From positions 150,001-182,000 of the forward strand of contig NZ_CP142525.1 of assembly GCF_051097895.1 (NCBI RefSeq): DNA of 32,000 nucleotides. The letters are read 5' to 3'. The DNA comes from Psychrobacter sp. HD31 (GTDB lineage: Bacteria > Pseudomonadota > Gammaproteobacteria > Pseudomonadales > Moraxellaceae). The notes beneath the pieces are model-generated. The model saw only the letters and a list, made by a program, of their open reading frames with translations. It had not been told where the DNA came from and made no database searches. This document shows, piece by piece, positions 1 through 32,000 of the stretch. How positions within the stretch are numbered: position 1 is the first letter of the stretch; the number at the start of each line of letters is the position of its first letter. The translations under genes and the position numbers were made by a program.

Positions 1-1
1 A

Positions 2-1363
2 AATGGCAATGTTGTGTTTGATTCTGGTAATTTTTTAGAACATTTGGCTGTTAGCTTAGGTCAATATCCAGAAAAACGATCTGCCAATAAAGGTAATGAG
101 CCAGAAAATGCCGAATTTGGTAAATATGGGAGTGATAACCTGTTATTTATCGCATCAGAGCGGGCGAATATGGTAACCGTTTATGATGTTAGCAACCCTG
201 CCAAACCAAAGTTTAGACAGGCGTTACCAGCGGGCGTTGGTCCTGAAGGTATTTTAGCAATACCAAACCGTAACTTGCTTATTGCCGCAAGTGAAGTGGA
301 TAACCGTGGTGACAAAATGCGTTCTGTATTAAATATTTATCAGTATCAAAACGTCGCTAAACCGACTTATCCTTCACTCCGTTCTGCTACCGCAAATGGT
401 GTGCCAATTGCGTGGAATGCAATGTCTGGTCTTGCAGTTAATGGTACGACTTTATATGCGGTTAATGACAGCTTTAACGGTAAAAACAGTATCTTTAGCA
501 TCAATACTAATGGCTACCCAGCCATGATTAACAAAGAGATGAAAATTAAAGATAGCAACGGTGTGTTGGCGGCATTACCAGTTAAACAAGTAGCAAAAGC
601 TGGTGCTAAAAGTGCTGAACGCAATACGGTATTTGATAATCAAGATTTAGCGAAGCTCATCAATGCGGATAAGACGGTAAATATTGATCCAGAGGGTATA
701 GCGGTGGCAAGTGATGGTGGTTTTTGGATTGCGTCAGAAGGCTCTGGCACATTGACAGAAGCTAAAAAACGTCCACTTAATAGTGTCAACATGGTATTAA
801 AAACAGATGAGATGGGTAACATTACTCAGGTATTTACATTACCAGAGGCGGTCAATGAAAAACAGATTCGTTTTGGTTTTGAAGGTGTTGCCGAGCAAGA
901 TGGCAAGGTTTATATTGCCTTCCAACGTGCTTGGGCCGGTGAAAAACATCCTCGTATTGCTATTTTAGACCCAAAAAATGGAGAATGGATGTTTGTCCAT
1001 TATCCATTAGATACAGCTGAATCACAACGAGGTGGTTGGGTTGGTTTGTCTGATATTGCCCCACTTGGTAATGGCAAATTTGCCGTGTTAGAGCGTGATA
1101 ACCAAGGTAACTATGATGCGGCAGTTAAGCGTATTTACCAAATTGATTTAAGTAATGTACAAAAAGAGAGCCTTGTTAAAAAAACCCTGGTACGTGATTT
1201 AATTAAAAAAGGTGATTTAACAACGGGTGGTAATCTGGCATTTGAAAAAGTTGAAGGACTGGCGGTTGATAGCGCAGGTAATGCTTGGATTATCAATGAT
1301 AACGATGGTGTTGATGACAACAGTGGTGAAACCATGCTTAAAAATTTAGGTCAGCTATTTTAA
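2..1363 (+). CDS. Phytase-like (esterase-like activity of phytase family) beta-propeller protein, 5'-truncated by the window edge
   Basis: The frame is open to the window start, so the GTG at 14 is probably internal. Repeated motifs IDPEGIAVASDGGFWIASEG and VEGLAVDSAGNAWIINDNDG are typical of phytase-like repeats. A hairpin terminator follows. Confidence 0.6.
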   Translation, partial: NGNVVFDSGNFLEHLAVSLGQYPEKRSANKGNEPENAEFGKYGSDNLLFIASERANMVTVYDVSNPAKPKFRQALPAGVGPEGILAIPNRNLLIAASEVDNRGDKMRSVLNIYQYQNVAKPTYPSLRSATANGVPIAWNAMSGLAVNGTTLYAVNDSFNGKNSIFSINTNGYPAMINKEMKIKDSNGVLAALPVKQVAKAGAKSAERNTVFDNQDLAKLINADKTVNIDPEGIAVASDGGFWIASEGSGTLTEAKKRPLNSVNMVLKTDEMGNITQVFTLPEAVNEKQIRFGFEGVAEQDGKVYIAFQRAWAGEKHPRIAILDPKNGEWMFVHYPLDTAESQRGGWVGLSDIAPLGNGKFAVLERDNQGNYDAAVKRIYQIDLSNVQKESLVKKTLVRDLIKKGDLTTGGNLAFEKVEGLAVDSAGNAWIINDNDGVDDNSGETMLKNLGQLF

Positions 1364-1396
1364 GCTCAAAACAGGAATATCATAAGGTTTAACTAC

Positions 1397-1428
1397 AAAA
1401 CGCCAGCGTAATGTTGGCGTTTTTTTTA
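1397..1428 (+). terminator. Rho-independent terminator of the phytase-like gene
   Basis: AAAACGCCA-9 nt loop-TGGCGTTTT followed by a T-run. Confidence 0.75.
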
Positions 1429-1529
1429 TTAACTATATTATAATCATCTAACATATTAAAAAATAACAGTGCTTTGGATACCTCTGTCATCAAATAAAAG
1501 TATTCAAATAAAAATTGGAAACTAACTCA

Positions 1530-3653
1530 ATGAACAGTGTCTTTGATACAGAGCAGTATAACTACCCACCTTTTGATACGGTGACGAAGCAAAAAATAGA
1601 TGAACTAAAGCTTGCTATCAATCGTTTAGAAAGTAATTTAATCAATCCAGAAGATAACAGCAATAGTTACGATAACATGTGTGTTAGCAGTCAGCTTGCT
1701 GTTAACTATGCAGATGAGTTAAATGCCAGCCAACTGCTTGCGGCAACTACCACCCAAGGGCAAATGTTAGTGATTGCTGGGGCAGGTTCTGGTAAAACTA
1801 AAACATTAACTTATCGTACCAGTTATTTAATTGAACAAGGGGTTTTGCCAAGTCAGATTCTTTTATTAACTTTTACTCGCAAGGCCGCAAATGAAATCAA
1901 AGCGCGTGCAAAACACCTGTTGGGAGATAAACTGCAAAATCTTGCTGGTTATGATATTGCCAGTGGTACGTTTCACTCCTTTTGTAATATGTTACTTCGC
2001 CGCTATGCAAAACTGTTAAACATTAATGCTCAATTTACCATTTTAGATACGGGGGATTCAGAAGATGCCATCGACTTAGTTGTAAAAGAAAATAACTTTA
2101 AAAAAATAGGTAAGGTTCATTTTCCTCGTAAAAAAACCTTACAAGTTATTATCTCAACTTGTCGTAATCGCAGACTAACGGTAGAGGCACTTGTTAATAA
2201 AAATTATCCAGATTTATCAGGTTATATTGAAACGATTGAACAAATTGCCAAACAGTATCATAACTATAAACGTAAAAAAGATTTATATGATTTTGATGAC
2301 ATCATTTCTCAGGTCGTTAGGCATTTGCAAACTAACCCACTATTTCGTGAACGGGTTCAACAAGCCTATCAACACATTATGGTAGACGAGTATCAAGATA
2401 CCAATATTCCGCAAAAAGAGTTAATTGACTTGATTAGCACAAAAAGTGGTTATGGATCCTTGATGGTGGTGGGAGATGATAACCAAAGTATCTATGCTTT
2501 TAGAGGTGCCAATTATCAAAACATTTTATTATTTGGTCATACATACCCTGATGCAAAACTCATTAAGTTAGAGCAAAATTATCGTAGTAGCCCTGCGGTT
2601 TTGGACTTTGTAAATGCGTTATCTGACCAAATCACATTGGGTTATAAAAAAAGTTTGTTTTCGGATAACTCCATAGATGGTGAAAAACCCGTATTTACTA
2701 GATGCCGTGACGAGCAAGCAGAAGCAAAGTACATTGCAGATACTATCTTACAATTACGAGACAGCTTTGATTATAAAGACTTTGCGGTACTGGGTAGAAC
2801 CTCCTATCAATCAAACTATGTTCAGCTTGAATTTATGGAAAAAAATATCCCTTTTGTTGTGGTGGGTGGTATTAAGTTTGTAGAAAAAAGACATATTAAA
2901 GATGTACTTGCGTTTGTCCGTGTATTGCATAACCCAAATGATGTGATTGCATGGCATAGGATTTTAACTATTTTAAAAGGTATTGGTGCGGTAACAGCCA
3001 CTAAAATTGCAGAGGCGATTAGTCAGGCAGAAAATAGTTTTGAGCCATTAATACAAGCAAATTTTGCTAGCCGTAGTGAGCAACTACAACCGTTATATCA
3101 AACGTTAACAAAAGCAAATCAAGCCGATTCGATTGAAGAGATACTAGAGATTCTTTTAGATTTTTATTTGCCCGTTTTACAGCTTTTAGAAGAAAACTGG
3201 AAAGAAAGAGCAGAGGACTTTAGAGTGCTAAAAGGGTTAGCAAATGAGCACCAACGTATTGACAGCTTTTTAGAAAGTTTGGCATTAGACCCACCCAATG
3301 ATTCTGTTGCGGTTCAAACCAATGAGCCAGCCGAGGAGGATGTGGTAACTATCTCTACCATTCATAGTGCAAAAGGGCTAGAGTGGCAAGTGGTGTTTGT
3401 GAATAGTTTAATAGATGGCATGATGCCGCACTATAAGTCTTCTCATAATTTTGAAGAACTTGAGGAAGAACGTAAATTGTTTTATGTGGCATGTAGTCGA
3501 GCAAAAACACGTTTATACTTAACGGCGCCTAATTATCTTGCAAGTTACGCTGGTTATTTTGATAAGGCGTCTCGATTTATTGCAGAAGTACCTAGCAGCT
3601 GTGTAATTGCAGACAGTGTAGAAAAAGAAGAAAATGAAGCGGTGTGGTGGTAA
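1530..3653 (+). CDS. UvrD/Rep/PcrA-family ATP-dependent DNA helicase
   Basis: Walker A AGAGSGKTKT, motif II VDEYQDTN, QNYRS, and C-terminal VTISTIHSAKGLEW and LFYVACSRAK motifs. An alternative TTG start lies at 1515. Confidence 0.85.
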   Translation: MNSVFDTEQYNYPPFDTVTKQKIDELKLAINRLESNLINPEDNSNSYDNMCVSSQLAVNYADELNASQLLAATTTQGQMLVIAGAGSGKTKTLTYRTSYLIEQGVLPSQILLLTFTRKAANEIKARAKHLLGDKLQNLAGYDIASGTFHSFCNMLLRRYAKLLNINAQFTILDTGDSEDAIDLVVKENNFKKIGKVHFPRKKTLQVIISTCRNRRLTVEALVNKNYPDLSGYIETIEQIAKQYHNYKRKKDLYDFDDIISQVVRHLQTNPLFRERVQQAYQHIMVDEYQDTNIPQKELIDLISTKSGYGSLMVVGDDNQSIYAFRGANYQNILLFGHTYPDAKLIKLEQNYRSSPAVLDFVNALSDQITLGYKKSLFSDNSIDGEKPVFTRCRDEQAEAKYIADTILQLRDSFDYKDFAVLGRTSYQSNYVQLEFMEKNIPFVVVGGIKFVEKRHIKDVLAFVRVLHNPNDVIAWHRILTILKGIGAVTATKIAEAISQAENSFEPLIQANFASRSEQLQPLYQTLTKANQADSIEEILEILLDFYLPVLQLLEENWKERAEDFRVLKGLANEHQRIDSFLESLALDPPNDSVAVQTNEPAEEDVVTISTIHSAKGLEWQVVFVNSLIDGMMPHYKSSHNFEELEEERKLFYVACSRAKTRLYLTAPNYLASYAGYFDKASRFIAEVPSSCVIADSVEKEENEAVWW

Positions 3654-3735
3654 GGTGTAAGGCTATTTAAGCCGTAAGGTTATAACGTAACGGAGTAAAT
3701 AAACTAAGGGATTCAATAGAATTTAAAATGATGGT

Positions 3736-4893
3736 TTAAGTTAACTCGCTAAATTTTTCAGGGATTTCTTTGCCTTCATATAATAGCTGATAGACTTGTA
3801 AGGTTTCATTAATGGTTTGTTTTAGTTCAAACTTATGGGTCATGGCAGGGCGTTGCACAATGTCTAACTGAGTTTTTACAGCTTTGCTAACCGCTTGCGC
3901 ATCTGTTTTCTTTACCATCCCTTGAGGGTAAGTTGCGCGTAATATTTCTGCATGAGCAGCTTTATCCCAACCCACAACGGGAGTACCAAGGTGTATTGCC
4001 TGCAAAACGGGGATACCAATGGATTCTGGTTGATTTGCTAAGGCTAATACAAGATTAGATCCTGATAGCCACTCTTTCATATCGTTGCGCTTGCTACCTA
4101 CATAAGTAATGCGCTTATCCAAATCTAAAGCAAATGCCCGTTGACGAAACTCTTCATAAGTAACATTATCAGGGTGTTCTTTATCATCATCCATGATAAT
4201 GACATGAATGTTTGGAAAATGTACCTGTAAATTACCTAAGATATCGAGCAACCATTCTTGACCATATTCTTTATCAATAATACTGGGGAACAGTAACCAT
4301 TTTTTATGTTCAAGTTCAGGAAACTCAGCAAAAATATGACGTAGCCAGTAAACTGATGGGTTATAGCGGTAGGGGAAGTGACGTACATCAACCCCACGAT
4401 AAATGCGTACAATGGGTTTGGTGTAATGGTAACTTTGTTTTAGGTTGTCTTTTAAATATTGAGTAACACTATCGGATACAGAGATAACCACATCCGAATA
4501 AAACAAAGCTTTTGAGTAGTTGTTGAGCGTATAAAAACCATAGACCGTAGAAACAATCTTTGGTGGCTTTTTAAGCCTTGCGCCTTTTAATGCCCAGTGC
4601 AGAATCCAAGCAGGGGTACGAGAGTGAACATGGATCACATCAGGTTTGTTTTTTTCTATTAGTCGACGTAACGCAAAAGCCTGAGTAATCGACCACCATG
4701 ATTTTTTCTTCATTTTTATTTGGTGGTAGATATTGCCATCACGCTCAAGGCGTTTTACCAATTTGTCATCTTTATCTGCACTTGCCACCACAATGGATGT
4801 ATGACCATTTTTTACAAGCCTATGTCCTAGATGATAAATACCCCGTTCGGATTCATCATGCTTTAAAGACGAGAGCAGACGCATAACAATCAT
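3736..4893 (-). CDS. Glycosyltransferase family 4 (group 1)
   Basis: 385-aa ORF with a GT-B fold pattern. The C-terminal half (ESIGIPVLQAIHLGTPVVG) resembles the EX7E region of GT4 enzymes. Confidence 0.6.
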   Translation of the reverse strand: MIVMRLLSSLKHDESERGIYHLGHRLVKNGHTSIVVASADKDDKLVKRLERDGNIYHQIKMKKKSWWSITQAFALRRLIEKNKPDVIHVHSRTPAWILHWALKGARLKKPPKIVSTVYGFYTLNNYSKALFYSDVVISVSDSVTQYLKDNLKQSYHYTKPIVRIYRGVDVRHFPYRYNPSVYWLRHIFAEFPELEHKKWLLFPSIIDKEYGQEWLLDILGNLQVHFPNIHVIIMDDDKEHPDNVTYEEFRQRAFALDLDKRITYVGSKRNDMKEWLSGSNLVLALANQPESIGIPVLQAIHLGTPVVGWDKAAHAEILRATYPQGMVKKTDAQAVSKAVKTQLDIVQRPAMTHKFELKQTINETLQVYQLLYEGKEIPEKFSELT

Positions 4894-4974
4894 AATGTAA
4901 ACTAATAAAAAACGTTATTTAATGAAAGGCTAAATTATAGCACTTTTTTTTAAATAGCTTAAATAGATAAAATG

Positions 4975-6675
4975 CTAGAACAGACCAACAATTTTGCCAT
5001 CTTCATTAATATTGATATGCTCAGCTGCTGGTACTTTGGGTAGTCCAGGCATTTTCATGATATTGCCACAAATGACAACGATAAAGCCAGCACCGGCAGA
5101 TACGTTGATATCACGTACATGCAAAATAAAATCAGTTGGCACGCCCAGTAGTTTGGCATTGTCACTAAATGAGTATTGTGTTTTTGCAACGCAAATAGGT
5201 AGTTTATCTAGCCCTAAGCGTTCAAGGCGTTTGATGGCATTTTTGGCAGAGAGGCTCAAATCTACATCTTTTGCGCCATAGATTTTTTTGGCTAACTGAT
5301 GGATTTTGTTGATAATGCTATCATTCACATCATAAGCAAATTTAAATGTATTGATAGGGTGGTCATCCAGTGTTTGCATTACCATATTAGCGAGTTGTTC
5401 ACCACCTTTACCACCATGCTCCCAAACTTCTGTTAAGGCAACTTTTACCCCCATATCAGCACAAGCTTTAATAATCATCTCTAGCTCATCATCGCTATCA
5501 GAAACAAAGCGGTTTAAAGCAACGACCACTGGCAAACCAAATACTGTACGCATATTTTCGATATGTTTCAGTAAGTTGGGTAAGCCTTTTTTTAGGGCGT
5601 CAAGGTTTTCTTCGGTTAGTAGATCTTTTTTAACGCCACCATTATATTTTAATGCCCGAACTGTTGCCACCAATACGGCGACATCGGGTTTTATGTCGGC
5701 AAGTCGGCACTTGATGTCACAAAATTTTTCTGCACCTAAGTCGGCACCAAATCCAGCTTCGGTAATCGTATAGTCAGATAAATGCCTTGCAATCTGTGTT
5801 GCTATTACAGAATTGCATCCGTGGGCGATATTAGCAAATGGACCTCCATGCACAATGGCAGGTGTGCCTTCTATTGTTTGTACAAGGTTGGGTTTAATTG
5901 CATTTTTAAGTAGTGCCGTCATGGCACCTTGTGCGTTTAGCTGTTTGGCAAATACCGGCTGTTTATCATGGGTATAAGCCACTACCATGTTACCAAGGCG
6001 CTGTTTTAAATCAGTTAAATCGTTAGCTAAACAAAAGGCAGCCATTACTTCAGAAGCAACGGTAATATCAAATCCATCATCACGCATAATGCCATCTGTG
6101 GTTTTACCAACACCACTGATAATGTGACGGAGCTGACGGTCATTCATGTCGACTGCTCTTCGCCACATGACACGTTTTGGGTCGATATTTAGCGCATTTC
6201 CTTGATATATATGGTTATCTAACATGGCAGCTAGCAAATTGTTAGCCGCACCAATAGCATGAAAGTCACCTGTAAAGTGTAGGTTAATGTCTTCCATTGG
6301 TAAAACCTGAGCATAACCACCACCAGCAGCACCGCCTTTAATGCCAAATACAGGGCCAAGTGAAGGCTCGCGTAAGGCAACTATAGCGTTTTTGGTATTG
6401 TGGGTATTGATACGGTTGAGTGCGTCAGCAAGCCCAATAGTGACGGTGGTTTTACCTTCTCCTGCCGGTGTTGGGTTAATGGCGGTAACTAAAATGAGTT
6501 TGTTATTATTTGATTTAGCAGGAGCAGAGAAGATGTCGGTTGGGTTTAGCTTGGCTTTGTCATGCCCGTAAGGTTCGATTTTTTCTGGTGTTAACCCAAG
6601 TTTTTTAGCGATGTCTTCAATTGGTTGGATGTGTGCTTGTGTTGCTATTTGGTGGTCGTTGGGTATGTTTGCCAT
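4975..6675 (-). CDS. fhs: Formate--tetrahydrofolate ligase
   Basis: 566 aa with the signature [10 protein letters not shown] and full-length resemblance to FTHFS. Confidence 0.92.
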
Positions 6676-6834
6676 GTTATGTTAATCCTTAATTATTATT
6701 TATTAATAGATAATAACATAACTGATATTTGTGATTAATATTAACTTTTGGTGTGTGTTGTTTATTTGCCAAATAAAAAAGCAGGTTTTGACAATGTGTA
6801 GGATTTTGTGAATGCAATGTATCGAGATGAATAA

Positions 6835-6987
6835 AGCCAGTTAGAAGCTGTATTAACACTAATGAACGCATGGGGGTTACGTACCGCTATGCGGCAACAT
6901 AATTGGAAAGTCATAGCTAAAACTTGGAACGGAAGTAAATACTGGGTACACGGCTATCATAATAAGCTAAAACACGCATACTTGTGA
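6835..6987 (+). pseudogene. C-terminal remnant of an N-acetylmuramidase (DUF3380-like) gene
   Basis: A short open frame ends GLRTAMRQHNWKVIAKTWNGSKYWVHGYHNKLKHAYL*. It matches the conserved C-terminal pattern W..FA..YNG..Y..N.Y..KL..AY of that family. An in-frame stop at 6832-6834 leaves no upstream catalytic part. Confidence 0.4.
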
Positions 6988-7007
6988 TACAGTTAACAAT
7001 GAACAAC

Positions 7008-7033
7008 AAAAAACCCCGCTCGATTGAGTGGGG
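7008..7033 (-). terminator. Hairpin plus U-tract, probably the original ssrA terminator displaced by the island insertion
   Basis: CCCCGCTC-GATT-GAGTGGGG stem with an A6 run on the plus strand, which is U6 after the stem on the minus strand. The minus-strand RNA has one A-C mismatch. Confidence 0.4.
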
Positions 7034-7097
7034 TATCATGTCAAAAACTTGTCAAAAATATATCTAAAATTACAAGTTATTGATTTAAAACATAAAA

Positions 7098-7120
7098 TAT
7101 GGTGGAGGTGGCGGGAGTTG
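7098..7120. repeat. int-distal att repeat (duplicate of the ssrA 3' end)
   Basis: TATGGTGGAGGTGGCGGGAGTTG is identical to 19041-19063. Confidence 0.9.
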
Positions 7121-7171
7121 TTTTTATCTATACAGCCCTTTATTTAAAAGGGATTAAGGTTTTCGTATTTT

Positions 7172-7194
7172 AAATATACCGTAAAATATACCGT
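7172..7194 (+). promoter_or_regulatory. Tandem TATACCGT motifs, candidate integrase arm-type sites (int-distal arm)
   Basis: AAATATACCGTAAAATATACCGT is identical to 18906-18928 and lies 52 bp inside the att repeat. Confidence 0.5.
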
Positions 7195-7701
7195 AATTTT
7201 ACAAAGTGTATTGCCTATTTGGGTATACCCCCTGCCGACTTTTGACCACATAAAAAAACGCTGGGGCTCGATGGTCTTTTAGACTAAGCCTTCCCACTTT
7301 GTACTCCCCCCTAGGTAGCTAAAAGCTCTGCCTATATAATTTGCAAATGGCTTTTCTCTTTTGTCCTTGTCATGTTTATTGCTCATACTCTTATACAGTC
7401 TACTACCGCCTTTTTGTCTATTCCATAAATTCATAAGACAAAAAAGGGAAATTTTTTTTCAAAATAGAAATTTTTTTATGAATGAGAGAGGGTGTGGTGT
7501 CCGCTTGGTATACCTTCCCAAACTTTTTGATACCCCCCTCCTTTGGGTAGGATGTTGGCATTACTATTATTTACTCTGACCTAAATAGCTTTTGGTTGAT
7601 TGCATTTATTGATTAATTAATGTCACATATGAGGCTTGCTATATTTATTGTTGGTTGACTCTTGAGGTTATATACTTATCATAGAAACGCCTTCAATTGC
7701 T

Positions 7702-7831
7702 TGCACACGCACGCACCCCCAAAACACGCTATTATGCTATTAATTCCTTTCTATGCTATGCGTACCAAGGGATACGAGGGATTGAGCTGTCTGCTATTGC
7801 GTGCTATTAGGTGCTATTCATGCTATTAATT
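7702..7831 (+). repeat. Iteron-bearing ~130-bp repeat, copy A (upstream of umuD)
   Basis: Long identical blocks are shared with 9703-9839 and, in inverted orientation, 17101-17220. It holds six GCTATT units, four of them at 9-10 bp spacing. Confidence 0.85.
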
Positions 7832-7843
7832 AGTGTTCTATCG

Positions 7844-7872
7844 TTGGGTGATTGTTCAATTCCAGTTATAAT
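7844..7872 (+). promoter_or_regulatory. Candidate sigma70 promoter for umuDC
   Basis: TTGGGT-17 nt-TATAAT, 31 bp upstream of the umuD ATG. Confidence 0.35.
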
Positions 7873-7902
7873 CACTTATCCTCTTATTAGGTTGACACAG
7901 TA

Positions 7903-8328
7903 ATGACTATCAAAATACTTGGTAAACTTTCGGCAAAAACATATCAGCCCTTACCTTTCTTTATTGAAGCTGTACCGGCTGGCTTTCCATCACCAGCAGA
8001 GGGCTACGCTGACGCAAGTATTGATTTAAATGAACTTTGTATAACTCACCCTAGTGCAACCTTTTTAGTACGTTCTAGTGGGCACTCAATGATTAACAAA
8101 GGTATCTTTGATAATGACTTATTGGTTGTAGATAGAAGTATAGAAGCTGTATCAGGAGATATTGTTGTGTGCATGGTAAATGGGGAGTTTACTGTTAAGG
8201 AGCTAGTACTAGAGCAAAAACCTATGCTAGTTGCCCATAACCCTGAATACCAAAATATAGAGCTTAACAGTGATATGGACTTTGAAGTCTTTGGTGTTGT
8301 AACAAATGTGATACGTAGTTTTAAATAA
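7903..8328 (+). CDS. umuD: UmuD-like S24 peptidase (translesion polymerase V accessory subunit)
   Basis: 141 aa with the LexA/UmuD fold pattern. The serine motif is SGHSM and a downstream Lys lies in FTVKEL. It sits immediately upstream of umuC. Confidence 0.8.
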   Translation: MTIKILGKLSAKTYQPLPFFIEAVPAGFPSPAEGYADASIDLNELCITHPSATFLVRSSGHSMINKGIFDNDLLVVDRSIEAVSGDIVVCMVNGEFTVKELVLEQKPMLVAHNPEYQNIELNSDMDFEVFGVVTNVIRSFK

Positions 8329-8417
8329 GACAACTATTGTTGCCTAACATGGTTCCGTTTTATTCTCTGAAAAATAATCATGATATAGTAATCTCACTTA
8401 ATAAATGAGTGATACCC

Positions 8418-9698
8418 ATGTATGCCTTAATTGATTGCAACAGCTTCTATGCCAGTTGTGAAAAACTATTCAGACCTGACCTTAAATATAAACCCGTTGT
8501 TGTGTTATCTAACAATGATGGTTGTGTGGTTGCACGCTCTAAAGAAGCTAAAGCCTTGGGTATTAAAATGGGCGTACCATACTTTAAGGTAGAGGGCTTC
8601 TGTAAAGCAAATGATGTAAGTGTGTTTAGTTCTAACTATACCCTGTATTCCGATTTGTCTAACCGTGTTATGTGTACGCTTGAAAGCCTATGCCCTACGG
8701 TAGAGATATACTCTATTGATGAAGCATTTTTATACCTTGATGACTACCCAACAGCCATGCAAGATTTAGAAGCATACGGGCAAATGATTAAACAAACGGT
8801 ATATAAACATACTGGCATACCTGTGGGTGTTGGTATAGGAAAAACCAAAACATTGGCTAAATTGGCAAACTATGCTGCCAAAAAACACCCCGCTACCGAT
8901 GGCGTTTGTGTATTAGATAATAGGCGTTGGATTAACCGCTTAATGCAGATAACGCCCGTTGGCGAAGTTTGGGGCGTGGGTAGAAGATATGCCAAAACAC
9001 TTAACGACATGGGTATAAACACAGTAGCAGATTTGGCGAATATGCCGTCAGGGTTGGTTAGGCAAAAGTATGGGGTGGTATTAGAACGCACACAACGAGA
9101 ATTAAACGGTCAACCCTGCCTAGATATTGAGCCAGTACAGTTAAAAAAACAGATTGTATCCTCTCGCTCATTTTCTAAACGCATTACCAATAAGCAAGAT
9201 TTAACAGAGGCGTTATGCGGTCACACAGCTAAGGCGATGGCTAAGCTAAGGGAGCAAGATAGTTTATGTACAACCATAAGCGTATTTGCTCGTAATAGTC
9301 CGTTTAGTAAGCATGAAAAGTTTACCCCTGTATCAGGGCAATATACTTTTAATGAGGCGACAAATAACACTACAGAGATGATAAAAGCGGTTAGGCTTGT
9401 TATAGATAATATGTATCAGGACAAGGTTAATTATGCAAAGGCTGGCGTTATGCTATCAGGTATTGTACAAGAAGATGAGGTGCAACCCGATTTGTTTAGT
9501 TTTGCAGGTTTAAACCCAATCAAAAAAGCAAAAGATGATGCCATTATGCAGTTAATGGATAAACTGAATACAAATAACAGCCATCAATTATTTATTGCCA
9601 GTGAGGGTGTAAGGAATAAACAAGAATGGTTAATGAATAGGCAGTATTTAAGCCCGTGTTATACAACTAGGGTTAGTGATTTGGTTTGTGTTAACTGA
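8418..9698 (+). CDS. umuC: UmuC-like Y-family DNA polymerase (Pol V catalytic subunit)
   Basis: The N-terminus [15 protein letters not shown] and SIDEAFL are classic Y-family motifs. The ATG at 8418 is preferred over the GTG at 8409. Confidence 0.88.
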
Positions 9699-9702
9699 TA
9701 AT

Positions 9703-9839
9703 CCATTTGCTTGTATACGAACGTACCCAAAACACGCTATTATGCTATTAATTCCTTTCTATTCTATGCGTACCAAGGGACACAGAGGATTTAATAAAAT
9801 GCTATTGCGTGCTATTAGGTGCTATTTATGCTATTAATT
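9703..9839 (+). repeat. Iteron-bearing repeat, copy B (downstream of umuC)
   Basis: Direct repeat of copy A. It shares AAAACACGCTATTATGCTATTAATTCCTTTCTA, CTATGCGTACCAAGGGA and GCTATTGCGTGCTATTAGGTGCTATT.ATGCTATTAATT. Confidence 0.85.
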
Positions 9840-10091
9840 TACTAATTTTAATATAACCTGATGAATTTAAAAGATAATTTAGAGCCTAAATAATGGGTGT
9901 AGGGGTTGTAGGTATTTTGCCTATAACTGTAGGATGATTGCTCGCCTGATTAGGCTTGCTGATAGGGTGATAATGATATTGTGAAGTCCAAATTTGGGCT
10001 TTGCTTAAAAATCAATAATTTAAAAAAATAAAGGGATACGCTTGGAACGCACCCCTTTATCAACCACATTTAATACTTATTAAGATTATAT

Positions 10092-12308
10092 TTATTTGTC
10101 AGTAAATACTTTTGGGTTGAGTTCTATACTGGCTTTGTTGTCGTGTTTAATCTCTCGTATGTGGTTATTATCTTTTAATATCTTGATAAGTGGGTCTAGC
10201 TTTTTCTTTTTGCGTAAGCTTGTAGGTGTTATGCCTTGCTGTAGTTTTACCCTAGGAACAATAGTTATATTATTCTCACGGCAATAGTTAATAAGCCAGT
10301 TTTCTACTCTATCTGCTTGTACTAGTTTTTCATCAAAATCCGTATAGCCTCCATAGCGTTCCCACTCCATGAGGCTATGCTCTGCCAATTTAATGCCACT
10401 GACCATTAGTTCGGGTGTTATTGCCTCTGACCCTTCAAAAAATGCCAACACGGTTGCAATGCGTATTGCGTTTGGTAAGGCTCTACCTGCAAATGACTTT
10501 AGGTGTACAAACTTGCCAGCACGTCCAACCTTTTTTTCAATATCATTATAAAAGTTCATTGCTAGGGTGTCGGCTTCATCGGTAAGGGGTATAACAGGGC
10601 GTTCAATGCGTCCGTCTATACTTTGAGGTGGTATTTTATCGAGTAAAAACTGGCAACGCCTCCAGTATTCAACTAAGCGTTTATCTTTGTAAAACTCTCT
10701 ATTATTTTTCCATGTATCTGCGGTATGGGTACGCTTGCCCGCCAAGGTGTCGGGGGCAGTGAATAAAAACCTACACAAAAAGCCTTGCTCCATCATCATT
10801 TTGTCATTTAGCACTTTTTCTAAGGCTACCTTTTGCCCTAGCATGTTAATACACAAACGCACGTCATAAGCCACGCCTGACCCATTCGCATTTGAACGTG
10901 AGCGGTGACGTGCTACTGGCTCACCATCCCATGTTTCTGTACATATGGATAGGGTAGACCCTTGATTATCTGCACTAAATGAGTATGACCCAAATACTTT
11001 GCTTGCTTCACCGCCAGTGATATAAGCACTTTTAAGGTGTTCATGAATATAAGAGCCCACAAGGCTGTCTATTGTAAAATCGCTATATATGGCTTTTGGG
11101 TTTAATGGTTTGGGGTATTTTTGTTCGTATTCCTCTTTCGCTTTATTACCTTTGCATTGTGCTAGGGCTTTGTTATGCTCTTCTAATCTGTCTAGGTATT
11201 GGTTGTATTCTTTTTTGTCATGCTCAACTATCCGTAAATTAGCTTTATTGATACAAGAGGATTTTCTATCTCCACTATCTCCCTCAATCATAATAAACAA
11301 GCTACAAGGCTCGCCATATTGATGTTGGAATGAGCGGGCATTTACATGGTTTTGGGCTAAATAAGCCATCGCCCCAAGTACCGTATGACCAGCCATAGCT
11401 ATGCTGGCTTGTGAGTGCTGTGCTATAGCACTAACCGCATTTTTAGCCAGTGGTGGAAAAGCGTCTAATGGGTATCGGTTGGGTTCGCCCCGTTCATTTA
11501 TTAATAAAGTAAAAGGCTCGCTTTTATTAATTTCATCCCAAGATAGTTGTTTTTTTTCATCATCAGATAGGGTAGTAGATGTATTGGCTATATTCATACG
11601 GTGGATGTCTGCATTATCCATTAATCGTATAACCTCTGTATTATCTATCTCCCAGTCTATGGCAAATTCTAGGGCATATATAGCAACATTGGTATTGGTT
11701 AGTAGGGTCTTGTAGTCGCTAAGCTCATGTATGCCTATAGGGGCTATTAAACGCCCTTTGGCTTTAAATTGCCATTGCTTGGCTACATAGGCAAGGTTTG
11801 CAGGTGTAAAGCACACCATGATGGTTGCTGTACTATCTAGTTTGTAAAGATTTAGCCCCGCCTGTAGGTCTGCTACCAGGTAAACTTTATTATCCGTGGT
11901 AAAGGAAGAGCCGATAATAAAAGCACCTTGCGGATGTATTATTGGTTCAAAAATGGTTTTACCTTGAATACCTTTATCATCAATGGGTGGAATCATGGCG
12001 GTGTTAGTAGGCTGTAAATCACTATTTACCAAAGGTAATAATAAATGATTAATGCAATTTATATTGCCATTGTCTCCTTTAGTAAAGCCTTCTTTAGTGA
12101 GCAGTATATTACCGCTAATAATTGCACTTGCAGGTAGGTGTGCTAAAGGCTCATGGTATTGGCTTATTACATCATTGGTAGCACGGTTATTCTCAAATAA
12201 TCTTATGAGTTGTTGTGCAGGATTTTGATTTAATGATGGTTCATTTGCTGGCGGTTCATTGCCACCTTTGGTTGTACTTTGCTTAGTTTTATCGGTTTGG
12301 GTATTCAC
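10092..12308 (-). CDS. DUF3987 (YfjI-like) primase/helicase-like replication protein
   Basis: 738 aa. The central block YPLDAFPPLAKNAVSAIAQHSQASIAMAGHTVLGAMAYLAQ matches the characteristic DUF3987 N-terminal motif. A P-loop-like GDSGDRKS follows. The gene sits downstream of alpA, as in CP4-57. Confidence 0.65.
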   Translation of the reverse strand: MNTQTDKTKQSTTKGGNEPPANEPSLNQNPAQQLIRLFENNRATNDVISQYHEPLAHLPASAIISGNILLTKEGFTKGDNGNINCINHLLLPLVNSDLQPTNTAMIPPIDDKGIQGKTIFEPIIHPQGAFIIGSSFTTDNKVYLVADLQAGLNLYKLDSTATIMVCFTPANLAYVAKQWQFKAKGRLIAPIGIHELSDYKTLLTNTNVAIYALEFAIDWEIDNTEVIRLMDNADIHRMNIANTSTTLSDDEKKQLSWDEINKSEPFTLLINERGEPNRYPLDAFPPLAKNAVSAIAQHSQASIAMAGHTVLGAMAYLAQNHVNARSFQHQYGEPCSLFIMIEGDSGDRKSSCINKANLRIVEHDKKEYNQYLDRLEEHNKALAQCKGNKAKEEYEQKYPKPLNPKAIYSDFTIDSLVGSYIHEHLKSAYITGGEASKVFGSYSFSADNQGSTLSICTETWDGEPVARHRSRSNANGSGVAYDVRLCINMLGQKVALEKVLNDKMMMEQGFLCRFLFTAPDTLAGKRTHTADTWKNNREFYKDKRLVEYWRRCQFLLDKIPPQSIDGRIERPVIPLTDEADTLAMNFYNDIEKKVGRAGKFVHLKSFAGRALPNAIRIATVLAFFEGSEAITPELMVSGIKLAEHSLMEWERYGGYTDFDEKLVQADRVENWLINYCRENNITIVPRVKLQQGITPTSLRKKKKLDPLIKILKDNNHIREIKHDNKASIELNPKVFTDK

Positions 12309-12357
12309 TGATTACCTCTGTTTTATCTATTTCATTATATGAATGGGTGGTATTTGC

Positions 12358-12789
12358 TTAACGTCTGCCATAGCGTGATAGTCGTCTTTTTTGGTAGTGA
12401 CGTTTGCGTTTTTTGTAGCGGTTTCGTCTTTGTTCGGCTGTTGTGTTTAGCGTGCTGTGACTTAACCTGTACTGGTCGCATTGCCTAGAAGGGTGTAGAT
12501 GTTCAAAGCCTGTAATGCAACCTATGTGGATAGTGCATTGCTCTACTTGCCAGCCATATTGTGGTTTGTCTGCTTGTAGAGCTAGGCAAGTTTGCTTTGC
12601 TTGTTCTAGGGTCAGGGGTATGCCAGTAACCCCAAAGGGGGCTACTGGGTTGCCTGTTTGATTGACGGCATAGTATTGGATATAGTCGCCATCTAATACA
12701 CACTCAAAGTCGCTTAGGTCGTTAAGGCTGGTTATGCTTTTGGGCAGGTCAATACTCGATATAGTGGTACTGGTTGTATTTGTATTCAC
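12358..12789 (-). CDS. Hypothetical protein with an extremely basic C-terminal tail
   Basis: 143-aa ORF whose start overlaps the stop of the upstream gene by 4 nt. The tail reads RRNRYKKRKRHYQKRRLSRYGRR. Confidence 0.6.
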   Translation of the reverse strand: MNTNTTSTTISSIDLPKSITSLNDLSDFECVLDGDYIQYYAVNQTGNPVAPFGVTGIPLTLEQAKQTCLALQADKPQYGWQVEQCTIHIGCITGFEHLHPSRQCDQYRLSHSTLNTTAEQRRNRYKKRKRHYQKRRLSRYGRR

Positions 12790-13658
12790 AATATACCCCC
12801 AACACGTCCGTTAGTAGTTTTTGCCATTTCATCATTTAGTCTATTGATGGTATGACGTATAAAATCGGCATTGGTTTCACTGCTTAGTTGTGCTAGTCGT
12901 GCAAGGGCTTGGATTTGGCTTATACTATCTAGTGCTTTGATTGTTGCAAAAAGGCTGGTTAGGTTGTTTAAGGCTTCATAAACGCATAATAAATCATCTA
13001 TATTGCTTCGTGCCTCACCAACTGGTAAAGAGATGGTTTCATTTTGGATATTTGCATTACCTTGTGGTATATCAGTTACGTTATTAGAAGGGTTATTACT
13101 GGCTGGTACTATTGCGTCACTGGGAGGTCTAATCACCTTATAACCATCATATTCTGCCTGTAACTCTTGCATAGTGACAATATTGCTTAGGATATTATCC
13201 ATTGCTTCTAGTTTCGCTTTACTGTTACGGGTGTCTAGCCCTGCTTTTTGGTTTAATTCAACTTCTGCATTTAGTTGATTGAGTGCATTATGAGCATATT
13301 TGCACCAGTCGTTAAGGGTAGGTGTTTGATGATTAAATGCCTTTGTTGGCTCACTTGCCAGCTTGGCGGGCATGTGCGTTTGCAACTGAATACGCATTAG
13401 GTCGATACTTTTTATTACTTCCTTACTGTCTGTTGTAAAATCCATGGTTAGGATTTCATCAATAGTTTGTAGGTGTCTGATTGTTTGTGTATCGTGCGAG
13501 TGGGTTTGAGTATAAGCCTTGGTAGCCGTTTTTAGAGCGTCTAATAGCTCTATTTGCTCTACCTTGCAGGTAATGCTGTCTTGACTGTCGCCAAGTAGCT
13601 GTAACAGCTCATCACGGTTAATTTGTGTGGTTATTGGGGTTTGGTTTGATGTGGTCAT
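12786..13658 (-). CDS. Hypothetical protein, apparently alpha-helical
   Basis: 290-aa ORF with 4-nt start/stop overlaps on both sides, consistent with translational coupling. No family was recognised. Confidence 0.6.
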   Translation of the reverse strand: MTTSNQTPITTQINRDELLQLLGDSQDSITCKVEQIELLDALKTATKAYTQTHSHDTQTIRHLQTIDEILTMDFTTDSKEVIKSIDLMRIQLQTHMPAKLASEPTKAFNHQTPTLNDWCKYAHNALNQLNAEVELNQKAGLDTRNSKAKLEAMDNILSNIVTMQELQAEYDGYKVIRPPSDAIVPASNNPSNNVTDIPQGNANIQNETISLPVGEARSNIDDLLCVYEALNNLTSLFATIKALDSISQIQALARLAQLSSETNADFIRHTINRLNDEMAKTTNGRVGGIL

Positions 13659-14074
13659 GATTGACCTCCTAATAGATTTTGAGTTAATGCCACGCTATGA
13701 AAATTCATAGGGTAACGGGTCTTACTCTCGGTACTATTAGTAACCGCCCTGCATATTCGCCTAATGGCTTTTGTATTTTGCAACGTCAACCCGTTATAAG
13801 GTGGTAAATTGATTACCATAGATACAACGGTTTTACCCTGTTGGGTAAATTGCTTTGTACTTTTATACTGGTTTGGTTGAGAGCCGTGCCAGTTTTTTTG
13901 CACAAAAAAAGCCAATGGTTCACGGATTGGCTGTCCGCTAATAGTTTTAGAGAGGTCTCCAGTATAGGCGAATGCACAACTAAAAGGCAAGCACAATAAT
14001 ATAAATATGATTATTGCCATGCAGGTATCTTTTATTCTTTTAGCTAGTTTATGTTTGGGTTGTTTGGTGGTCAT
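13655..14074 (-). CDS. Hypothetical small secreted or membrane-anchored protein
   Basis: 139 aa. A basic N-terminus (KHKLAKRIK) is followed by a hydrophobic segment AIIIFILLCLPFSCAFA. It overlaps both neighbours by 4 nt. Confidence 0.55.
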   Translation of the reverse strand: MTTKQPKHKLAKRIKDTCMAIIIFILLCLPFSCAFAYTGDLSKTISGQPIREPLAFFVQKNWHGSQPNQYKSTKQFTQQGKTVVSMVINLPPYNGLTLQNTKAIRRICRAVTNSTESKTRYPMNFHSVALTQNLLGGQS

Positions 14075-15171
14075 TTGTTTGCTCCGTTATTAATTGAGTC
14101 ACTTATAGACGCAAGTAACAATCCAGCGGGGTTGTAATGAGTTAAACCATGGGTCATGGCATGGTCAAAGATAAGCCCTGTCTCTCGGATTATCGCCATA
14201 GCTTGGTCGCTGTCTGCTTTCTCTTGAACATCAAGCATGATGGCTTCAATATTGCCGTGTGATATATCCCTAATATCCATAGAACCAATCAGCGGTTTAA
14301 CAAAATGAATATAGGCAGCATACAAACGGTCGTTTGTGCTTTTATCTAGTTGAGCTTTATGCTCTGCAAACCACCCTTGTGCAATGTCATCAAATAGATT
14401 GGAGCGGTGCATGGTTGTGGTTTTTACTACTGGGGAGCTTGGATTTAAGTGTATAAAGCCGTTTATCTCATCGCTAAAGGTTTGTAGCCTTGTTTGTAGA
14501 ATTTGATTAATTACGGCTAAATGGTGGGCGTTATCGTCTTTGCTCATCATGATAAAACCAATATCATCACGGTAAAGGTTGTGGTTATGGCGTGTGGTTG
14601 TATCTTCAATGTTGTTTAAGGGGCTACTCCCAAAACTTGCACAGTCGGCAATAAAGCGGTGTCCTTTAAGTGTAACCATTGTGAGGAGATACTCGCCTCG
14701 TTTTGACGGGTAAACGTCATTTATATTGAGGGGGTCAGTAGGCTTGATTTGCTCTATGTCGTGAACATAGGCAAAGTTGCTGGCACGTGTACTCCACTCG
14801 TCATTATGTGACTTGTATTTAGTAGAGTAGTCGGGGTGGTTGCGTATGTCATCATTGGTTAAACCATTGTTAAGGGCATGAGATAACTCCTCATAGTCCA
14901 TATATTGGCGGTTAACAATTAATATACTATCTACGGTATCATTGATACATTCTAGCCAGCCATTGGCTATGTGAATGGTCATATCCGCTACATAATCCCA
15001 ATCGGTACAATCAAAGCCAACATTGATATGGTTGCCTTTTTTACTGGTAGCAATAAGCACATACTTGTGTTGCTTTGCCTGCTCTAGGTTAGTTACCCAA
15101 GGTTTACCGTTAGCAGTGGCGTTGTCATTAAATGGGTCGGGGTGTACGGTATGAATTGGTTGTTTAGTCAT
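14071..15171 (-). CDS. Hypothetical protein: unknown N-terminal region fused to an integrase core-binding (SAM-like) domain, with no catalytic domain
   Basis: 366 aa. Residues ~260-350 align at roughly 45-50 percent identity (hand count) with residues ~101-190 of the island integrase. The shared blocks are FD.IAQ.W.AE.K..L.K.T.DR.Y.AY...VKP.IG.M.I.DI and IRE.G.IF.HA...GL...NPA. Confidence 0.6.
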   Translation of the reverse strand: MTKQPIHTVHPDPFNDNATANGKPWVTNLEQAKQHKYVLIATSKKGNHINVGFDCTDWDYVADMTIHIANGWLECINDTVDSILIVNRQYMDYEELSHALNNGLTNDDIRNHPDYSTKYKSHNDEWSTRASNFAYVHDIEQIKPTDPLNINDVYPSKRGEYLLTMVTLKGHRFIADCASFGSSPLNNIEDTTTRHNHNLYRDDIGFIMMSKDDNAHHLAVINQILQTRLQTFSDEINGFIHLNPSSPVVKTTTMHRSNLFDDIAQGWFAEHKAQLDKSTNDRLYAAYIHFVKPLIGSMDIRDISHGNIEAIMLDVQEKADSDQAMAIIRETGLIFDHAMTHGLTHYNPAGLLLASISDSINNGANK

Positions 15172-15173
15172 GA

Positions 15174-15464
15174 TTAAGCTACCCCGTCATCGTTATAGTT
15201 TTCGTCATTTGAGGCTTGGGCTTTGAACCAAGCGTGCACGTCCTCATTTGCCCATGCTGTTACTGTTGGGCTTAATTTATGAGGTTTAGGGAATAAGCCC
15301 TCTTTAGTCCATTTCCAAAGCGTGCTTTCGCCAATGGGTAAATAGGGTAGTAGCTGTTTTGCTCGACTAAAGCCATTAACGGGTAAGGCTGGGGGCTGGG
15401 TGTTGCTAGTTTGTCTATCTAATTCGCTTTTATTTGCGTTTTGAGAGGTGTTTGCGGTAGTCAT
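15174..15464 (-). CDS. alpA: AlpA-family helix-turn-helix regulator (excision/transcription activator)
   Basis: LPIGESTLWKWTKEGLFPKPHKLSPTVTAWANEDVHAWF matches the Phage_AlpA pattern. The start at M18 (15464) is preferred because AAGGAA lies upstream. The longest ORF would start at 15515. Confidence 0.8.
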   Translation of the reverse strand: MTTANTSQNANKSELDRQTSNTQPPALPVNGFSRAKQLLPYLPIGESTLWKWTKEGLFPKPHKLSPTVTAWANEDVHAWFKAQASNDENYNDDGVA

Positions 15465-15578
15465 AGTACAATTCCTTATCTTTAAGTTGTAAATGCTTAA
15501 ATACACTATTGTCATCTATCACCGTGGTAATGAATGACGCTAGATGTTTGGAATTGTAGAAGTTGGAGCGTTTCAGTG

Positions 15579-15590
15579 TTCTAATTAGAA
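15579..15590. promoter_or_regulatory. Perfect palindrome TTCTAATTAGAA upstream of alpA (candidate operator)
   Basis: 12-bp perfect palindrome. Its 10-bp core TCTAATTAGA recurs at 15652-15661. Confidence 0.35.
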
Positions 15591-15640
15591 TAATTAGTTT
15601 TATTTAGAATGTTAACTTATTGTTTTTTAATATTTTACAT

Positions 15641-15672
15641 AAGAATACCGCTCTAATTAGAACGGTATTCTT
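15641..15672 (-). terminator. 10-bp perfect hairpin at the end of the 285-aa cargo gene
   Basis: AAGAATACCG-12 nt loop-CGGTATTCTT. The loop contains the stop codon and the TCTAATTAGA palindrome. There is no clean U-tract on the minus strand. Confidence 0.4.
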
Positions 15673-16510
15673 TTGCTTCATCAATAACTTTTTTAAAGGT
15701 ATCTTTACTTATAAAGTCTATATCATGAGTATCTGCATGAATTTTTAATTTTTGGTACAAGGTGTAAGGATGTTTTGTATCAAAGCCTCCTTCGTCTAGT
15801 AATAAGTGAATTAGTTTTAAATATGATGATTTGCTTTTATGGTTAAGTTTATCTGATGGTTTTATTAGCTCTTTTGACTTTTCTTTAGTTGAGGTTGATT
15901 GAAGCTTTGGCTGGCATATCACTTGTACTTGGTGATTTGGGATGAAGATAGTATCTTTGGTTAGTTTCGCCCCTTTGATAATATCTTTTGGTAATTCGGA
16001 TGGTTTTGTTTTATTAGGTAGCATAAATGATAAGGTATATTCAAAAGGCATAAAAACAGTTGAAGTTTTTTTAGCTTCTTCATTCATCAATACTGCATAT
16101 CGGCAATACACCTCATTGGTTATGCCCATAAGTAAATTTTTAATAGTTTCGCTATATCCATGCCAGCCAGTAGCAGAAAAATACCCACCAATAGGTTTTA
16201 ACTCTGTAGTTGTTGTATTCCATTTTTCCAAGTATTTATTTATGTCATCATGAGAATAAAAGTCGTCAGTAACTAAAAAACCATAACTCGCTAAATTAAA
16301 GCAAATGTCAATCTGATTATTAAAATATAGGTTGTATAAATCTATCATCTGAAAGCTAGGATTAGACAATCTTAATTTATGTAATGCAGTCTCTATTGAA
16401 ATATAATCACTCATAAATACACCCATGCACCCACAAAGTAAAATAAGAGCTATGGCGGGCAAGGTTAGGGTGCATAATGCCCTTGCGTTCGGGTAATTAC
16501 TCCTAGCCAT
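15653..16510 (-). CDS. Hypothetical cargo protein, possibly a signal-anchored or lipoprotein
   Basis: 285-aa ORF in the AT-rich slot. The N-terminus MARSNYPNARALCTLTLPAIALILLCGC has a positive n-region, a hydrophobic core and a lipobox-like LCGC. Alternative starts are at 16426 and 16414. No family was recognised. Confidence 0.55.
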   Translation of the reverse strand: MARSNYPNARALCTLTLPAIALILLCGCMGVFMSDYISIETALHKLRLSNPSFQMIDLYNLYFNNQIDICFNLASYGFLVTDDFYSHDDINKYLEKWNTTTTELKPIGGYFSATGWHGYSETIKNLLMGITNEVYCRYAVLMNEEAKKTSTVFMPFEYTLSFMLPNKTKPSELPKDIIKGAKLTKDTIFIPNHQVQVICQPKLQSTSTKEKSKELIKPSDKLNHKSKSSYLKLIHLLLDEGGFDTKHPYTLYQKLKIHADTHDIDFISKDTFKKVIDEAKEYRSN

Positions 16511-16536
16511 AGCAAACTGGTTAACCCATTGGAGGG

Positions 16537-16806
16537 TTAAAATAGTTTTTCTAATGCCTCATGTTTTAAAGTTATTAAAGCGGTCTTGTCATCTTCAAAT
16601 CTTATAAAAACCGTTACGTCATCAACATTGCCTGTTAAGCTGTATCCTGCTAGACCACCGAGTAAAGCACCAACGCCACCAGTTAGCATACCTGCTGTAA
16701 GTGCAAACATGCTACCTTGGAATACACTGTAGCCATGCTTTTTGGCTTGGTGGTGGTCGATTATGTCAATGCTGTATATCTCGTTAAGTTTACGACCTTT
16801 TGCCAC
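16537..16806 (-). CDS. Small glycine-zipper membrane protein, probably the -1 frame continuation of ORF 16761-16943
   Basis: 89-aa ORF with GMLTGGVGALLGGLAGYS. It has a GTG start with no SD. It is reachable from the upstream ORF by a -1 shift at A_AAA_AAC. Confidence 0.5.
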   Translation of the reverse strand: MAKGRKLNEIYSIDIIDHHQAKKHGYSVFQGSMFALTAGMLTGGVGALLGGLAGYSLTGNVDDVTVFIRFEDDKTALITLKHEALEKLF

Positions 16807-16943
16807 TGGTTTTTTTCTTTAAAAAAACGTCCTTTTTCTTCCATCTCATAAAAATAAATAAAACTGCCACTAATCCAACCATCTTTGATTAAGTAGTGGT
16901 TACTGTCATGCGTTGTAAAATTGTGTATTCCTAAAAAAGCCAT
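16761..16943 (-). CDS. Upstream 60-aa ORF (zero frame) of the split cargo gene
   Basis: ATG at 16943 is preceded by GAGGG 7 nt upstream. It overlaps the 89-aa ORF by 46 nt in a different frame. Confidence 0.45.
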   Translation of the reverse strand: MAFLGIHNFTTHDSNHYLIKDGWISGSFIYFYEMEEKGRFFKEKNQWQKVVNLTRYTALT

Positions 16944-17100
16944 CTTATACCCTCGTGTTGGTATAGCACAGTTAATTTATGGTCATTTGACTACACAGGT
17001 TTTTAATTCCGCGTTTCAAACGCGAAACTAAAAAAACATCATGCTATTTTTAAACCTTTAAGTTTTTATTTAAAATCAATGATTTAGTTTGGCTTTAAAA

Positions 17101-17220
17101 CAATAATAGCATTAATAGCACGCACTAGCATTTTATTAAATCCTCTGTATCCCTTGGTACGCATAGCATAGAAAGGAATTAATAGCATAATAGCGTGTTT
17201 CGGGGGTGCGTGCGTGTGCA
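17101..17220 (-). repeat. Iteron-bearing repeat, copy C (inverted, mosaic of A and B)
   Basis: The reverse complement begins TGCACACGCACGCACCCCC as in A and continues AGAGGATTTAATAAAATGCTA as in B. It has one GCTATT unit fewer. Confidence 0.85.
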
Positions 17221-17635
17221 TATCTGCATAGATAAATTACGCCTAAAATGGGGTTAGGTTTGCTCGGATTTCAAATCTGACCAAAAACTAACCACGCATG
17301 ACCTGCCAATATTGCCATTTAAAAAATCTTGTTATGATAATATATATAATAAAAACAATAACTTAATAAATAAAAAAGAGAAAAAACAAAAAATCACGCC
17401 CGATGGGTAGAAAAACGGGCAGGGCTGGCAAGTGAGCCAACACGGTGTAACCGTGTGTGTAAAACATTGGCTATGGTGTGGGTTGGTAAGATGTAAAGAC
17501 TAATAAGGATATATGTAATATATAATATATATATATTTATATATCTATTAATATTCTTAATCTATTTCTTACTTTCCCCTCTATACCAGTGTATCCTTTT
17601 TTATTTTATTAAATGGTTATCATTACTATTTAATA

Positions 17636-18880
17636 TTATTGGTTAATAGACTTTCCTGTATCAGATTTAAAATCAACGTGTATCACATTATCCAATGTGC
17701 CAAGCTTTGCATTATCAATAATTTTAGCCCAATCATTCATCATCTTGGTTCTATACTTAATATACATAGCACCATCATAAGCTTTGCTTACCTTGTTATC
17801 TTTATCGTGGGCTAATTGTAGCTCAATAGCTTCGTGCATATATTCAAGTTCATGTAGGGTTGTGCTGGCAAGACCTCTAAAGCCGTGTGTGGTCATCTTC
17901 CCTTTGTAACCCATTTTGTATAGAGCATTTATAAAAGCATGTGAACTTAAAGGCTGGCGTTTGCTGGTGTTATAAAATACATATTTTTCACTAAACCCCA
18001 ATCCTTTGATTTGTTGTAGTAGCTCAATAACAGGTGGTGCTAACGGTACCAGGTGTTTACGTTTTACTTTCATTTTTTCGGCTGATAAACGTATTATTTT
18101 ATCTTTAAAATCAATATCTGCCCATTCAAGCATTCTTACCTCATTGGTTCTCAAAAAGGTGTAGCAAGTAAACCACAAGCCTAGTTTAACCAATACATGC
18201 CCTTTATAGTTGTCAATATCTTGTAATAGCTGGGGTAGTTGTCGTATCGTAATACGGTTGTGGTGCTTTGTTATACTCGGCTGTATGGCTTCTGTGAGGT
18301 TTATAGCTGGGTTGTGAGTAGCTAAACCTTGCCTAATAGCATGCTTAAATATTTGCCCAACCTCACGTATGGTACGTTTTGACATCTCTATTGCTCCCCG
18401 TTTTTCAATGGCTTTTCCAATAGCTAAAATATCAGGAGGGGCTATATCTGTAATTATCATATGTCCTATAGCGGGTTTTACATCCCTTTCATAAGCAGAA
18501 TAATTACGGTCATATGTTTTCTTAGCAAGGTAAGTTTTACGCTCTGCATACCACTCTTGTGCGATGTTATCAAACAATAGAGAGCCATCTACTTTGGCTT
18601 TTTGCTCTTTTTTGTGTTGCTTAGGGTCTGTGCCTTGGGCAATCATTTGGCGGACGTGTTGGTGTTTTTGGCGGGCTTGTGCCAATGACAGTATAGGATA
18701 CTTACCAAGAGTAAGGCTTTGGCGTTTACCGTTAAATTTATAGTCTGATACCCAAACCTTATTACCAGTATGACGTACCCAAAGACGTAAGCCGTCTCCA
18801 TCACTGTATTTGTCAGGGCGGGCAGGGGTACATTTATCGGTTGGCTTCAACCGTTTAATGGCGGTATCTGTTAGAGGCAT
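17636..18880 (-). CDS. int: P4/CP4-57-type tyrosine integrase (arm-binding DUF4102 N-terminus, SAM-like core-binding domain, catalytic domain)
   Basis: 414 aa. The N-terminus LTDTAIKRLKP...DGDGLRLWV is typical of P4-type integrases. Catalytic-domain motifs LRTNEV and HGFRGLAST are present. It lies adjacent to ssrA. Confidence 0.9.
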   Translation of the reverse strand: MPLTDTAIKRLKPTDKCTPARPDKYSDGDGLRLWVRHTGNKVWVSDYKFNGKRQSLTLGKYPILSLAQARQKHQHVRQMIAQGTDPKQHKKEQKAKVDGSLLFDNIAQEWYAERKTYLAKKTYDRNYSAYERDVKPAIGHMIITDIAPPDILAIGKAIEKRGAIEMSKRTIREVGQIFKHAIRQGLATHNPAINLTEAIQPSITKHHNRITIRQLPQLLQDIDNYKGHVLVKLGLWFTCYTFLRTNEVRMLEWADIDFKDKIIRLSAEKMKVKRKHLVPLAPPVIELLQQIKGLGFSEKYVFYNTSKRQPLSSHAFINALYKMGYKGKMTTHGFRGLASTTLHELEYMHEAIELQLAHDKDNKVSKAYDGAMYIKYRTKMMNDWAKIIDNAKLGTLDNVIHVDFKSDTGKSINQ

Positions 18881-18905
18881 TGACGGTATATTTCCTTAAT
18901 TAAAT

Positions 18906-18928
18906 AAATATACCGTAAAATATACCGT
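18906..18928 (+). promoter_or_regulatory. Tandem TATACCGT motifs, candidate integrase arm-type sites (int-proximal arm)
   Basis: Identical 23-mer to 7172-7194. An inverted ACGGTATA lies at 18883-18890 next to the int start codon. Confidence 0.5.
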
Positions 18929-19040
18929 TATTTTAAATAGATTACAAGAGACTATACTAGACTATATAATAGTCTAAATCCCCTGTAAGCCTTTAAAAAT
19001 ATAGCCCAGTCGGATTATATCAGACTGGGCTATATTGGTG

Positions 19041-19063
19041 TATGGTGGAGGTGGCGGGAGTTG
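19041..19063. repeat. int-proximal att repeat (functional 3' end of ssrA plus 2 nt)
   Basis: Identical to 7098-7120. Confidence 0.9.
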
Positions 19064-19399
19064 AACCCGCGTCCGCCAGCACTACGCTCATGAATCTACA
19101 TGTTTAGGGTCTGTCTATAAATTTAATCCGTTCCGAACCGACAGTCAGGTAAGATTGGACGAGTCTTTAAATTTAGTCTCATTAGTCAAGACACCTAACA
19201 AGACGGACCTATGTGCGTTCGCTTCGGGGTGATCAACCTAACCATAGGTAGTTAGTGACGACCCAAGCAGCCCTTAGGCTGCTAGAGCGTAAGTTTCGTC
19301 GTTTGCGACTATTTTAAAATATACTTGATTTACGAGAGGGTATAACTCTCGACATGCATCATTGAGTTTCATCACCAGCGTCGAAGCCAGAACACCCCC
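19043..19399 (-). ncRNA. ssrA: tmRNA (transfer-messenger RNA)
   Basis: The 5' end GGGGGTGTTCTGGCTTCGAC pairs with the 3' end CACCTCC-A-CCA, including a G3-U wobble. The T-arm is GGGTTCAACTCCC. The tag reading frame GCAAACGACGAAACTTACGCTCTAGCAGCCTAA (19274-19306) encodes ANDETYALAA. Confidence 0.95.
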
Positions 19400-19472
19400 C
19401 AATTGCTAACCATTATATAAGGTCATCTGCTTAAATATCAAGCCATACTAAACCTATTAAATAATGATGAAT

Positions 19473-19499
19473 AAAAAAGCCAGCAAAACGCTGACTTTT
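19473..19499 (-). terminator. Rho-independent terminator of the rpsF-rpsR-rplI operon
   Basis: The minus-strand RNA reads AGTCAGC-GTTTT-GCTGGCT followed by TTTTTT. Confidence 0.7.
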
Positions 19500-19518
19500 A
19501 AATTTGAAAAAATTCAAA

Positions 19519-19992
19519 TTATTCAGCAGTTTCTGCTTCTTCACCGTCTTCAGACAGGATAGTAACAGTAATATCTGTGCTGATATCGTGGTGTAATTGA
19601 ACGTTTACATTGTATTCACCAACCTGACGGAAAGAACCTTCAGGTAAGTTGATTTCTGCACGATCAACTTTAAGACCAGATTTTGTAAGGGCTTCAGCAA
19701 TATCACGAGTACCGATAGAACCGAATAATTTACCTTCTTCACCAGTCTTAGCACGCATAATAACATTAACGTCTTTAAGTTCTTCAGCACGTTTGTTAGC
19801 TGCTGCTAACTCTTCTGCTTCTTGAGCTTCTAGTTCAGCACGACGTGCTTCAAAAACTTCAATGTTTTTTGGGGTAGCTGGTAAAGCTTTGCCCTGTGGG
19901 ATTAAGTAGTTACGACCGTAACCTGGTTTTACATCAACTGTTTCGCCAAGTTTACCAAGGTTGACGATACGCTGTAACAAAATAACTTGCAT
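19519..19992 (-). CDS. rplI: 50S ribosomal protein L9
   Basis: [36 protein letters not shown] is the canonical L9 N-terminus. Confidence 0.95.
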
Positions 19993-20014
19993 GAGTCACT
20001 CCTAGATTGACGAA

Positions 20015-20242
20015 TTACTGATGGTTGTCAGTGTATGGTAGTAATGCCAAGTAACGAGCTTGCTTAATAGCAGTCGATAATTGACGTTGGTATTTGTTTG
20101 AAGTACCTGTAATACGGCTAGGTACGATTTTTCCATTTTCTGCGATGTATTGTTTTAACAAGTCTACATCTTTATAGTCGATGTAGGTAACACCTTCAGC
20201 AGTAAAACGGCAGAACTTGCGACGACGATAAAAACGTGCCAT
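20015..20242 (-). CDS. rpsR: 30S ribosomal protein S18
   Basis: [13 protein letters not shown]...IDYKD...LK.YI...GKI.PSRITGT matches S18. Confidence 0.95.
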
Positions 20243-20259
20243 GAGTATGCTCCTTATGC

Positions 20260-20685
20260 TTATTCTTCGTTGTTAGCTTCTTGTGCTTCGTTTTTTGGCT
20301 CTTTGTCAGCAGTTTCTTTTTCTGCTTGAGCTTCGTTACGACGCGCTTTGCGAGTACGTTTTTCTTCGGCACTCTTCGCTAGTGGAGATTCTTCAGTGAT
20401 GGCTTCATCACGGCGGATAACTAAGCTACGGATAACAGCATCGTTATATTTAAATAGTTCTTCTAGCTGAGCTAGTGTTTCACCATTTGTTTCGATGTTC
20501 ATTAGCACATAGTGAGCTTTGTGAATTTTGTTGATTGGGTAAGCTAGTTGACGACGACCCCAGTCTTCAAGACGGTGGATGCTGCCATCATTTTCTTTTA
20601 CCAAATTCATATAACGTTCGACCATACCAGGTACTTGGTCGCTTTGGTCAGGGTGTACAATTAACACCACTTCATAATGTCTCAT
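20260..20685 (-). CDS. rpsF: 30S ribosomal protein S6
   Basis: [17 protein letters not shown] is the S6 N-terminus. GAGGAG lies 7 nt upstream of the ATG at 20685. The GTG at 20700 is rejected. The protein has a long acidic/basic C-terminal tail. Confidence 0.93.
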
Positions 20686-20816
20686 TACATTACTCCTCAC
20701 GGATTAAACAGCTATTAACCCCATGTTAATAGCAAGGAGATTGTTAAATCACTAAAAACAATATTATAAAAATATAAAGTAAGTAGATTTAACAAAGGCG
20801 AACATTATACTGATAC

Positions 20817-20857
20817 TAAAAAAAATAAGCAACCAAAAAATGTTTTTGTGGTTGCTT
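20817..20857 (-). terminator. Rho-independent terminator of the RDD-family gene
   Basis: AAGCAACCA-13 nt-TGGTTGCTT stem, followed on the minus strand by A-TTTTTTTT. Confidence 0.7.
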
Positions 20858-20879
20858 ACTTTTAAAAAATCTTTATAAA

Positions 20880-21764
20880 CTATTTTTTGTTGTGTGATGT
20901 ATCAAGTTGATTATCATCGGCGGTAACAACAATTGTTTTGGCAAATTTGTCATGAATGCTTTGTCTATCTTTATTAGTAAACATAGTTAATATATCTAAC
21001 CCTATGATAATAATACCAAAAGGCAAGCTATAGGCAATGTTAGTAATAATAGAACGAATTAGCACAATATTTGTGATAGAAGGTAGTTTTTTGCTTTGTT
21101 TATCTAAAATACGTAACCCAGTAATCAGCTTACCAATTGTTTGACCGCGGCGTATTAGGAGCATCACTTGTACAAAAAACATGGCCAGCATTAAAACAAC
21201 CACTATATTTGCAATATGGCTTGGGATGAGCTCAGTTAATGCCCTTGCTTGCTCAACAGCGCTGGTGTTTGAACGCATGACATTAGTAAATTTATCCATA
21301 CCAATGGTAAAAAAGATAGGTGCAAATGCTGCTGTCATGATGATATTGTCAATTAAGGTGGCTAAGATACGCGTTGTGGGACTGGCAAGCTCATAGGTTG
21401 GTGCTGATTTTTTTGCACGGTTTTTGCGCATGGTTGATTTTGTTGGAACATGGGCAACCGGATGTGGCTCTTGTGCAGGTTTATCAATGGAGTCAGCAGG
21501 GCGATTACCATAAAGCTCATCTACGGTTGTTCTTGTACGCGTGCGTTCTTGCTGCTCAAGATGAGTAGTGACTGTTGGCACAAAGCCTTCTGGATAGTAA
21601 GTTACTTGACCATTGGTAACTTCAGAAATGGTTTTCCAGTCTTCCATACCTTGATGCCAAATTAGGTCGTTTTGTAAAACGTCACCATTGGCTAACATTG
21701 AGTTAAGTTGTTCTATTGAGTATGGTCCGGCTTGAACATTATTACGTGCTAAATAAACTTGCAT
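20880..21764 (-). CDS. RDD-family membrane protein with an N-terminal GYF_2 (DUF4339) domain
   Basis: The N-terminus AGPYSIEQLNSMLANGDVLQNDLIWHQGMEDWKTISEV fits the GYF_2 pattern. The C-terminal half has three hydrophobic segments and RRGQTIGK, typical of RDD proteins. Confidence 0.65.
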   Translation of the reverse strand: MQVYLARNNVQAGPYSIEQLNSMLANGDVLQNDLIWHQGMEDWKTISEVTNGQVTYYPEGFVPTVTTHLEQQERTRTRTTVDELYGNRPADSIDKPAQEPHPVAHVPTKSTMRKNRAKKSAPTYELASPTTRILATLIDNIIMTAAFAPIFFTIGMDKFTNVMRSNTSAVEQARALTELIPSHIANIVVVLMLAMFFVQVMLLIRRGQTIGKLITGLRILDKQSKKLPSITNIVLIRSIITNIAYSLPFGIIIIGLDILTMFTNKDRQSIHDKFAKTIVVTADDNQLDTSHNKK

Positions 21765-21865
21765 TATTTTAAGTTGTTCCTAACTATTAAGTTTTTGTCT
21801 ATGCTCATTATAATAGAATAATGGGTACAAGTGTACTATTGTTCAAGTCTTACAGGATGCGGGTA

Positions 21866-21901
21866 ATAAAAAACCGTCTTTATAATTTATAAAGACGGTT
21901 T
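21866..21901 (-). terminator. Terminator of ppsA (perfect 14-bp stem, potentially bidirectional)
   Basis: AAACCGTCTTTATA-AAT-TATAAAGACGGTTT with flanking A/T runs. Confidence 0.8.
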
Positions 21902-21960
21902 TTAAGAGATAACTAATAGTAATTACATATTGTAACTTTTAATAGTTAGCTGACATCCAA

Positions 21961-24333
21961 TTAGCTAATTTCTTCGCCCGCTAAGAAGAACCAAGTATCA
22001 AGAACGGTATCTGGGTTTAATGACACAGAGTTAATACCTTGTTCCATCAACCACATAGCTAAGTCAGGGTGGTCTGATGGTCCTTGTCCACAGATACCCA
22101 CGTATTTGTTTTGAGCCTTACAAGCTTTAATTGCCATAGAAAGCAGCTTTTTAACAGCAGGGTCGCGCTCATCAAATAAACTAGAAACAATACCTGAATC
22201 ACGGTCAAGTCCTAACGTTAATTGCGTTAAGTCGTTAGAACCAATCGAGAAGCCATCAAAGTATTGTAAAAACTCATCTGCAAGCAAGGCATTTGTCGGT
22301 AGCTCACACATCATGATGATTTCAAGACCATTGCTGCCACGTTTTAGACCATTTTCTTCTAACAGCTCGATAACTTTTTGCGCTTCTTCAAGTGTACGCA
22401 CAAATGGGATCATAATCTTAATATTGGTTAAGCCCATTTCATTACGTACATATTTTAAGGCACGGCATTCAAGCTCAAAGCAGTCTCTAAAGTTTTCTGA
22501 GATGTAACGACTTGCACCGCGGAAACCAAGCATTGGGTTTTCTTCTTCTGGCTCGTATAGCTTACCGCCAATTAGGTTTGCATACTCGTTTGATTTAAAA
22601 TCAGACATACGAACAATCACAGGTTCATCTTTAAAGGCAGCAGCAAGCGTTGCGATACCTTCTACCAGTTTATCAACATAAAAGTCTTCTGGGGCACCAT
22701 AGCCTGCAATACGCTCATTAATAGCCTGAGCGACTTCACGAGGTAGGCTGTTCATGTTAAGTAGTGCTTTTGGATGCACACCAATCATACGGTTGATAAT
22801 AAACTCAAGACGCGCTAAACCGATACCAGCGTTTGGAATTTGTGCAAAACTAAAGGCACGATCTGGGTTACCAACGTTCATCATAATCTTAAACGGCACT
22901 TCAGGCATGCTGTCTACTGAGTTTGTTTGGATGTTGTAATCTAAGATGCCTTCATAAATAAAGCCAGTGTCACCCTCAGCACAAGAAACCGTTGCTTCTA
23001 CACCATCCGTCAATAACTCGGTTGCATTACCACAACCAACAACCGCAGGTACGCCAAGTTCACGGGCGATAATCGCTGCGTGGCAAGTACGGCCACCACG
23101 GTTTGTAACAATGGCAGAAGCACGCTTCATCACAGGTTCCCAATCTGGGTCTGTCATGTCAGAAACTAAAATATCGCCTTCTTGTACTTTGTCCATGTCG
23201 TTTAAGTCATCAACAATGCGTACTTTACCTGAACCGATACGTTGACCGATTGAGCGACCTTCACACAATAGTTTTGCACCGTCTGATTTGATAACAAAGC
23301 GTTCCATAACATTGCTGGTTTGTTGGCTTTTTACGGTTTCAGGACGTGCCTGAACGATAAAGATTTGACCTGTGTCACCATCTTTTGCCCATTCAATATC
23401 CATGGCATGACCGTAATGCTTTTCAATAATCAATGCTTGTTTAGCCAGTTCATTTAACTCGTCGGTAGTTAATGAAAACTGCATGCGCTCTTCTTTTTCT
23501 ACAGGCACCACTTCTACCGATTTGCCCGCTTCACCAGAAGTAGTATAAATCATTTTTTGATGCTTGCTGCCTAAGTTTTTACGGATAACGGCAGGTTTGC
23601 CCGCTTGTAATAGCGGTTTAGAAACATAAAACTCATCTGGGTTAACAGCGCCTTGTACAACCATTTCACCCAAGCCATAACTTGCTGTAATAAATACAAC
23701 TTCATCAAAACCGCTTTCGGTATCAATGGTAAACATAACGCCAGATGCGCCTGTTTCTGAACGTACCATGCGTTGGATGCCTGCAGATAGTGCAACGCCG
23801 GCATGTTCAAAACCTTTATGAACACGATAAGCAATAGCACGGTCGTTGTATAAAGAGGCAAACACTTCTTTAATCGCAATCAGTACGTTGTCGATACCAC
23901 GAATATTAAGGAAGGTTTCTTGCTGACCTGCAAACGATGCATCTGGTAAATCTTCAGCCGTGGCTGAAGAACGTACGGCAACAGAAATATCATGACCATC
24001 ACTCATTTCTTCAAATGCTTGGCGAATCTCTTGCTCTAAATCAGCAGGTAGTTCTTGTTCAATAATCCAGTTACGGATTTTTTTACCAGTTTCGGTTAGT
24101 AATTGTACATTATCGACATCTAACTCTTTTAATTCACTATTGATTTTATTTAATAGGTTTGTGTCTATTAAAAAACGGTTAAAAGCATCAGCGGTTGTAG
24201 CAAAACCACCTGGTACGCTAACACCTAAATCAGATAAATTGCTAATCATCTCGCCTAAAGATGCGTTTTTACCACCAACGACTTCAATATCGTCTTTTCC
24301 TAATTGATCAAGATTAATGACCTGAGATGTCAT
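21961..24333 (-). CDS. ppsA: Phosphoenolpyruvate synthase
   Basis: 790 aa. It contains [10 protein letters not shown], the phosphohistidine region [15 protein letters not shown] and the C-terminal PEP-utilising domain GICGQ. Confidence 0.95.
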
Positions 24334-24662
24334 AATAACTCCTAAAAATGCGGGTATTTAGTAAAGGTTATAAGCAGATTATACACAAAAATTTGCCTTA
24401 ATTTAATGACTTTTACATACTTTTGGTAAATTGAATAATTAATTTTGATAAAAAATGTATTTTAATGTTAAAAAATCAGCGTTTTTGCTCTAATTATCAT
24501 ATTGTTTTTACAGATATATTAATTCATTTGTATCCCGCTTTTTTGTGGTTTATCATTGTTATGCAATAAAGCATCAGAGCAAACAATAAAAGCACTGTGA
24601 TTAGCAAAAATTTGTTCAATCAGTACAGCTGCTTTATAAAAGGAACCAAGATTGTGCGAGCA

Positions 24663-25544
24663 ATGAATAACACAAAATCAACGATTCAAAATAGCCACGC
24701 TTTAAGTTTAGATGACCAACAAAGGATAAGAAGTGCATTTTTTATTTCTGACGGTACCGCCATTACAGCAGAAACACTCGGTAGGGCAATTTTGAGCCAG
24801 TTTGATAGTGTACCATTTGAAACCCGAGTTATCCCTTATGTTGATACCTTAGAACGTGCGGATGAAGCCGTACGCCAAATTAATGCAATATATGAGCGTG
24901 ATGGGGTGATGCCACTTGTTTTTGATACGATTGTAAAACCAGAAATTAGAGAAGAAATTAACTCGGCAAATGCTTGCAACCTAGACATTTATGAAGGATT
25001 AATAGGAAAAATAGCAGAAGAAATTGATGAAGAACCTGGCGGTGATGTTGGACATTCTCATGCTGGTGTAGACTCAGAAAGTTATAAGTCGCGTATTGAT
25101 GCGGTGCATTTTGCTTTAGATAATGACGATGGTGGACGTACTCGCCATTATGAGAATGCAGATATTATTTTAATTGGCGTTTCTCGCTCAGGTAAAACAC
25201 CCACATCACTATACTTGGCGTTACAGTTTGGTATTTTTGCGGCAAATTATCCCTTAACCGAAGAAGATTTGTTTTGTGATAACGACTTGCCAAAAGCACT
25301 TAAGCCATATAAACACAAGTTATTTGGACTCAACATTGATATTGAACGCTTAGTTAGAATCAGAAATGAGCGACGTGCAGGCAGTAAATATGCAAGTTAT
25401 AGCCAATGCCAGCAAGAAATGAGGGCAATACAGGGCATTTATATTTCTCAAGGGATACCAAATCTTGATGTGTCAGAAATGTCGGTAGAAGAGATTGCCA
25501 CAAGGATTTTACAAATATCAGGATTAAAACGACGTATTGGTTAG
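24663..25544 (+). CDS. ppsR: PEP synthase regulatory protein (bifunctional kinase/pyrophosphorylase, DUF299)
   Basis: FFISDGTAITAETLGRA and the P-loop GVSRSGKTPTSLYLA. It is divergent from ppsA. The ATG at 24663 is preferred over the GTG at 24597. Confidence 0.88.
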   Translation: MNNTKSTIQNSHALSLDDQQRIRSAFFISDGTAITAETLGRAILSQFDSVPFETRVIPYVDTLERADEAVRQINAIYERDGVMPLVFDTIVKPEIREEINSANACNLDIYEGLIGKIAEEIDEEPGGDVGHSHAGVDSESYKSRIDAVHFALDNDDGGRTRHYENADIILIGVSRSGKTPTSLYLALQFGIFAANYPLTEEDLFCDNDLPKALKPYKHKLFGLNIDIERLVRIRNERRAGSKYASYSQCQQEMRAIQGIYISQGIPNLDVSEMSVEEIATRILQISGLKRRIG

Positions 25545-25668
25545 CAATGGTTTAGCTGTTTATAATCTGTTAAAATTGCACTAAATTTTTTACAAACTAT
25601 CAGTTTGATACTTGCTAAAATTAATAGATAAATAACCAATGCTCTGTAACTAAAAAAATGAGAAATTT

Positions 25669-26100
25669 ATGTTAAATATTAAAAAGGTAGCGGTTGCTAC
25701 AATTGTTAGCTCAACAATGTTAGCTGGTTTGGTGGGTTGCCAAAGTACTTCAAATGGGTTTGCGAACCCGTTTGTTAAAAAACAGCCTGTGCCTGCACCG
25801 CGATACATCCCAAATTTAATTGAAGGTGAATTAACCAAGTTAGATATTGCACCACAAAAGCAGGTTTGCCCTTCAAAGCTGCCGATGCAGTGTATTTTGA
25901 TAACACGGGTTAGTACCAATGAAAGTATTTTACTACCTTACAATGCCATTAAAGGCTTTCAACACAAGCAGGGTGAGCGTTATACGCTTAATGCACGTCC
26001 TTTGATAGACCAAAACAATAACCAAGCAACCGGTGAGTGGCAATTGGTTAATATCGTATCAACTACCAAAGTGGATGGCACTAGTTGGGGTCATCGCTAA
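25669..26100 (+). CDS. DUF4377-like lipoprotein
   Basis: Signal peptide with the lipobox LVGC. The CPSKLPMQCILI and IKGFQHKQGERYTL patterns resemble DUF4377. Confidence 0.55.
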   Translation: MLNIKKVAVATIVSSTMLAGLVGCQSTSNGFANPFVKKQPVPAPRYIPNLIEGELTKLDIAPQKQVCPSKLPMQCILITRVSTNESILLPYNAIKGFQHKQGERYTLNARPLIDQNNNQATGEWQLVNIVSTTKVDGTSWGHR

Positions 26101-26181
26101 TAGTAAATATTAAACCATAATTGCTAAATTACAAAAAATAGCAACTAACGAAAAATTAATAGACTTAATAAAGAGGAATTT

Positions 26182-27768
26182 ATGAGCAAGCAGGAGCATG
26201 TGCAAAAAAGCGAAGGAAAAGATGACGTTGTTTTAAAGAATAAAGTTGAGCCTGAAAAAAAAGAAGTAACTGCGCAAGATAAAAAAATTGATGCCGATCA
26301 TCACCCAAGCTTAATTAGCCCACTTGATTCAAAACGCATCAAGCTAGGTAGCCTAGGAAAGCGTCCTAATAAACGCAGTGCAAAGTATGAGTTTGATGCC
26401 GTTGTTTTGGGGGCAGGTCCTGCTGGAGAGGCAGCTGCGATGAAAGTTGCCAAATCGGGTAAAAGAGTTGCTGTGATTGATCCCCGTGATCAGGTGGGCG
26501 GTAACTCTACTCACGTTGGTACTATCCCTAGTAAAGCACTTCGTCAAACTGTTTATAACTTAATTAACTATGGGCGTGATCCGTTATTTAACCGTGGTAA
26601 CACAAACTATCAGCAGGTACCACTCTCTAGAGTTTTAGACAAAGCACGCCGGGTGATTCGTCAGCAAGTTTCGACGCATACTAGATTTTATGAGCGTAAC
26701 CAAATTACGATGATTCAAGGCTGGGCAAGTTTTATTGATAAACATACGCTTCGTATTGATATGAGTGATGGTTCTGGCTTTGAGACCATTACTTTTAACA
26801 AAGCAATTATTACGGTGGGTAGCCGTCCTTACCGCCCAGACATCTTAGATTTCGAGCATCCACGTGTATTTGACTCTGACAAAATTCTACAAATGGATTA
26901 TGTCGCACATAAAATTATTATTTATGGTGCTGGTGTGATTGGTTGTGAATATGCCTCGATTTTTACTGGTTTGGGTTACAAGGTAGACTTAATTAATAAC
27001 AAAGGTGAACTATTAAGCTACTTAGATAGCGAGATTAGTGATGCGCTATCACATGACTTTAGACAATTTGGGGTATTGATACGCCATAATGAAGAGATTG
27101 ATCATTTAGAAACACATGATGATTGTGTTGTGTTGCATTTAAAAAGTGGCAAAAAAATTAAGTCAGATGCCATCTTATGGTCAAATGGTCGCTCTGGTAA
27201 CACAGATGGCCTAAATTTAGAAGCGATTGGGCTAAATGCAAACAACCGTGGGCAATTAACCGTTGATGATACCTACTGTACAGAAATTGATAATGTTTAT
27301 GCAGCGGGTGATGTCATCGGCTGGCCATCATTGGCATCCGCCGCTTATGACCAAGGTCGCTGTGCAGGCGCATTTGTGTTGGGTGAAAAAAATGCAGAGC
27401 CAGTATCCAGCGTGCCAACTGGCATTTATACCATTCCAGAGATTTCTTGCATTGGTAAAACCGAGCAAGAGCTGACCGATGAGCATGTGCCATATGAAGT
27501 GGGGCAAGCGTTTTTTAAACACTTAGCACGCTCTCAAATTATTGGTGATCGCAGTGGGGTTTTAAAAATATTATTCCATAGAGAAACCTTAGAAATTTTA
27601 GGTATCCATTGCTATGGTAACCATGCATCAGAAATTATCCATATTGGTCAGGCGGTGATGAAGTGCAATAACACGCTAGAGTATTTCACCACAACGACCT
27701 TTAACTACCCAACCATGGCAGAGGCATATCGAGTTGCTGCACTTAATGGATTAAACCGAGTATTTTAA
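26182..27768 (+). CDS. sthA: Soluble pyridine nucleotide transhydrogenase with a ~63-aa Lys/Glu-rich N-terminal extension
   Basis: YEFDAVVLGAGPAGEAAA (FAD fold), GGNSTHVGTIPSK in place of the redox-disulfide motif as in SthA, and a second Rossmann motif IIYGAGVIGCEYA. A strong SD AAGAGGA precedes the ATG at 26182. Confidence 0.85.
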   Translation: MSKQEHVQKSEGKDDVVLKNKVEPEKKEVTAQDKKIDADHHPSLISPLDSKRIKLGSLGKRPNKRSAKYEFDAVVLGAGPAGEAAAMKVAKSGKRVAVIDPRDQVGGNSTHVGTIPSKALRQTVYNLINYGRDPLFNRGNTNYQQVPLSRVLDKARRVIRQQVSTHTRFYERNQITMIQGWASFIDKHTLRIDMSDGSGFETITFNKAIITVGSRPYRPDILDFEHPRVFDSDKILQMDYVAHKIIIYGAGVIGCEYASIFTGLGYKVDLINNKGELLSYLDSEISDALSHDFRQFGVLIRHNEEIDHLETHDDCVVLHLKSGKKIKSDAILWSNGRSGNTDGLNLEAIGLNANNRGQLTVDDTYCTEIDNVYAAGDVIGWPSLASAAYDQGRCAGAFVLGEKNAEPVSSVPTGIYTIPEISCIGKTEQELTDEHVPYEVGQAFFKHLARSQIIGDRSGVLKILFHRETLEILGIHCYGNHASEIIHIGQAVMKCNNTLEYFTTTTFNYPTMAEAYRVAALNGLNRVF

Positions 27769-27781
27769 ATAAAAATTAAAA

Positions 27782-27813
27782 ACGCTTTAGTCATTAACTA
27801 AGGCGTTTTTTTT
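27782..27813 (+). terminator. Rho-independent terminator of sthA
   Basis: ACGCTTTAG-7 nt-CTAAGGCGT (one G-U pair) followed by T8. Confidence 0.75.
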
Positions 27814-27852
27814 GTCAAAAAGTCATGATAAAGCAATAGCAAGGAGCAAATC

Positions 27853-29448
27853 ATGTCAGGATATATATTGGCGATTGACCAAGGTACAACTTCTAGCCGT
27901 GCCGTTATTTTTGATGACAAAGCACAACCAATTGCCATTGCCCAAAAACCAACAAATTTATTAACACCTAAATCTGGCTATGTTGAGCAAGATGCCATGC
28001 AAATTTGGCAAACTCAATTAAGCTGTGTGCAAGATGTGATTAACCAAGCCGGTTTATTAGCAACGGATATTGAAGGTCTGTCTATTACTAACCAACGAGA
28101 GTCTATCGTTGTGTGGGATAAGCTAACACACAAACCGCTTGCACCTGCCATTATTTGGCAAGACAGACGCACATCAGACTGGTGTGAAAACATACAAAAT
28201 GAAAATCCAGAACTCGAAGCATTTATACAAAAAACAACGGGCTTACGTTTAGATCCTTATTTTAGTGCCAGTAAAATTAAATGGTTGCTTAACAATAATG
28301 ACGAGGTTAGGTCACTTGTCGAAGCTAACCGAGTCGCAGTTGGTACGATTGATAGTTGGCTAATATACAAGCTGACAGGGGGTGAACATGTGGTAGAAGC
28401 CACTAATGCCTCACGCACTTTATTGTTTGATATTAATGCCATGCAGTGGTCTGATGAGTTAATGACAAAGTTTGATATCCCTATGTCAATTTTACCCAAA
28501 GTTGTTGCATCGGATGCAGAGTTTGGTAAAACCCAAAAAGGATTATTTGCCAAACAATTACCAATTTATGCGGTGTTGGGTGATCAACAGGCGGCGCTTT
28601 TTGGTCAGGGCTGCCTTGAGCCGGGTATGGCAAAAAATACTTATGGTACAGGCTGTTTTATGCTAATGAATGTGGGAGATACTCCAACCTTTAGTCAGCA
28701 TCAACTATTAACAACGGTAGCATGGCAACATCAAAAATTAAGTAGCTATGAGCATATTAGTAACCCATCAACTCATCAGCTTAGTAATCAAATAGGTAAC
28801 CAACTAGGTAAGTTGGTTAAGTCTGGCAAACGCATATTGCATACACCACCAAAGCAAACAACCTATGCACTAGAAGGCAGTGTTTTTATGGCAGGTGCGA
28901 TTGTGCAATGGCTGCGTGATAACCTTGGTATGTTTAGTAATAGTGAAGATGTTGAGGCACTTGCTGCCGAGGTTAGCGATGCAGATGGCGTTGTTTTATT
29001 GCCGGCATTTACAGGGCTAGGCGCACCTTATTGGAAACCAAATTTAACAGCCAGTATCTCTGGAATGACACGAGGGACAACAAAAGCGCATATTGCTAGA
29101 GCAGCATTAGAAGCCATTGCATTCCAAACCCATGATGTATTGGTTGCCATGCAAAAAGACAGTATGTATGATTTAACTGAGTTAAGAGTGGATGGTGGGG
29201 CTGCAAAAAATGACTTATTAATGCAGTTTCAGGCAGATATATTGGGTGTGCCAGTATTAAGACCAAGCAATACGGAAGTTACCTCTAAAGGTGCAGCACT
29301 GTTAGCTGGTATCAAATCTGGCTTGTATGATGAACAAATGATTGTTGACTCCTGGAAATTAGATAAAAGGTTTGAACCATTGATGAGTCAAGATGAGAGA
29401 GAATACCATTTACATAAATGGCAGCAAGTTATCAACCGTTATATTTAA
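27853..29448 (+). CDS. glpK: Glycerol kinase (with a ~39-aa lineage-specific insertion)
   Basis: ILAIDQGTTSSRA, TNQRE, YFSASKIKW, GDQQAALFGQ, NTYGTGCFMLMN and VDGGA motifs. Confidence 0.93.
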   Translation: MSGYILAIDQGTTSSRAVIFDDKAQPIAIAQKPTNLLTPKSGYVEQDAMQIWQTQLSCVQDVINQAGLLATDIEGLSITNQRESIVVWDKLTHKPLAPAIIWQDRRTSDWCENIQNENPELEAFIQKTTGLRLDPYFSASKIKWLLNNNDEVRSLVEANRVAVGTIDSWLIYKLTGGEHVVEATNASRTLLFDINAMQWSDELMTKFDIPMSILPKVVASDAEFGKTQKGLFAKQLPIYAVLGDQQAALFGQGCLEPGMAKNTYGTGCFMLMNVGDTPTFSQHQLLTTVAWQHQKLSSYEHISNPSTHQLSNQIGNQLGKLVKSGKRILHTPPKQTTYALEGSVFMAGAIVQWLRDNLGMFSNSEDVEALAAEVSDADGVVLLPAFTGLGAPYWKPNLTASISGMTRGTTKAHIARAALEAIAFQTHDVLVAMQKDSMYDLTELRVDGGAAKNDLLMQFQADILGVPVLRPSNTEVTSKGAALLAGIKSGLYDEQMIVDSWKLDKRFEPLMSQDEREYHLHKWQQVINRYI

Positions 29449-29480
29449 TGCAAATGAGTGATGATGAGTAAAAAAGTCTT

Positions 29481-30509
29481 ATGAGAAAAGTAAATAAAAA
29501 TGGACACGCTTTTTATGTTGCTACCAGTAACTTATCAAATTTTGCTAATCCACACCGTGTGTTTTATAAAAATGCCACGCCTTATGATGATAAGTCGTAT
29601 CAAGCAAAATTAAATGGGTTGACTCAATTGCTAGCGCCTGCACAGGCAAATGTAATCGCCGTGCAAGAAATTTGGGATAAAAATGCGTTAACGGATTTAG
29701 CCATCAACCTTGGTTTTGATGAAACGGATGTGATTGCACCATTAGCAAGCAATGATGCTACCAGCAAATATACAAAAGGAGAAGGCGCACAAAACACGCC
29801 TGCCTTGGGTTTTATTAGTCACTATCCTTGTTTGGATGTGGCGGTATTAGGACAATTTCATGATAAAGCCGTTATAGATATTCCTGATGTGGGAGAATAT
29901 GCAGTATTTAATCGCCCAGCATTAATGGCAACATTTGATATTGCAGGCAAGCCAGTAACTTTTGTAAATGCCCATCTAAAAAGTAAGCGCCCCCATTTTT
30001 TAAGAGATGCAAATGGTATTGCTTTAGAAGATATAGACGACCCCAATATTCGGGTTCGTGCAAAATTACGCAGCTTGTGCATGCGAGCCGCTGAAGCAGC
30101 AGCCATACGTATGCAAGTGATTAAAAAATTAGACAATACGACTTGCCCGTTGGTATTAATGGGAGATATGAATGACGTCACCATGAGTGTCACTACCCAA
30201 TTAATGACCGAAACAGGGGAGGTTAACTATGATCGCAGCATGCGAGATACCGCCTTGTTTGATGCGGCTCGTATCCAAACAAGATATGGTTGGATGCATG
30301 ATGTTGCTTACAGTCATATTCATCAGGGAATGCCAGAAGTCATTGATCAAATTTTTGTATCAGAAGAGTTTTTAATTGATAGTAAGTTTGCGGCTGGGTA
30401 TGTTGAAAGAGTTGATTATTTTAATGATCATTTAAAGTGGGATTATAAAAATAGAGCAAGTGATCATGGCGTTGTTAGAGCCAAATTGGTTTTAAATAGT
30501 TTAAATTAA
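29481..30509 (+). CDS. Endonuclease/exonuclease/phosphatase (EEP) family protein
   Basis: 342 aa. VIAVQEI, VNAHLKS, LMGDMND and a terminal SDHGVV are EEP catalytic motifs. Confidence 0.65.
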   Translation: MRKVNKNGHAFYVATSNLSNFANPHRVFYKNATPYDDKSYQAKLNGLTQLLAPAQANVIAVQEIWDKNALTDLAINLGFDETDVIAPLASNDATSKYTKGEGAQNTPALGFISHYPCLDVAVLGQFHDKAVIDIPDVGEYAVFNRPALMATFDIAGKPVTFVNAHLKSKRPHFLRDANGIALEDIDDPNIRVRAKLRSLCMRAAEAAAIRMQVIKKLDNTTCPLVLMGDMNDVTMSVTTQLMTETGEVNYDRSMRDTALFDAARIQTRYGWMHDVAYSHIHQGMPEVIDQIFVSEEFLIDSKFAAGYVERVDYFNDHLKWDYKNRASDHGVVRAKLVLNSLN

Positions 30510-30791
30510 AAAAATAGTAAGCCATCTGGTGTTTTTTAGCTACTTTTGCAAGAAACACTATTGCAGTAATACTGCTAAAATTGGCGTTATCTTGCTAATA
30601 CTCTGTGTTTAATTACTAAAATAAAATTACGATAGATAATAGTTACAATCCTGTTGTGTTAGTTGCAAATAGTGTCTAGTCAGGTAACGTAAAAGCTGTC
30701 AAAATGTGTTTCATCAAAGTGATGGTGTTATGAAACAGCCTGCTTGATTAAATGATTAATAAACAATCCTAAAGATATAATGGAGATAACG

Positions 30792-31454
30792 ATGCAAGCC
30801 AAAAAAACCATATCAGCGATTTTATCGGGTACATTGTTAATGGGTGTGCCTATGTATGCAACAATGACATCGGCAGTCGCTGCAACTACTGCGGCAGATA
30901 ATTTGACGGCATCCAAGCGTTTAAATGCGTTATTAGTAAATACCAAAAGCATGACTGCAAACTTTAAACAAACTACAAAAGGCGGTAAACAAGCGTCTGG
31001 CAATTTTTCTGGCACTATGGCGGTACAACGCCCAAGCAAGTTCCGTTGGCAAACAACTAAACCATCAGATCAACTGGTTGTTACCAGTGGTAGTAAACTT
31101 TGGATTTATGATAAAGACCTAGAGCAAGCCACTTCTCAAAGTGTTAACAACCAAGTGGGTAATACCCCAGCATTATTGTTGTCTGGTGACCCTAGCAAAA
31201 TATCTAACAACTTTAAGATAGCCCAGCCGTATGGCGATAAAAACTACTATGTGTTAACACCTAAATCAAAAAGTGCGAACTTCCGTAACATGTCAATTAG
31301 TTTTAATGGTGGCAAGCCCGTTATGATGGTTTTAAATGACAACCTTGGTCAAACAACTACGATTAAATTTAATAATATTAAATTAAACCCCTCAATTAAT
31401 AGCAGCAAGTTTAAATTTACGCCGCCAAAAGGGGTGGATGTGATTCGCCAGTAA
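30792..31454 (+). CDS. lolA: Outer-membrane lipoprotein carrier protein LolA
   Basis: A signal peptide is followed by FKQTT...G.F.G...VQRPSKFRW......DQLVVTSGSKLWIYD, typical of LolA. GGAGA lies 5 nt before the ATG at 30792. Confidence 0.85.
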   Translation: MQAKKTISAILSGTLLMGVPMYATMTSAVAATTAADNLTASKRLNALLVNTKSMTANFKQTTKGGKQASGNFSGTMAVQRPSKFRWQTTKPSDQLVVTSGSKLWIYDKDLEQATSQSVNNQVGNTPALLLSGDPSKISNNFKIAQPYGDKNYYVLTPKSKSANFRNMSISFNGGKPVMMVLNDNLGQTTTIKFNNIKLNPSINSSKFKFTPPKGVDVIRQ

Positions 31455-31475
31455 TCTCACTAAAGATTGCTTGTA

Positions 31476-31510
31476 AAAAAGCCACCAAATATTCTTTGGT
31501 GGCTTTTTTT
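31476..31510 (+). terminator. Rho-independent terminator of lolA
   Basis: GCCACCAAA-5 nt-TTTGGTGGC followed by T7. Confidence 0.8.
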
Positions 31511-31645
31511 GACATATAAAACCAACTAATTTTTAGATAATTGATACAAAAAGTGAGTGATAAGCTGCGTTTTTGTATTAAAGTATGACAGAATATAAAT
31601 AAAGAGATTGTTTAAAACTTATAAGCTATAAAAGTGAGATGTAAC

Positions 31646-32000
31646 ATGAGTGACTTATTAAACTGCGTTATCGTAGAGCATAACCCGAGCAAGCAACCAA
31701 TCGACAAAGCGGTAATTTGGCTGCATGGCTTGGGTGCCAGTGGGCATGATTTTGAGCCTATTGTACCAGTATTGGGTTTAAGTGATGAGTTAGCGGTGCG
31801 TTTTGTTTTTCCACATGCGCCGCAAATTCCGGTTACCATTAATGGTGGCTATGTGATGCCTGCTTGGTATGACATTTTAGAAATGAGCCTTGAGCGTAAA
31901 GTCGATGTTGCACAAATTGAGGCATCAGCTCAACAAATTAGAGATTTAATTGCTGATCAGGTTAAGCAAGGTGTTGCTGAAGAAAACATCGTGATTGCTG
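31646..32000 (+). CDS. Phospholipase/carboxylesterase-family alpha/beta hydrolase, 3'-truncated by the window edge
   Basis: My own translation is MSDLLNCVIVEHNPSKQPIDKAVIWLHGLGASGHDFEPIVPVLGL...VRFVFPHAPQIPVTINGGYVMPAWYDI. This matches the carboxylesterase 2 / YpfH-type N-terminus. The ORF is open to the window end. Confidence 0.75.
   Translation, partial: MSDLLNCVIVEHNPSKQPIDKAVIWLHGLGASGHDFEPIVPVLGLSDELAVRFVFPHAPQIPVTINGGYVMPAWYDILEMSLERKVDVAQIEASAQQIRDLIADQVKQGVAEENIVIA

Follow-up and report, generated by a model that had tools for sequence, protein, structure and literature searches.

An 11.9-kb island in the ssrA gene of Psychrobacter sp. HD31, probably self-replicating and with a helicase operon under putative antisense-RNA control

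The tmRNA gene, ssrA, of Psychrobacter sp. HD31 harbors an island of 11.9 kb, which raises the questions of how the island entered the gene, what kind of mobile element it is, and how its genes are controlled. We analyzed it within a window of 32,000 nucleotides (positions 150,001 to 182,000 of contig NZ_CP142525.1), to which all coordinates refer. The explanation that we favor, with a probability of roughly 0.7, is an ssrA-integrated element that is probably self-replicating after excision, and whose helicase operon is controlled by an antisense RNA.

Integration at the 3′ end of ssrA

The 23-mer TATGGTGGAGGTGGCGGGAGTTG is present in two exact copies in the same orientation (7098–7120 and 19041–19063), and a search allowing up to three mismatches found no third copy (expected by chance, 0). 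Using ARAGORN and Rfam (RF00023, 195.8 bits), the tmRNA gene, with the tag ANDETYALAA, was located at 19043–19399 on the minus strand. The right repeat therefore comprises the final 21 nt of ssrA with 2 further nt and is the present 3′ end of the functional gene, and the left repeat is the displaced original 3′ end. Directly 3′ of the rebuilt ssrA is a terminator hairpin with a T-run that is supplied by the island (18998–19036, minus strand; inverted repeat I11). An earlier, sequence-only reading of the locus had reported the duplication in these terms, and had predicted that an empty site would hold a single repeat. Such sites were indeed found in two conspecific Logan contigs, L092 and L093 (flank identity of 98.0–98.5%), in which the ssrA 3′ end and a single 23-mer are followed immediately by fhs, and which argue against the objection that the 23-mer belongs to a larger duplication. 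In these contigs, ~20 nt past the repeat are homologous to window positions 7075–7097 and the next ~290 nt (6783–7075) are missing. Based upon this alignment, the proposed junction at 7097/7098 is correct, yet the left flank has a second, separate indel that had been overlooked: the ~290 nt are strain-specific, lie outside the island, and have their own terminator (7017–7045).

The gene beside ssrA encodes a P4-type tyrosine integrase with Arm-DNA-bind_3, Phage_int_M, and Phage_integrase domains (17636–18880, minus strand; Pfam; PHROG 1). Between int and ssrA there is an arm-type repeat consisting of two copies of AAATATACCGTA (18905–18940; repeat D4), and a matching arm-type repeat is found immediately within the left end (7171–7206). 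Relatives have arm-type repeats in an equal layout but with a different sequence, and one relative, a 7.8-kb Psychrobacter island (L025), is flanked by 17-nt ssrA repeats. The empty sites, the position of the integrase gene, the arm-type repeats, and the related att-duplicated island all uphold the earlier proposal of site-specific entry with rebuilding of ssrA. Judged from these sequence comparisons, the island entered the ssrA 3′ end by tyrosine-integrase recombination across the 23-bp core, in the course of which the new ssrA end and its terminator would have come from the island.

Genes, cargo, and iterons of the island

Pfam matches confirmed the gene order previously proposed, in which the integrase gene is followed by alpA and a DUF3987 gene. 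We read the full backbone as starting with int and an accessory slot, continuing with alpA, the RNA control region, and a replication operon whose last gene is that for DUF3987, and closing with iterons and a second cargo slot occupied by umuDC. The accessory slot (15653–16806, minus strand), which has a low G+C content of 31.5%, contains two orphan ORFs, p89 (16537–16806) and p285 (15653–16510), neither of which has a family match in Pfam, PHROGs, NCBIfam, or PADLOC; in relatives, the slot is occupied by HicAB or other genes. alpA (15174–15515, minus strand; Pfam PF05930; PHROG 66, 2790) encodes an AlpA/Vis-type excisionase-regulator. The adjacent gene, p366 (14071–15171, minus strand), encodes an orphan N-terminal domain joined to an integrase core-binding domain (Pfam Phage_int_M, residues 260–350), without a catalytic domain. 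It shares 45% identity with residues 100–209 of the island's own integrase and also matches integrase core-binding domains in the PDB. A search of 5.8e9 proteins returned only p366 itself, and a 25%-identical relative was additionally found in contig L172.

The first genes of the replication operon are the orphans p290 and p143 (12358–13658, minus strand), whose translation start is the RNA target described below. Neither has a family match in Pfam, PHROGs, NCBIfam, or PADLOC, and p290, which also has no phage or PDB match, has five matches among 1.8e9 proteins; a C-terminal motif is common to p290/p143 and their positional equivalents in contigs L094 and L172. The operon ends with the gene for a DUF3987 protein (10092–12308, minus strand; Pfam 5e-49; PHROG helicase and primase families), followed by a strong terminator (10027–10061). 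DUF3987 proteins have been predicted to be helicases of mobile-element replication (PMC5862659). Among PDB folds, the best 50 listed matches to the AlphaFold model all belong to MCM-family helicases, albeit with low TM-scores (0.26–0.33); the N-terminal 270 residues are poorly modeled and a primase domain was not demonstrated. On the basis of the model, the protein is a putative MCM-like replicative helicase.

The second cargo slot contains umuD (7903–8328) and umuC (8409–9698) on the plus strand (Pfam, NCBIfam), which encode the error-prone polymerase V, and whose closest plasmid copies are in Moraxella osloensis (68–70% nucleotide identity). Repeat searches also identified three iteron blocks of 130 nt each, with a period of 10 nt. 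Copies 1 (7702–7835, plus strand) and 2 (9704–9839, plus strand; six GCTATT repeats at 8–10 nt spacing, 250 nt past the helicase gene) are direct repeats that flank umuDC. Copy 3 (17105–17220, minus strand) is inverted and lies between int and p89, close to an AT-rich tract (17509–17554). The separated, repeated blocks recall the ori and crr of satellite phage P4. By analogy only, since the blocks occur in the HD31 island and not in its relatives, they likely represent a replication origin. The umuDC cargo, the iterons, and the RNA control region had all escaped the sequence-only reading. As it had stated, however, there are no capsid, terminase, tail, or lysis genes detectable with Pfam, PHROGs, NCBIfam, or PADLOC, and no virion, relaxase, or defence genes were detected in the island.

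A structured RNA with covarying complementary sites

The one conserved "unknown protein" of the island, ORF p139 (13655–14074, minus strand; annotated VH441_00620), is most likely not a gene. Its divergence per codon position is flat (0.127/0.170/0.113), as opposed to 0.254/0.165/0.567 for int, which is typical of a protein-coding gene, and its AlphaFold model has a pLDDT of 42 (alignment of 41 sequences). The region retains 80–86% nucleotide identity in relatives whose DUF3987 proteins share just 31% identity, and ORF calls across it fall into 533 protein clusters, all named ones being from Psychrobacter. Beneath the ORF lie a promoter, a hairpin that resembles a terminator, and a structured RNA similar to sRNA-Xcc1 of Rfam. 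Thus, of the genes previously held to be unrecognizable, several are indeed orphans, whilst this one is most likely an antisense-RNA control region.

All parts of this region lie on the minus strand. The promoter (TTGCCT-18-TATACT, 13961–13990) has a conserved equivalent, TTGCAA-17-TACTAT, that is kept in 52 relatives. It is followed by the upstream, seqA-like antisense target ACTATTAG (13938–13945) and, 3′ of the target, by the terminator-like hairpin (GCCAAT..ATTGGC and seven Ts, 13904–13931), which is weak in the HD31 copy (z of −0.08). The structured RNA (13695–13817), recognized by Rfam RF02221, covariation, the codon-position test, and its single-sequence fold (z of −2.4), comprises a 5′ hairpin (13803–13817), an sRNA-Xcc1-like core (13706–13795), and a 3′ hairpin (13695–13710). 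The RF02221 match is full length, at 36.6 bits (E of 1e-4), below the curated cut-off of 53, which was reached by none of the seven relatives scanned; the C4 and isrK models of Rfam gave no match whatsoever. Pairing is seen in 97.9% of the cells of the RNA alignment, and in 13 pairs both partners have changed. Covariation scored 0.227, compared with 0.102 when shuffled (0/500 reach 0.227) and at most 0.041 with the partners slid, and several helices have G-U pairs, on the minus strand only.

The core exposes a 7-nt loop, CTAATAG (13734–13740), which is exactly complementary to two sites, the upstream target ~200 nt away, and the seqC-like CTATTAG (13665–13675), which overlaps the Shine-Dalgarno AGGAGG of p290. 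Amongst relatives, a perfect reverse complement to the loop is found beside the Shine-Dalgarno in 64/67 and ~214 nt upstream in 55/62, the upstream site being mismatched to its own loop in the other 7. The exact matches include 13 loop types (permutation control, 0.055 matches), and two more types, in contigs L171 and L172, pair via G-U wobbles; loop and targets covary across at least 15 specificity types. The pairing is short, at 7–9 nt. At the level of sequence, comparative analysis establishes both that the RNA is structured and that loop and targets are complementary and covary.

In the mechanism that we propose, transcription from the module's own promoter would yield a structured RNA of ~90–120 nt, related to sRNA-Xcc1, whose 7–8 nt hairpin loop would pair at two positions within its own transcript: one shortly past the transcription start and before the terminator-like hairpin, the other at the Shine-Dalgarno of the first replication gene. 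In the integrated state, the RNA would accumulate, and the helicase operon would be kept off through blocked translation and premature termination. We infer that the RNA is processed and represses the island's replication genes, although the pairing might operate solely in cis. Such RNA "immunity" would be akin to that conferred by the CI RNA of P4, which acts through seqA and seqC (PMC4825925), or by the c4 RNA of P1/P7, which targets the icd ribosome-binding site and in which differences of a few nucleotides set the immunity type (PMC5320573).

The region might instead be a cis-acting leader, in which a helix between loop and Shine-Dalgarno masks the ribosome-binding site, or might act like an antitoxin and repress a toxic protein encoded downstream. 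The loop is just ~60 nt from its downstream target and the single-sequence fold of 13655–13745 does form the helix, but a second covarying target ~200 nt upstream, beyond the terminator-like hairpin, is hard to explain by a leader. The antitoxin idea draws on sRNA-Xcc1, which is found upstream of symE in Xanthomonas and elsewhere of an ORF6N gene; however, the gene under RNA control is p290-like in some of the Psychrobacter islands and encodes a 199-aa protein or DUF3987 itself in others, a variety that argues against a single specific toxin. We consider either version unlikely.

Relatives, known systems, and possible lifestyles

The HD31 island belongs to a widespread and apparently undescribed Psychrobacter family with one backbone throughout; the earlier suggestion of a new lineage accords with our finding no description of it in the literature. 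In relatives, an integrase with 62–67% identity occurs together with alpA and DUF3987. The DUF3987 gene is ≤3.5 kb downstream of the RNA in 30/30 cases and alpA ≤2.5 kb upstream in 35/45, and the compact backbone, of 7.8–12 kb, recurs at dozens of loci.

Several known systems share parts of this design. The island resembles P4 in that its integrase is of the P4 type and targets a tRNA-like gene, an AlpA/Vis-type gene is located upstream, the replication-operon leader encodes a small RNA with one complementary site on each side, and the operon ends with the gene for a replicative helicase. In contrast to P4, its RNA is outside the C4/CI family by Rfam and nearest to sRNA-Xcc1, its helicase is DUF3987 rather than the α type, sid, delta, psu, and cos were not found in it, and its host is Psychrobacter rather than a member of the Enterobacterales. 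Like c4 of P1/P7, the RNA precedes its own target on a shared transcript, and its loop is complementary to the ribosome-binding region of the gene that follows, but there is one loop for two targets instead of two loops (a′ and b′), the scaffold is different, and the genes concerned are those for replication and not an antirepressor. The likeness to sRNA-Xcc1 lies in the overall fold (closing stem, two hairpins, and ACCC tail) and in the genomic setting, with both RNAs located on mobile elements and preceding a protein gene of the same orientation; the Psychrobacter RNA differs in its sub-threshold score and its additional 5′ and 3′ hairpins, and the accessible literature does not mention antisense targets on the flanks of sRNA-Xcc1. 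The PICMIs of Vibrionaceae, in the portions of their description available to us, similarly have a core of int, alpA, and a DUF3987 "primase", accompanied by few further genes and none for capsid remodeling. They are, however, defined by integration beside fis, their int-overlapping iolg is missing from the HD31 island, which is larger, and those portions describe no RNA module. Compared by description, CP4-57 of E. coli and the Pseudomonas islands I23, I44, and I55 share the ssrA target, the 3′-end direct repeat, the integrase beside ssrA, alpA, and the lack of transfer genes, but they are 20–55 kb long with other core genes (RadC, YqaJ, and others), and in the Pseudomonas islands alpA is at the far end.

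Could the island be a genuine phage satellite comparable to PICMIs, P4, or PICIs? In that case, a Psychrobacter helper phage would induce alpA, leading to excision, iteron replication, and packaging in helper capsids, with the RNA providing lysogeny-type immunity, which would extend our favored explanation without contradicting it. int, alpA, and DUF3987 make up three of the four genes required of a PICMI, the size of 11.9 kb and absence of transfer genes are fitting, the regulatory and replication genes are ordered as in the P4 left operon, and relatives carry toxin-antitoxin pairs and RelA_SpoT, cargo typical of satellites. However, no packaging, capsid-redirecting, or helper-derepressing genes were recognized in the island using Pfam, PHROGs, and NCBIfam, a cos/pac site was likewise unidentified, and the authors of SatelliteFinder reject int, alpA, and primase alone as a satellite. 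Two relatives (L087 and L084) are in tandem with prophages at a common att site, but this is expected of any two elements sharing such a site, and the presence of some relatives within "viral" contigs of IMG/VR may reflect adjacent prophages. We regard a satellite as a tentative possibility: "satellite-like" describes the gene content, and the satellite lifestyle and any dependence on a helper phage are hypothetical.

It is rather doubtful that the island is a plain cargo/defence island or integrative mobilizable element that exploits no dedicated helper, and that spreads by conjugative mobilization or by generalized or jumbo-phage transduction, like the Pseudomonas tmRNA islands. A jumbo phage does move similar tmRNA-targeting islands with int and alpA and no transfer genes, and the variable cargo slots and missing satellite-specific genes would suit such an element; on the other hand, no relaxase or oriT was recognized with Pfam or NCBIfam, and the helicase operon, iterons, and immunity-like RNA indicate autonomous replication, which is superfluous for a passive island. 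Cryptic prophage CP4-57 has a similar int-alpA-DUF3987 layout at ssrA, as a decayed prophage remnant might. This origin is highly improbable here, given that Pfam, PHROGs, and NCBIfam revealed no remnants of virion genes, that the compact backbone is so recurrent, that the genes are intact and overlapping with an integrase under coding constraint, and that the regulatory RNA-target pairs are maintained. If RNA immunity does operate in this family, the variety of loops and targets would leave related islands mutually non-immune.

Integration at ssrA and the left flank

The 23-mer TATGGTGGAGGTGGCGGGAGTTG is present in two exact copies in the window, at 7098–7120 and 19041–19063, in the same orientation; with up to 3 mismatches allowed, the window contains no further copy, and the number expected by chance is zero. 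A complete ssrA (tmRNA) gene was located by both ARAGORN and Rfam at 19043–19399 on the minus strand. The sequence-only reading had described an exact duplication in one orientation, the right copy of which consists of the last 21 nt of ssrA plus 2 bases. The former statement is borne out by the count of exactly two copies, and the latter agrees with the ARAGORN and Rfam coordinates.

Empty sites were reached through cluster members of the Fhs protein. The Fhs of the window belongs to a cluster of three, the other two members of which are encoded on the Logan metagenome contigs L093 and L092; these come from the same species and have 98.0–98.5% identity to the window flank. In both contigs, the ssrA 3′ end carries a single copy of the 23-mer and is followed directly by the fhs upstream region (L093 1–153 equals window 19193–19041 at 100%, and L093 184–3966 matches window 6782–3000). 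In the empty sites, the repeat is followed by ~20 nt with homology to window 7075–7097, and the 7097/7098 boundary is thus correct. The expected empty site was therefore recovered as regards the single repeat copy and the boundary, but the two conspecific sites additionally lack a stretch of ~290 nt (6783–7075) located between fhs and the left att copy. In the window, this extra DNA takes the place of the 3′ half of the hairpin that terminates the native ssrA, and contains a terminator at 7017–7045 on the minus strand. It is an indel separate from the island, outside its boundaries, and may be the scar left by an earlier element. A contig scan with RplI indicated that fhs–ssrA synteny is not kept in other species; it thus yielded no empty site for this strain, but revealed a family of related islands.

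Gene content and candidate replication sites

The tyrosine integrase gene (17636–18880, minus strand) encodes Arm-DNA-bind_3, Phage_int_M, and catalytic domains, as assigned by Pfam. From int, the minus-strand order is p89, p285, alpA, p366, p139, p290, p143, and the gene for the DUF3987 protein, where p-numbers denote island ORFs. Pfam matched the int, alpA, and DUF3987 gene set that had been proposed from the sequence, and PHROGs also identified the integrase and AlpA. Approximately 75 nt inside each island end lies a tandem pair of the 12-nt repeat AAATATACCGTA (7172–7196 and 18906–18928). Related islands have the same arrangement with another repeat, ATACCAACAATA, and these end-proximal repeats look as would be expected of arm-type integrase sites. 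The next feature after the rebuilt ssrA is a hairpin with a T-run (18998–19036), which presumably terminates it.

The ORFs p89, p285, p290, and p143 are orphans, the first two being low in G+C. The p285 region (15653–16510) has a G+C content of 31.5%, compared with ~40% in the remaining island, a composition consistent with recently gained accessory DNA. In p366 (14071–15171, minus strand), an orphan 250-residue domain is joined to an integrase core-binding domain; the latter occupies the last 110 residues, is 45% identical to that of the island's own Int, and is not accompanied by a catalytic domain. The protein may be a competitor for core sites or a relic of recombination. Neither p290 nor p285 had a match in phage genomes, and p290 had only five matches among 1.8e9 representative proteins, none of them informative. 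The sole PADLOC match, of p290 to Cas5f (E 6e-4), was weak and was judged to be due to chance. The island proteins that could be looked up were all singletons, present only in Psychrobacter sp. HD31. On the plus strand, the island carries umuD and umuC (Pfam, NCBIfam), the closest plasmid copies of which are in Moraxella osloensis at 68–70% nucleotide identity. Such islands would thus be able to carry error-prone repair between strains.

The DUF3987 protein comprises 738 residues, and its gene is followed by a strong terminator. The AlphaFold model was confident only from residue 280 on and showed no primase domain. The best 50 PDB matches listed for the model were MCM-family helicase structures, at low TM-scores of 0.26–0.33. 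The MCM-like fold of the model is in line with the literature, where DUF3987 is predicted to be a helicase for mobile-element replication (PMC5862659). A PDB sequence search, with either the single sequence or a profile, returned nothing useful, and the search used found no relatives of the protein in IMG/VR.

An iteron block of ~130 nt was found only inside the island, in two direct copies (7702–7835 and 9704–9839) and one inverted copy (17105–17220). Each block contains six GCTATT motifs, four of them ~10 nt apart, and the second copy lies 250 nt past the helicase gene; by analogy, the blocks may be origin-type binding sites. The two direct copies flank umuDC, and recombination between them would remove this cargo exactly. 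The heptamer CTATTAG, which is also the antisense target described below, occurs in these two copies on the opposite strand (7804–7810 and 9812–9818, plus strand), probably by chance, given 10 matches in the window against 5.3 expected.

A conserved RNA with complementary flanking sites

Apart from int, alpA, and DUF3987, p139 (13655–14074, annotated VH441_00620) was the only island ORF matched in related islands. Its homologues form 533 clusters, and the named ones are all from Psychrobacter. We considered that p139 might be a conserved core protein. However, the AlphaFold model, based on a 41-sequence alignment, was useless (pLDDT 42, secondary structure absent), and the codon test was that of non-coding DNA: divergence at the three codon positions was 0.127, 0.170, and 0.113 among 58 unique sequences, compared with 0.254, 0.165, and 0.567 for the integrase. 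Nucleotide identity across the region was 80–86%, against a protein identity of 31% for the neighboring DUF3987 protein. Furthermore, the Rfam model of sRNA-Xcc1 (RF02221) matched over its full length at 13706–13795 on the minus strand (36.6 bits, E 1e-4 to 2e-3), a score that, like those of the seven relatives scanned, does not reach the gathering cut-off of 53 bits. Based on the nucleotide conservation, the flat codon-position divergence, the failed protein model, and the RF02221 match, we conclude that the p139 ORF is not a protein-coding gene, but a non-coding RNA control region. The sRNA-Xcc1 consensus fold, a closing stem with two internal hairpins, is present, as the model aligns in full and the helices are kept with covariation in the 58 sequences. 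The Rfam C4 and isrK models were unlisted at E up to 10 in 13500–14200. The idea that the conserved 390 nt mimic a cos or oriT site was rejected, as they had no match in phage and plasmid collections.

RNAalifold, applied to the 58-sequence alignment, returned local hairpins and one long-range helix, in which the variable loop of the second hairpin pairs with variable bases just before the Shine–Dalgarno sequence of the next gene. The same helices were obtained when the window RNA was folded alone (z −2.4). Pairs were counted on a structure that we specified ourselves; in this structure, 97.9% of cells are paired, and both sides have changed in 13 pairs. The covariation score is 0.227; shuffled alignments gave 0.102, with 0 of 500 reaching the observed score, and sliding the partners gave 0.041 at most.

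We then matched loops and targets as strings in 72 unique instances, which fall into 13 loop types. Beside the Shine–Dalgarno sequence, an exact reverse complement of the loop is present in 64 of 67 instances, and one is present ~214 nt upstream in 55 of 62, while the permutation control gave 0.055 matches. Another two loop types, which pair with G–U wobbles, come from the more divergent relatives L171 and L172. In the window, the loop CTAATAG is at 13740–13734, the upstream target ACTATTAG at 13945–13938, and the downstream target CTATTAG, which overlaps AGGAGG, at 13675–13665, with the start of p290 following at 13658. The upstream target comes after a conserved sigma-70-type promoter and ahead of a hairpin with T7. 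In all 30 loci with enough sequence, a DUF3987 gene is downstream of the RNA. At the level of sequence, the loop is complementary to two sites on its own transcript, including the ribosome-binding site of the next gene, and loop and sites covary in specificity.

In 7 of the 62 relatives (e.g., L125, L147, L152, and L154), the upstream site, such as GAACACG, is mismatched to the island's own RNA loop, pointing to control regions that have recombined or to a third partner. We discarded the idea of a 5-nt GAGAG/CUCUC pairing of the RNA with the conserved CCUCUCAA boxes, because 5 nt is too short.

The island family, known elements and a proposed RNA switch

Loci in the rplI neighborhood have islands adjoining ssrA in several Psychrobacter species, with int (63–67% identity), alpA, and DUF3987, whilst in other species ssrA is free of an island. 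In P. frigidicola (L025), the 7.8-kb island is flanked by 17-nt copies of the ssrA end, one on either side, and the native terminator is kept beyond the distal copy. More relatives were found in IMG/VR, metagenomes, and assemblies. Relatives carry variable cargo in two slots, between int and alpA and after the helicase gene, including HicAB, RelA_SpoT, RelE/MqsA, and HigBA-like pairs; in one of them, the int–alpA slot holds a group I intron (RF00028, 77.9 bits; L088, 4445–4771). We found no description of this island family in the literature.

Some related islands share their site with a prophage that lies in tandem with them. L087 (8542–11239) has a tandem arrangement of a prophage carrying its own integrase, a 3′ fragment of ssrA, and the integrase of the island. 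In L084 (9750–10000), the island lies after a tRNA 3′ fragment, downstream of prophage early genes, and some family members therefore use a tRNA site. Genes with Phage_gp49_66 and LPD1 domains immediately upstream of the island integrase in L094 (1–6470) may belong to another tandem element. Psychrobacter saeujeotis (L011) has ssrA 3′-end fragments at 10601–10621 and 12073–12093, upstream of a complete ssrA (15159–15517), which is the wrong side for simple 3′-end integration.

How does the island compare with known elements? The absence of capsid, terminase, tail, and lysis genes noted in the sequence-only reading was upheld with Pfam, PHROGs, NCBIfam, and PADLOC, which likewise matched no relaxase or defence family among the island proteins. 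A decayed prophage was rejected, since no virion or lysis genes or remnants of them were found with Pfam, PHROGs, and NCBIfam, or on comparison of p290 and p285 with phage genomes. An integrative mobilizable or conjugative element would bring a relaxase, an oriT, or a mating apparatus; relaxase and T4SS families were unmatched in Pfam and NCBIfam, while an oriT may be present. PICMIs combine int, AlpA, and a DUF3987/DUF5906 primase (PMC10803314), so that the island, with int, AlpA, and DUF3987, has three of their four mandatory genes; however, PICMIs integrate next to fis, whereas the island lies in ssrA and has no Fis-type domain among its Pfam matches. Among PICIs, int, alpA, and a primase-replicase make up the “Type C” combination, which is present here, yet the SatelliteFinder authors do not count this combination alone as a satellite. 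The packaging and capsid-morphogenesis genes required for types A and B (terS, ppi, and rpp) were absent by Pfam, PHROGs, and NCBIfam. The P4-like core in SatelliteFinder comprises int, alpA, alpha, epsilon, sid, delta, and psu. The island shares int and AlpA, and its putative DUF3987 helicase, with a predicted MCM-like fold, is a possible counterpart of the alpha-type primase-helicase. The capsid-size and late-control proteins Sid, Delta, and Psu had no match among the island proteins submitted to Pfam, PHROGs, and NCBIfam, and analogues could be hidden among the orphans. The most fitting description of the island is that of a P4-like core, for regulation and replication, assembled from different parts; it is possibly a satellite.

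Precedents for the RNA come from P4 and P1/P7. In P4, processing of the replication operon's leader gives rise to the CI RNA, which pairs with seqA on its upstream side and with seqC on its downstream side, leading to premature termination, so that the replication genes stay off (PMC4825925). In P1 and P7, RNase P cuts out the c4 RNA, whose loops pair with a target that includes a ribosome-binding site, and the immunity type is set by differences of a few nucleotides (PMC5320573). Because the layout of the Psychrobacter RNA with its flanking targets mirrors that of both, we propose that it is an operon repressor. By analogy, the RNA would be processed, would act in trans, and in the integrated state would repress the p290–p143–DUF3987 operon; the loop types would correspond to heteroimmunity groups. 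Published work treats sRNA-Xcc1 as a trans-acting sRNA associated with virulence, and places it ahead of symE in integron cassettes, ahead of an ORF6N gene in APSE, and next to C4 and isrK in Xylella; the literature that we found assigns it no flanking antisense targets.

Under a more far-reaching reading, to which we give a probability of about 0.35, Psychrobacter harbors a large, undescribed family of self-replicating islands of a P4-like type, which may be phage satellites. An antisense RNA of the sRNA-Xcc1 type would keep these islands quiescent through two flanking targets, and its interchangeable specificities, at least 15 in number, would serve as RNA-coded heteroimmunity groups. By extension, sRNA-Xcc1 in symE integron cassettes, APSE phages, and Xylella islands would be a c4/CI-type repressor of the following gene, and not a virulence sRNA.

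The island call thereby becomes a testable regulatory model, and the sRNA-Xcc1-like family, the mechanism of which is not established, gains concrete targets and a predicted function. In addition, 533 “hypothetical protein” clusters in the databases become a non-coding control region. A widespread family of mobile elements is also defined in a cold-adapted genus for which satellites and island families are apparently undescribed, and the many loop and target specificities offer a natural system in which to study RNA-based incompatibility of competing elements.

Follow-up and report, generated by a model that had tools for sequence, protein, structure and literature searches.

The tmRNA island of Psychrobacter sp. 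HD31

Here, we analysed a stretch of 32,000 nucleotides from Psychrobacter sp. HD31, in the following referred to as the window. It contains an island of approximately 11.9 kb, which sits at the tmRNA gene and is bounded by two copies of the 23-bp att core TATGGTGGAGGTGGCGGGAGTTG. Three copies of a short repeat, designated A, B and C, all reside inside this island and are the subject of the present study. Read along the minus strand, the integrase gene (int) is followed by copy C, by a row of ORFs that includes alpA and runs down to the gene of a DUF3987 protein, by the terminator of this operon and by copy B. Past copy B, the order continues with umuC and umuD on the opposite strand, copy A, an arm-type repeat and the distal att site (Table 1). 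All ORFs from int to the DUF3987 gene are intact. The ORF starting at 16943 had been regarded as part of an accessory module in a first-pass annotation of this DNA; we found it to be the first ORF of the minus-strand row that ends with the DUF3987 gene. The DUF3987 and UmuC proteins of the window show 100% identity to NCBI proteins of strain HD31. Exact-sequence look-ups of three proteins encoded in the window matched no record, and in an Rfam scan the tmRNA was the sole match, with none for the repeat.

Table 1 Position of the island's genes, repeats and flanking sites within the window.
Feature	Position	Strand	Remarks
tmRNA gene	19043-19399	minus	
att core, copy 1	19041-19063		within the tmRNA 3' end (last 23 nt of the tmRNA)
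att core, copy 2	7098-7120		23 bp; distal end of the island
Arm-type repeat TAAATATACCGTAAAATATACCGT	7171-7201	plus	partner at 18905-18935
Tyrosine integrase gene	17636-18880	minus	with arm-binding domain
Copy C	17101-17220	minus	putative half-origin between int and the first ORF of the operon
AT-rich flank of copy C	17021-17100		adjoins the four-unit end; 23% GC (window: 38.5%)
Single ORF row	16943 down to 10092	minus	DUF3987 gene last
AlpA-family gene	15174-15515	minus	in the operon; rival candidate for binding the units
DUF3987 protein gene	10092-12308	minus	738 aa; Walker A GDSGDRKS
Predicted winged-helix domain	about 10095-10415	minus	last ~107 codons of the DUF3987 gene; proposed iteron reader
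Intrinsic terminator of the DUF3987 operon	10027-10061	minus	strong; 16-bp stem, then T run
AT-rich flank of copy B	9840-9919		adjoins the four-unit end; 28% GC (window: 38.5%); candidate unwinding region
Copy B	9703-9839	plus	putative half-origin; F2 block 9735-9749, four-unit block 9800-9835
umuC	8418-9698	plus	IMS, IMS_C, DUF4113; ATG at 8418 in ORF 8409-9698; cargo between A and B
umuD	7903-8328	plus	Peptidase_S24; cargo between A and B
Copy A	7702-7831	plus	putative half-origin; F2 block 7727-7741, 50-nt spacer, four-unit block 7792-7827

Three copies of one repeat

Alignment of the copies yielded 89% identity between A and B over 114 nt (7718-7831 and 9726-9839), 89% between A and the complementary strand of C over 108 nt (7702-7809 and 17113-17220) and 96% between B and C over 92 nt (9726-9817 and 17113-17204), so that the direct A/B repeat with its long identical blocks and the third, inverted copy described in the first-pass annotation were both confirmed. 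The copies do not resemble each other evenly along their length: the outer flank is common to A and C, the spacer to B and C, and the four-unit block to A and B, a mosaic of shared blocks which suggests exchange between the copies.

Each copy is built around the motif GCTATT, which starts at 7728, 7736, 7793, 7803, 7813 and 7822 in copy A and at 9736, 9744, 9801, 9811, 9821 and 9830 in copy B. In both, the units are spaced by 8, then 57, then 10, 10 and 9 nt; the four-unit block of copy A thus consists of TGCTATT at steps of 10, 10 and 9 nt, in line with the earlier description of four units about one helical turn apart. The claim that every copy holds six such units holds for A and B and fails for C, in which four exact GCTATT are found on the minus strand (17105, 17114, 17181 and 17189) together with the near-copies ACTAGCA at 17124 and AATAGCG at 17189. 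The four-unit block of copy C is partly degenerate, with TGCTAGT, a 1-nt deletion and TGTTTT. In the entire window, GCTATT occurs 43 times compared to 28.5 ± 5.1 times in shuffled sequences (none of 100 shuffles reached 43), and 16 of the 43 occurrences fall within the approximately 390 bp of the three copies. A search of the island with one mismatch allowed gave no further cluster of units.

When read in the direction of the operon, copy C has the plan F2-spacer-F4, while B and A have the plan R4-spacer-R2 (F and R denote units in forward and reverse orientation). Copy B is located 7.3 kb downstream of C in this direction, and A repeats B another 2 kb further on. Copy B lies 253 nt past the stop codon of the DUF3987 gene, with the terminator alone in between, and its other end is at most 5 nt away from the umuC stop (9698). 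The stated proximity of A and C to downstream genes was confirmed, with 71 nt separating the end of copy A (7831) from the umuD ATG (7903) and 157 nt separating the end of copy C (17101) from the ORF start at 16943. The spacer within each of the three copies is not AT-rich. A single inverted TGCTATT is present at 17042-17048, in the AT-rich flank and across the gap from C. Scans for consensus promoters near A and C performed no better than on shuffled sequences.

Distribution of the repeat

The 20-mer GCTATTATGCTATTAATTCC, which is invariant in the repeat, was absent from viral contigs and from the genomes of 185,579 species, each represented by one genome. Judged by these collections, the repeat is no high-copy element of a generic kind, a possibility that the first-pass annotation had named for checking. 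A single match of the 20-mer in metagenomes is located inside an ABC-permease coding region and was rejected as a chance match. BLASTN of copy A against plasmid and phage collections returned nothing similar. With the looser pattern TGCTATT-N3, repeated three times, 13 viral contigs were retrieved, none of which encodes a DUF3987 relative; these were treated as unrelated tandem repeats.

A short, dispersed repeat of uniform length could also be a MITE-like element or a small RNA gene of which three copies happen to be present in the island, and the minus strand of copy C gave an RNA folding z-score of -2.05. However, the remaining folding z-scores ranged from +0.05 to -1.27 and Rfam held no match. 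At the edges of the A/B/C homology, we detected neither terminal inverted repeats nor target-site duplications, as had already been noted at first reading. Moreover, the window holds no copy outside the island, the 20-mer is missing from the genome and viral collections, and the homology to origin halves presented below explains the sequence fully. We thus regard an origin of the repeat as a MITE or RNA gene as extremely unlikely.

Phased arrays beside DUF3987 genes in relatives

Our survey covered 79 DUF3987 loci from reference genomes (numbered with the prefix L), 64 of which were informative for the array count. Arrays, defined as at least eight copies of one 6-mer around the DUF3987 stop codon with at least three copies per orientation, were found at 46 of these 64 loci compared to 37 of 2396 control windows. 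On inspection, approximately 200 bp of phased short repeats directly follow almost every DUF3987 gene surveyed, with the plan F2, a spacer of ~45 nt that often contains a small hairpin, F3-4, a short AT-rich centre, R3-4, spacer and R2. The units vary by lineage and include TGCGGAA, TGCGACA, GGCGACA, TGACTAA, TGCGATT, GGCTTAA, GAAAGT and TGCTAAT.

Copies A, B and C could be aligned colinearly with either half of the Acinetobacter arrays as well as with elements of the loci L017, L018 and L020. Colinearity with either Acinetobacter half means that each repeat of the window represents one half of a DUF3987-family array. Judged from these alignments, A, B and C are homologous to half of the phased array that lies 3' of DUF3987 genes. 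The units change in concert, from TGCTATT in HD31 to TGCTAAT or GGCTAAT in relatives, and a Moraxellaceae genome (L075) contains both ATTAGCA and AATAGCA units. The metagenomic islands L017 and L018 encode DUF3987 proteins with 52% and 48% identity to the protein of the window; their homologous elements share the core CCTCTGTATCCCTTG and the phasing with HD31, with ATTAGCC as the unit instead of AATAGCA.

The position of copy C also recurs. In P. aquimaris (L020), a tRNA-Pro gene and an integrase gene precede an element in which two units are followed, after a 56-nt step, by three more (TGCTAA); this element matches copy C in position and orientation. A forward half just after int is present in this island and in three Acinetobacter islands (L024, L025 and L037), and in the latter three the half-array after int and the array beside the DUF3987 gene, 5-6 kb away, are built from one and the same unit. 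Partly split arrays were found as well, with halves on either side of the helicase gene and 1.5 kb from each other in Microbulbifer, and gaps of 700-900 bp in L081 and L067.

The unit follows the C-terminal domain of the DUF3987 protein

Biochemical experiments have identified a PriCT-DUF3987 protein as a 5'-3' helicase, which carries Walker A and B motifs and a small domain at its C-terminus (PMC11724360). For the DUF3987 protein of the window, a structure model of the C-terminal 107 aa (pLDDT 79) consists of helices and a beta hairpin in winged-helix topology. The top PDB matches of this model in Foldseek are winged-helix DNA binders, with E values of only ~0.01, and searching PDB sequences with a profile yielded nothing meaningful. 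The N-terminal 300 aa have no match in Pfam, and an AlphaFold model of the N-terminal 235 aa reached a pLDDT of 39 and was discarded. Since this part of the protein is without a Pfam match and a primase domain could not be recognised anywhere in the island, it is uncertain whether the island is competent for replication.

We compared pairs of loci drawn from 53 loci and matched by the identity of the helicase core, noting that pairs of this kind are not independent of each other: at a core identity of 0.8-0.9, the identity of the C-terminus was 0.35 (n = 63) for pairs with different units and 0.72 (n = 16) for pairs with shared units, while above 0.9 the corresponding values were 0.54 and 0.85. 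No drop for differing units was observed in the last 170 core residues, and AlpA tracks the units much less. The pair L026 and L021 illustrates this behaviour: the core is 96% and AlpA 93% identical, whereas the C-termini share 47% identity and the units are GAAAGT and GACTAA, respectively. In this comparison, the identity of the unit follows the predicted winged-helix C-terminal domain rather than the helicase core or AlpA. The pattern lends strong support, rather than proof, to the notion that winged-helix tail and array behave as one exchangeable specificity module. The reserve is necessary because the segment encoding the winged helix adjoins the array, and linkage alone could lead to co-variation. 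The islands L024, L025 and L037, in which a distant half-array carries the unit of the gene-adjacent array, point towards a shared binding protein rather than mere linkage.

Excisionases and AlpA-type proteins bind head-to-tail phased repeats, and plasmid iterons often double as autoregulatory operators. The units might thus be operator or activator modules bound by an AlpA-family or other regulator that controls the promoters of umuDC and of the operon, with replication not involved, and the four-unit ends of A and C do face the starts of downstream genes, 71 and 157 nt away. In contrast, copy B points at the convergent terminator behind the DUF3987 gene, where there is nothing to regulate, the arrays of the family are located 3' of the DUF3987 gene and not at promoters, and the units follow the DUF3987 C-terminal domain far more than AlpA. 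A purely regulatory function hence appears unlikely to us; a role as operator could, however, possibly coexist with a role as origin.

umuDC as cargo between two copies

The segment between A and B (7832-9702) corresponds exactly to the promoter region, umuD and umuC. In the DUF3987 family, umuDC is also found as cargo in the islands L052, L054 and L067, and a Marinobacter island (L084) provides a parallel with other content, as two copies of its whole origin (249 nt, 87% identical) flank 2.4 kb of unrelated cargo. The nearest relatives of UmuC (66-69% identity) are encoded in unrelated contexts of defence or restriction, and none of them has a half-origin beside it, which argues that the repeats belong to the island and not to umuDC. 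Copies A and B share identical runs of 37 and 27 nt, and judging from these runs, a loss of umuDC by homologous, RecA-mediated recombination between A and B is plausible. The arrangement exemplifies how an error-prone polymerase operon may be carried, amplified or lost together with a mobile island.

Probable half-origins, dispersed in HD31

Taken together, we consider it probable, from homology and co-variation, that A, B and C are half-copies of an iteron-type replication origin of the island, which have become dispersed in HD31. The first-pass annotation had proposed dispersed iteron clusters bound by the DUF3987 protein, comparable to ori and crr of phage P4, and this iteron reading is supported by comparison, namely by the homology to the arrays, the co-variation with the C-terminal domain, the P4-like order and the fact that the repeat is not high-copy. 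In our reading, C, located between int and the operon, would be the forward half; B, directly behind the terminator of the operon, would be the reverse half, and A, on the far side of umuDC, a second reverse half. We infer the mechanistic steps that go beyond sequence homology and co-variation: The winged-helix domain at the C-terminus of the DUF3987 protein would read the TGCTATT units, which the phasing of 9-10 bp would set on one face of the helix, and the bound array would open the adjoining AT-rich DNA at B and/or C and load the helicase. The separated arrays may cooperate by looping, as ori and crr of P4 do; alternatively, they may serve as additional binding sites for the initiator which also touch nearby promoters. 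The A/B pair would be a by-product of the acquisition of umuDC.

Several observations speak against the origin reading: no copy is two-sided, the spacers are not AT-rich and the unit block of C is partly decayed. No single copy holds both of the inverted sets by which a functional PICI origin is defined, and C and B, 7.3 kb apart, alone supply both orientations. One may hence ask whether the copies are inert debris, scattered fragments of a once-complete origin in a decaying island that have no present function. The degenerate units of C, the lack of a complete two-sided origin among the copies and the fact that a primase was not recognised in the island would fit such a scenario, as would CP4-57 of E. 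coli K-12, a decayed relative in which the array after yfjI has been lost. Yet the ORFs from int to the DUF3987 gene are intact, four other islands have a half at the position of C, and AT-rich DNA has been kept beside B and C. In addition, the copies have retained 89-96% identity, and their mosaic blocks suggest that gene conversion or selection is ongoing. We judge decay without present function to be very unlikely.

Assuming that A, B and C are indeed half-copies of the origin, we can only tentatively go one step further: it is conceivable, albeit doubtful, that the halves flanking the 7.3-kb operon form a split origin which is joined by DUF3987-mediated looping, with the half-sites additionally acting as portable handles of homology for the capture and shedding of cargo by islands of this family; umuDC in HD31 and the unrelated 2.4-kb cassette in Marinobacter would then be examples.

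The int-alpA-DUF3987 islands form a large and poorly studied group, for which our analysis points towards a general rule: in Moraxellaceae, pseudomonads and Marinobacter, the origin would be the phased array that follows the helicase gene, with a swappable winged-helix tail setting its specificity. With such a rule, one could predict origins as well as incompatibility or specificity groups from sequence. A puzzling repeat would thereby gain a concrete and testable function, and HD31 would offer a natural experiment for asking if half-origins are able to function over a distance.

Comparison with known systems

The island is similar to the PICMI satellites of Vibrionaceae, which are minimal islands with int, alpA, a DUF3987/DUF5906 primase and a Fis regulator (PMC10803314), in that it is likewise minimal and encodes int, alpA and a replicase of the DUF3987 type. 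It differs from them in host family and insertion site. No Fis-type domain was detected in any ORF of the HD31 island (Pfam, E <= 0.01), which places it outside the definition of PICMIs.

Plasmids provide a second comparison. Auxiliary iteron clusters such as incA of P1 and incC of F are initiator sites outside the origin that can titrate the initiator or pair with the origin, with plasmid iterons measuring 17-22 bp. Copies A, B and C resemble these clusters as additional arrays of putative initiator sites outside the origin proper, but their units measure 7 bp at a period of 9-10 bp.

The origin of Gram-negative PICIs is located immediately 3' of the replicase gene and consists of two sets of iterons around an AT-rich region (PMC6092414); in the case of EcCICFT073, a pri-rep-ori segment drives plasmid replication (Fillol-Salom et al. 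2018, PMC6092414). Reading the EcCICFT073 locus, we found the plan F2-spacer-F4 followed by R3-spacer-R2, with CTGTCTACC as units. The DUF3987 islands share with it short iteron blocks just 3' of the replicase gene in the plan F2-spacer-F4, R3/4-spacer-R2, as well as the setting, namely an island that encodes int and alpA and has its genes transcribed in a single direction. They differ in the replicase, as Pri-Rep of EcCICFT073 belongs to the D5_N/DUF5906/Pox_D5 family and the HD31 replicase is a DUF3987 protein. Furthermore, HD31 is without a complete two-sided origin: each copy consists of two sets of the same orientation around a spacer without AT-rich character, and a distance of 7.3 kb lies between the halves, one of which is duplicated around cargo. 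Of the three copies, B lies immediately 3' of the presumed initiator gene, while A and C do not.

Phage P4 offers a parallel in layout. Its GenBank record gives the order ori (with type-1 repeats), an operon from vis (AlpA family) to alpha, the alpha terminator, crr, attP and int, with crr annotated as two 120-bp direct repeats containing type-1 repeats. In the excised HD31 island, the circular order would correspond to this, with C, alpA to DUF3987, terminator, B/A, attP and int. Both systems have two distant cis sites with one common short repeat flanking the replicase operon. As the distal site, P4 has the two 120-bp direct repeats of crr, and HD31 has A and B, direct repeats of approximately 130 bp. 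The repeats of crr, however, are 60 bp apart and contain units in both orientations, whereas A and B are separated by 1.87 kb with umuDC in between and contain units in a single orientation; the unit is TGCTATT in HD31 and TGTTCACC in P4; and sid, delta, psu and cos are missing from the HD31 island. The DUF3987 replicase is unrelated to the alpha protein (BLASTP E = 1), which comprises Zn ribbon, Toprim, D5_N, DUF5906 and Pox_D5 domains compared to DUF3987 only in the protein of the window. Since the replicases are unrelated, the resemblance between HD31 and P4 is one of design and not of family membership. While iteron origins of phage-satellite-like islands are already known, the new aspect described here would be their presence as dispersed and duplicated half-origins. 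Should the origin of HD31 truly be split, the island would have arrived at the ori/crr solution of P4 with an unrelated helicase.

Results and discussion

The limits of the HD31 island are set by a 23-bp direct repeat identical to the 3' end of the tmRNA, giving an island size of approximately 11.9 kb, and copies A, B and C of the ~130-bp repeat, which were read as half-origins, all lie within these bounds. Tandem ATATACCGT motifs were found close to both island ends and adjoining the start of the integrase gene int, and the motif also occurs in a related metagenomic island (L017). These tandem motifs are probably the arm-type sites of the integrase. A further 19-nt motif, AGCTGGCAAGTGAGCCAAC, is repeated in coding and non-coding DNA of the island alike; six matches were found where 0.5 were expected (up to two mismatches allowed), and the closest related contig, L015, holds three copies.

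Coordinates of motifs, repeats and small ORFs in the HD31 window and in related contigs
Feature	Sequence	Positions
23-bp direct repeat	window	7098-7120; 19041-19063
ATATACCGT	window	7171-7201; 18905-18935; inverted 18883-18893
ATATACCGT	L017	5749-5768; 7159-7178
AGCTGGCAAGTGAGCCAAC	window	13350-13362 (-); 17424-17436 (+)
AGCTGGCAAGTGAGCCAAC	L015	381-402; 1695-1716; ~3835
AAAGGG...CCCTTT palindromes	window	10027-10061
AAAGGG...CCCTTT palindromes	L015	~3790-3820
AAAGGG...CCCTTT palindromes	L017	4318-4421
AAAGGG...CCCTTT palindromes	L018 (metagenomic island)	6144-6289
366-aa ORF	window	14071-15171 (-)
First two small ORFs past copy C	window	16761-16943 (-); 16537-16806 (-)

In islands of the Psychrobacter type, the DUF3987 gene is followed by one to three AAAGGG...CCCTTT palindromes with T tails, and a similar palindrome is contained in the spacer of the half-origin of the P. 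aquimaris island. The complete origin is present twice in a Marinobacter island (L084, 11488-11736 and 14101-14349, 87% identity), where the two copies enclose 2.4 kb with a Mor-like and an unknown ORF, and where a Toprim primase is encoded by its own gene upstream of the DUF3987 gene. A 6.5-kb metagenomic contig (L066) has the same origin blocks at either end (1-88 and 6369-6458), the pattern that a DUF3987 element in circular or tandem form would be expected to give. Beyond the origin of a Moraxellaceae genome (L075, 11131-11218), five tandem ATTAGCATC units are followed by five AATAGCAGG units, and both unit variants of the Psychrobacter islands are therefore found in one place. In five loci from GC-rich hosts (L053, L059, L064, L069 and L089), the DUF3987 reading frame continues through the iteron array, extending ~200 nt past the end of protein homology, and an overlap between the origin and the annotated 3' end of the coding region is possible.

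In the HD31 island, the 366-aa ORF is recognisable only in its C-terminal part, where residues 260-350 match a 'phage integrase central domain' and resemble a section of the P. aquimaris island integrase. The first two small ORFs past copy C lie in different frames and share 46 nt; neither has a family match, and they could represent a frameshift or two tiny genes.

The closest relatives of umuDC (L102-L104, 69% identity) have two genes for AAA_15/SMC-like ATPases and one for a UvrD-like helicase as neighbours. Very large ORFs, ranging from 1136 to 1320 aa, also lie there, and one of these includes an integrase domain. The surroundings look like a mobile or defence context of another sort.

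Follow-up and report, generated by a model that had tools for sequence, protein, structure and literature searches.

The window analysed here is a 32,000-nt stretch of the Psychrobacter sp. HD31 genome (positions 150,001 to 182,000 of contig NZ_CP142525.1; coordinates below are those of the window), within which an exact 23-bp direct repeat bounds an island of ~12 kb in the tmRNA gene (19043-19399, minus strand; called by ARAGORN and Rfam). One copy of this att core lies at the 3' end of the tmRNA gene (19041-19063) and the other at the far end of the island (7098-7120). The island integrase (17636-18880, minus strand) is of the P4 type, matching PF13356, PF22022 and PF00589, and its core-binding domain occupies residues 100-209 (nt 18254-18583). 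Two uncharacterized ORFs on the minus strand separate its gene from alpA (15174-15515, minus strand), whose product matches PF05930 (E 6e-6) and the PHROG category excisionase/transcriptional regulator. The gene treated here, ORF366 (14071-15171), comes next on the same strand, followed by ORF139 (13655-14074) and, downstream of it, ORF290 and ORF143, all likewise on the minus strand; the island further encodes a DUF3987 primase-helicase-like protein (10092-12308, minus strand), and umuD and umuC on the plus strand. The layout of int, alpA and a DUF3987 primase-helicase recalls what we take to be the organization of P4-like or PICI-like integrative elements. Promoter and terminator scans gave results at chance level.

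ORF366 (VH441_00625, 366 aa in the ORF list) is a chimeric gene, and its product is identical to P0001, a one-member cluster among 5.8 billion proteins. Its coding sequence has three parts: residues 1-245 (14437-15171), a full-length representative of a rare family of island proteins; residues 246-256 (14404-14436), a P/S/T-rich linker (SSPVVKTTTMH) filling the gap between the two regions of homology, since family homology stops at about residue 245 and integrase homology begins at residue 257; and residues 257-366 (14074-14403), an integrase-derived core-binding (central) domain, which we call the graft. It starts 2 nt past the alpA stop, and its integrase-derived part is joined to another region, in agreement with the first-pass annotation, which had described it as the first gene after alpA and as a fusion to another region. 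At the other end, its TGA overlaps the ATG of ORF139, and a GGAG ribosome-binding motif of that next ORF can be read inside the last ORF366 codons (14082-14085), a placement suggesting that these few codons were originally part of the sequence upstream of ORF139 rather than of an integrase. A single-sequence AlphaFold model of the entire protein, at a pLDDT of 37, was too poor to interpret.

The linker holds an in-frame ATG at codon 253, four codons before the integrase homology, and the gene is represented by a single assembly. Both facts would suit a reading in which the true sequence has a stop codon between the two parts, or in which a second start at M253 yields a stand-alone core-binding protein of 114 aa, comparable to the MpsB discussed below, so that ORF366 would be two products or an assembly artefact. 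We consider this very improbable: the deposited sequence, on a contig of 2.17 Mb, reads through without a break in frame, no Shine-Dalgarno motif precedes M253, and sequencing errors tend to break ORFs more than to join two of them in frame.

The N-terminal part had been described as an unknown region of 260 aa, but it is no orphan, its first 245 aa being a full member of a small family that is also encoded by itself beside alpA in related islands. A phmmer search of 1.84 billion representatives returned five true relatives (P0002 at E 9e-20, P0004, P0006, P0008 and P0011), with E-values from 9e-20 to 1e-4 over query residues ~19-244; other, short matches of the same HMMER scan, to the repeats of giant surface proteins, were spurious. 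Further relatives are P0013 (partial) and an ORF of the Psychrobacter aquimaris island L014 (9185-10357, profile E 2e-30), and the family numbers about eight members, these included. Stand-alone members are 222-231 aa long and end where the P/S/T-rich linker of ORF366 begins. Within the related ssrA/tRNA islands of Psychrobacter and Moraxella, members of the family usually follow alpA directly: the gene starts within ~60 nt of alpA in L001, L014 and L006-L010, and is separated from it by one 197-aa ORF in L002 and L003. Third codon positions are the least conserved in the family, as in a normal coding region; against L001, nucleotide identity of the N-terminal part at codon positions 1/2/3 is 0.53/0.66/0.34. 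Because the N-terminal part is thus complete as a stand-alone family member, the integrase domain is a late, lineage-specific addition.

The N-terminal part matched nothing in Pfam, PHROGs, NCBIfam, PADLOC or PDB sequences. An AlphaFold model of it, built with six sequences (pLDDT 65, pTM 0.68), predicts two strand-strand-helix-strand units, and Foldseek comparison of the model with PDB and BFVD returned no significant neighbour. An internal duplication had been proposed for this part, and it is structurally plausible as far as the model goes: the two units are alike, and the two motifs of the proposed duplication sit on equivalent predicted hairpins. The sequences themselves say less, with a non-significant BLASTP result (E 0.11) and a marginal hhalign profile-profile match in the register proposed earlier (E 0.037, 33 columns).

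For the graft, a hand count had aligned residues ~260-350 colinearly with residues ~101-190 of the island integrase at 45-50% identity. BLASTP bears this out, giving a gapless alignment of ORF366 residues 257-366 with integrase residues 100-209, with 49 of 110 positions identical (45%), 58% positives and E 7e-23 for the single comparison. The proposed identity as the core-binding domain of P4-type integrases likewise holds: Pfam PF22022 (Phage_int_M) matches residues 260-350 (nt 14122-14394) at 38.7 bits, above its curated gathering cut-off of 27 (E 1.2e-9), over profile positions 1-91 of 96, although the island integrase scores 78 bits; PF14659 (Phage_int_SAM_3) stayed below threshold. PDB sequence matches of the graft are NMR structures of the same domain from P4-type integrases (2kj8, E 2e-4). 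The remaining integrase domains are missing, as had been stated: Pfam gave no match in ORF366 to the arm-binding PF13356, for which the island integrase scores 89.9 bits, nor any at E <= 0.1 to PF00589, the catalytic domain with the active-site residues (68.6 bits in the island integrase), so that a divergent catalytic domain was not seen elsewhere in the protein either. Aligned to the integrase, ORF366 ends where the catalytic domain would start, and it cannot act as a recombinase. Neither PF05930 nor PF12728 matched it in the search for a winged-helix or HTH domain, such a domain being present in the separate upstream gene.

The in-frame, domain-exact graft was found in Psychrobacter sp. HD31 only. 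No relative of the fusion turned up in genome, metagenome, viral, plasmid or phage collections; none of the N-terminal family members carries an integrase piece; and a second integrase or integrase fragment occurs at this position in none of about 25 related loci. Accordingly, the core-binding architecture that might have recurred beside alpA in other islands was absent from all relatives surveyed, as was the intact second integrase that would have marked ORF366 as a deletion remnant. In L001 and in 11 of 14 further islands of Psychrobacter and Moraxella (L011-L024) the graft matches solely the island's own integrase gene, and it had no match at all in the other three. We therefore reject the idea that the graft is a deletion remnant of a second integrase: the relatives lack the integrase piece, the related loci lack integrase-like sequence at this place, and a single deletion cannot leave a fragment with non-integrase genes on both sides, an insertion of ~320 nt being needed instead. 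Nor is it a recent copy of a known integrase, as no word-sharing protein among 5.8 billion passes E 1e-3 and the closest of 16 integrases is 44% identical. Integrase-mediated insertion found no support: nothing like the att core occurs at the junctions, where the best match is 13/23, nor are they flanked by a repeat.

The gene had also been described as translationally coupled to its neighbours. On the 5' side it lies 2 nt from the alpA stop; on the 3' side the argument is weakened because the 3' two-thirds of ORF139 overlap a conserved structured RNA (~13689-13955). Apparent ORF139 homologues are present in all related islands, but their three codon positions are about equally conserved (~0.65/0.72/0.68 at ~50% amino-acid identity), against 0.26-0.45 at position 3 for control genes, and the DNA alignment of the region contains long invariant blocks. 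A structure of 40 pairs in 8 helices has 97.7% of cells paired, compared with 31-45% when the partners are slid, and 14 pairs changed on both sides, as in 0 of 500 shuffles; its G-U pairs fit the minus strand, and RNAalifold predicts that an invariant CUCUC box base-pairs with the following gene's ribosome-binding site. The structured RNA is conserved in at least 18 islands. The Rfam model RF02221 (sRNA-Xcc1) matches the window at 13706-13795 over its full length with 36.6 bits (E 1.2e-4), short of the gathering score of 53, and matches the relatives with 40.7-46.7 bits, all matches covering model positions 1-87 with E 4e-5 to 1e-3; this is thus an RNA element related to sRNA-Xcc1, below curated-threshold membership. 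Several relatives (P0002, P0011, P0013 and the L014 ORF) are fused to the ORF139 region, which could be taken for a functional link between ORF139 and the N-terminal family; we do not rely on it, since that region is constrained at the nucleotide/RNA level, and the long fused ORFs may be no more than read-through of the RNA element. This structured RNA may be the more generally useful lead of the locus.

Regarding the origin of the graft, comparison with 16 integrase central domains placed HD31's own closest (44% identity); the graft shares 31-39% of positions with the sister integrases, and these share 57-71% with the HD31 integrase. In 99.9% of neighbour-joining bootstrap replicates the graft falls inside the clade of the island's integrase; it is sister of the HD31 integrase in 44% and basal to the clade in 53%, a split that is the pattern expected of a long branch; by uncorrected three-point distances the graft branch is ~3.7 times that of the integrase. 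We infer that the graft arose by duplication. Each of its ends lies no more than a few residues from a limit of the Pfam domain, and its 110 codons contain no stop or indel. Hydrophobic-core positions are kept at 25 of 32, equal to distant genuine integrases. Nucleotide identity to the integrase segment at codon positions 1/2/3 is 61/61/43%, and with third positions near saturation and the first two not, the divergence is not neutral. When neutral evolution was simulated to equal amino-acid divergence, 1.2% of sequences were stop-free, the mean was four stops and nucleotide identity was 70%. Most of the divergence, to judge by these results, built up under protein-level constraint, whether after the fusion or in an unsampled donor integrase; as the fusion is a singleton, selection on it is inseparable from selection in such an integrase.

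These data bear on the main rival to a functional reading, namely that an integrase fragment became joined in frame to the gene's 3' end and has since drifted as a harmless, tolerated C-terminal tail. This rival is a serious one, though on balance we hold it unlikely. The fusion is a singleton whose family works everywhere else without a graft; about one insertion in six would be both in frame and correctly oriented, and a stop was at hand in the pre-existing ATGA of the next ORF; truncated integrase ORFs are common enough to have their own PHROG families (phrog_4710 and phrog_3423). The long branch, the Pfam score of half that of the integrase, and the changes at 18 of 39 clade-invariant positions and 8 of 15 clade-conserved basic ones would suit such drift too, the first of these counts fitting relaxed constraint. 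Against it stand the non-neutral codon pattern, the open frame that so few simulated sequences retained, the placement of both ends at domain boundaries, where PHROG fragments run instead from integrase residue 79 to 273, and the reversal of charge described next. The earlier view that the gene does not look like simple debris is upheld by the open, gapless, domain-bounded and protein-constrained graft and by the want of an integrase piece at the ~25 related loci.

All 16 integrase central domains are basic (net charge +2 to +12, pI 9.1-10.0); the graft is acidic, with a net charge of -6 to -7 and a pI of 5.1-5.5. Among the replacements at conserved sites are those of two invariant arginines (R326A and R340T), together with K336D and a change from R/K to M at position 325. 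Stop-avoiding random mutation starting from the integrase gave a charge of +4.9 +/- 4.4, with P = 0.004 for a charge of -7 or lower, a reversal beyond random mutation which argues that the domain was remodelled. The first-pass annotation had suggested that a stand-alone core-binding domain could occupy att core sites, and a graft that bound the island's core, or that of a competitor, would be a directionality, excision-control or interference factor. On its side are the retention of fold-defining residues and of some basic positions (K272, R282, K292, K318 and R329), co-transcription with alpA, which belongs to a known family of excision regulators, and a precedent in SGI1 MpsB, a separate core-binding-type protein essential for a DNA transaction (PMC6414798). 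Nonetheless we regard att core occupancy as improbable, because the graft is acidic where its integrase counterparts are all basic; the lost basic positions and the pI of 5.6 of the whole protein point the same way. No core-like sequence was found near the gene, which has no bearing on binding at att itself.

Among known systems, ORF366 is nearest by homology to the P4-type (CP4-57/IntS-like) tyrosine integrases that carry PF22022 and are represented by the NMR structures 2kj8, 2kkv, 2kj5 and 2kj9: its residues 257-366 are homologous to their central domain and fall in the same clade as the island integrase, but it lacks their arm-binding and catalytic domains, is acidic instead of basic and has lost half of the basic residues conserved in the clade. 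The part-integrase ORFs of phrog_4710 and phrog_3423 resemble it in including the central domain; such fragments, however, cut across domains (phrog_4710 covers integrase residues 79-273, and others 1-153) and are unfused, while the piece in ORF366 is domain-exact and part of an in-frame fusion. Known recombination directionality factors (RDFs) are small basic DNA-bending proteins and are, to our knowledge, unrelated to integrase domains. With these and the AlpA/Xis-type excisionases ORF366 shares its operon position, an expected timing as for alpA and the concept of biasing an integrase; it differs in having no winged-helix or HTH_17 domain.

The best known analogue is MpsB of SGI1, a 98-aa protein that resembles the core-binding domain at the N-terminal end of integrases and is the partner of MpsA, a tyrosine-recombinase-like relaxase (PMC6414798). 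Both cases have a core-binding-type domain encoded apart from a catalytic domain in an integrative mobilizable island, and MpsB shows that a domain of this kind can act in its own right (PMC6414798). ORF366 nevertheless fails the features that define the MpsA/MpsB pair: MpsB is small and single-domain, lies beside a catalytic-domain gene and matches PF13495, whereas ORF366 is a 366-aa fusion matching PF22022, and no catalytic-only partner was found near it, PF00589 having no match in ORF285, ORF139, ORF290, ORF143 or the DUF3987 protein.

The reading that we place first, while judging it somewhat short of probable, is that ORF366 is a lineage-specific chimera in which a core-binding copy from the integrase clade, kept under constraint and now acidic, has a protein-interaction role. 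About 105 codons, exactly the core-binding domain, would have been copied from an integrase gene belonging to the same clade as the island integrase and placed in frame, by way of the short P/S/T-rich linker, after the complete post-alpA protein, shortly before the ribosome-binding site that serves the next ORF. The graft would then have been kept as a predicted folded helical domain by protein-level selection while losing about half of its conserved basic residues and turning acidic, and is probably no longer a classical att-core DNA binder. It may instead be a protein-interaction module produced with AlpA on induction of the island, with the integrase's own core-binding domain as a possible contact, which it could engage as a decoy or by tethering the N-terminal part to the recombination complex. 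We infer a protein-interaction or decoy role in preference to the others, and a part in integrase control or interference is possible, more likely through protein contacts. In its most specific form this becomes a long shot: the acidic copy would be a decoy that docks on the integrase, of its own island or of a competitor of the same clade, and blocks or redirects synapsis when AlpA switches the operon on. If true, an integrase would here have supplied the material for a novel type of factor that controls recombination or counters integrases.

The practical weight of these observations is small at present, with one gene in one genome. If the graft is an accident, ORF366 is a clean snapshot of the birth of a multi-domain gene in islands. 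If it is functional, a mobile element can reuse one domain taken from its own integrase for regulation or interference; SGI1 MpsB, the only separate core-binding-type protein with experimental support, would then have a companion in ORF366, which would also offer a simple test bed for contacts between integrase domains.

A structured RNA of ~270 nt (window ~13689-13955, minus strand) lies within the predicted protein ORF139 (13655-14074), the next ORF downstream of ORF366, and is conserved in the window and in the related loci L001, L005, L008 and L011-L024. Conservation across the ORF139 region is equal at all three codon positions, and compensatory changes occur in eight helices of the RNA, with 97.7% of cells paired and both sides changed in 14 pairs (0 of 500 shuffles). 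The 3' portion gives full-model matches to Rfam sRNA-Xcc1 (RF02221) at 36.6-46.7 bits, not reaching the threshold of 53. In at least 18 islands the element is located with the post-alpA genes on one side and the primase gene on the other.

Several relatives have the post-alpA gene annotated as a 'fusion' of 386-390 aa (P0002, P0011, P0013 and 9185-10357 of L014), P0013 being a partial call of 298 aa. These long ORFs cross a hydrophobic stretch and then enter the RNA element; they may be read-through artefacts rather than true two-domain proteins. The element starts at its 5' end with an invariant CUCUC box (13951-13955, minus strand), for which RNAalifold predicts pairing, with few covarying pairs, to the AGGAG ribosome-binding site (13665-13669) of ORF290 (ATG at 13658); on this folding model the box could sequester that site over a long range. 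ORF290 itself (12786-13658, minus strand), the gene after the RNA element, weakly matches Cas5f in PADLOC (E 6e-4, 17 bits) and an exonuclease in PHROG (E 9e-3), both probably by chance; TraI_C was flagged faintly in its L001 homologue.

The post-alpA family is absent from most related islands, and in these the place after alpA is taken by a small ORF of 84-115 aa with a motif like YEAYDLYNITCFLQRISELR (L011-L013, L015, L016, L019, L020, L022 and L023, at about 9050-9560 in each). What follows alpA thus differs between members of the island family. Giant surface proteins (P0003, P0005, P0007, P0009, P0010 and P0012) have Ig-like or BiPBP_C-type repeats that were matched over and over, in as many as 18 short stretches, by residues ~8-57 of ORF366; homology was set aside, and the similarity is treated as compositional or due to a beta-hairpin.

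Just inside either att end lies a copy of a 36-nt repeat (7171-7206 and 18905-18940, 92% identical), each with two tandem AAATATACCGT units; these copies are candidate arm-type sites for the N-terminal domain of the integrase. The umuD-umuC pair (7903-8328 and 8409-9698, plus strand) is flanked by direct repeats of 114 nt with 89% identity (7718-7831 and 9726-9839), which suggests that the island took up this translesion-polymerase cargo as a separate module.

What the first reader, a model, noticed from the sequence alone, without database searches (positions are those of the whole stretch)
15516..17635. AT-rich cargo slot between alpA and int: candidate new phage-exclusion or abortive-infection module
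The slot between the regulatory/replication genes and the integrase is where P4-like satellites and many integrase-associated islands carry variable anti-phage cargo. This segment is visibly more AT-rich than the rest of the island. It has its own upstream copy of the island repeat (17101-17220) and ends in a perfect 10-bp hairpin. It encodes two products. One is a 285-aa protein with a signal-anchor or lipobox-like N-terminus (ALCTLTLPAIALILLCGC), a Lys/Ser-rich linker (STSTKEKSKELIKPSDKLNHKSKSS) and a small helical C-terminal domain. The other is a small protein with a glycine-zipper transmembrane helix (GMLTGGVGALLGGLAGYS), a motif common in small membrane-permeabilising proteins. I recognise neither as a member of a named defence family. 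Two envelope-associated proteins of unknown family in this position suggest either a membrane-targeting abortive-infection pair or a superinfection-exclusion system that blocks DNA entry.
Basis: inference. Interest (0 to 1): 0.78.

Follow-up and report, generated by a model that had tools for sequence, protein, structure and literature searches.

The report
Island regulator gene plus broken cargo gene
The AT-rich stretch between the integrase and alpA of this Psychrobacter tmRNA island is a real variable region, but it is not a pair of envelope proteins: one gene most likely encodes the island's own DNA-binding switch for alpA, and the other is a small membrane-protein gene split by a frameshift.

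Summary
The sequence features are real. The slot is AT-rich (32.9% GC), a copy of the island repeat lies at 17113-17220, and a 10-bp-arm hairpin lies at 15641-15672. Both protein descriptions are wrong in important ways.

- **The "285-aa signal-anchor protein".** It is a 253-aa soluble protein starting at M33. Its only homologue (45% identity, also directly upstream of alpA) lacks the upstream ATG, and the hydrophobic stretch lies in non-coding leader.
- **The "89-aa glycine-zipper protein".** It is the 3' part of a ~135-aa gene split by a -1 frameshift at G-AAAAAAA-C.
- **Defence homology.** Neither protein matches PADLOC, Pfam, PHROGs or NCBIfam in a meaningful way.
- **Related islands.** In 14 related Psychrobacter islands, recognisable cargo (HicAB, RelA/SpoT PDC-S33) sits next to int. 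Every island keeps a different orphan gene directly upstream of alpA.
- **Operators.** That orphan gene is followed by island-specific dyad repeats over a promoter-like site. Its C-terminal domain and the dyads are exchanged together between islands.

Best reading (about 0.45): the 253-aa protein is an island-specific regulator, probably a repressor, of the alpA operon, analogous to Stl or CI. The frameshifted gene is the only true cargo here. A defence function is untested.

The parts
15653..16414 (-). True coding sequence of the larger gene: a 253-aa soluble orphan protein (VH441_00635). It has an N-terminal domain of about 170 aa, a Lys/Ser-rich basic linker (pI 9.9) and a three-helix C-terminal domain of about 57 aa.
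   Evidence: PGAP start and self-hit. Only one homologue, P0123, at 45% identity. Start codon conserved in the DNA alignment. Codon score 0.24. No hydrophobic segment. Helices predicted at 198-207, 216-229 and 237-251 in a low-confidence model.
16415..16510 (-). This is non-coding 5' leader, not part of the protein.
   Evidence: ATG(M1) and ATG(M29) read AAG in the homologous contig, which has stops in all frames. Codon score -0.01.
15579..15590 (.). Dyad O1, TTCTAATTAGAA (exact). It overlaps the -10 hexamer of the promoter-like site in front of alpA.
   Evidence: Nearly identical in the homologue's contig: TTATTCTAAATAGAAC against TTATTCTAATTAGAAC.
15598..15609 (.). Dyad O2 (TTTTATTTAGAA, 2 mismatches), in the spacer between the -35 and -10 hexamers, 19 bp from O1.
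15651..15662 (.). Dyad O3 (CTCTAATTAGAA, 1 mismatch). It forms the centre of the terminal hairpin and overlaps the TAG stop codon (15653-15655).
15587..15615 (-). Promoter-like site TTAACA-17-TATTCT, pointing toward alpA.
   Evidence: This is a consensus match only (9 of 12 positions).
15641..15672 (.). Hairpin with perfect 10-bp arms. With its palindromic centre it is a 32-bp near-palindrome at the 3' end of the 253-aa gene. Likely a terminator and/or operator.
   Evidence: The 3' arm is not conserved in the homologue's contig.
16761..16943 (-). The 60-aa ORF, which is the 5' part of the small gene. It has a strong ribosome-binding site (GAGGG) and an ATG.
16809..16817 (-). G-AAAAAAA-C tract. 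It is an in-frame A_AAA_AAC heptamer where a -1 shift (or one extra A) joins the two small ORFs.
   Evidence: Sequence reading. Frame switch in codon score. No stimulatory structure downstream.
16537..16806 (-). The 89-aa ORF (VH441_00640), which is the 3' part of the small gene. It holds the Gly-rich GxxxG segment and a short beta-beta-alpha tail.
16521..16540 (.). 7-bp-arm hairpin TTAACCC-N6-GGGTTAA, overlapping the stop codon of the small gene.
17113..17220 (-). Third copy of the ~110-nt island repeat, carrying four TGCTATTA-type octamers. The other copies are at 7702-7831 and 9726-9839.
17385..17515 (-). Candidate small RNA. It has promoter-like hexamers upstream, two hairpins and a U-run. 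It contains 19 nt (17424-17442) perfectly complementary to the mRNA of the 290-aa gene (13344-13362).
   Evidence: (I10). Not conserved next to the closest integrase relative.
15174..15464 (-). alpA (Phage_AlpA family). The start at 15464 is inferred from alignment with 9 homologues.
17636..18880 (-). Tyrosine integrase adjacent to the 3' end of ssrA.

Best explanation
The slot holds two unrelated things.

(1) The gene directly upstream of alpA (15653-16414, 253 aa, cytoplasmic) is the island's own lineage-specific DNA-binding regulator, most likely a repressor.
- Inferred mechanism: its C-terminal three-helix domain, helped by the basic Lys/Ser linker, binds the three TTCTAATTAGAA-type dyads. 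These lie between its stop codon and alpA and cover a promoter-like site.
- That would keep the alpA-primase (excision and replication) operon silent.
- The fast-evolving N-terminal domain of about 170 aa would be the signal-sensing part, possibly sensing a helper-phage protein.
- This is functionally analogous to SaPI Stl or a phage CI immunity module, but the protein family is an orphan with two known members.

(2) The int-proximal part (16537-17635) is the real accessory hotspot. Here it contains a copy of the iteron-bearing island repeat, a candidate small RNA, and one small gene of about 135 aa for a probable single-pass Gly-zipper membrane protein.
- That gene is interrupted by a -1 frameshift at an A7 tract.
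- It is therefore a decaying or slippage-dependent cargo gene of unknown function.

SHOWN: gene starts, the frameshift, the orphan status, positional conservation, the dyads, and the joint exchange of C-terminal domain and dyads.
INFERRED: DNA binding, repression, and sensing.
For: - **Position.** Every one of 14 distinct related islands has one orphan gene (187-620 aa, no Pfam or PADLOC hit) directly upstream of alpA. In L018 a 1388-aa gene has been inserted behind it. Recognisable cargo (HicAB, RelA/SpoT PDC-S33) always lies on the int side of that gene.
- **Synteny of the homologue.** The only homologue of the 253-aa protein is also followed by alpA.
- **Dyads.** Each island has its own tandem dyad or direct repeats in the 110-190 nt between that gene and alpA, spaced 19-22 bp apart. 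In the window, three TTCTAATTAGAA-type sites cluster within 84 bp, and only one other site with 2 or fewer mismatches exists in 32 kb. O1 and O2 overlap the -10 hexamer and the spacer of a promoter-like site.
- **Cassette exchange, example 1.** L005 and L022 are 88-91% identical through int plus the first 197 codons of the gene, and again from alpA onward. They differ in a cassette of about 310 bp made of the C-terminal ~75 residues plus the dyads. L022's cassette is homologous to that of the otherwise distant L002.
- **Cassette exchange, example 2.** L013 and L036 share only the C-terminal domain (59% identity) and share CTAA(C/T)TAG dyads.
- **Co-divergence.** L005 and L040 (49% identical) have related but diverged TGC...GCA dyads. 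The window and L011 (45% identical proteins) share the TTCTAA half-sites.
- **AlpA is not the binder.** L005 and L022 share 91%-identical alpA DNA yet have different dyads.
- **Literature parallel.** In Gram-positive PICIs, accessory genes lie between int and the repressor gene (PMC6092414).
Against: - No DNA-binding family is detected in the protein by Pfam, NCBIfam, PDB sequence search, or hhalign against AlpA.
- Both structure models are unusable (pLDDT 39.6 and 38.7), and the fold search returned no match below E = 0.001.
- The C-terminal domain is not basic (pI 6.4).
- Cross-class similarity of the C-terminal domains is not significant. Yet L036 carries a dyad identical to the window's O1.
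- C-terminal domain and dyads are physically contiguous, so linkage alone could explain their joint exchange.
- L005 and L022 also differ in two small genes downstream of alpA.
- The gene is co-directional with alpA, not divergent as stl is.
- A slot that is always filled is also seen at P4 defence hotspots (PMC13586616).
- The promoter is only a 9-of-12 consensus match.
Confidence: 0.45

Rival explanations
1. One reading: the two products form a membrane-targeting abortive-infection pair or a superinfection-exclusion system acting at the envelope.
For: - The slot is a hotspot that carries toxin-antitoxin and candidate defence genes in relatives.
- The small gene has a GxxxG-rich segment and weak matches to phage protein families of unknown function (phrog_17658 at E = 7e-4, phrog_888 at E = 5e-3).
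Against: - The larger protein has no signal peptide, lipobox or membrane segment once its true start is used.
- The small gene is frameshifted.
- There are no PADLOC hits.
- The two genes are separated by a hairpin and a separately conserved leader.
- The larger gene's homologue is found next to alpA in a contig that starts just downstream of the small gene's position, so no co-occurrence is shown.
Confidence: 0.05
2. The 253-aa protein is a stand-alone, cytoplasmic, novel anti-phage or helper-interference protein. On this reading it is cargo, not a regulator, and the dyads in front of alpA are bound by another factor from the island, host or helper phage.
For: - It is an orphan, AT-rich and fast-evolving, and sits next to an integrase, as many new defence genes do (PMC13586616).
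- No DNA-binding domain is detectable.
- Mosaic domain shuffling also occurs in defence proteins.
Against: - The position is filled in all related islands, even the minimal 1.0-kb slots, while identifiable cargo is added on the int side.
- The C-terminal domain is exchanged together with the dyads in two independent cases.
- None of ten tested slot proteins of this position hits PADLOC, apart from chance-level matches.
Confidence: 0.2
3. The small gene is intact in vivo. Programmed -1 ribosomal frameshifting or transcriptional slippage at A_AAA_AAC would yield both a 60-aa soluble product and a ~135-aa membrane-anchored product. This would be functional cargo, for example a toxin or an exclusion factor.
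For: - A canonical slippery heptamer lies in the correct frame.
- The -1 frame opens only 3 codons before it.
- Coding signal continues in the new frame.
- Seven or more other A7 tracts in the window lie in intact genes, so a systematic assembly error is unlikely.
Against: - There is no stimulatory structure downstream (z = -0.64).
- No homologue is available to show that the arrangement is conserved.
- A single-base deletion or a single assembly error at a homopolymer explains the same facts.
Confidence: 0.15

Closest known systems
SaPI/PICI master repressor Stl (Rpr) of Gram-positive phage-inducible chromosomal islands
   Same: - A highly divergent, island-specific protein encoded between int and the excision/replication module.
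- Accessory genes are inserted between int and it (PMC6092414).
- Operator-like repeats lie at the promoter of the induction module.
- The layout is two domains joined by a linker.
   Different: - No sequence or profile similarity.
- The inferred DNA-binding part is C-terminal, not N-terminal.
- The gene is co-directional with alpA rather than divergent.
- DNA binding, repression and derepression by a helper protein are all untested here.
- The host is a Gram-negative bacterium, where no island repressor has been established.
Gram-negative PICIs with the AlpA activator (EcCICFT073 type)
   Same: int, alpA and a DUF3987-type primase-helicase lie in one direction, in an island of about 12 kb at a conserved RNA gene.
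   Different: - No packaging or capsid-redirection genes were recognised.
- An extra orphan gene with its own dyads sits between int and alpA.
- Helper dependence is unknown.
P4-like satellites: the int-adjacent defence hotspot, and ori/crr iterons bound by the alpha primase
   Same: - A variable hotspot next to the integrase (PMC13586616).
- Octamer iterons clustered in separate ~110-nt repeats. The resemblance to P4 ori/crr rests on my own knowledge of P4.
- A candidate antisense RNA recalls P4 CI RNA, also from my own knowledge.
   Different: - psu, delta, sid and the P4 alpha protein are not detected.
- The iteron sequence is different.
- The small RNA is unverified and not conserved in the nearest relative.
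Phage immunity modules (a CI-type repressor plus cognate operators exchanged as a cassette)
   Same: The recognition domain and its operators are swapped together between otherwise near-identical elements. The dyads are tandem, about two helical turns apart, and lie over a promoter.
   Different: - No HTH_3, HTH_XRE or S24 peptidase domain.
- No divergent cro-like partner is evident.

Membership tests
Known or candidate anti-phage defence systems (PADLOC-DB 2.0) | Significant match of at least one slot protein to a defence-system model | tested here: not met
   No hits for the 285-aa, 89-aa or 60-aa products at E <= 0.1.
Bacterial lipoprotein or signal-anchored envelope protein | A translated N-terminal hydrophobic signal, with a lipobox cysteine for a lipoprotein | tested here: not met
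   The hydrophobic stretch lies upstream of the conserved start codon. The homologue lacks the ATG and has stops there. The mature 253-aa protein has a maximum hydropathy of 0.79.
Glycine-zipper small membrane proteins (Pfam Gly-zipper families) | A profile match, or a clearly hydrophobic GxxxG helix in an intact small ORF | tested here: inconclusive
   The GxxxGxxGxxxGxxxG pattern is present. No Gly-zipper Pfam family hits; only GLUG (E = 0.024) and C19orf12 (E = 0.097), both below their cut-offs. Hydropathy of 1.55 is borderline. The ORF is the 3' part of a frameshifted gene.
Stl/Rpr-type island master repressor (functional class) | Encoded between int and the excision/replication module, with accessory genes on its int side | tested here: met
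   PMC6092414.
Stl/Rpr-type island master repressor (functional class) | A recognisable DNA-binding (HTH) domain | tested here: inconclusive
   No Pfam, NCBIfam or PDB match. Three C-terminal helices appear only in low-confidence models.
Stl/Rpr-type island master repressor (functional class) | Cognate operators at the promoter it controls | tested here: inconclusive
   Island-specific dyads lie over a promoter-like site, and they co-vary with the C-terminal domain. Binding itself is not shown.
Stl/Rpr-type island master repressor (functional class) | Divergent transcription from the module it represses | tested here: not met
   The gene is co-directional with alpA.
Stl/Rpr-type island master repressor (functional class) | Derepression by a helper-phage protein | not testable with these tools
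   Needs genetics or biochemistry.
P4-like satellite | Core genes psu, delta, sid, ash and alpha, in addition to int and alpA | tested here: not met
   Pfam and PHROGs on all island ORFs identify only int, AlpA, a DUF3987 primase-helicase and UmuD/UmuC.
Programmed -1 ribosomal frameshift site | An X_XXY_YYZ heptamer in the zero frame | tested here: met
   A_AAA_AAC lies in the frame of the 60-aa ORF.
Programmed -1 ribosomal frameshift site | A downstream stimulatory structure and conservation in homologues | tested here: not met
   Fold z-score -0.64. No homologues exist to compare.

The most novel reading that the evidence does not exclude
The orphan genes directly upstream of alpA in these Psychrobacter int-alpA-primase islands may be a hypervariable class of master repressors for Gram-negative PICI-like elements. 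On this reading, modular C-terminal recognition domains are exchanged together with their operators, and variable N-terminal domains sense helper phages. That would supply the 'missing' repressor of Gram-negative phage-inducible islands. The same slot may also encode a P4 CI-like antisense RNA (17385-17515) targeting the replication-module mRNA.
Probability: 0.3. Interest if true: 0.65.

Novelty: new variant of a known kind. Interest (0 to 1): 0.4.

Why it matters
For Gram-negative phage-inducible islands, only the activator AlpA is established. Whether they have a repressor, and how they sense a helper phage, is stated as unclear in the founding paper (PMC6092414). A positionally fixed, fast-evolving gene with its own operators in front of alpA gives a directly testable candidate.

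The result also has a practical lesson for defence-gene mining. Not every orphan next to an integrase is cargo, and here the true accessory position is only the int-proximal half of the slot. It also shows two annotation traps: an in-frame upstream ATG that creates a false signal peptide, and a homopolymer frameshift that creates a false small membrane protein.

Tried and rejected
- **Family searches.** Pfam, PHROGs, NCBIfam and PADLOC on both products and on a frameshift-corrected 135-aa sequence gave nothing above thresholds.
- **Homologue searches.** The word-indexed search of 5.8 billion proteins returned self-hits only. The exhaustive phmmer search of 1.84 billion representatives found one homologue. 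tblastn against phages and plasmids found nothing. Metagenome and viral contig scans with the two-member alignment found only the same contig.
- **Structure.** AlphaFold2 on the 285-aa ORF and on the 2-sequence alignment gave pLDDT 39.6 and 38.7. Foldseek against the PDB gave no match below E = 0.001. PDB sequence searches gave only chance hits.
- **Excisionase-like N-terminus.** I thought the N-termini of the pre-alpA proteins shared an excisionase-like winged helix. This was not supported: hmmsearch scores were about 0-2.5 bits and hhalign against AlpA gave a probability of 0.1%.
- **Homology among C-terminal domains.** I thought the C-terminal domains of different classes were remote homologues. 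Shuffle tests gave p >= 0.03 uncorrected.
- **Stimulatory structure.** None was found downstream of the slippery site.
- **Conservation of the small-RNA candidate.** The closest integrase relative shows none.
- **GCTGGCAAG as a specific antisense target.** This was weakened because the word is over-represented in most related loci on both strands.
Full report
**Context**

The window comes from Psychrobacter sp. HD31. Both slot products match its proteins VH441_00635 and VH441_00640 at 99-100% identity. A tmRNA gene lies at 19043-19399(-).

A 23-bp direct repeat of the 3' end of the tmRNA gene (19041-19063 and 7098-7120) bounds an island of about 11.9 kb. Read on the - strand, the island runs in this order:
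- int (17636-18880)
- the slot
- alpA (15174-15464/15515)
- a 366-aa protein with only an integrase central domain
- three unknown genes
- a DUF3987 primase-helicase (10092-12308)
- on the other strand, umuD and umuC (7903-9698)

**Check of the observation**

These features are real:
- The slot has 32.9% GC against 39.3% for the rest of the island. That is the lowest 0.3% of equal-sized windows. The larger gene has 30.3% GC.
- A third, inverted copy of a ~110-nt island repeat lies at 17113-17220.
- The 10-bp-arm hairpin lies at 15641-15672.

The two protein descriptions do not hold.

*The 285-aa ORF.* NCBI's annotation starts it at M33, giving 253 aa.
- An exhaustive phmmer search of 1.84 billion representative proteins found only one homologue. 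This is P0123, at 45% identity, aligned from query residue 49.
- P0123's contig (L011, 1265 bp) is 71% identical to the window over the upstream 117 nt. It reads AAG at both upstream ATGs and has stops in every frame.
- The ATG aligned to M33 and the GGGTGCAnGGGTG element before it are conserved.
- The leader codons score -0.01 on a codon-usage log-odds scale, against 0.24 for the gene.
- Without the leader, the protein has no hydrophobic segment.

*The 89-aa ORF.* It begins at a GTG without a ribosome-binding site and overlaps a 60-aa ORF that has GAGGG-N7-ATG.
- The two ORFs are joined by a -1 shift at G-AAAAAAA-C (16809-16817).
- Coding signal moves from one frame to the other at that point: 0.25 before, -0.03 in the 60-aa ORF's tail, and 0.38/0.34 in the 89-aa frame.
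- The real unit is therefore a gene of about 135 aa carrying a frameshift.
- There is no stimulatory structure downstream.
- Seven or more other A7 tracts in the window lie in intact genes.
- No homologue exists to tell a mutation from programmed slippage or a single assembly error.

**What the genes are not**

- Neither product, nor the corrected 135-aa sequence, matches PADLOC, Pfam, NCBIfam or PDB sequences meaningfully. The only PHROG matches are weak, to families of unknown function.
- Both AlphaFold2 models of the larger protein were unusable, and the fold search returned no match below E = 0.001.

**Comparison with related islands**

I used integrase and AlpA relatives to collect 14 distinct Psychrobacter islands with the order int, slot, alpA, primase.
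- The slot is 1.0 to 6.6 kb long.
- Recognisable cargo always lies on the int side. It comprises HicA/HicB in L003, and a RelA/SpoT protein in L014, L015 and L036. The L014 copy matches the PADLOC candidate PDC-S33 at E = 1.7e-120.
- Every island also has one gene without any family match directly upstream of alpA.
- These genes are mutually dissimilar by BLASTP and HMM searches. They are mosaic:
  - L005 and L022 share the first 197 residues at 87% identity, but not the C-terminus.
  - L022 and L002 share only the C-terminus (53%).
  - L013 and L036 share only the C-terminus (59%).
- The homologue of the window's 253-aa protein is likewise followed by alpA.

**Operators**

In each island, the 110-190 nt between that gene and alpA hold island-specific tandem dyad or direct repeats, 19-22 bp apart.

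| Island | Repeat |
|---|---|
| Window | TTCTAATTAGAA-type sites ×3 |
| L011 | TTCTAAAT half-sites |
| L003 | ACCCCATTTAGGGT ×2 |
| L005 | ATGCAAGCAT ×2 |
| L040 | TTGCGTCGCAT ×2 |
| L006 | TTTCTA(T)TAGAAA ×2 |
| L010 | TCGCAAGTTGCGA ×2 |
| L013 and L036 | CTAA(C/T)TAG dyads |

In the window, the three sites lie within 84 bp (15579-15662). Only one other site with 2 or fewer mismatches exists in 32 kb.
- O1 overlaps the -10 hexamer of a promoter-like TTAACA-17-TATTCT facing alpA.
- O2 lies in that promoter's spacer.

L005 and L022 are 88-91% identical on both sides of a cassette of about 310 bp. The cassette consists of exactly the C-terminal ~75 codons plus the dyads. AlpA cannot set the specificity, because those two islands share 91%-identical alpA DNA yet have different dyads.

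**Interpretation**

The most economical reading is that the 253-aa protein is the island's own regulator of the alpA operon, probably a repressor. Its C-terminal domain would recognise the adjacent dyads. Its variable N-terminal domain could serve as a sensor.

This parallels SaPI Stl and phage immunity cassettes. It also parallels the placement of accessory genes between int and the repressor gene in Gram-positive PICIs. For Gram-negative PICIs, the founding paper states that a repressor is unclear (PMC6092414).

The caveats are serious:
- No DNA-binding domain is detectable.
- The C-terminal domain is not basic.
- Domain and dyads are contiguous, so linkage is a confounder.
- L005 and L022 also differ in two small downstream genes.
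- L036 has a dyad identical to the window's O1 without significant C-terminal similarity.
- P4 defence hotspots are also almost never empty (PMC13586616).

I put this reading at about 0.45. A novel cytoplasmic defence or interference protein is at about 0.2. The original envelope-pair model is at about 0.05.

**The int-proximal half**

This half (16537-17635) corresponds to the true accessory position. It holds three things:
- The frameshifted small gene.
- The repeat copy, whose TGCTATTA octamers are clustered in all three copies at about 10-bp spacing. From my knowledge of P4, this resembles ori/crr iterons.
- A possible ~130-nt RNA on the - strand. It has 19 nt perfectly complementary to the 290-aa gene's mRNA.

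The RNA lead is weakened in two ways. Its core word GCTGGCAAG is generally over-represented in these elements. It is also not conserved next to the closest integrase relative.

**Verdict**

The hotspot idea is supported. The envelope-targeting defence pair is not supported. Defence activity remains untested. The more interesting and testable product of this analysis is a candidate repressor-operator module in a Gram-negative AlpA-type island.

Noticed in passing
window 7702-7831 (+), 9726-9839 (+), 17113-17220 (-): A ~110-nt repeat occurs in three copies at 89-96% identity. Each copy carries 4-6 TGCTATTA-type octamers, two about 8 bp apart at one end and up to four at about 10-bp spacing at the other. 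It looks like an iteron cluster (ori/crr-like) for the DUF3987 primase-helicase rather than a promoter. AT-rich tracts lie nearby at 17310-17380 and 17490-17560.
   Followed up: partly
window 7903-8328 and 8409-9698 (+): umuD (Peptidase_S24) and umuC (Y-family polymerase) form a cargo module at the att-distal end of the island. The module is bracketed by two direct copies of the 110-nt repeat.
   Followed up: partly
window 17385-17515 (-), target at 13344-13362: A candidate small RNA between int and the cargo gene. It has promoter-like hexamers, two hairpins and a U-run, and folds with z = -2.8. It carries 19 nt perfectly complementary to the mRNA of the 290-aa gene, and partial matches (10-11 nt) in the 143-aa and primase genes. 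This is reminiscent of P4 CI RNA. It is not conserved in locus L031.
   Followed up: partly
window 10512, 12546, 13354, 17424, 17864; loci L002-L030: The 9-mer GCTGGCAAG occurs 5 times in the window, all inside the island (0.24 expected). It occurs 2-8 times in most related islands and phage contigs, on both strands (about 0.1-0.2 expected). It may be a Chi-like or protein-recognition word enriched in Psychrobacter mobile elements.
   Followed up: partly
window 14071-15171 (-): A 366-aa protein just downstream of alpA has only the integrase central (core-binding) domain at its C-terminus (Phage_int_M, E = 1.2e-9). It has no arm-binding or catalytic domain. It may be an att-binding accessory or directionality factor.
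   Followed up: no
window 7171-7206 and 18905-18940: A 36-nt direct repeat (92% identity) containing TAAATATACCGTAAAATATACCGT lies near both island ends. These are probably arm-type integrase binding sites.
   Followed up: no
window 13706-13795 (-): A sub-threshold Rfam match to sRNA-Xcc1 (36.6 bits against a gathering score of 53; E = 0.002), inside the 139-aa ORF.
   Followed up: no
L011 105-131: The homologue P0123 is probably annotated 9 codons too short. An upstream ATG (MNIKYYSLSMALSE...) aligns with the window's M33 start and restores the YxS(I/L)xxAL motif.
   Followed up: yes
L018 3311-3417 and L021 5656-5968: In one relative, the operator-plus-leader segment that normally precedes alpA is duplicated on both sides of a 1388-aa gene. 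This suggests cargo was inserted under the same control region.
   Followed up: partly
L013 9561-10437: The pre-alpA gene of this island is split by an inserted IS element (two transposase ORFs).
   Followed up: no

What the first reader, a model, noticed from the sequence alone, without database searches (positions are those of the whole stretch)
16761..16830. Canonical -1 slippery heptamer A_AAA_AAC joins the 60-aa ORF to the 89-aa glycine-zipper ORF
The minus-strand mRNA reads GGA CGU UUU UUU AAA GAA AAA AAC CAG UGG. The zero frame stops 14 codons later, giving 60 aa. A -1 slip on A_AAA_AAC (plus-strand coordinates 16809-16815, the X_XXY_YYZ pattern) gives ...KEKKPVAKGRKL... and runs through the whole 89-aa ORF, for a fusion of about 135 aa. 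The upstream ORF has a good SD (GAGGG 7 nt before the ATG at 16943). The GTG at 16806 has no SD, so the glycine-zipper part is unlikely to be translated on its own. A programmed shift would set a fixed ratio of short product to membrane-active product. The adjacent T7 and A7 runs (T7 = plus 16821-16827, A7 = plus 16810-16816) allow other explanations: transcriptional slippage, phase variation, a homopolymer sequencing error, or a pseudogene.
Basis: seen in the sequence. Interest (0 to 1): 0.65.

Follow-up and report, generated by a model that had tools for sequence, protein, structure and literature searches.

The report
Gene split by one-base poly-A frameshift
The two small ORFs are the two halves of one ~135-residue membrane-protein gene on a mobile island, put out of frame by one missing A in a run of As, and nothing beyond the run itself indicates a programmed ribosomal frameshift.

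Summary
On the minus strand a 60-aa ORF (16943-16761) and an 89-aa ORF (16806-16537) overlap, and an in-frame A_AAA_AAC (16815-16809) sits where the frame must change.

The only detectable homologue among 1.84 billion representative proteins is P0002, 141 aa and 37% identical. It is one uninterrupted ORF that aligns across both halves with no gap at the junction and has no heptamer there. So the two ORFs are one gene.

Homology places the frame switch inside the A run. The sequence is exactly what GAA AAA AAA CCA (E-K-K-P) becomes after losing one A. The "canonical heptamer" is therefore an automatic by-product of that deletion.

- There is no downstream stimulatory RNA structure.
- In-frame slippery heptamers are common in this 38%-GC window: 64 in 8664 codons, four of them A_AAA_AAC.
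- The break appears to fall inside a single PH-like domain, so the 60-aa product is unlikely to fold alone (low-confidence models).

Best reading: an ordinary homopolymer frameshift, either a real mutation or an assembly error, in an orphan cargo gene. The gene encodes a PH-like fold with an inserted glycine zipper. It lies on a 12-kb P4-like island integrated in ssrA of Psychrobacter sp. HD31. Programmed frameshifting is not excluded (about 0.1). Interest is low.

The parts
16537..16943 (-). Whole gene as it would read with one more A: 135-aa protein with a PH-like fold and an inserted glycine zipper
   Evidence: Fusion translation. Collinear 37% identity to the uninterrupted 141-aa P0002, E = 1.4e-18.
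16761..16943 (-). Upstream ORF as it stands (60 aa). Residues 1-44/45 are the true N-terminus; residues 46-60 are an out-of-frame tail.
   Evidence: FTTHDSNHYL.KDG is nearly identical in P0002, and the homology in this frame ends at K42-K44.
16537..16806 (-). Downstream ORF (89 aa), annotated in GenBank as hypothetical protein VH441_00640. It holds strands 4-5, the glycine zipper GMLTGGVGALLGGLAGY, strands 6-7 and the C-terminal helix.
   Evidence: secondary structure.
16809..16816 (-). A7 run followed by C. It contains the in-frame A_AAA_AAC (16815-16809) and is the inferred site of a one-base deletion from an A8 run (GAA AAA AAA CCA).
   Evidence: Adding one A restores the frame and the collinear alignment. 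Homology brackets the switch within 3 codons.
16809..16828 (-). Palindrome GUUUUUUU-AAAG-AAAAAAAC (8-bp A-U stem with a G-C closing pair). It includes an in-frame U_UUU_UUU and the -1-frame stop UAA (16821-16819).
16950..16954 (-). Shine-Dalgarno-like GAGGG, 6 nt before the ATG at 16943
   Evidence: Read directly.
16832..16836 (-). AAGGA, an SD-like pentamer about 13-16 nt 5' of the heptamer. It is a possible but weak upstream stimulator and may be only the codons AAA GGA.
   Evidence: Read directly; not tested statistically.
15653..16414 (-). Next gene downstream: an orphan protein of 253 aa as annotated (VH441_00635), or 285 aa from the first ATG at 16510
   Evidence: No family hits.
17636..18880 (-). 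P4-type tyrosine integrase of the island
   Evidence: Arm-DNA-bind_3, Phage_int_M and Phage_integrase domains.
7121..19040 (.). Integrative island of about 12 kb in the 3' end of ssrA. Order: integrase, cargo (this gene and its orphan neighbour), AlpA, DUF3987 primase/helicase, then a umuD-like and Y-family polymerase pair.
   Evidence: tmRNA at 19043-19399. 23-bp direct repeat at 7098-7120 and 19041-19063. Domains.

Best explanation
This is one gene, not two, and the frame break is an ordinary one-base loss in a homopolymer.

The intact gene encodes a protein of about 135 residues. A PH-like beta-sandwich (strands 1-5, then strands 6-7 and a C-terminal helix) carries a glycine-zipper helical hairpin inserted between strands 5 and 6. 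The Lys-rich loop between strands 3 and 4 was encoded by GAA AAA AAA CCA. Loss of one A, from A8 to A7, gives the present GAA AAA AAC CAG. That change shifts the frame, ends the first ORF after 15 out-of-frame codons, and leaves the remaining 89 codons open in the -1 frame.

The 'canonical' A_AAA_AAC is a by-product of this deletion. Whether the missing A is a real mutation (a recently inactivated cargo gene, possibly selected because the product harms membranes) or a homopolymer error in the assembly cannot be decided without reads. I put the two at roughly equal odds.

Inferred, not shown:
- Some full-length protein, perhaps 0.1-1%, may still arise by unprogrammed ribosomal or transcriptional slippage on the run.
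- The intact protein would sit on the inner membrane through the glycine-zipper hairpin and oligomerise.
- It would serve the island as an accessory function such as a toxin, exclusion factor or abortive-infection effector.
For: 1. A full HMMER scan of 1.84 billion representatives finds, apart from the 89-aa ORF itself (P0001), one significant homologue. P0002 is 141 aa, a single ORF, and aligns to residues 8-134 of the fusion with no gap at the junction. Its DNA needs no shift and has no heptamer at the aligned site.
2. Homology switches frame exactly at the A run. Inserting one A reproduces the conserved K-P, whereas tandem slippage would place Asn there.
3. There is no downstream stimulator: z-scores are -0.5 to -1.3 for 49-111 nt after or around the site.
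4. In-frame heptamers are frequent in intact genes of the window: 64 in 8664 codons, four of them A_AAA_AAC.
5. A_AAA_AAC is a poor shifter in E. coli (PMC4066793; PMC5009743).
6. AlphaFold models of both proteins give the same strand and helix order, and their best PDB matches are almost all PH-superfold domains aligned over about 130 columns. P0002 also has a weak precomputed hit to Pfam PF27000 'PH_gly_zipper'. The break therefore falls inside one domain.
7. The gene lies in the cargo position of an ssrA-integrated island. Both it and its neighbour are orphans.
Against: - Only one homologue exists, at 37% identity, so nothing shows how close relatives read at this site.
- The structural models are low confidence (pLDDT 45-46) and the fold matches are weak (E >= 0.004).
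- Local assembly quality looks good. About 22 homopolymers of 7-8 nt lie inside long intact ORFs, and the conserved housekeeping genes checked match their family models from end to end (formate-THF ligase, PEP synthase, SthA, L9, S6, PpsR). This argues somewhat against a sequencing error.
- The 89-codon downstream frame is still fully open, the upstream ORF keeps a good SD, and the island is otherwise intact. Any inactivation must therefore be recent, or the downstream part is still translated.
- An in-frame heptamer with an AAGGA about 13 nt upstream is what a weak IS1-like signal would look like.
Confidence: 0.7

Rival explanations
1. Programmed -1 ribosomal frameshifting. Ribosomes slip on A_AAA_AAC at a set low rate, so that a small, fixed amount of the membrane-active 135-aa protein is made alongside a 60-aa product. 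This would resemble IS1 InsAB'.
For: - The heptamer is in frame and is the first possible productive shift site after the -1-frame UAA.
- A_AAA_AAC is a proven bacterial site in IS1 that works without a known stimulator (PMC4066793).
- An AAGGA lies about 13 nt upstream, within the spacing that stimulates -1 shifts in dnaX (for the sequence; the spacing rule is from my own knowledge).
- The downstream frame is intact and the upstream ORF has a good SD.
- Local assembly quality is good.
Against: - The homologue is unsplit and has no heptamer at the aligned site.
- There is no 3' structure.
- The motif is common in ordinary genes here and is the automatic residue of an A8-to-A7 deletion.
- The zero-frame product would be three strands of a PH-like domain plus a 15-aa unrelated tail, which is not a plausible independent unit (low confidence).
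- Tandem slippage would put Asn where the family has a conserved Lys.
Confidence: 0.1
2. Length variation of the A run acts as a switch. Either the DNA switches between A7 and A8 by slipped-strand mispairing (phase variation), or RNA polymerase stutters and adds an A to part of the transcripts, perhaps helped by the U7/A7 palindrome.
For: - The frame change sits in a mononucleotide run, and one extra A restores the gene.
- The run is half of a perfect 8-bp palindrome.
- A second T7-N4-A7 palindrome in the same codon phase lies in the same island: 2 found against 0.19 expected.
Against: - Seven As is short. Known productive transcriptional slippage sites and phase-variable tracts are mostly 9 or more bases (my own knowledge of T. 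thermophilus dnaX, Shigella mxiE/spa13 and contingency loci; PMC5009743 for the examples).
- Hairpin-driven realignment as described yields deletions, which would not restore this frame (my own knowledge of Penno et al. 2015).
- The second palindrome lies in an intact ORF that needs no shift.
- No population data are available.
Confidence: 0.08
3. Two separate small genes, of 60 aa and 89 aa, that happen to overlap. The second would be started at GUG 16806 or by translational coupling.
For: GenBank annotates the 89-aa ORF as a gene of its own.
Against: - One homologue covers both halves collinearly.
- There is no SD before the GUG.
- The 60-aa ORF's last 15 residues have no counterpart in the homologue.
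Confidence: 0.03

Closest known systems
Homopolymer frameshifts in genes (indel pseudogenes, or homopolymer miscalls in long-read assemblies)
   Same: The frame change maps onto a mononucleotide run. Restoring one base gives a full-length protein collinear with an intact relative. There are no recoding stimulators.
   Different: Read-level data are not available, so a real mutation cannot be separated from an error. Other homopolymers in the window are all in frame.
IS1 insA-insB' -1 frameshift on A_AAA_AAC
   Same: It uses the same heptamer, has no known 3' stimulator, gives a low-level fusion of a short upstream ORF with a -1 ORF, and sits on a mobile element.
   Different: In IS1 the split and the motif are conserved across the family, and the upstream product (InsA) works on its own. 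Here the only relative is unsplit, and the upstream product would be a domain fragment.
E. coli dnaX -1 frameshift (A_AAA_AAG with an upstream SD and a downstream stem-loop)
   Same: An A-rich heptamer in frame, and an SD-like AAGGA at a comparable distance upstream.
   Different: The last base is C rather than G, which is far less shifty in E. coli (PMC4066793). There is no downstream stem-loop. The shift would lengthen the product rather than shorten it.
Pfam PF27000 'PH_gly_zipper' and bacterial PH-domain proteins
   Same: The homologue P0002 has a weak precomputed hit to PF27000. Both models have PH-like topology, and a GxxxG-rich zipper is present.
   Different: The window protein has no recorded hit. 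The model is not in the local Pfam copy, so it could not be scored. No function is known for the family from the sources I could search.
P4-like and PICI-like integrative satellites that carry accessory cargo next to the integrase
   Same: A P4-type integrase beside a tmRNA gene, flanking direct repeats, AlpA, a DUF3987 primase/helicase, a size of 12 kb, and orphan cargo between int and alpA.
   Different: No capsid-redirecting or packaging genes were recognised. No related island was found for comparing the cargo slot. No match to known defence-system models.

Membership tests
Programmed -1 ribosomal frameshift cassette (bacterial) | In-frame X_XXY_YYZ heptamer inside the overlap of the 0 and -1 ORFs | tested here: met
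   A_AAA_AAC at 16815-16809, in phase. The motif is common in ordinary genes here.
Programmed -1 ribosomal frameshift cassette (bacterial) | Stimulatory RNA structure a few nt 3' of the heptamer | tested here: not met
   Folds of 49-109 nt after the site, and of 111 nt spanning it, give z = -0.5 to -1.3 against shuffles. The only stem starts 2 nt after the motif and closes a 33-nt loop. Pseudoknots could not be evaluated.
Programmed -1 ribosomal frameshift cassette (bacterial) | Upstream SD-like stimulator about 10-14 nt 5' of the heptamer | tested here: inconclusive
   AAGGA lies about 13 nt upstream. It is a 5-nt match inside the codons AAA GGA, and its significance was not established.
Programmed -1 ribosomal frameshift cassette (bacterial) | Split ORFs and heptamer conserved in homologues | tested here: not met
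   The only homologue, P0002, is one ORF and reads ATA GAC AAA CCA at the aligned site. It is a distant relative (37% identity), and no close ones exist in any collection searched.
Programmed -1 ribosomal frameshift cassette (bacterial) | Zero-frame product is a functional unit of its own | tested here: inconclusive
   The models put the break between strands 3 and 4 of one PH-like domain, but pLDDT is only about 45.
Programmed -1 ribosomal frameshift cassette (bacterial) | Measured frameshifting above background, dependent on the motif | not testable with these tools
   Needs a reporter assay or mass spectrometry.
Homopolymer indel (pseudogene or assembly error) | Frame change coincides with a mononucleotide run, and a one-base correction restores collinearity with an intact relative | tested here: met
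Homopolymer indel (pseudogene or assembly error) | Read-level or resequencing evidence for the run length | not testable with these tools
   No reads are available. The source assembly's genes are not in the contig index.
Transcriptional slippage site or phase-variable tract | Long mononucleotide run (typically 9 or more) | tested here: not met
   The run is 7 nt. The threshold is from established knowledge and PMC5009743.
Pfam PF27000 PH_gly_zipper | Match to the family HMM | tested here: inconclusive
   P0002 carries a weak precomputed hit. The window protein has none on record, and the model is absent from the local Pfam copy.
Pfam PF27000 PH_gly_zipper | PH-like beta-sandwich with a C-terminal helix | tested here: inconclusive
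   Both models have the 7-strand plus helix order, and their top PDB matches are nearly all PH, PTB or FERM-F3 domains. However, E >= 0.004 and pLDDT is about 45.
Pfam PF27000 PH_gly_zipper | Glycine-zipper (GxxxG repeats) segment | tested here: met
   GMLTGGVGALLGGLAGY in the sequence. P0002 has sub-threshold hits to Gly-zipper_Omp and Gly-zipper_OmpA.
P4-like integrative satellite or island | P4-type integrase next to a tRNA/tmRNA gene, with flanking direct repeats | tested here: met
P4-like integrative satellite or island | AlpA-type regulator and a primase/helicase replication protein | tested here: met
   Phage_AlpA E = 6e-6; DUF3987 E = 5e-49, plus PHROG helicase and primase hits.
P4-like integrative satellite or island | Helper-exploitation genes (capsid size redirection, packaging) | tested here: not met
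   None recognised by the Pfam, NCBIfam or PHROG scans of the island ORFs. Several ORFs remain unassigned.

The most novel reading that the evidence does not exclude
The split is genuine and functional. A weak, stimulator-free A_AAA_AAC shift, or polymerase stuttering on the U7/A7 palindrome, would throttle a toxic PH-like glycine-zipper membrane effector to a trace level in uninfected cells. That would be a recoding-based safety catch on a cargo gene of a phage-satellite-like island. It would be the first such case outside IS transposases, dnaX and phage tail chaperones.
Probability: 0.08. Interest if true: 0.55.

Novelty: already known. Interest (0 to 1): 0.15.

Why it matters
As it stands this is mainly an annotation point. 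VH441_00640 is the C-terminal two-thirds of a frameshifted gene, and the N-terminal third is unannotated. It also shows that a textbook slippery heptamer at an ORF junction can be left behind by a homopolymer deletion and is not in itself evidence of recoding. If the split proved real and programmed, it would add a small membrane-active cargo protein to the short list of bacterial genes that use -1 frameshifting. The protein family itself, a PH-like fold with an inserted glycine zipper, has only two close members and no known function, and may deserve a test for toxicity or phage exclusion.

Tried and rejected
- **Search for close orthologues to see whether the split is conserved.** All searches came back empty apart from the 89-aa ORF itself (P0001) and one distant homologue, P0002. 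The searches were: the word-indexed protein search with the fusion and with a two-sequence profile, full HMMER over 1.84 billion representatives, tblastn against plasmids and phages, and pattern scans of genome, viral and metagenome contigs. P0003 (1501 aa, hit on a repeat) was judged spurious.
- **Independent assemblies of the same island.** Exact look-up of the 89-aa, 285-aa and integrase products found nothing on record.
- **Function.** Pfam, NCBIfam, PADLOC and the PDB by sequence gave no significant match. PHROGs gave only marginal hits (E 5e-4 to 9e-3) to families of unknown function. A literature search for PH_gly_zipper, and for a PH domain with a glycine zipper in phage, found no papers. 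A search for strain HD31 also found none.
- **Neighbour gene as a guide to related loci.** It is an orphan too.
- **Related islands through the primase.** None found in viral contigs.
- **Paralogy with the other palindrome.** The second T7-N4-A7 palindrome lies in the 139-aa ORF, which raised the idea that the two ORFs are paralogues. This was rejected because there is no protein similarity.
- **Rfam.** Only tmRNA was found.

Full report
**1. The observation**

- An ATG at 16943 is preceded by GAGGG 6 nt upstream. It opens a 60-codon ORF that stops at UAA 16763-16761.
- A second ORF, in the -1 frame, runs from GUG 16806 to 16537 (89 aa).
- The zero frame reads GAA(16817-16815) AAA AAC(16811-16809), so A_AAA_AAC is in the X_XXY_YYZ phase.
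- Reading in the -1 frame from the A run, or adding one A, gives a 135-aa fusion.

- The -1 frame is closed by UAA (16821-16819) immediately 5' of the run, so the A run is the first place where a shift could be productive.
- The U7 run is also an in-frame U_UUU_UUU, but a slip there meets that UAA at once.
- U7 and A7 are the arms of a perfect palindrome, GUUUUUUU-AAAG-AAAAAAAC.
- Fifteen sense codons, not 14, follow AAC in the zero frame.
- Classic tandem slippage would keep Asn and give KEKNPVAK.

**2. Are the two ORFs one gene?**

They are.
- The word-indexed search with the fusion returned only the 89-aa ORF itself, annotated as hypothetical protein VH441_00640 of Psychrobacter sp. HD31.
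- A full HMMER scan of 1.84 billion representative proteins added one real homologue. P0002 is 141 aa, with E = 1.4e-18 and 37% identity, and it matches residues 8-134 of the fusion in a single stretch.
- The pairwise alignment is collinear across the junction with no gap there. In frame 0, KGRFFK aligns with KSQLLK. In frame -1, KPVA aligns with KPKA. The N-terminal motif FTTHDSNHYL.KDG is almost identical.
- P0002 is a single uninterrupted ORF on a 1.2-kb Logan contig, next to the 3' end of an aminotransferase gene.
- At the aligned site its DNA reads ATA GAC AAA CCA AAA GCT, which contains no slippery heptamer. It does have an in-frame A7 ten codons upstream, so Lys-rich poly-A stretches are a feature of this loop.

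**3. Where and how the frame changes**

Homology brackets the switch between K42 (frame 0) and the conserved K-P (frame -1), which is the A run. The present sequence GAA AAA AAC CAG is exactly GAA AAA AAA CCA (E-K-K-P) minus one A. An A8-to-A7 deletion in this phase necessarily leaves an in-frame A_AAA_AAC. The heptamer is therefore not independent evidence of recoding. The A8 version reproduces the Lys that is invariant between the two homologues, whereas tandem slippage would place Asn there.

**4. Tests of a programmed signal**

- *Downstream structure.* Folds of 49, 69, 89 and 109 nt after the heptamer, and of 111 nt spanning it, are no more stable than shuffled sequences (z = -0.5 to -1.3). 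The only stem begins 2 nt after the motif and encloses a 33-nt loop.
- *Upstream stimulator.* An AAGGA lies about 13 nt 5' of the motif. This is compatible with an SD-type stimulator, but it is only a 5-nt match inside AAA GGA, so it is inconclusive.
- *Background frequency.* In 24 ordinary genes of the window (8664 codons) there are 64 in-frame X_XXY_YYZ heptamers. Sixteen are A_AAA_AAN and four are A_AAA_AAC. That is roughly one per 135 codons in this 38%-GC DNA.
- *Motif strength.* A_AAA_AAC is classed as low efficiency in E. coli, although IS1 uses it (PMC4066793). [quoted passage not shown]
- *Conservation.* The only relative is unsplit.
- *Rfam.* Only tmRNA is found in the window.

**5. 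What the protein is**

Local Pfam, NCBIfam, PADLOC and PDB sequence searches give nothing significant, and PHROGs gives only marginal hits to families of unknown function. P0002 carries a weak precomputed hit to Pfam PF27000 'PH_gly_zipper'. That model is not in the local Pfam copy.

AlphaFold models of the fusion and of P0002 were built from a two-sequence alignment and are of low confidence (pLDDT 46 and 45). Both give the same order of elements: five strands, two helices over the glycine-rich segment, two strands, and a C-terminal helix. Foldseek against the PDB returns almost only PH-superfold domains, aligned over about 130 columns. These include the PH domains of BBS5, PLC-gamma2 split PH, USP37, GRK2, Sin1, SSRP1 and Rtt106, and FERM F3 domains. 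Probabilities reach 1.00, but E-values are only 0.004-0.03 and TM-scores about 0.4-0.45.

Taken together, the protein is most likely a PH-like sandwich with a glycine-zipper hairpin (GMLTGGVGALLGGLAGY) inserted between strands 5 and 6. The frame break falls between strands 3 and 4, inside one domain. The 60-aa product would be three strands plus an unrelated 15-residue tail. That is unlike the self-sufficient upstream products of IS elements, dnaX or phage gpG. This step rests on low-confidence models and is an inference.

**6. Context**

- The gene lies in an island of about 12 kb integrated in the 3' end of ssrA.
- The tmRNA gene is at 19043-19399 with tag ANDETYALAA.
- A 23-bp direct repeat lies at 7098-7120 and 19041-19063.
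- The island carries a P4-type integrase (17636-18880), an AlpA-like protein (15174-15515), a DUF3987 primase/helicase (10092-12308), and a umuD-like plus Y-family polymerase pair at the far end.
- The split gene and its 253/285-aa neighbour sit between int and alpA. The neighbour is also an orphan.
- No defence-system model matches, and no related island could be found.
- An accessory role such as toxin, exclusion or abortive infection through membrane insertion of the zipper is my inference from position and composition only.

**7. Mutation or assembly error?**

The window holds 38 homopolymers (A/T runs of 7 or more, G/C runs of 6 or more). About 22 lie inside long ORFs that stay in frame, including two runs of 8. 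Conserved genes such as formate-THF ligase, PEP synthase, SthA, L9, S6 and PpsR match their family models from end to end. The assembly is therefore not riddled with homopolymer errors, although one error in about 25 runs cannot be excluded. The downstream frame is still fully open, which fits either an error or a recent mutation. Independent assemblies of the strain are not on record. I cannot separate the two and rate them about equal.

**8. Verdict**

| Reading | Probability |
|---|---|
| Ordinary one-base homopolymer frameshift in a single gene (best explanation) | 0.7 |
| Programmed -1 frameshifting | about 0.1 |
| Run-length switching or transcriptional slippage | about 0.08 |
| Two independent genes | about 0.03 |

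Some unprogrammed slippage on A_AAA_AAC may still yield traces of full-length protein, as in the 'compensatory' low-level frameshifting described in PMC5009743. Interest is low, and the kind of event is already known.

Noticed in passing
window 7718-7831 (+), 9726-9839 (+), about 17094-17220 (-): A repeat of about 125 nt occurs three times inside the island, at 85-100% identity. It is rich in TGCTATT iterons, including four in tandem with a period of about 10 nt. One copy lies just upstream of the umuD-like gene, one just after the polymerase gene, and one 150-280 nt upstream of the split gene on its strand. These could be origin or cis-replication iterons like P4 ori/crr, or an operator array. 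The 45-aa ORF at 17084-17221 is just this repeat read as protein.
   Followed up: partly
window 13893-13910: A second T7-N4-A7 palindrome (TTTTTTTGCACAAAAAAA) lies inside the intact 139-aa ORF 13655-14074 (-). It is in the same codon phase as the one in the finding (U_UUU_UUU ... A_AAA_AAC). Two were found against 0.19 expected, and 5 of 100 shuffles reach two. The two ORFs share no protein homology.
   Followed up: partly
window 7171-7206 and 18905-18940: A 36-nt repeat holding tandem AAATATACCGTA units lies just inside both ends of the island. These are probably integrase arm-binding sites.
   Followed up: no
window 7903-9698 (+): A umuD-like S24 peptidase (141 aa) and a Y-family DNA polymerase (429 aa) are carried as cargo at the far end of the island, bracketed by two copies of the 125-nt repeat.
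   Followed up: no
window 14071-15171 (-): This 366-aa ORF has a C-terminus matching only the central 'Phage_int_M' domain of integrases, with no arm-binding or catalytic domain. It is chained by 4-nt ATGA overlaps to three further unassigned ORFs (13655-14074, 12786-13658, 12358-12789).
   Followed up: no
window 15653-16510 (-): The gene next to the split gene is a complete orphan: its only database match is itself. GenBank starts it at MSDYISIE (253 aa). The longer 285-aa reading would add a hydrophobic, Cys-containing N-terminus (…AIALILLCGCMG…).
   Followed up: partly
L001 185-610: The only homologue, P0002, comes from a Logan assembly of run SRR33677546. It lies beside the 3' end of an aminotransferase gene, with no sign of a mobile element on its 1.2-kb contig.
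   Followed up: partly
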